Source: Basidiobolus ranarum
Taxonomy: Eukaryota
Assembly (NCBI GenBank): GCA_040143965.1
Contig: JASJQH010006942.1
Location: 1 to 34,246, forward strand
Direction of reading: 5' to 3'
DNA: 34,246 bases
This document shows positions 1-34,246 of the stretch, in pieces (within the stretch, counting starts at the first letter, position 1; every line of letters starts with the position of its first letter). The notes below the pieces were generated by a model. It saw only the letters and a list, made by a program, of their open reading frames with translations, was not told where the DNA came from and did no database searches. The position numbers and the translations under genes were made by a program.

Positions 1-6
1 CCATAT

Positions 7-111
7 TCTGAGAATATGATATTACCGAATTGAATTGATCTGAGAATATGATATTACCGAATTGAATTGATCTGAGAATATGATATTACCGAATTGAATT
101 GATCTGAGAAT
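7..111. repeat. Tandem repeat, 32-bp unit TCTGAGAATATGATATTACCGAATTGAATTGA, about 3.3 perfect copies
   Basis: Identical units at 7-38, 39-70 and 71-102, plus a partial unit at 103-111. Confidence 0.95.
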
Positions 112-372
112 TCGTCACTCACTTTCCCAGTCCATCATCTGAGTAGGAGTTTTAAACAAGTCCACATGGAATTTAAATGGCTATTTAGTACATTTATTAG
201 GGGGTTTCTTTACTAATGCAAGAGATTAACAAACCATCACTAATACGACATATGTTAATCAAGCTTCATTAATGTAAATAGGTGAGAATATCAAAAGAAT
301 AAAATTTACTAGCAAAGATGTAGTGAAAACATGGCTACAAGAAATATATATGTAAATTAAGCAAAAGTTGAC

Positions 373-1776
373 CTAAGTTATTATACTGTGCAACTCGTAA
401 TCTTGATTAGCTTGGTACGCAGCAATAGGTTGGAATTCTTGTTGTAAGTAACGTTTAAAGGTGTGCTGATACATCAACAACTTCACCTCGGTCAAAGCCG
501 TTTCAAACATATCTATAGAATAATCCCTGTCTCGAATACGAATCTCAATTTCACGCAGTGTCTCCCCCCGTAAATTCACTTGGTACTCCGAATCGTCCCG
601 AATGAATGTATTGTAAATGGACGATAATTCATTCTGAATTTCACTTGGCAATCCTCTCGTGAGGAAATTCTTTACCAGGATGGAGGGAGTGGTCTTGAGG
701 CGTACGTAACGTTCGTAGAATAGTGTATTCTCTACACTGAAATCTTTCACTGAAAATGCCTTGAACTTCTCAAAAAGCACTGGATGGTCGAGGACTTCCT
801 CAAACGATGGATGCTTTCGATCCCGAGGTAGATTCTTGGAACGTTGATTAGTCATATAAATTTCGATAAGAGGAAGCCCACAATTTAACAAGTGAATGCT
901 CCAAAGTGTAATAAAGCCCCACACTCCCACCGGTACAGTGTATCTTACTTCGTATACTGGAGGTATATAAGCAAAAATGAGATAGATACACATTCCAATC
1001 CCTGTCGTCAGGACAATAGTAACCAACTCTTTAACGATATTATAAGCATCACTTACACCGCGGATATATTGGATTACAATAGGGCCCAAGATAAAAATCT
1101 CACAGGATCCTACTACGTAGACTGGGATGAACTCCCACCCAGAGAGGCAGTCATCTCTCAAAGGAGCAGAGAAGCTATAATCTTTAGTCAAACATTGGAT
1201 CACTATTGTCATGCCCAAGTGAAACAATGTCATGCCAGCAAGGATACGTATTAAAAATCGATCCTCAAAGATGTAGGAATGTAAATGTAGCCATGAACTA
1301 TTGATTTCAGATTCGGAGTTAGATTTCAGGTTTGTGGAGGAGTCAACGGTTAGCAGGATGTCAGAAGGTTCGAACATATGCTCTTTTTGGGAGGAAATTG
1401 AAGAAGGCTTGTTTTTTTCTTTCTGATCCTCCATACGCTGACGTTCGGCCTTTAGCTTACTCAGAGATGTTCTATATAAGAAGGAGACTCTTAGAAACTT
1501 CCCGATGGTAGTCAGCAAAATAACTGGAGTCAAGACGGAGCCGCACCATAAGGTGACAAAACATGGTACAAATTGAGTTAAAGGCCCGACAAGATATACA
1601 CTGGAGAGAAAGAAACTGGCTACCACGCCAATAAATGTAATAGGAATGCTTCTTGATCTGACACCTGGGTGATCTCGATATTTCCAGAAATAAGTACTTG
1701 TTGTTAACACAGAGATAAGGTAAATAGCATATGTAGTATAAACAACTGAGGCGACCCCGGCTGCGGATCGGGCCAT
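373..1776 (-). CDS. 7-transmembrane protein fused to a C-terminal RGS domain (GprK/AtRGS1-like architecture), intronless
   Basis: First ATG in the ORF is at 1776 (MARSAAG...). Seven hydrophobic segments, then RGS motifs FEEVLDHP..FKAFSVKDFSVENTLFY and IYNTFI..SEYQVNL..MFE.A..EV..LM...TF.RY; TAG at 373-375. Confidence 0.88.
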   Translation of the reverse strand: MARSAAGVASVVYTTYAIYLISVLTTSTYFWKYRDHPGVRSRSIPITFIGVVASFFLSSVYLVGPLTQFVPCFVTLWCGSVLTPVILLTTIGKFLRVSFLYRTSLSKLKAERQRMEDQKEKNKPSSISSQKEHMFEPSDILLTVDSSTNLKSNSESEINSSWLHLHSYIFEDRFLIRILAGMTLFHLGMTIVIQCLTKDYSFSAPLRDDCLSGWEFIPVYVVGSCEIFILGPIVIQYIRGVSDAYNIVKELVTIVLTTGIGMCIYLIFAYIPPVYEVRYTVPVGVWGFITLWSIHLLNCGLPLIEIYMTNQRSKNLPRDRKHPSFEEVLDHPVLFEKFKAFSVKDFSVENTLFYERYVRLKTTPSILVKNFLTRGLPSEIQNELSSIYNTFIRDDSEYQVNLRGETLREIEIRIRDRDYSIDMFETALTEVKLLMYQHTFKRYLQQEFQPIAAYQANQDYELHSIIT

Positions 1777-2130
1777 GGCAAAATATTGAAGGAAAATCAA
1801 AGTAATCCTGAAGAGATGAGATAGTTATATACTGATACAACAATAGAATAGGAGCAACATCTTGCCTTTCGTGGACTTCATTCTCTGCCAGCTACACCCT
1901 ATCCTAACTTAATAGTGGTGAAAACGTTTATCCCGAATCGTACTGATATTGTTGAAATTTAGGGAGTAGTGATGCTTCAGTTATCTGGCATAAGGCAGTA
2001 TTTCACCAAACTGGGTAGTTAGGACCAGTACATCACAAACACTATATAATGTCAGCAATTTACCTTCTTATGCCTTTAACTTGTTCTACGAAAAACACTC
2101 TCCCTGTTTATTGAATATACAGCCATATTC

Positions 2131-3005
2131 ATAAATGGGACTCAGGAGTCTGATATGAAGAATTTCATCAAAGCCAGGCTCGTCATTCAATGTACAGACG
2201 TAATTTGCATTCAAGAGCCAGTCACCATCAATGTATGATCTTCAGTTACCACTTCTTGCCGCCACCCACCTACTCATTGATCATCCCAACCTGGATCACC
2301 TATTATGATAACGCGACCAAAGAAACTACTGTCTGTACCAATTGGCCATTAGGCTTAACGACTCCTCACTTCGTCTTGATTAACAAACCAGTGTCTGAGA
2401 CAGGGGGAGTCATTTGCTCAATAACTATATACTGCACTTTGACCTCCTCAAACATGGTTACTTGACCACTTAACAAAGGATTAAACCGATTGGATGTTAA
2501 ATAAGATTTATTGACTGTGCCAACAAATATATGCAACTTCCGAAAATATCACCAATTAAAAACATCATCCGTACATAGGATCAACTTCTTCTAGGCCATG
2601 AAGTTTCAGCCTGGCGATATTGATATTCAAAGATGGATTGTGTGCTACTCGAAGAAAGGAAGCCACGTTACAATTAATCTTAAACTTCAAGGTGTTCTAG
2701 AAGAAGATGAGCCAAAAATTAACATGTCTATCTAGAACCTTTCCATCCCATTTTTCGCCAATTTTCCTAACACCTTTCTAGACCAGTGTCCACATCGACT
2801 CTTGAAGCATCTTACATGTTTCGTTCTAGTTTATTCAATTCTGGAGAGAAAATCAACTTATCTGCCCTCGGGTATTATTTTATTAGCAGAGTGCAAACTT
2901 GTGCCTGAGATGCAATCATTACGATATCCAATGAATAATCGGACACTAAACCAGTTGAAGAGTTTCAGTCACCTTTATATGGATAGAATAATCCCTACTG
3001 ATCAT
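2131..3005 (+). mobile_element. Highly degenerate non-LTR retrotransposon (L1/Tx1-like) APE endonuclease relic
   Basis: Collinear motif remnants across stops and frameshifts: ING(LRS) 2131, DVICIQEP 2197-2220, QIYA 2524-2535, GD 2613, TF..HID 2791-2799, TDH 2997-3005. Tyr-to-Asp (~29 codons) and Asp-to-Asp (~60 codons) spacing resembles L1 EN Y115/D145/D205. Confidence 0.5.
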
Positions 3006-3113
3006 TCTAGGTAGAGATCCAGCTATCCAGAATTTATCATGTGCATTGGAATGAAATATCAGCTAATTTAAACAATATCGCAGAATTATACTCTTATCTC
3101 TTTATTAGGACAT

Positions 3114-3450
3114 CCAATCAACAGCGAATTACTATCCGCAATAATTGACTGTCGTTGTTATAATTAGTAATTTCCCTATTGACCAATCACTCACAGTAAT
3201 TGGGCTAATAGTACTGAGCACAAAAAACAAGCATTCTTTCAGAATTCCCAACATGTGCAAACTCATTTACTTGTAATAATATTAGCTGAATGAGGTGAAC
3301 GTAATTCCTCGTCAGACCATAACAAACCAATCAGCTCTGGAAGTCCATTGAGCGGAAATCAACAACCCCCAATTAATGCACTGATGTTCATAAGGTGGTA
3401 GTGCACAGTAGATTTACTTAAGATTACAACCACCAAGCTCTCATATAAAT
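3114..3450 (+). promoter_or_regulatory. Promoter of Ecl1-like copy 1: three CCAATCA boxes, a TTAGTAA (YRE-like) site and a TATA box
   Basis: CCAATCA at 3114, 3183 and 3327; TTAGTAA 3164-3170; TATAAA about 55 nt upstream of ATG 3501. Confidence 0.45.
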
Positions 3451-3500
3451 TCACGAACGATTGCTTCATTGCATACAACATTACTCAATATTCACTCACA

Positions 3501-3818
3501 ATGGATTCTGACTGGTGTACTTTCTGTGGCAAACATGTTGAAACTTCTGGACACTTGTACTGTAGTGATATCTGCCATCATAAAGATCGCATTTCTGGAT
3601 CAACTGATCACATCAGATCCCTCAATATCACATCTGGTGCTGGAACCACTTTAAGTAATCGCCGAATTGCTACAGTCACTCCGGTTGATGAGCCACCATT
3701 CACTCTCCGATTGCATAAGAGAAATAATTCCGTCCTTCCAATCATGCCTAAAGGATATCCAACAATTAGGCGATCTGGCATCCATACATCTCTCCGATTG
3801 ACCGTCTCAGTTTACTAG
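3501..3818 (+). CDS. ecl1: Ecl1/2/3-family (life-span regulatory factor) zinc-binding small protein, copy 1, 105 aa
   Basis: MDSDWCTFCGK..LYCSDICHHKD matches the CxxC...LYCSxxC..D Ecl1 signature; the C-terminal motif PFTLxLHKxNNxxLPIMPKGYPTI is shared with copy 2 with many synonymous changes. Confidence 0.85.
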   Translation: MDSDWCTFCGKHVETSGHLYCSDICHHKDRISGSTDHIRSLNITSGAGTTLSNRRIATVTPVDEPPFTLRLHKRNNSVLPIMPKGYPTIRRSGIHTSLRLTVSVY

Positions 3819-3930
3819 TAGCAAGCCAATACGCAAGTTTCTAACTCTGTTCATGTTTATTTTGTATAGTTTTTTTGTTTTCATACTTCTCCTCCAAACT
3901 TACTATGGAACCTCGATAGATGATAGTAGC

Positions 3931-4319
3931 TCCATTCGAACTCAAACCCCTTTCTGAGTATCGTTGGAACTTGCTTCATTGATGAATCACAGTTGCTTCA
4001 TAGATTTGATGGTCATGACAAACCCAGACATTCAATCAGCACTGCAAAGTGTTGAGTCTACTACCAAGGGGTTGGTAGTAGAGCACCAGTAACATTGTAA
4101 TTGGTATGTCAAATCATGAAAGCAATGCCAGAGGCTCCGAGTCCTTTTCCAACAATGATTACAATGCATACATGGCCCATTTGTAAAGCATCACTATAGC
4201 ATACATTCGTACATACTGCAAAGTATGCACGCTTGTATTGATAACAACATATTTCACAGAAATAGAGCAGTTCCTTTTTTCAACAAAAGGTACGGTATAG
4301 TTGGAAAAGAGTAAGTACA
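3931..4319 (+). ncRNA. Candidate structured RNA element downstream of Ecl1-like copy 1 (3'UTR element or processed ncRNA; family unknown)
   Basis: 3 substitutions in 389 nt versus 5538-5926. Stems at 3993-4010/4108-4125, 4036-4043/4048-4055 (GCAA loop), 4057-4065/4074-4082, 4085-4090/4100-4105, 4144-4153/4300-4309 and 4201-4217/4222-4238 (GCAA loop). G.U pairs favour the + strand. Confidence 0.6.
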
Positions 4320-4445
4320 AACATATTTCAAGTTTATTTTTGGTCATTCTACTATATATGTGTGAGTAAGGTAAAGTTCAGGATTTATTATTAGACAAGT
4401 TTGAGGTGTCTGACATCGATGACAACCATATCGTGGTGAAAGGAT

Positions 4446-4509
4446 CGATTATCTTAGCATTTACATTTCAATAAAGACGATTATCTTAGCATTTACATTT
4501 CAATAAAGA
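4446..4509. repeat. Perfect 32-bp direct tandem duplication CGATTATCTTAGCATTTACATTTCAATAAAGA x2
   Basis: 4446-4477 = 4478-4509; lies right after the end of the segment shared with the copy-2 locus. Confidence 0.95.
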
Positions 4510-4817
4510 TATCAAATCAAAAAATTCCATTATCCTTACAAATTGTAGCGTTGTGAAGCAAATAAAAAATGTGCCGTTATCATAGAAAAAAGAAATACTG
4601 AACACAAAAAAATATATTTAGTAAATTGCTACTATATTAGTAAAAGCCATATTTTACCCGTCTTGATCATCCTGTCCGCAATGATGAATTTCTGATCTTT
4701 AGGCACTGTTCTATCCATTATTATTGGTTAAATCTATGGGTATACCGAAAAGAGATGGAAAACCCTAGAAGAGATTAGCAACTTCGAGTGACAGGGAATG
4801 TCGTAGAATTCTCATAA

Positions 4818-4952
4818 CCAATCATTCTTGATAATTATGAGGTTGACGATTATGATTGACTGCAAATTACATATTTAGTAAATCAAAGCCCCAATCACTG
4901 GCTTGAAAGAAAAACCACATGGGATCCCTGGGCATTTATGCTTCATATAAAT
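4818..4952 (+). promoter_or_regulatory. Promoter of Ecl1-like copy 2: CCAATCA boxes, TTAGTAA and TATA box
   Basis: CCAATCA at 4818 and 4891; TTAGTAA 4875-4881; TATAAA about 90 nt upstream of ATG 5035. Confidence 0.45.
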
Positions 4953-5034
4953 ATGGTTTACAAGCCCATAGAGCTGTACTGACAATCTTCTCAATCAACA
5001 CTTTCTGTTCTATCTACTTCACAACATATCAAAA

Positions 5035-5412
5035 ATGGATTCTGACTGGTGTACTTTCTGTGGCAAACATGTTGAAACTTCTGGACTTCTCTACTGTGGT
5101 GAGATTTGTCGCCAGAAGGATCGCATTGCCGGCTCAACCTTGGCTATCAAGGCTAACACTGCCAAACCAATCATCAATACCCTGTCTGCTACTGCCACTT
5201 TCAGCAACAGCAGCCTCAAGTCCAAGCTCCAAGCTACTTTCACAAACGGAAAACTGAATGTCTCGGATTCCAAATCAACAATCAACGAAATTCCATTCAC
5301 ATTGAAGCTTCACAAGAAGAACAACGCGATTCTGCCGATCATGCCCAAGGGATATCCAACAATTATGAAATCAGCCATCCGTCCTCAACGCTACTCAATT
5401 ATTGCTTACTAG
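5035..5412 (+). CDS. ecl1: Ecl1/2/3-family zinc-binding small protein, copy 2, 125 aa
   Basis: MDSDWCTFCGK..LYCGEICRQKD; first 52 nt identical to copy 1; shared C-terminal LPIMPKGYPTI motif. Confidence 0.85.
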   Translation: MDSDWCTFCGKHVETSGLLYCGEICRQKDRIAGSTLAIKANTAKPIINTLSATATFSNSSLKSKLQATFTNGKLNVSDSKSTINEIPFTLKLHKKNNAILPIMPKGYPTIMKSAIRPQRYSIIAY

Positions 5413-5537
5413 ATTCGAAACGCGCAAGTCTCATCATGAATATTAACCAACTTTTTTAGTTTTCTTTTTGTATATTCACATTGTTAAATACTCACCCTCT
5501 AAATTAAGTATTCCGGACCTCGATAGATGTAAGCAGT

Positions 5538-5926
5538 TCCATTCGAACTCAAACCCCTTTCTGAGTATCGTTGGAACTTGCTTCATTGATGAATCACAGT
5601 TGCTTCATAGATTTGATGATCATGACAAACCCAGACATTCAATCAGCACTGCAAAGTGTTGAGTCTACTACCAAGGGGTTGGTAGTAGAGCACCAATAAC
5701 ATCGTAATTGGTATGTCAAATCATGAAAGCAATGCCAGAGGCTCCGAGTCCTTTTCCAACAATGATTACAATGCATACATGGCCCATTTGTAAAGCATCA
5801 CTATAGCATACATTCGTACATACTGCAAAGTATGCACGCTTGTATTGATAACAACATATTTCACAGAAATAGAGCAGTTCCTTTTTTCAACAAAAGGTAC
5901 GGTATAGTTGGAAAAGAGTAAGTACA
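5538..5926 (+). ncRNA. Second copy of the candidate structured RNA element, downstream of Ecl1-like copy 2
   Basis: Offset +1607 from copy 1 with the same stems; ends at GTAAGT 5918-5923. Confidence 0.6.
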
Positions 5927-6543
5927 GATATATTTTAACAATATATTGGGTCATCCCACCATATACGTGCGCTATAGCAGCGCACGAAGTAAGGTAAAGT
6001 TCTGGGTTTATTATTATAACGGTTTGAGGTGTCTAACATCGACGACAACCATATGGTGGTGAAAGGGTTGAGTATACTTTTTCGTTCTTTTTTTAAATAA
6101 AAATTATTTCCAACAAATTCATTGATTAGTAATATTTTTATTCGTATGATCTTATTTAAATATAGCGCTTGGCATCGAGGGTGTCATAGATAATATGTGA
6201 TACAAAAATTTAGGCCAGTTAAATTGATATTTGGTTCCAATATTAATAGACTAATCGCGCATTATACAAAGTAAACAAATTGTCACCTAGCCATAATATA
6301 CGTGTACTTCATTTAATACCAAATCAAATTTAGAGATCTGGACCAATTGGGTGAACCTTACTAGTCAAGATTTTTAGTAATTGTGAGGTAGCAATATTCA
6401 GTAATGCTATTAACATTAGACACCAAGAAGTAAGCCTTTATTTTATCCCCAATCAATAAACGCCGAACTTTTATAGTTTATTTCTTTGAAAGCTTCAAAA
6501 TTCATTGTTAACGGATCCAGAAACTTTGACCAAATCATTCAGA

Positions 6544-7926
6544 ATGCAACTTAATATCGAACCATCTACTCAACTTTCTTTCAGAAGTAAGTTTTCTGTT
6601 TTCATCTATGGCGATTCAATTGTTCGTGTTTATTCATCTGATATTCATGTTTTCTTTATCTAGGACCTTTAACTACCTTGACTCAAGATATATTAGTTTT
6701 ACGAAATGACTCCCAAGAACCAATAGCTTTCAAGGTAAAAACCACGGCTCCTAAGCAGTACTGTGTACGTCCTAATGCTGGCAGAATTGAGAGTGGACAA
6801 GAAGTTCAAGTACAAGGTACTTTGCGATGTTTTCTATAGCAGTGAATACTATATTGAATACGACGCCTAATCTTGCTATTTCTACAGTCATCTTGCAACC
6901 TTTGAAAGAAGATCCTCCTCTGGATTTCAAATGCAAGGACAAGTTCCTTGTTCAAAGCATTGCCATCACTCCTGATAAGGAGACTCAAAATCTTCAAGAC
7001 TTGGTAACTCCTTTGCTTATCATCTGGATAATGTTGAATATCTTACTTACTTCTATCACCTATACTCCTGGTCAATAATAGTGGAACTCTGTTGAAAAGA
7101 CTGACAAAAATAGCATCAGTGAGCGTAAACTTCGCTGTTCCTATCTTCCTCCTGTTGTTCAAGGCGAGGTTTGTTATTTAAATTTGATGACTTTCTGTTT
7201 CATTGTCTGAAATATAATGTGAATAATTAGGAAGAAGCTACTGCAAACAATCCTAATGAATATCGTTTCCCTCCCACCTACCAGGAATCTGCCACCGCCG
7301 GTATTGCTGTTAGCGAATCATCGGGTGCCTCACCTATAGCTAGTTCTCCAATTGAACCTCAATCCTATCCTCCTGTTTTGCCTAATACCGGAGATAGCGT
7401 GTTAGACAAATTTTCTACCAGTAAAGGCGAGATTAGCAAGGTAACGAAGCCAAAGTTGAATGACGTAAATGGATTTTTGTTCACACTTTAATATTCATAG
7501 AGTGATTATATCTCCGACGACCAGGAAATCCAAAACTTGAGAAGCGACTTAACACAAGTAATTAACTGGATGTTATTAGTTGACATTGATATTCAGACGT
7601 ATTAATCCTTCTATATCTAGGCTAAATTAAGAATTCAAACATTAGAGAGTCAGTTGAATGAAAGCAGTAATGAAACAAGTACCATTAGAAACGTATGTAC
7701 TCCTCATTTGAAGTCCTCAAATTCTTGTAAGCTAACATTTGAATATGGTTCGCAGCGTCAACAAACTGTTTCTGCAAATGAGTCACTCAAGGATGTATCA
7801 GTACCAAAAATTCATGCTCACACAAGTTCTTTGTTACTTCAGCCATACAGCGATCAAACATTCCCACTACAGTTGGTGGTGGTCATCTCGGTCGCTTCTT
7901 TCTTGTTAGGAGCTGTTATCTTTTAG
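6544..7926 (+). CDS. SCS2: VAMP-associated protein (MSP domain, coiled coil, C-terminal TM), multi-exon
   Basis: Spliced reading gives MQLNIEPSTQLSFRRPLT..IAFKVKTTAPKQYCVRPNAG (VAP signature) and CKDKFLVQS; tail anchor LVVVISVASFLLGAVIF*; GT-AG introns. Confidence 0.92.
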
Positions 7927-8620
7927 TTTGACTCGATGAATAGGAATTCATGAACATATTATATTTCAGTCCCAGCTTTAGTCCCAGTTCACCTACATCC
8001 TTCTCATTTTCTTTACTTCAATTTGAGTGGTTGGCTGTTGAGAGTTGTACTTGCTCTCACGCGATCAATATTTACACAAACCAATGAATCAGTGCAAGAA
8101 TGTTTATCGACTTTTCGCTATGTTACTCGCTAGCAGATAGCAGAGAATAAATTAAGCCTTTCACCGAAATATTAAATTCATACTGATGGCCCTATTTTAG
8201 CATCTTAGCTAGTGATCATCCGGCCTTTCTTTTCATCATCTTCCTTAACAAGGATTGACTTGATGTATTCTATGTAGAGAGCAGATCTTATCTGTTATAT
8301 GAGTATGAGTGACCAATACCTGTTTATTTTGTGAGGGGAGTTGGTTTAAACCAATGATACCGGGCTAGATTTAAATCATCTTCTATGTGAAGTGGGTGAA
8401 ATTAAGATCTTACATAATCAAGAGAGGTTTATGATGATAAAGGTGTATTAGTATTCAAGTGTCGTCATCAAAAATAGGAAATATTCTGTTAGGACTACCA
8501 CCAACCTGGCTAAGAACTGTAAGAGGTCCAAGTTTAGCAATACCAAAACCAATACCAGAAAACGAATTTGAAAAACCCCCTACTTTTTCATTTCAAGTTA
8601 ACTTGGTCAACTACTTACTC

Positions 8621-11600
8621 ATGGAACAGAAACCAGTGAAAGAATTTTTGGTTTGGCAGAATAATGCAATCTCTCGAGTACTTCAAGTAACTTTGAAAGT
8701 GAGTGGAATTTTTTCCCTTTTAACTCTTGAAAGTTCTTTCAGTTACTTACTCGATTCTTTTCACCATCATATTGCAATTAGCAATCGGATGCTGACCAAA
8801 ACAAACTATTTTTAAGTGATTTATCAGCAGAGTTGCAAGAGGAATCAGGTAAGCTATTCCGTTATTTTATTGTAATAGCAATAAGGTTAATTGGTAGTAT
8901 ATAGGTGAATCCAACTTGGGCATTACTCAGGATTTATTGGACAGAGTTGTAGTTGCTCGACTATCGCATGATCCTTCTGGTAGTGCGTTGATGGAAGAGG
9001 ATCTTCCAAAGTCTCCTTCATCACAACAGCTTCATGTCCCTCTTTTTGATTATTTACTGGGTTGTTGGAAGCGTGCTAGTGAAGTTAAAAAGGGTACTTT
9101 GAGTCGACAAAAGGTACTTGGATATTAATTTCCATAGCCCAATTTTCACCTACTCATAGCCTATCTTAGAATCTGGGTGATGCTGTGGTTCATGAGAGAA
9201 TACAAGTCCTTGAGGCCATCAAAAAGTTATGTGTATCATATGCGGGTATTGTTTTACAAATGCCTGAAATGTTTCCACAACCAGCTAGGTATGTTAAGTT
9301 CTAAGCTTATATTGCAAGATTTTGTACTAAAGCTTTTATAGTATCATCGAACTTGGTGGTGCCGTGATCGTACCAAAGTTATTGAAAGATCCTGATAGCT
9401 TAGAGGGGGTTCCATTGGAGTTTTTGGAGGAACTAAGCATTAGATTCCAAGATGATGGAATAGAAGAAGTAAAGACGAAAAATGTGCATCTTCAATTCCA
9501 AAATAATATATTGAGTTTTCGATGAATAGGTACTAGGCCCTGCGTTTACCGGGATTTCAGCCGTGATGCGCTCACAAACTCTATTGTCTGACTTTAGAAC
9601 TCCTTTGCGTGTAATTATTTGGATTGTTTATGGTCTGACTCTATGAGAAGTTACTAATATATTTGTGGATATTCTTTGCAGACCCTTTCTATCCTTACCA
9701 GCATCAAACCTTTGGCAGCATTGGTAAGTAAACTAAAGTCCCAAATCTATCAAGAATCTCGGTATTGACTTTACCCAGATTCCAAAAATGCCAAATTGGA
9801 ACCCTGGAAATTTGCCATCAAAAACTTTAGAGCTGGTGACCCTACTTGGACCATTTTTCAAACTATCAGTATTCCCTGAGGATGATGTAAGGATAGCATT
9901 TATTTCTTCTCTAACGTAAATGATGCGTCGTACTAAGTAAATATGAATTGTGTTAATCAAGCCCTCTATCGCTGATTTGTATTTCTCCAACCCAAGTACC
10001 AAGACCCACGCTGATATCCAATCTTCTATGATCTCTTTACGTGGAACTCTTCAGAATCTGCATGTATGGTATTCATCAAAAGCTTATCACAATCACCACT
10101 TTTACTTAATATTTTTCTCGAAAAGAGCACTCTTTTCAATATCATGAACTCTATTGTGAGAGCATCCCCGGAATCTAGACAGAGCTTGTTGGAATACTAT
10201 GCTGAGGTTATTAGGAAGAACGAAAAGAGAGCCCAGATGCAGGTCAGAAACTGTGTGATTATTTCTTGGTGTTTTAGAGCGACGAATACTAAACAGTCCA
10301 CTGAACAACAGGTTGACAGAAAGACTGTCTCTTCTGATGGATACATGACCAACTTGACTGCAACTCTTTTAAAGTTCTGCGATCCATTCCTGGATGCACA
10401 ATGTTCCAAAGTAAGCTCCCAGATATTCACTATCAATCGAAACGAGTATTCAATCTTTTGTGTCGGTATCAGATAGATCGCGTTGACCCCGATTACTTCA
10501 GAAAGTCGAAATTGATCAATATCGCCGAAACGACCAAAATTAATGCTACCCAAGAAGAATCAGACAGCTATTATAAAGAGGCCATTGCAGACGCTAAAGG
10601 TGGAGTAAAGAATAGGTTCAAGAACATTGATGGATGACATATTTACCGTTTTCATTATATAGCACCGAATTTCATTTCCGATATCTTCTTCCTGACGGTT
10701 GATTTCCATCACTATGGATTGCTTCGTAGTTTTGCTTACTATAACAACTTCATTCGTGACTTCTCTGAAATGCGTAAACAGTATGAACGTATGAAAGAGG
10801 ACGCTCCTCGTTGGGCAAACACACCTACTGCGGCTTTGAATGAGGAAATCCTTAAAAGATGTAAAGCCCAATTGGAAAAACAAATGACTCAGAAGCTTTG
10901 TCTAGATACTCAGCTATTGGATTCACAGTTGCTATTGGATTCGATGAGGTTCTATAATTTTGTAATGAACTGGTTAATCCGTCTCGTAGACCCCAAACAA
11001 CAGCACCCATGGACTCGTGTGAGCCTGCCTCTACCCACTGAAATCTCCGAGAGATTCGCCATGCTTCCAGAGTATATCATTGAGGATATTGCTGAGTTCT
11101 TTTTATTTGTTGCTAGATATAACCCTAACCTTTTCAGTCAGACCTCTTCCTGTGACGATCTGATTAATTTTATCGTTACCTTCATTGGCAATTCCAAATA
11201 CATCAAAAACCCTTACCTAAAAGCCAAATTAGTAGAGATTCTCTTCTTCTTTACCTTGCCTTTCCCTGGCGAGCCTAGTGGTGGATTAGCTGCTTACTTC
11301 GATACGAACACGTTGGCTTTGGAGCATTTGATGCCTGCACTAATGAAATTTTACGTGGAAGTAGAGCAAACTGGATTACATTCGCAGTTCTACGATAAAT
11401 TCAACATACGTTACAACATATCCCAGGTTTTGAAGGCAGCATGGAAGAATCAAATCCACAAAGAAAGGTTGGCCCAGGAAAGTGGAAGTGAGATGTTTGT
11501 TAGATTCATCAATCTACTGATCAACGACACCACCTATTTGTTGGATGAGGGGCTAAGTAAACTCTCTGAGATTCATACCATTCAAAAGGAAATGGCTGAC

Positions 11601-12427
11601 ACAGTAGCATGGAACCAAAGACCTAACCAAGAACGTACGGAAAGAGAGACTTTGTTGCAGCAAGATGAACGCCAGGCCCAGTCCTGTATTGCACTTGGAA
11701 ATGAAACAGTCAATATGTTGTGCTATTTAACGGAATCCATCGTTGATCCATTTATGACCCCAGAAATCGTGGATAGATTAGCAGCCATGCTAAACTACAA
11801 TCTCAATAGTATGGTTGGGCCTAAATGTACCGAGTTGAAGGTGCGTGACCCTGAGAAGTATCAATTCAAGCCACGTCGATTACTCTCTGATATTGTATCC
11901 ATATATCTTCACCTGAATCGAGCTCAATTTGTACAAGCCATCGCCAGAGATACTCGCAGTTATCAAAAAGAGTTGTTTGTCAAAGCAGCAGGGATCATGT
12001 CGAGATTTGGACTGAAATTACCTGATGAGATCATGGCTTTGAGAAATTTGATCAATGAAGTGGAAACAAAGATAGCCTCTGAATTGGATGAGGAAGAAGA
12101 GCTTGGCGAGGTGCCTGACGAGTTTTTGGATCCGTTGATGTATTCTGTCATGGAGGATCCCGTTATCCTTCCAACATCAAACATAACCGTGGACAGATCT
12201 ACCATCAAGTCGCATCTTTTGAGTGATTCAATTGATCCATTTAATCGCAAACCCTTAACCATTGATATGGTGATACCTAGTAAGTTAAACCCAGTTGGCG
12301 CGATTTGATTTGGTTGATTTTTCTAAATATCTTGATTCTAGATACCGAGTTGAAGGAGAGAATTCTGGCCTTTAAGCAACAAAAACGTCAGGATAAGTTA
12401 ACACAATCTGAAGCAGCCACCCAATAA
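8621..12427 (+). CDS. UFD2: U-box ubiquitin chain elongation factor E4 (Ufd2/UBE4B), multi-exon
   Basis: IKNPYLKAKLVE, FYDKFNIRY, FVRFINLLINDTTYLLDE and U-box VPDEFLDPLM..MEDPVILPTS..DPFNR; last exon ends at TAA 12425-12427; start ATG inferred at 8621. Confidence 0.95.
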
Positions 12428-13248
12428 CCGCCATCTACACACCTTTGGTCATCAGTCATTGTAGACTTCCATTGTCTGAACAGCTAGCTCAGGTAAATCT
12501 CTGGCACTTCGTCTATTATGAATGTAATTCCACTATCCGCTATACTTTGCTTGTTCTTTGTTCCCGTCCTATTTCATAAACATCACGACGCCAACCATAT
12601 TTTACCATTGTGTGCTATCCCAAATGAAAGTCTGGAAAAGTATTCTTTATTCAATAAAGATATCGATAGTTGTATTGAATAGGTGCTTAAATCGATCACC
12701 CTCTCAAACGCGGATTGATATGGATTCCTTGTTCTCTTATCGGGATCTGTCTTTGCACTCGATAGCTTCATCAGCTTCTAATTGATAGACTAGACAAACG
12801 GCTTATCGTAGGCATCTAAGCCGTCATGATTGATGAATGTCGAGGTCTCTGGGGCGATGGATCATGAGTGATGATTTATGTGCCACATCGATAACCAAGG
12901 AAATGGACGTGAATTTGGTGGAGTTTGAGTAACCTCTGGTTTTATCGATATTGCGTCAAAGTAATATTCCAACTAACGCTTACATCGATTTCAGGCTATT
13001 AGTAGATCATAGTAGTGATAGCCCGATTAGTTTGTGTAAAGTTCGATTTCAAAATCTCCATTTTTTGGTGACTTCCCTTTTATATTTGACTCTTTGGGAA
13101 TAGATCCAGATTCATGACTGAAATCATGCTAAACAATTAATTTATAAAGATAGCCGAGTACTACAGAATTAAGAATATTCCGAACTTTTCTTCAAATTTC
13201 ACACCTCGGTGGTGAGAATGATATAGAGTCTTTCATTATTTATCTTCA

Positions 13249-14037
13249 ATGCTTAACGGAATCTTCTTTCTCTTCTCAAACGCTTGGAACGGGTTTAAAA
13301 CTCTTTACGTTCCACCTACCGTTTCCAAGATTACCGCTGGTCCAAGCGAAATCGAACTGATTAAAAAAGAGTTACAACAATTGAGAGCAGAAAACACTCG
13401 GTTAAAAAATGTCGAGACTGACTATCGAAAGAGTATACGTGAACAAGCAGAGGAGATAACCAATCTCAAAGCTTTAATCGCCTCCTACGAACGTCGTCTT
13501 GAAGAAAGTGAGTCACTGGTAGCCTCTAACAAACGTCGTTTGGAAGAAACTGAACTATTAGTTATCTCATATCAGCGTTGTTTAGAGAAAAACCAATCAT
13601 TCTTTGACACAATCGAAAAGGGCCTAGTCAATTTGAAGGAGGTTCAGGGGTTAGATTACTCGCGTACCATGGACTATATTGTTCTTTCTACCGTTCGTGA
13701 CGTGAAAATTTTAACTTTCAAACTTACCGATATCGTTTTGGAGAGTGGTGATAAAATTTACGTTTGTGGCGGTCACAAGTTACTAGGTGAGTGGGTTCCT
13801 ACCTCTGGTTTGGAGCTTACTCCCGTGAACTCTCACTATGAGGTTTCGGTAGGTGTGAATGAATTGGCTCAAAGAGAATTAGGTTCCATTCAATATAAAT
13901 ACGCACTTCTTCGTGGCAACGCGTGGTATTGGGAAAGTGGCAAAGATAGATTTAGAGAAAATCCAATATACAGCGACATTGTTGATATCCAACCCAGAGA
14001 GTGGGAAGTAAACCCTTGTCTGTCAAGTGCCGAATGA
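13249..14037 (+). CDS. Coiled-coil protein with a C-terminal CBM20 starch/glycogen-binding domain, intronless
   Basis: GDKIYVCGGHKLLGEW...LEL...IQYKY....WYWESGKDR fits the CBM20 consensus; heptad-rich N-terminal half with three 14-aa repeats. Confidence 0.8.
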   Translation: MLNGIFFLFSNAWNGFKTLYVPPTVSKITAGPSEIELIKKELQQLRAENTRLKNVETDYRKSIREQAEEITNLKALIASYERRLEESESLVASNKRRLEETELLVISYQRCLEKNQSFFDTIEKGLVNLKEVQGLDYSRTMDYIVLSTVRDVKILTFKLTDIVLESGDKIYVCGGHKLLGEWVPTSGLELTPVNSHYEVSVGVNELAQRELGSIQYKYALLRGNAWYWESGKDRFRENPIYSDIVDIQPREWEVNPCLSSAE

Positions 14038-14717
14038 TTCTATACCATCCATCTTAGCCTCTATATCTTATAGACAATCAATACCAACGCTTTATGGTCT
14101 GCAAACTAAATTTTCACATGTATGATCTTTACTATACCGAATAAATGTTAATATATTCAAACCGTTCGAACGAAATCGTGACCATATTTGCTTCCGTTGT
14201 AGAAAACTTTCAACAGCATATCATTCGGAATATAGGATCAGAACATTGAGGTGACAACAATGACAGGCAAAATGGGCGTTTGAGTTTAAATCCATTTTTA
14301 TCAGTATATGCATCAAGAATTCTAATGTCATGTAAGGTTCATAATCACGTTTTAATTGGCTGTAATATCCCTCAAAGTCAACAACAACCATAGGAGGAAA
14401 TGATAGGACCTAGATCTGGCGACGTTCTATTCAGAGAGCTACAAGCACTCACAGCTTTAGTCTATTTAAAGCGAATATTGGCATTCAGAAACATCTGACA
14501 CATAACATGATTCTCTATGACCCTTACTCTCACCATTGAACGTGTTTAATAATAATTTAACGGGACACAAAAAGCGCAGGATGATTAAGACTCATTTTCA
14601 CTGCAAGGTTCTAGAGCTGACACGATAGCCACTCTCTCATTCTTCATCAAACTATATAAATGTTGGCAATCATTTCAAAAATCATCATTTCTCCTTTTCC
14701 GGTCATTCTCTTTGTTC

Positions 14718-15740
14718 ATGACTGAAAACATCTGCATAATAGGCTCTGGAAATTGGGGCTCCACTGCAGCTAAAATTATTGGTACAAATGTCACAAGCTA
14801 TGAAGAGTTCAACGATAAGGTATACATGTGGGTACATCAAGAACCCATAAAAGATCAGAATCTAACCGATATCATCAACACAAAACATGAGAATGTCAAG
14901 TATCTACCTGGTGTCAAACTTCCTGAGAATATCATTGCCAATTCAAATCTTCTTGAGTGTATCGAAGACGCAACGGTGATTGTTTTTGTCATACCTCCTC
15001 AATTCTTGAAAGGGGTTCTTCGGCAAATGGTCGGTCATATTCGCCTAGATGCTAAAGCGATCTCCTTGATCAAAGGTCTTGACTCTTCTTTCAGTAACAT
15101 CCGATTTTTCTCGGAAATCATACATGAACTTCTCAATATCGACGTTAGTGTTATGTCTGGTGCCAATGTGGCCTCTGAAGTGGCTGCCGAGAACTTTTGT
15201 GAAACTACTATAGGCACTTTGGTCCCAAAGAACGGAAAACTCTTTGAGAAGCTCTTTAGCACCTCCTACCTTAAAGTTACCATTGTTAATGATATCATCG
15301 GGGTAGAGCTCTGTGGTGCTTTGAAGCATATTCTAGGCATTGCCGCTGGTATTGTCGATGGTCTCAACTTGGGTGGCAATTCTAAAGCTGCCGTGGTTCG
15401 AATCGGTTTAATGGAAATAATTCAGTTTGCAAAAATCTTTTATCCGGAGGTTCAAAAAGAAACTTTTTACGAGAGTTGTGGTATTGCAGAAATGATCTCT
15501 CTTTATTACGCTGGTCGTAATCGTATGTTGGGTGAGTCCTTCGTCAAGACGGGTAAACCATTCAGCCAGCTTGAACATGAGATGTTAAATGGACAAATAC
15601 TTCAAGGACCAATTACGATCCAAAAAGTTCATAATTATTTGGTTCATAAAGAGAGGATTCGAGAGTTTCCTTTTTTCGATGCCATATATCAGATCACGTA
15701 TGAAAGTGCTCCAGCTAACACTATTTTCAAAAATATATAA
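14718..15740 (+). CDS. GPD1: NAD-dependent glycerol-3-phosphate dehydrogenase (GPD1 family), intronless, divergent active site
   Basis: IGSGNWGS Rossmann motif, HENVKYLPG, ISLIKG, SGANVA.EVA, GVELCGALK, ESCG..GRN; TATA near 14654. Confidence 0.92.
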   Translation: MTENICIIGSGNWGSTAAKIIGTNVTSYEEFNDKVYMWVHQEPIKDQNLTDIINTKHENVKYLPGVKLPENIIANSNLLECIEDATVIVFVIPPQFLKGVLRQMVGHIRLDAKAISLIKGLDSSFSNIRFFSEIIHELLNIDVSVMSGANVASEVAAENFCETTIGTLVPKNGKLFEKLFSTSYLKVTIVNDIIGVELCGALKHILGIAAGIVDGLNLGGNSKAAVVRIGLMEIIQFAKIFYPEVQKETFYESCGIAEMISLYYAGRNRMLGESFVKTGKPFSQLEHEMLNGQILQGPITIQKVHNYLVHKERIREFPFFDAIYQITYESAPANTIFKNI

Positions 15741-16136
15741 TGTATTCTCATGTCGTATGTGTAAATATAATATCTACTTTTCATTTCTTATTTACCGAGA
15801 ATACCTGAATTTATTTATCCCATTCGCCATAATAATAGTGCTGTTGTTCAAGTTAAATATCCAAAATAAATTCAGAAATCCGGTATTAAATGCCTGCGAG
15901 CTTTGCACATTGATTGGTAATTTGATTTTTGTAGACCTGATTCATCTTGATTGCTAGTGATGGCGACTTATTTTAGACTTTAAACTCAGAGATAATATCA
16001 GCATTGACCGATTAAAACATTGACTTTGCTTTTACGATCATTCGTTGCTATCGAAACTTGGTATTCTACATCTCTGGTTCTACCTTTAACACCTCATAGC
16101 TATTTTTTTGTAGTTCTACCTACTTCCTTCTAAAAT

Positions 16137-16813
16137 ATGGCAGCTTTTCGTGCTTTTGGTGACAGTACTAGACCTCAAATAAAAGAACAATCTCTGGATG
16201 ATGTTTATGGTGTTCCTGAAAACTTTTTGGAAATCGAAGTTCGCAACCCACAAACTCACGGTAACCTTTTTTTATCCCAAGGCAGAAGTATCATCCTTTA
16301 TGAAGAAATGATTTTCCTTACTAATTCTCCCTTGTTTATTAAGGTTATGGTCGTAAGATGTATACCGATTACGAGATTTTGTGTCGTGTAAGTAAATGCG
16401 TTTTTCAATCGCCAAATAAAGGTGAAATAACTAACCGATAATCTTATCCGTGCAGACCAATCTCCCCGCTTTCAAGCTAGAAGCTTCCGCTGTTCGTAGA
16501 CGCTATAGAGATTTTGAGTGGTTCCGAGATGTCCTCGAAAGGGAATGCCCAAGAGTGAATATTCCACCTCTCCCTGGAAAAGTCTTTACAAACCGCTTTT
16601 CTGATGAAGTCATTGAGCAGCGTAGAGATGGCTTGGAAAGATTTTTACAAATGTATGTTTATTCTTACGATCTCGCACTTACATAACACCGCCTTTATTA
16701 AACTATTTGCCTTTTTTAGTGTGGCTGGACACCCTTTGTTACAAACTGGTAGTAAAGTTTTAGCACCTTTCACTCAAGACCCAAACTTCAACAGAGAAAA
16801 CTATGATTATTGA
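16137..16813 (+). CDS. SNX3: Sorting nexin-3 (PX domain), 4 exons
   Basis: [69 protein letters not shown]. Confidence 0.95.
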
Positions 16814-17492
16814 ATTTTCTCTACCACCAGCCCCTTGTCAGTATTAATGTTTCTTTGGTTTTCAACTTCTTTAACTTTCCTACACTTATCTCGAAGAAAA
16901 CAACCTTTTGCAGTAAGGTTACAAGTATTTTTTTCATCCACTTCCGAAGCCATCCGACAACTGAAAGTAATCATTAATTTTCCTGTAAACATTCCTCCTC
17001 TTATGCTACATTTATTGCAAAAAATATACCTATTCAACGATCTAAGTGATTTAGTTTAGTGGTTTGCTCGAAGTTGGTTTGCCATCTGGCAGACTTGCTG
17101 ATTTATCGCAACAAACACCCACAAATAATTTTACGTGGGGTTTGCAGATTTTGACAATAAAAGAGTAAAAAAATTCCACGATCAGTAGCCAATAGAAACA
17201 ATGAACCTCCATAGGTGTAACTCATTTGTGAGCGAAAGCTTGGGGAAGAACCCTACAATATGCGCTACAAAAAAGTCGATTCAATGCAATATTTAGACTA
17301 GTATAAGATTCAACCACTAGAAAGTGTAAGGTGGGGCGAATTTTGGGATTATTGGGGTGATTGAATATGGGTACGGGGGCATAGCGTATATTCACAAAAG
17401 CTTTACTTCCAGACCTTTTAACTCTCCTTGTGAATACCGCTTGATTGTTGCGCTTTTCTACTCACCCTTTTCCATATTTTTTCTCGAGAAAC

Positions 17493-18333
17493 ATGAACTT
17501 CGCTAGAGTTGTCGTCACCCCCATGGTATTATAACTGTTTCTGTTACGCTCGTTAAAGGATACATAGAGAGTATATATTATATTTGAAGTATAGATTGAC
17601 TAAAACTCGTTCTCTTTTTTTCTCTCCAACTAAAGCGCTCTGTTCGCACTTTTGCCACTGCACAAAAGATTAAGGTATTTTGAGTTGTTATGTAACCTCC
17701 GTCCTTATTTCGACTGGAGACCAAAAATTCACTAGTTTGGATTCTGATATCGTTATTTTCGTTTTAACGTAGGTCCCTTTGACTCTTTTCGGTCTTGATG
17801 GTCGTTACGCTACTGCCCTTTTCACTGCTGCTTCCAAGACAAACCAACTTGATGCCGTCGAGGGTGAGTTAACTAAGCTCAAGCAAGTCATCGATAAGAG
17901 TGATAAGATTCAATTTTTCCTTGAGAACCCTACTCTTAACCGTGAGCAAAAGAAAAACGGTATTGATTTACTTCTCGGTGAGAAGAAGGTTACTGAAGTT
18001 ACCAAGAACTTCTTCAGTCTCCTTGCCGAGAATGGACGTCTTAACCAGACCTCCAAGATCATCAACTCTTTCAACTCTCTCATGATGGCTCACCGTGGTG
18101 AAGTTTTGGTTACTGTTACCTCCGCCAAGGCTCTTAAGCCTGCTCAATTGAAGCAACTCCAAGATTCCCTTACCAAGGGTTCTCTTGCTGGCAGCAAGAA
18201 GCTTACTGTCGAAAACAAAGTTAACCCAACCATTCTTGGTGGACTTGTCATTGAGTTTGGAGAGAAGACCATTGATATGTCAGTCTCTTCCAAGGTTGCC
18301 AAGTTGAACAAGATGCTTACCGATTCTATCTAA
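17493..18333 (+). CDS. ATP5: Mitochondrial ATP synthase subunit OSCP, 3 exons
   Basis: Presequence exons (MNFARVVVTPM / RSVRTFATAQKIK), then LFGLDGRYATALF..LLAENGRL..ILGGLVIEFGEKTIDMSV; strong codon bias. Confidence 0.95.
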
Positions 18334-18854
18334 ATAGTTCGATTATTCTATCTTAAAACATAACAGCATGTCCTCTTATTTTCTCACCCCATAAGTTTAA
18401 CATCGCAATACTTCTTTCACTCATACTTTTTTCCCTATAAAAATTCAAGAGTTTTATTCATGTAAACGGGTTTCAGCCCATTGAAAATTCCCATCAAAAT
18501 GAAATATTCATCCACTCTTTAATATTTACTTTCAAAAGGTTGAATTGATTTATAAAGTTGGGTTGTGTTCTTGAAGGGATATTTATTCACCACTAAACCT
18601 CCAGAATTCTAAAGTATCAAGGATAAATTGAAGGTAACTTTGGTACCATCGAGATTTACCTTAGTGTATGTGGGGAAATATTGATAAAGTGGGGAGAGGA
18701 GAAAGTGGGAAATATTTGTGACTATAAAATTTCAAATGAATTCGGTAAAATTTCTAATCATCATATTGAAAGTTTCATTTCATTTCAATTTTTCAAATAC
18801 TTCTTTGTCCCAGTTGCTGAACATAGTGGTATAACTTGGCTGAAGTTAGTCCAC

Positions 18855-19941
18855 ATGTTGAGATCTATGCTCCGTTCGACCGCAAGGCCCTACTTGCCAA
18901 GAGTTATTCCTCAAAGTAATATGGGTATACTGAATGGACGCTTCTCGAGGGAAATAGGTAAGTGTTTGTCAGACTAGAGTGGCCTTGAATGAATTCACTT
19001 CACTTATTTCCACACTTTTCTAAACGACTTTTCCTCTTCTATATATCATCAAGTTTCTCCAAGGGTTCTTACTACCTCTTTATCTATGAATCAGATGGAC
19101 TTACACCGTTCCCGTAACTATACTCAATATCATTTTGATACCAACAAATTCGTCACCAGATTGGAATCAGAGGGGTTTACTAGACAACAATCTGAAGCAA
19201 TCCTAATCTCTTTAGCCGATGTTATCTCCGAAAGGTTTGTTTAGTGTGATAGATAATCATTTTCGAGAGAATTCAAGTAATTAAGAAAGCGTGAATTGTT
19301 ACCAATTTAGTATGCAGAATTTAGTAGATAATATGGTCACCAAAGCAGAGCAAGAGAAGGTAAAGTGAATCAAAGTTTGAAGGATTTATTTCATTGAAAA
19401 TTGAACCCATCTTTCATTACTTTTAGAATATTCACACTTATAAAGTGGATTTCGCACAACTTAAATCCGAGATACAAATGTTAGAAAAGAATGATTTCGC
19501 GGTTATGAAATCTGATAATGAACGTTTATTGGGAGAAATTGAGAAATTAAAGCATAAATTAAGAGATGAAATAGCTAGAACTCAAGCTGGTGTACGTTTA
19601 GATCTTAACCTTGAAAAAGGTAGAATTCGAGACGAGGCTAGCGTACAAGAAGTCAAGATCAAAGAAACCGATACAAAGCTCGAATCAGAGATATCTAATT
19701 TAAGGACTCAAATGGAGACCATCAAATTTCAAATTCTGCAGTATATGATTGGTATTTCCTTCATTCTCTTTCACACGAGGAATTCAGAATTGATACTCAC
19801 GAGCTTGTCTTTTAGGTACAATCACCGGTACTGGAGCGCTGATTCTTGGTAAGTCTTTCAATTTTCCACCAGACAAAGTTTCCGTTTTCTGATTTGAATC
19901 TTCCTTACTTGGCAATAGCTTACATGAGAATGTTCCGTTAG
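18855..19941 (+). CDS. FMP32: Mitochondrial DUF1640 coiled-coil protein (Fmp32/MCUR1/CCDC90 family), multi-exon
   Basis: Arg-rich presequence; HFDTNKFVTRLESEGFTRQQSEAI; AGVRLDLNLEKGRIRDE; C-terminal TM ..GTGALILAYMRMFR*. Confidence 0.88.
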
Positions 19942-20620
19942 CCAGCGGGCATAGTGTGGGCATGGATTCAGAAGCATGCAATGTAGTATAGATGTTAAAC
20001 CTTCCGATCAAGGAGCAACGTGATCCATTTTAACCTAAGAGTGACGTGACGTGAGCCTGTTCTACAGATTAGCCATCAGTTCATTTCACGATGACCGGTA
20101 AATACTGCAGCAGCAGAAAGCAGACCGTCAATTCGATTGAATTTAATAAAATTTCATATAAAAACGATTCCAAGAAATTCCCGATTCCACGCAGAAATCT
20201 AGCCACCAACCCCTCTCTCCCCTCCCATCAAACCTCTTTCTGCAAATAATCTATAGGGGAATTCCCGGAATCAATGACCTAGATATCCCCACGAGCTCCT
20301 GGGGCATCAGATCTGTCGACTGAGTGTATGTTTTTCAATAGAGATTTCAATATCAATGACTTGCATAAGTGAACCTTAAAAATGCTAAAATACAGTAATC
20401 TCCATCCAGGCGCTCCACCTACATGCGTATCACATAATCCACTCTTCAACCGAATAATCTTCCCGTCATATAAGTAGCTTATGATTTGCATTTGGATATA
20501 AATACAACAGTCACCTCATTTCAAAAATCCATAGATAGACCGCAAAAATTCACCCCCAACTAAGCACCAACACACGTATTCTTTTGAGCGCATCATTGTA
20601 GCAGAATCAATCAACTTGCT

Positions 20621-21655
20621 ATGTGTGACAAATTCAAGACGTTCCTCATCTTTCTATCGATTCCTTGTTGTTTTGGACAAGATATAAATCCTTTAGTGAG
20701 CTTTTTGTATTGTCAGAATGAATTCGATATAATACCCAACAATTGTGATCAATTTAAATTTCCAGTAGTATCACAGGCCATTTGCTCCCCGAAGATCCCT
20801 CCCAATCCCTTGAATTTCTCCTCAACATATAGCCCACCTAGCGATAAAAAAAAGATGATGCTTACTTTGACCAACGTGTTTGAGCACGCTTCCAAAATAA
20901 TTAACTACGCCTTTTGTGAGAACATTGGTGACGGGAGAGGATATACTTGTGGTAGCGTTGGTTTCGCTACTGGTACGAGTAACGCTTTAACAGTGATCGA
21001 AGAGTACAAGGCACGTGGGGGGAGGTCAGAGCTATTCAAATACATCCCAGAGTTGCAAAGATTGGCAACTTCAAACGACTGTAGCGTACCACGTGGAGAT
21101 ATCAGTAAATTGAAAGGGTTCCCAGAGATATGGCAGAAAGATTCTTGTCAAATATTATTTCGTATAGTGCAGGACGAGATGGCCGATTATCTATTCTTTT
21201 TACCTTCCATGAAGTTGGCCACTGAAATGGGTATAAAAACCAACTTGGGGAAAGCAATCTTCTATGATACTGCCGTACAACACGGTTGGCAATTCGACGA
21301 TGGAACTAGTTTACTCTCCATCATAAACTTAACGGGTCCCTTGGCTGGACAAAACGAGATCTTGTGGTTGGAGAAATTCTTAACTATAAGAAGAAAGTTA
21401 CTCTGCTGTTATCCCAATAATGTTTGGCCAGCTTCGGCTGATCGTGTATCTGACTTGATGGACCTTTTAAAAGCTGGAAATCTCAACTTGACCGCTCCTC
21501 TCACATTAAGCGCCTATAAGAGTGTCATCACTGGAGAAGAAGATACTGAGAATTTATGTAGCGCTTCCGCACTTCCACCCGTCTCTTCTGCTCTTACAGT
21601 GGCTCCTTCATTGGTGTTAAATGGGGTACTTTCCATACTTTATCTCTTACGTTAG
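20621..21655 (+). CDS. GH46 chitosanase, secreted, probable GPI anchor, intronless
   Basis: Signal-peptide-like N-terminus; FEH (catalytic Glu) and ENIGDGRGYTCGSVGFATGT match the GH46 EDIGDGRGYTGGIIGF motif; YDTAVQHG; C-terminus with small residues followed by a hydrophobic tail. Confidence 0.9.
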   Translation: MCDKFKTFLIFLSIPCCFGQDINPLVSFLYCQNEFDIIPNNCDQFKFPVVSQAICSPKIPPNPLNFSSTYSPPSDKKKMMLTLTNVFEHASKIINYAFCENIGDGRGYTCGSVGFATGTSNALTVIEEYKARGGRSELFKYIPELQRLATSNDCSVPRGDISKLKGFPEIWQKDSCQILFRIVQDEMADYLFFLPSMKLATEMGIKTNLGKAIFYDTAVQHGWQFDDGTSLLSIINLTGPLAGQNEILWLEKFLTIRRKLLCCYPNNVWPASADRVSDLMDLLKAGNLNLTAPLTLSAYKSVITGEEDTENLCSASALPPVSSALTVAPSLVLNGVLSILYLLR

Positions 21656-21878
21656 ATTTCTTAGAGATTCATTGATGTATCGATTGCTGATTCTTTCTTG
21701 GTTAGAATGATGATGTATTATTTATTCTATTTTTATGTTTGCTTGCTTGAACTGGATTGGATTTCTTCCTTTTAATGTACTTAATCTCTTGTATTTAGTT
21801 TTGGGAAATACAAAAGAAAAATATATGGAAAAATGGAGAATGTAATGAAAATTGAAGTGTATATTCAGTGGAATAGTG

Positions 21879-23835
21879 TTATACCAAACGTCTGCATGCT
21901 TGATAAAGTTTATAACCATTACCGTTGGTAGTGGTATACTTGAGGTTTATCTCATCTTCTGTAACATCTACGTTGAGGAAAATTGTATCAGAGATCATGT
22001 GTGCATGTCATTAATAAATCTATATTGCTGCTCATACCTTCAAACAAAATATCCGACTCTTTATAGTATTTCAGGAGACCTTTAGCTTCAGGCTTAGTAT
22101 AAGTCTTAACCTCGAAGTTTCTCAATGATGTATTGACAGGAGATCTGCCCTCAGCAAGAGTCATGTTCAAAGCTTTGCTTTGGAATCTAGAGAAGGTTTG
22201 GGAGGTGGCCCCAACAATAGCTCCGTTTGCCTAATGAGCATCCAATATTAGTGAGATATTCATTAGCTTCTCGATAATATTGAACTTACCAAAGTTTTGC
22301 GTTGAGAGAAGAAGTTCAAGAAAGATTTGACGAGCATCAAATGCTGAGCGGGCAAGAGGCGTCCATTAACATCATTGTAATCAGCAAGGGTATAGAAAGC
22401 ATTGATTTCATCGATGGCAATAAGGGTAGGGGTTCTATGTAGTCTTCAATTAGTGAAAGATTAAAAACTATGTGATATCTTGGAATCAACTTTACGTCTC
22501 ATTAAATCTAACTTCATTTAAGAAAGATTCCATGACCTGCTGAGAGACTTGCTGGTCTTTGATACCAACATCCAACAAATCATTCAAGCTAGATCCTTCC
22601 TCGACCTTGTAGTTCTCGATATTAATCGATTTCTTCATTGGAATCTTTGAATCGAACCACAGGTTATATTCACATACTACTACGATACTAGAGTTCAAGG
22701 ACACTTACCTCGGCTAAAATCTTAGAGTTGGTTTCTTTGATTTGTCCAAGAATGGAGGAAGTCAAAGAGGGTTGAGAGAATTTCCCATCTTCAATCTTGG
22801 CAAAAGGTTTGCTTCCGTTAACCCATTCAGTAGCTAAATATTCATATTAGGATACGAACTTGGCTTTCGAAAAAAAATATCAAAGCCCACCTGCAGGAAC
22901 ATAAATTACAATCCATCCAGAATTGATGCTACGGGCAACAGCTTGGAGCAAGAGAGCACTCTTTCCTACACCTCTCTCACCGGCTAAAAAATCAAACTAA
23001 ATAAATGGCACTTTGATATACTGTGAGTTAACATGACAACACGTACAGATGACAATAGGTTGACCAGGTTGTTTGGCAGACTCATCAAGAAGAGAGAACA
23101 ATTCTTTGGTTTCCTTACGATAGAGCAATGCTTGACGGCTGGAATACTCGAACTAGCAGTGATTCAAGTTAATATAAAATGCAAGGCTTTATTGCTGCAT
23201 AGCTGGCCTACCTCGTCTTTGATGTAGGTTGGATAACCAATAGTATTGAGTTTCTCGACAACATCCTCAGGTAAGGCGAAAACTTTGCCAATATGCTTAT
23301 CAAGAGCTTCACTCTGTTGTAAAGGAAAAGTTCATACTCAGTTAATACCCTAGGAAAAAGAGAGAAGTAATATTTCTTACTGGGAGTTCCTTTAAGTTGA
23401 CTTCTTTAGAAGGCTTGTAATAAAGTTCGTTACGTTTACCAGTGGAGGAGGAAACTGTTTCTTTCTATAAAGCAAAATATTTCATGTACTTAGTAAAAAC
23501 TACCCCAATTTAAACTGGAATAGTTGTATTAACGTTACCTCCCCGACAGGTCCTTTTCCCTTCTTGGTAAAGCTAGAGGCCTTTTTCTTTGCAGGAGCAG
23601 CGACTATAAGAAGACAAATTTCGACGAAAAAAGTTAAAAAAAAGCACTTAATAAGAGTGCTGTATAGAAACTTTTACGAACTTCTCTTTGCGGAGACAAC
23701 GGCGGTGGCTGTAACATAAGTGGCATTGTTCATGCTAGGCAAAAGACGAGGGATCTGGACTCTAGGAGTCAATAAACCAGCTATTTGCTTAGTAGAAACT
23801 GAGTTTCGTGCGACTAGACGAAAAGTAGAAGCCAT
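21879..23835 (-). CDS. RSM23: Mitochondrial ribosomal small-subunit protein mS29 (DAP3/Rsm23), multi-exon
   Basis: Presequence [11 protein letters not shown]..; P-loop [34 protein letters not shown]; ends ..[15 protein letters not shown] (TAA 21879-21881). Confidence 0.88.
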
Positions 23836-24246
23836 ATCGATAAAAAGGTAACCAGTAAACTCGAACGATTTGGTGTATGCAGTTGTCGAGTCAACACAAA
23901 AAGGTTTCTGCAAATTCAAAAATTTTGCAGAATTTCATTAATTGATTTTCAAAGTAGCATTCAAGCGGGGAGACTGGGGGATACCCTCGATTTACTTAAT
24001 CTAGTCCCCTTTTCTGGGAATTTTGTCAGTGAATGGGGTTTAGGTGTAAAAAGCACTGGATCAACATTCAACTTTTGTGATTCAACATTAACTTCATAAA
24101 TTATGCATCATGAAATATAAATGTTTCTTAAATACTGGTTTTAAATTTAATCTTGAAATAATGCCTAGAGCTTCAAGGAGTAAAGGAGATCAATTCGTAA
24201 GAATATATAGCCTTTTCCTAGAGTACGGGTTCTTCACATATTGAGC

Positions 24247-25769
24247 ATGATACGTTCAACGTTTTCTGGTGCTTTAAAGCAAGTTAAACCTGCGTTAACG
24301 TCGAATGAGCGTATCTGTTTTACACATCATTTACAGCAACGTTCTATAAGTAGCACTCGTGGTGCCTTGAATACTCAAAGCCACTGGTTAAAATATGCCT
24401 TAGGAGGGGGTTTGGCTGGAGGTTTTGGAACATACACCTATCTAAAGTACACTTCGCCTAATAAAAAAGTGGTTTTTATAAAAGATGAGTCTACTACGAT
24501 TAGTCAACTTGGTAACGATTCAACATCAACCGGTCTGCTATCCAAAGCTTCAATCAATAGTAGATTGCGTAACAATGAAACGGCCTTCAGCTTTCCAGGA
24601 AAGAAAATCGTCTCAAAAATTGAAATAAACCAACTGGCATCCAACGACCCTATCGAAGACCATCATAGTGAAATTATTACTGATGATCAACGATTCTTTC
24701 TTTTGGGAGTGTTTGATGGACATTCTGGGCCTCAATGTTCTAATCGTTTATCAAGAGAGTTGCTTCCTCGCTTGAAAGATTCTTTGACACCACTATTACG
24801 CGCTAACTCTTCGGAGGAGAAGATTCGAGAGATGCTGGAAAGTACAATGGTTAATATGGATGAGGAGATTGTCAAAGGTGCTCTAGAGAAAATGATTCAA
24901 GACCCCGAAAAAGCTGTCCAGAGATATCTACCTGAAGCTCTATCTGGTTCATGCGCTTTGGTGGCTTGCTTAGATTCAGATAGTGGTGATATATATGTGG
25001 CTTGTACTGGTGATAGTCGGGCTTTATTAGGGAGAAAGAGGTCGGATGGAACCTTTGAGGCTGTACCATTGAGTATCGATCAAACCGCTAAAAATGAATC
25101 AGAGAAGAAGCGGATATTAAGCGAGCACCCAGGTGAAGAAGAGACAGTGTTGGTCAGAAATCGTGTTTTGGGCTCATTGGGTAAACTGTTTATTCTTTGG
25201 CTATTCTTAGTATATGACAAATTTTAACATCAATTTACCTCTATCTTAGCACCTACTCGGGCGTTTGGTAAATATAGGGCATGTCATGATGTTACGTTCA
25301 ATTCATCAGCTAATCCAGAGATTTATATATAGGTGACTCTCGGTACAAATGGGATGCTAAGGTTCAACTTTTAATTCAAAGTACATTAATTCCTCAAGTA
25401 CGTCCCCCACCAAGGAATTATCTCAGTCCACCTTATGTAACAGCTAGACCCGAAATAATGCATCATCAAATTACGGAGGAAGACGAATTCTTGGTTTTGG
25501 CTACTGATGGCTTGTGGGATGAACTGAGCAACGAAGAAGTAGTTGGGTTTGTTAGGGAGTATTTGGATCATCATCAAACCCCTTCCAAAGAAGCTCCTGA
25601 GATTACCCAAAAAAGTACCGTTGAGGATTCCAATGCGGCGACACATTTGATTCGAGGTGCTTTAAGCGGAAAAGATGAAAATAGAATAGCTAAATTACTG
25701 ACCATTCCTGCACCTTATTCAAGACGCTTTAGAGATGATATTACAGTCACTGTTGTGTTCTTCAAATAA
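24247..25769 (+). CDS. PTC5: Mitochondrial PP2C pyruvate dehydrogenase phosphatase, 3 exons including an 18-nt microexon
   Basis: NQLASNDPIEDH, GVFDGHSG, SGSCALV, ACTGDSRALLG, APTRAFGDSRYKW (spliced), PPYVTA.P, LATDGLWD, FRDDITVTVVFF. Confidence 0.92.
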
Positions 25770-26160
25770 GATACCTCGTTCGTTTCAAAGAGTCTGATGT
25801 TCATAGTTCGATAATACAATGAAGACCACTTTTGGCATCAAACTTTTTTAAATAAAAGTCAATGAATCAGCATTTAAAATCGGTGTTCAGCACATTGCTG
25901 TTACATTAGTAAGCATGTCGTACAGGCTCACTGTTTATCTAAAATATGGATGAATCCAAAGTGGTTTTAGGTTTGTGTTTGTGTTCATTTACAACTGATG
26001 GAGTGGATTGGCCATTGGATACTATTGAAATTTTACAAGGGTGGAAAGGTAGCAATCCAACGCTAATTACTTTCTAGGACATCAGGTGGTTATTTTAGAA
26101 ATCATACACATAAAGTACATATACATATCTATTCAAATCTTAAATGGGTTTCTCGGATTG

Positions 26161-29100
26161 TTACGTACTCAATCCACTGGATACTGAAGATCTACGAGTG
26201 CTATGGGTTGGTATCTGAGGTGAAAGTTCTGGGTGAGAAGCTTCATTTTCAACACCTCCTAATCCACGAAAAGCTCCACCAATTAGGTCCATGATAGAAC
26301 TCCCTGTTCCTCGAATGGTTCCACGTCGACGATATGTAGAGCCGGACTCACTTTCGGAAGTGCTAGGGTCAGAGACATAGACCAAGTGTTGATTGGCCTT
26401 GTCGTAGGTAACATTTGTCTGGACTGTCTTTGCTGTCTCCTCGGCTTCCGATTTTGAAGCATTTTTGCTATATCTTCCCCGATAACAGATAAGTGAGGAT
26501 TCATTGACAGGAAAGAGAGAAGATGTTAGACATTCTTCGTGTTCAAGGACTCCCTCATCCAGGTCGAACCTTTTGGTCTTAGGATTAATTGGGAGCCATA
26601 TCCTTCCTGGTAAAGCTCGAATAAAATCGGGATGAATGTAAGTGTCAAACATACTAGTTTCATCTTGATATACTTCACGACTAGGATGAATAGGGTTCGG
26701 TGCCACTTGATCAGAATCAGGAAGTATATTTGCGGTATTAGCAAATGGATTGAAAAAGAGAGTAAGAAGAGGATTGGAGAAGATTTGGTTTTGAAGTTTT
26801 TGAAATCGATGTTTCGAAGGCGAAGGTCGTTGTAAATCTGTCGAATTCTTACCACCTTCTATCCCCAAATATGAGTGACTCGAGATTGGCTGAGCTCTGC
26901 GCAGGGGACCTAGAGTTGGACTTGGCGTAGCTGAGGTTTGTGGAGTTTTCTGAATTTCAGCGTCTGAATGGGCCTTGAGAGTGGGCGAAGTTACAATAAG
27001 TGAGGGGCTATCAGTGATAGACGGCACTACCTCCTCATTCAATCTTGTTTCCCTAGGGGAATTAGTTTGAATCTCTGGCAGAATAATCTCTGGGTTCTCG
27101 CGGTAAATGGTGCTTTTGGACCACAGTTGTGAGTTCTCTGTACATTCGCTCTGCGATGGATTGTGTAGGGCCGATTTGGATTGGTCGCCCAAACTCAAAG
27201 AGTTTGGCTGATCCTTTAAAGAGTCAAGTGGGCAATACTTCATTAATCCTCGGAAGGTCTGACGATGGTAGATTTTGAAATAAAATGTTCCTCCCAAAAG
27301 TGGTAACAATGCAAGACTAGCAGTAACAGCATTCTTCAGGGCTAGTAAACCGATCATAGCAAGTTGAAAGATGATCAAGCCATCAGATACATATCTAAAC
27401 ATATATCTCCAATACTGACCATTGGTTTCATATTGTTTGATGTAAGTATACGCAAATTGGTAACGATAGACGACAATAGCGATTCCATAGTAAATTACCC
27501 CGAATACCAAGATTAGAGGATTGATGATAGAATACGTGATACATATAACGAGTATGAGGATATGCGTCGGTAAGTAATAATAATAGGGGAATGGATAAGG
27601 CTTCTGGCTGTTTTGAAGATCTCGAGGTGTCTTAACGACAAATCTATTTCCAAATAAGTAAGTGTAGAAGAGTGGTACTCCGATTTGCAGTATTTCAAGT
27701 CCATGTGAAGATGTTTGTAAAATCACGTAGTTGATAAAAAAAGCTGCACCCTTTAAGTATGAGAATCATATTAGCGTTCTGTAGTATATTAGTGATAGTA
27801 TTCAAGATGTACCCACCTTCGGCAGGTTTGCTGCCAATACATTTGTTATGTGTGTGGGCGACTGGATGACCTCAATGATCACGTCAATAAATGCAGGACC
27901 CAGAAGAAACACGAAGAGAACGTTGAATATGATGAATCTGTAATATCGGTTGATAGTAGAAATTTCCAATTCGGAATAAGATGAGTAACATTGCTGATAC
28001 GATACCCCTATTGATGATTTTAGCTGTTTAGTCGCATCTCTCAAAAACAAAAAAGTTTACGTCGAGTAAGTACCTAGAAAGATATTAGGCATGGCAACCA
28101 TAAAAGTGGACGTCAAAATAGAGGGAAGCACGGTTTGGATTAGCGATTTGACCCAAGGAGTACTATTTGCCAAATTTGCCAAATATGGAACTCTCTCAGA
28201 TAGTTTTTCATATGAGGCCAGGCTTAGGAAGTAAGTTGAAAGAGATAGCCAGAGAATAGTAAGGGCCCTAAGTGAACATAAAGAGATGGGTGTCAACATA
28301 AATACGATATCGTGTTATAATAGTAACGGAATTATTAGTACCAAATACTAGCGTTTACTATGATTTTACGAATGAACTTCTGTTTGTTACTACGAATGTG
28401 GTTTTCCCATAGAATGTCGCGAGGCTCAGGAGCTAGCTTAGTAATGCATTGATGAGGCTTGGAGCTAGTAATACTTTGAGCACATAGTTGGGCTGCAGAT
28501 TGGTTCTTGAAGGTAATGAAAGCGGTACCCATCGGTTTGTAATAGTGCGCGTTTTCAGCAACCTGCCTTAATTCCGCTATCCGACGATCTAACCGGTTAA
28601 ACTTCTCTAACAGATAATCAATGGTAACCACATTGACTCCAGTCCTGAATATGCCTGTTTTATGGATAGGCTGATATTTATCAAGCAATTGACGATCAAT
28701 CTTGTTTAAAGTCTCCCAAATTGGCATTTGATTGTTTACTGGAAGATGTGGACTCACATCAGCCCCATGGTTCCCTTGAGTATAGCTCGCTAGTATTTGC
28801 CATGCCTTAAGAATCTCCTCAGGTAGACCATCCTCGGTAATATCAGGGTGAAGTGCTTTGATTCCGTGCTTTTTAGTGGCTGATAGTAATTTTCGCAATA
28901 GTTGGATATGGGCTAATTCAAGGTCTCGTAAGATCGCCTCACGTCTTTTGAGTTTTCGGGAGATTTTTGTTGTCAAACGGATCAGTGTGACTGATTCAAC
29001 AGAGCCGAGTCCCAAGTTGCCAAAGTATGTCCTTAGTCTTTCCTCATGTTTCAACGTATCAGGTACATGAGTAACCATAACTGTTCTAGTTTGTATCGAG

Positions 29101-29718
29101 CCTTTCAATGCCTTTTTCTGAATATATTTCATTCGTAATTTAACGTAGTCTTTTGTATTTCTATGGAGGAGATACAAAACTGAAAGGCTGAAAAAATATA
29201 TCAACAACCAATGGATCCATAGCATGTTTGACCCATTAGGGATATTTCCAATAGATACTTTCTCCACATCTATCAAAACTGCCTCCTGAGCAAAGAAATT
29301 GAGTGGCATAAGAATAGCAGCTATCGTTAGCGTGCTAAATAGTAATAGCTGGAACGCCATTTTTAAAAAACGCAAGTAGATAACACAATCTAACCCTACG
29401 TGCGTTAAAAAGAAAGACTCTTTCAGAGATAATACTGTACCTACCCAGACAAAGGGAGTCTTTGGGGGTGGTGGGGACGCATTTCTAAAAAATAGAATAA
29501 AGGTTAGAATGAAATGATACTAGTTAAAGGTCGGGACAATAAAGTACTAACCGTTCCAACCGACACCGGGTACTATAAAGATGTTGAGTGAGGCTCCAAC
29601 GTCTATGAAACTCGAATGCAACAAAACTCGCACAGGAGAGAGCAGTAGTCAAACCAAATTGAGTAGCAATACCAACCAAAGTTGGTGAATAGTTTTTGGC
29701 AGTATCAAGAGTGGCCAT
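26161..29718 (-). CDS. OSCA/TMEM63 (CSC1/RSN1-like) calcium-permeable stress-gated channel, multi-exon, long disordered C-terminal tail
   Basis: GLDCVIYLRFLKM, TVMVTHVP, TAFITF, LAPEPRDILWEN, AANLPK.AAFFINYVILQ, YSIINPLIL, YRYQF.Y.Y...YETNGQYW. Confidence 0.92.
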
Positions 29719-30687
29719 TTAGATATTAGCATATACAATGTGTGTAACTTCACTAAATATCAAAGAAAAGCCAAGTCCACTAACGAGGAATAATACAAAA
29801 TGTTGGCAGTGTAGTAAATACTAGGACAGGTATGAATACGGTAATGTCAAAGAGAATATGAAGAGTAGATAGAAGAATCAGCGTTTGTTTACAGTACTTA
29901 AGTGCAGGAATGAGAAAATTGGCAAGGCGGTATGTATATGCAAATGTACCTTAACGCATAGAAGGTATGGCTGGCCCCAATGATCGGATATTTATTCTTT
30001 TTATACTTTTAAATAATACTTGCTTATATTGAATCCGTTAGTAAAAAAAGGTTCTGACTGTTATATGATCTAGTTTACTAATATAGAATCTTATTAAATT
30101 TTACTATAAATATGTTGTATGCTTAGTCTATAGGCGCAATCATTGCCTATTAGTATTTAGGCTTTGACTGGCTTAGTCGAAGGCTTAGTAGCGGATTTAT
30201 AAGACATGCCAGGTTGTATTTGGAATAAGTTTTGATCACTGACCTTTCCCTCAGATATTATCAGGACTTTTACTGTTAAAGTTAGTGGTTATCTAGGTGT
30301 CTTGTTATTATATTATATAGACAACTACACAAATAAAGCTTACGTAAGGTGTTTATTCATGCAAATTGAGACTATGACGATTTGTTGTATTCAGCCAAAG
30401 CAGATAAATATAGCACTCATGCGTGACTCATACCTCACTGAATATAATAATAGTAATTCCTACTATGAATATTAATAAATACCAATATATTGCAAGTTGG
30501 GTTTTATAAATTGACAGGAAGAAGTCAAATCAGAATCTTCAGAATATTACACTGCGTCAATGAGGGTGAAAAGGTATTGCTCAAATCAATTCTTCTTTCC
30601 AAAGATCTTCTTTGTAGAACTAAAGCCAGAGGAGTTAATTGATAAATGTGTATAAAGTGGTAAAGTAAAGTAGCGTAATATATAAAC

Positions 30688-32419
30688 TTACGAATAGTTG
30701 AGACTGCGTTCATTCAATAAAGCGTTCACTTCTTGCTCTTCTTGCTGTAACTGGCGTCTCTGATCTTCAATTTCTTGTAAGAACTCCTGTTTCTTACGGA
30801 TCAACTGCTCCTCACGTTCTCTCAAGAGTGACTCTGTTTCGCGAACCTGTGCTACAAAATTCTGTCGCATATCTTCCTCTTTCTTCATCATCTCCTCAGC
30901 AAGACTTTTTTTAGTATTTTCGATTCTACTCTCATATGCTTCATCACATTCCAGAATAGATTCAGGTCGACCTTTGATTTGAAGTTGTCCACGCCGGTAC
31001 AATGCATAATGCTTAGAATGTGTGGTTTCAATCAAATCCTGCAGACACGCATCCATTAGAAGTGCACGAAGATGAATGAAATCACAGTGCTCTTCATTCT
31101 CGACTAAATAAAACATTATATCACATTACAGGACGTTCGATGATACTATATTATGGCAAAAGGAGCACCAACCCTGGACGGAGCCCCAACGGTAGGTACG
31201 ACCTCTAGCTTTCTTACCGTCCACATCAACAAAAGTATCACTACCGATAACGGCAAATGGTATATATTTCTATTAAATACTATTGTTATGTATGGTCTGA
31301 TGTACGAAAATGAGTGCAATTATACGCGTACATCTAGTTCAGAAACTATGTCTGGCTCATCGGTATATTCTTTGGGATAGATCTTGATTTGATGTGCCTC
31401 GATATCACGTAGAATAATATGTTTGAGCTCATCGCGCTCTTCGAAGGTCAATGTATCCGCTTTTGCAATTACTGGGATAATGTTCACCTTATCGCTTAAG
31501 GATTTGAGCATTGTAACATCAAGCTCCTTAAGACTATGTCAGATCAAAGAGATATCTAAGTTACTCGGTTCAAACCATGCAAGCATTTTAAAGAATTACC
31601 AGTGTGTAGTGGGAGTTATGAAATACAATATAGCATGAATTCTTGTATCAGGGATGGCGTGACGAAAATCAGGGCTTTTTTCTGCTCTGTGGTAAGCTTC
31701 GAATTGCTTTTCAATATAGTCCACAATAGGAAACAAACTTAACGGTAACTTGATAAATATATGGGTTGAGTCGAGCTCAGTCATTGGAAGTTAACTCACT
31801 TGGCTTCCCGATTTAGTTGATCACCAAATCCGGGAGTATCAATGACAGTCAGGCGGAGGGAGACACCATCCTCTTCCAGGTCTATCACAAATGAAGTCAA
31901 ACAAAGGTGGCAGAGTAGATACAGCAATCAAGAATGTACCATATGCGGTAGGAGTGATAGTAACCGTTTTGTTATTTTGTGGATACTCATGAGTGATTTC
32001 TTCTGTCAAATCAGTATTAAATAATGTGTTCATAAAGGTGGTTTTGCCAAGACCCGTTTCACCTATTAATAAGGATTTCATTTAGGTTGATAAATATATC
32101 TTGTTCGATATGCTCGCACTTAGTATAAACCCAACTGCTTCAGGTGGTAACTTACCAACTACCATAATATTAAATATAAAAGGTTTTCTCTTAGCGCGGT
32201 CACATATCTGTCTTGGCAAAGCTTCAATTCCTAGAACGTCGCGAAGTTTGGCCTCTACGGCAGTGGAGAGTTTCCACGGCCCCGCATCACCAAATTTGCC
32301 GCTAAACGAAACAAGAACATAGGTGAGCAAATGGATTTACTCTGGGGATGAAGGGGAATTCGCTATATTCTCCGCTCACCGGTTCTGTAAAGCATATTCC
32401 TAAAGAATTCAAACGACAT
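30688..32419 (-). CDS. Septin GTPase with C-terminal coiled coil, multi-exon (subgroup not assigned)
   Basis: [77 protein letters not shown]; start MSFEFFR at 32419. Confidence 0.93.
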
Positions 32420-33928
32420 TGTGTGAGTGTATGAATAGTATCAATTGGTGTATGATATCCATACTAGAGGCATGTTACAATGTATAGAATTAAGGTAATG
32501 TTGAGTCCAAACGAAGAGTATGATTCAACAAGAAAGTGAGCTATAAAATGAAGAAAAGGGATAAACTAAACGACTTATAGGGATCAATAGTCTAGGTGTG
32601 ATATTAGGAAAGAGATGGGGTAGGTGGGGTGAGGATCCAACTATTTGTATTTTCGATTTGATGTCAGATGCTAAGTGGATCCCCAAGCTCGTCTCAAGAG
32701 TGGAGCTAACAGCATTAGTAAAATAGCTTAGAGCCGAAACAATGTAACAAAAAGCAGCATAAATATTGACCAAGGATATGATTGAGGACAAAGAGTAAGC
32801 AATAACCATTAGATGTATCTGATAATCGTGTGACTAAATAAAACACTGGATGATCACGTGGTATATACGAGCACACATCTCCAACTTGATAAATATCTAT
32901 ATAGGGACCGGAATTTCTTTTATAGTCTGAATTTTAATTGGCAACTGTGACTGGTGTATACATTGACAAACAGTGACATTGTATATCTCTGTTGCCATAT
33001 GGAACACTTCTAAAGCTTCTAACACTTGATACAATCTGGACTATCTCATTGATTTTTAAAAGAACTTGGATTTCTATCGATCATTCCTCGAAAAATCAGA
33101 TCCCAAATGCGATTAATTTTGAATTTTTGCCAGATTGAAATTATTGAGATAGCGTTCATCTATATTATTCATGGCATTAATGAGCATTCTATTTATCCTT
33201 TCTCACTCTTTAATTACCTGCATTTAGAAAACACTAAAGCCATTTGTGATAGTCCGCTGGACCCGAGTTACGAAATTCTTTTATTCTAGTAAACGTTATC
33301 TGAATCGAAGTTTCAGTCAACATATCACCCTGGTCAATAGTAAAGAAGCTAAGGGGGGTTGATATTTCTTAGTGAGGGGAGTGTATCTAGCATTTTGTCA
33401 TTGATTAGCAACTATATAGGCTTAGACCTACTTCCATATCTTAGGATGTAAACTTAACCCATCAATTCGTTTTCCGAAACTCAGGGCTGGGCTTTTTTTT
33501 CAAGAACAGAAAGATCTAAATATCACAGTGTCAGTATTTATCATGATTCCGATAGAGTAATATTACGACCTCACAGTCTAGATTCATTTTTTGAAAATGC
33601 ATAGAAAATCAATCCAAACCTAGTTTTCCTCCGTTACTTCAAAAAATACTAAATCCATCAAACGATTCCATATTTAGTTAGATAGTCCAAAATCACTTAT
33701 TGCTTAGTTTCTTCCATTGATTTTAATCCATAAACAATGAGTTGTGTTTAATCTGTTATAAACTCAAATAACCATGGTAAAATTGTGTTCCAAAAATAGA
33801 AATGTTCGAAGATTCCATGAGTAAAATCATGCTTCTCATCGTTCCTGATCATTTACTATATATTCCCACTCTTGGTCACCTTTCAAAAAGTACCTGTGTT
33901 TACACATTCAATCATCTACTATACAAAT

Positions 33929-34246
33929 ATGCCTGCCAACAAAACTATCGCTGTCATCGGTTGTGGTGCCGTCGGTGCTTCTTGCGCCTCTTCCATCATT
34001 CTTCGTAATGTCTCCTGTGAGTTGTTGATGGTCGACATCAACCAGAAGGTTGCTGAAGGTCAAGCCCTCGATTTGGCTGACTCTCAATTCCTCTCTTCCA
34101 CCAAGGTCAGAGTTGGTACTTACCAAGAAGCTGGTCAAGCTGACATCATTGTCATCACCGCTGGAGCTGGTCAACGCCCCGGAGAGACTCGTCTCCAGTT
34201 GATTGCCAAGAACTACAGCATCCTCAACAGTGTTATCAGCAGCATG
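33929..34246 (+). CDS. ldh: L-lactate dehydrogenase, 5' part (runs off the window end)
   Basis: MPANKTIAVIGCGAVG..VDIN..AEGQALDLAD..ADIIVITAGAGQRPGETRL; Gln in the specificity loop indicates LDH rather than MDH. Confidence 0.92.
   Translation, partial: MPANKTIAVIGCGAVGASCASSIILRNVSCELLMVDINQKVAEGQALDLADSQFLSSTKVRVGTYQEAGQADIIVITAGAGQRPGETRLQLIAKNYSILNSVISSM

Follow-up and report, generated by a model that had tools for sequence, protein, structure and literature searches.

A near-identical, strongly folding element downstream of two tandem Ecl1-like genes of Basidiobolus ranarum is a candidate regulatory RNA

In budding yeast, the pair of U3 snoRNA genes exemplifies concerted evolution by gene conversion, which is normally suppressed between diverged sequences by the mismatch-repair control of recombination. 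To our knowledge, fungi have very few large cis-regulatory RNAs that fold autonomously besides the TPP riboswitches, and we know of almost nothing on RNA-level regulation in zygomycete-grade fungi. Eukaryotic TPP riboswitches are reported to control splicing via long-distance base pairing (PMC3597705, PMC5882874). Introner-like elements of fungi are described as occurring in hundreds of copies, as longer than regular introns, and as having stable predicted structures, which the authors of that report deem to be under selection (PMC3609843). In fission yeast, Ecl1-family proteins are reported to inhibit TORC1 and to mediate starvation responses (PMC11984688). Here we describe a pair of putatively non-coding elements, one downstream of each of two Ecl1-like genes, in a contig of Basidiobolus ranarum (JASJQH010006942.1; the 34,246 nt analyzed are referred to as the window). 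We regard the element as a good, though unproven, candidate for a novel regulatory RNA. Like concerted-evolution duplicates such as the U3 genes, it forms a sharply bounded, near-identical core that does not code for protein, surrounded by diverged flanks and coding sequences; unlike them, it falls into no known RNA family, and its status as an RNA is predicted.

The two Ecl1-like genes lie in tandem on the + strand. The first coding sequence (3501–3818, 105 aa) and its paralogue (5035–5412, 125 aa) score 33.1 and 36.6 bits, respectively, against the Pfam Ecl1 family (PF12855), for which the cut-off is 28.3 bits. The exact product of the first is already on record as an annotated protein, and a word-based protein search for relatives of the two products returned only each other (2 matches from 9 candidates). 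The original prediction held that the two coding sequences have diverged, with indels, and this is evident: the proteins are 52% identical, with indels, and outside codons 1–21 the conserved degenerate codons differ at 22 of 41 positions and are the same at 19. Judged from the sequence, the duplication is old, with synonymous sites near saturation. Codons 1–21 depart from this pattern, 17 of 18 conserved degenerate codons being the same, and the first 62 nt of the two coding sequences are identical (3501–3562 and 5035–5096, + strand).

The copies of the element occupy 3931–4319 and 5538–5926 (389 nt each). Their pairwise alignment gave 386 identical bases of 389, with differences at 4012 (G/A), 4089 (G/A), and 4096 (T/C) and no others, the same three sites that had been predicted. 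An independent repeat search of the window also recovered this pair, and no third copy or fragment was found in the 34 kb. The repeat search, alignment, and fold define copy 1 without a strand, + being taken from context only, and copy 2 is likewise defined without one. The spacers between stop codon and element, expected to be diverged and about 110–125 nt long, measure 112 nt (3819–3930) and 125 nt (5413–5537) and share ∼55–59 identical columns per 100, apart from a common 12-mer, CCTCGATAGATG, located just 5′ of the element on the + strand (3911–3922 and 5518–5529). Part of this 12-mer is predicted to pair with 4138–4141 and 3977–3980 in a two-sequence consensus fold. Alignment blocks over the element (3911–4310) have 96–100 identical columns per 100 and the adjoining blocks 55 and 68. 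This sharp step in identity, of the kind a gene-conversion tract would leave, together with the second identical tract in the coding sequence, is compatible with gene conversion but is not proof of it. The trinucleotide YAG is found one base 5′ of the tract in both copies (3927–3929 and 5534–5536; TAG versus CAG, in differing surroundings), and the 3′ edge of the tract is formed by the splice-donor-like sequence GTAAGTACA (4311–4319, + strand).

Beyond the element, a variable linker with indels (4320–4366 and 5927–5989, + strand), which in copy 2 contains an additional GC-rich palindrome at 5966–5986, leads into a conserved block (4367–4452 and 5990–6075, + strand) with 12 differences in 86 nt. 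A hairpin in this block (4415–4449) keeps its pairing via a two-sided change at 4420/4444 and retains a pair at 4446 (G-C to G·U), with loss of the end pair (4449); it is the only hairpin of the block that retains its pairs. Conservation of the fold across the block as a whole was rejected, being no better than with random substitutions (P = 0.53 and 0.35).

The sequence supports a non-coding element. Stop codons occur in all frames, and the longest ORFs encode 42–62 aa. A Pfam scan of six ORFs gave nothing credible, the top hit reaching E = 0.037 and 14.3 bits where the cut-off is 27; the 62-aa ORF, the only frame so searched, had 0 relatives by phmmer among 1.84 billion representative proteins, and four ORFs (62 and 45 aa, from both copies) are absent from a collection of 15 billion proteins. 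A coding exon was rejected on account of the stops in all frames, the Pfam result, and the lack of a protein relative in these searches. Nor could the element be assigned to a known RNA family, as had been anticipated: a search of the whole window with Rfam 15 (4227 models) gave 0 matches at the gathering score, and at E ≤ 10 only chance-level hits were obtained (10.7–18 bits versus gathering scores of 43–90; E 0.62–9.9). Riboswitch models, including TPP, were not listed even at E ≤ 10, and a 561-nt query matched neither RNaseP_nuc, RNase_MRP, nor any other model at that threshold.

The predicted fold is the property that sets the element apart. On the + strand, the shuffle comparison that had been suggested gave the whole element a z score of −4.61, and 0 of 100 dinucleotide shuffles fold equally well. 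Each domain is also stable when folded alone, domain 1 at −49.7 kcal/mol (z = −5.73) and domain 2 at −38.5 kcal/mol (z = −4.01), with 0 of 200 shuffles as good in either case. Among 97 background windows of 389 nt from the same contig, none reached a z of −4.6; these comprised 32 windows on both strands within 1–7989 (z from −1.42 to +1.61) and 65 windows on the + strand within 8001–33989 (mean 0.27, sd 1.01, minimum −3.33). When 3301–6270 was scanned in 120-nt windows, all those with z ≤ −3 overlapped either a copy of the element or the palindrome in the copy-2 linker. As modeled, the fold is exceptional against both the shuffles and the rest of the contig.

The architecture originally proposed, a pair of multi-branch domains, each closed by a long-range stem, and two GCAA hairpins, is present in the minimum-free-energy (MFE) fold, which contains all the named helices at pair probabilities of 0.82–0.99 (main helices up to 1.0). 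Read on the + strand, the predicted structure begins with a 5′ hairpin (3931–3968, pair probabilities 0.96–0.98) that carries a 10-nt loop, AACCCCUUUC. Domain 1 (3992–4126) is an 18-bp long-range stem (3992–4010/4108–4126) around four hairpins, including a GCAA-loop hairpin at 4036–4055 and a perfect 11-bp hairpin at 4057–4082. The hinge GCCAGAGGCUCCGAGUC (4127–4143) connects it to domain 2 (4144–4309), where a 10-bp closing stem (4144–4153/4300–4309) encloses four hairpins, including a GCAA-loop hairpin at 4201–4238 (with 4212–4227). Folding of the two copies together with their respective, differing flanks retains the 5′ hairpin and both domains. A terminal stem, 3969–3975/4310–4316, has a probability of 0.96 in the isolated fold and is absent from the extended folds.

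The MFE is −109.5 kcal/mol for copy 1 and −106.7 kcal/mol for copy 2, and the two folds are the same except for a small helix that copy 2 loses via G4012A. This change, which the original prediction did not mention, breaks a G-C pair in a weak 3-bp helix. The other two sites behave as described there: G4089 pairs with U4101 and the pair becomes A-U in copy 2, and 4096 is unpaired in the MFE fold. The G·U to A-U change is, however, a single site, and of the remaining two changes one disrupts a predicted pair. Because the copies are almost identical, there is no covariation between them.

The acting strand is ambiguous on the folding predictions, with the minus strand also folding significantly (z = −3.27) and few G·U pairs (6 of the 123 predicted). 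Domain 1 on the minus strand reaches −40.3 kcal/mol (z = −4.08), and the + strand is more stable by 9.4 kcal/mol; for domain 2 the minus strand is the more stable one (−46.1 kcal/mol, z = −4.31). Five transitions in the element and its surroundings affect predicted pairs, of which the + strand keeps four (3927, 4089, 4412, and 4446) and loses one (4012). The numbers reverse when the same transitions are read on the minus strand, and the count is biased in that it uses structures predicted for the + strand.

The position of the element in the transcription unit is suggested by the 3′-end signals. AATAAA hexamers (+ strand) are found at 4470 and 4502 (4470–4507), with a copy-2 equivalent at 6096; these lie 18–50 nt past the end of the common homology in copy 1 and 21 nt past it in copy 2, and from that point back to the stop codon both copies lack the hexamer. 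The element is thus bracketed by the stop codon on one side and the only AATAAA hexamers on the other. As these occur only after the shared homology, a long 3′UTR is suggested, on the assumption that this fungus uses AAUAAA as its polyadenylation signal.

We therefore lean, tentatively and with a little less than even confidence, toward the element being the structured part of a long Ecl1 3′UTR that has been maintained by selection and homogenized by conversion. Each of the tandem genes would carry a 3′UTR of ∼650 nt with the element as its structured core, working as RNA from the + strand. The compact 5′ hairpin and the two-domain shape would most likely serve as a binding platform that governs the fate of the mRNA, whether its stability, its translation, or its 3′-end processing. 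Purifying selection on the core would preserve enough similarity between the copies for gene conversion to recur, and repeated conversion would in turn homogenize the core to 386/389 as the remainder of the duplication drifted. That the element is transcribed within the Ecl1 mRNA, that it acts from the + strand, that its fold is under selection, and that it has any effect on expression are inferences. If this is true, a dedicated structured RNA on Ecl1-family mRNAs would add a post-transcriptional layer to nutrient signaling. The locus is also a clean natural case of a non-coding core that is virtually identical inside an old tandem duplication, and it could be used for separating selection from gene conversion via related genomes, among which 19 new Basidiobolus-like ones are reported in a preprint (10.1101/2025.03.31.646025).

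The near-identity of the element contrasts with the degenerate codon differences in the coding sequences and with the barely alignable proximal 3′UTR. From the alignments, gene conversion is its most likely source, since the two coding sequences carry another identical tract over their first 62 nt. Homogenization of this unit has evidently been patchy, as the 5′ coding tract shows, where conversion by itself was enough to yield identity, and near-identity is therefore weak evidence for constraint on every base. It had been argued at the outset that recent gene conversion could explain the identity but not the structure. We agree. Conversion may nevertheless be all there is: the element would then be a recent conversion tract whose strong fold has no RNA function and is a side effect of old palindromic DNA, and the finding would be reduced to an ordinary conversion tract. 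This we consider unlikely. Besides the second tract and its excess of identical degenerate codons (17 of 18 versus 19 of 41 elsewhere), it is favored by an identity that exceeds what purifying selection on RNA usually gives, by helices that are nearly all Watson-Crick and fold on both strands like DNA palindromes, and by a GC content (39.1%) somewhat above that of the flanks (33.9% and 32.3%). It leaves unexplained why the converted piece should be the only extremely folding stretch of the contig, none of the 97 background windows reaching its z, and why the 5′ hairpin and both domains should all fall within the tract. Diverged sequences, moreover, seldom convert, so that the core must already have been similar; since conversion at the divergence of the flanks is normally suppressed, something had presumably kept it so.

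The abrupt identity steps at both ends, the diverged flanks, and the closed two-domain architecture with its GNRA-type loops would also suit a separate gene for a non-coding RNA, lying on one strand or the other, that RNA polymerase II transcribes and that was duplicated as a passenger of the Ecl1-like gene; duplicates of small-RNA genes are often kept alike. TGTATA, which is known from budding yeast for a role in marking mRNA 3′ ends, occurs between stop codon and element at 3863 and 5469 and could mark an earlier end of the mRNA. Such a gene is improbable, however. T runs act as polymerase III terminators, and a T6 (4275) and a T4 (4145) inside the element speak against this polymerase. Beyond the 12-mer, inspection by eye of the sequence 5′ of the element showed no common promoter motif, TATA-like or otherwise, and no Rfam family was found at the gathering score or with significance at E ≤ 10. 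In its length of ∼390 nt, its two domains, its GNRA-type tetraloops, and the joining of its 5′ and 3′ parts, the element resembles RNase P and RNase MRP RNA, but it matches neither model, and tandem copies tied to protein-coding paralogues would be unusual for them. The tests for snoRNA boxes also failed. Like an H/ACA snoRNA, the element has two structured halves with a single-stranded hinge, and its identity tract ends exactly in ACA (4317–4319). Unlike in H/ACA snoRNAs, however, the hinge (4127–4143) contains no ANANNA (the nearest H-box-like sequence, AAAGCA at 4119, is within the domain-1 stem), the halves are multi-branch domains rather than single pocketed hairpins, the lower stem of domain 1 has 18 bp, and the ACA lies 7 nt past the domain-2 stem. 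As for C/D snoRNAs, which have box C near the 5′ end, box D (CUGA) near the 3′ end, and a terminal stem, the element has no box C (RTGATGA), its single CTGA (3954) lies 5′ of the only TGATGA, and C/D models appeared only at E = 6.6–9.9.

A pair of dispersed repeats or mobile elements, introner-, SINE-, or MITE-like, with other copies in the genome acting as conversion donors, is a still more doubtful explanation. Near-identical, few-hundred-base non-coding elements with a stable predicted structure (here z = −4.61) are the signature of introner-like elements in fungi as these are described (PMC3609843). Unlike them, the element has no GT...AG borders on either strand (TCCATT...GTACA on +, TGTACT...AATGGA on minus), lies 3′ of a stop codon, and is present in two copies in the 34-kb window, at homologous positions of a tandem duplication with homologous flanks on either side. 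The hallmarks of MITEs and SINEs are likewise absent. The best inverted-end alignment scores only 8–9 over 50 nt, and direct repeats in the flanks are at most 3 nt long. A tRNA-like head is lacking, as is any tRNA, 5S, or SRP match, and where a SINE would have an A-rich or simple-repeat tail the element has GTAAGTACA. In addition to the lack of a third copy in the window and of protein relatives of the 62-aa ORF, exact-pattern scans, which detect near-identical DNA only, gave 0 matches with a 24-mer in metagenome, viral, and prokaryote contigs and with a 23-mer in metagenome contigs.

Splicing offers a very unlikely alternative, in which the element would be a non-coding exon or a structure-gated 3′UTR intron, with an acceptor at 3927–3929/5534–5536 and a donor GTAAGT at 4311; by analogy with TPP riboswitches, and at the same low probability, masking of the donor by long-range pairing might decide on splicing and, through it, on decay or 3′-end choice. 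A YAG one base 5′ of the tract and a conserved GTAAGT at its edge are found in both copies, the same hexamer is used as a donor in a neighboring gene, and in the isolated fold the donor pairs with 3969–3975 (0.96). Splice-site control via long-distance pairing has a reported precedent (PMC3597705), and the element resembles TPP riboswitches in being a multi-helix structure in a (here presumed) non-coding part of an mRNA in a fungus, with a donor-like GUAAGU that could be sequestered by a distant complementary segment. It differs from them in matching no TPP or other riboswitch model and in having no conserved acceptor, no robust masking stem (the stem is gone in the extended folds), and no ligand, and its length is three to four times that of a TPP aptamer. 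A downstream 3′UTR intron was rejected for want of a conserved YAG acceptor: the candidates, GAG (4364–4366) and AAG (5987–5989), are poor where neighboring verified introns end in YAG in 7 of 7 cases, a good acceptor, TTATTATTAG at 4385–4394, is missing in copy 2, and no YTRAY branch-point motif was seen by eye 5′ of 3929.

A more far-reaching role can be imagined, though we hold it to be a long shot. The element might be a sensor, either riboswitch-like or acting as the platform of a dedicated protein, and the first of a new RNA class on Ecl1-family mRNAs. Such a sensor would be a tertiary-folded RNA of ∼390–540 nt in an early-diverging fungus, attached to the Ecl1 family of TORC1 inhibitors; that it exists in this form is just as doubtful. 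Equally slim is the chance that the nutrient state switches its pairings and so exposes or hides a splice donor or a 3′-processing site; the segments that might pair alternatively are the duplicated UUGCUUCAU and GUUGGAA and a 9-nt complement (4093–4101/4158–4166).

Two further contacts were considered and set aside. Pairing of the identical 5′ coding tract with the element was rejected, as 15% of shuffled 63-mers pair equally well, and a kissing interaction between loop CCCC (3947–3950) and loop GGGG (4068–4071) is not evidence, since runs of at least 4 occur in 295 of 300 loop shuffles.

The 389-nt tract at 3931–4319, together with its second copy at 5538–5926, is genuine and unusual. No other stretch of the contig folds strongly, and the tract is non-coding, of no known family and almost identical across two old paralogous units. 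The contig (34,246 nt, 38% GC) comes from an intron-rich fungus. Each copy of the element lies 3′ of one of two Ecl1-like coding sequences (CDSs), at 3501–3818 (105 aa) and 5035–5412 (125 aa), both of which match Pfam Ecl1 above the cut-off. The proteins share 52% identity, and a word-based search of 5.8 billion proteins returned no relatives of either beyond each other. When the two gene units were aligned globally, the tandem duplication extended from near the start codon to 4452 and 6075, respectively, with very patchy conservation across it. The first 62 nt of the CDSs (3501–3562 and 5035–5096) are identical, synonymous sites included; the middle of the CDSs carries indels, the C-terminal motif region is ∼70% identical, and the proximal 3′UTR retains ∼55–59 identical columns per 100. 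An identical 12-mer (3911–3922) precedes the element, which has 3 differences in 389 nt and is followed by a linker with indels (4320–4366) and a final block (4367–4452) with 12 differences in 86 nt. The boundaries and the three variable sites of the original prediction were reproduced by this alignment.

The predicted fold of the element exceeds what chance would give. The + strand folded at −109.5 kcal/mol; 100 dinucleotide shuffles averaged −83.2 ± 5.7 kcal/mol and none folded as well (z = −4.61). Domain 1 (3992–4126) and domain 2 (4144–4309) alone gave z = −5.73 and −4.01, and neither was matched by any of 200 shuffles. Shuffled controls may not mirror natural sequence, so the comparison was extended to 389-nt windows from elsewhere on the contig. 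In 1–7989, 32 element-free windows (16 positions, both strands, 25 shuffles each) ranged from −1.42 to +1.61; eight windows overlapping an element copy were left out of this background, two of which scored −7.71 and −5.01. In 8001–33989, 65 + strand windows (20 shuffles each) had a mean z of 0.27 (sd 1.01, minimum −3.33). None of the 97 background windows reached −4.6. The lowest of them, 13601–13989 on the + strand (z = −3.3, 20 shuffles), falls within an ORF that encodes a CBM20 starch-binding domain. When 3301–6270 was scanned in 120-nt windows, z ≤ −3 arose only in windows overlapping one of the element copies or a palindrome found in copy 2 alone. This GC-rich perfect palindrome (5966–5986; 8-bp arms, 5-nt loop) sits in a 16-nt indel that distinguishes copy 2 from copy 1, just 3′ of the element.

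As had been proposed, the predicted fold contains two long-range stems and two GCAA-loop hairpins; its helices are well defined, with pair probabilities of 0.82–1.0. The 5′ hairpin (3931–3968) and both domains were kept when each copy was folded with its own, differing flanks, and the outermost 7-bp stem (3969–3975/4310–4316) was lost. Among the variable sites, the change at 4089 does convert a G·U pair to A-U and 4096 is unpaired, both as first described. G4012A, whose effect that description omits, disrupts a G-C pair in a weak 3-bp helix that is absent from the copy 2 fold. Three complements are unused in the minimum-energy fold: 4093–4101/4158–4166 (9 nt, perfect in copy 1, interrupted by T4096C in copy 2), 3945–3952/4066–4073 (8 nt, perfect) and 3960–3969/4147–4156 (10 nt at 90%). 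Together with duplicated UUGCUUCAU and GUUGGAA segments inside the element, they would allow pseudoknots or alternative conformations.

Judged from codon usage, the duplication is old, since 22 of 41 conserved degenerate codons outside codons 1–21 differ between the CDSs. Identity at 386 of 389 bases, loops included, is rarely kept by purifying selection alone. The 62-nt 5′ tract of the CDSs constitutes a second homogenized tract in the same paralogue pair: codon choice agrees at 17 of 18 conserved degenerate codons within codons 1–21 and at 19 of 41 in the remainder, which points to patchy gene conversion acting at the locus. Pairing of this 5′ tract with the element was no better than chance. 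We tentatively favor a structured 3′UTR element homogenized by conversion; selection may already have kept its core similar, with conversion then homogenizing that core. A conversion tract whose fold is incidental would account for the identity, loops included, and would leave a fold beyond the range of 97 background windows to coincidence; we regard it as unlikely, if the most serious rival. An independent noncoding RNA gene appears rather improbable.

Thermodynamics does not settle the strand of the element: the minus strand also gave z = −3.27, domain 1 is predicted to be more stable on the + strand by 9.4 kcal/mol and domain 2 on the − strand by 7.6 kcal/mol, and only 6 of 123 pairs are G·U. 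Substitutions lean toward the + strand: of five transitions that fall at predicted pairs, counted over the element plus its conserved flanks, four keep a pair there and one does not, a count that is biased because the structures were predicted on that strand. In the downstream block, hairpin 4415–4449 carries a compensatory change on both sides of one pair as well as a G-C to G·U change; across the whole block, pair preservation was no better than with random substitutions (P = 0.53, 0.35). Position also points to the + strand. No AATAAA occurs between stop codon and element in either unit, and the hexamer appears only just past the shared homology (4470, 4502; 6096), which would place the element in a 3′UTR of ∼650 nt if AAUAAA serves as the signal in this fungus. 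Directly past the duplicated unit, 4446–4509 is an exact 32-nt tandem duplication, each unit with one AATAAA.

A dispersed repeat we consider improbable. No third copy or fragment was found in the 34-kb window, and flanks are homologous on both sides of both copies, so the copies did not arise by independent insertion. A recognizable mobile element was rejected, as the ends are not inverted repeats and flanking duplication never exceeds 3 nt. Introner-like elements (PMC3609843) resemble the element in fold and near-identity but differ in their GT…AG borders, which the tract lacks on both strands. No Rfam family reached its gathering score in the whole window, and queries of 3 kb and then 561 nt at E ≤ 10 gave chance-level matches only. 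No tRNA was found, and snoRNA boxes in the element were missing or misplaced. A coding role was rejected, all frames being closed; a Pfam scan of six ORFs gave no credible match, and the one frame searched, a 62-aa ORF, had no relatives among 1.84 billion representative proteins.

A splice-gating model was considered because a YAG lies one base before the tract and GTAAGT, a donor-like site masked in the isolated fold, forms its 3′ edge; such gating would resemble that of eukaryotic TPP riboswitches (PMC3597705). The neighboring + strand gene (6544–7925), which served solely to show what local splice signals look like, yields a 302-aa frame after removal of seven GT…YAG introns of 60–78 nt with varied donors (GTAAGT, GTACTT, GTAACT, GTTTGT, GTAACG, GTAATT, GTATGT). 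An exon or gated intron is nevertheless highly improbable, since all seven local introns end in YAG yet the putative donor has no conserved YAG downstream of it, and the masking stem is not robust.

Elsewhere, a 32-nt tandem repeat of 3.3 perfect copies occupies the very start of the contig (7–111). An ORF at 20621–21655 carries a glycosyl hydrolase family 46 (GH46, chitosanase-type) domain, and its protein clusters at at least 90% identity with a partial "lysozyme-like protein" on another contig, from Basidiobolus meristosporus; as GH46 is mainly bacterial, a horizontal origin is possible. On the minus strand, the ORF at 373–1776 combines a 7tm_3 (class C receptor-like) N terminus, below the Pfam cut-off, with an RGS domain.
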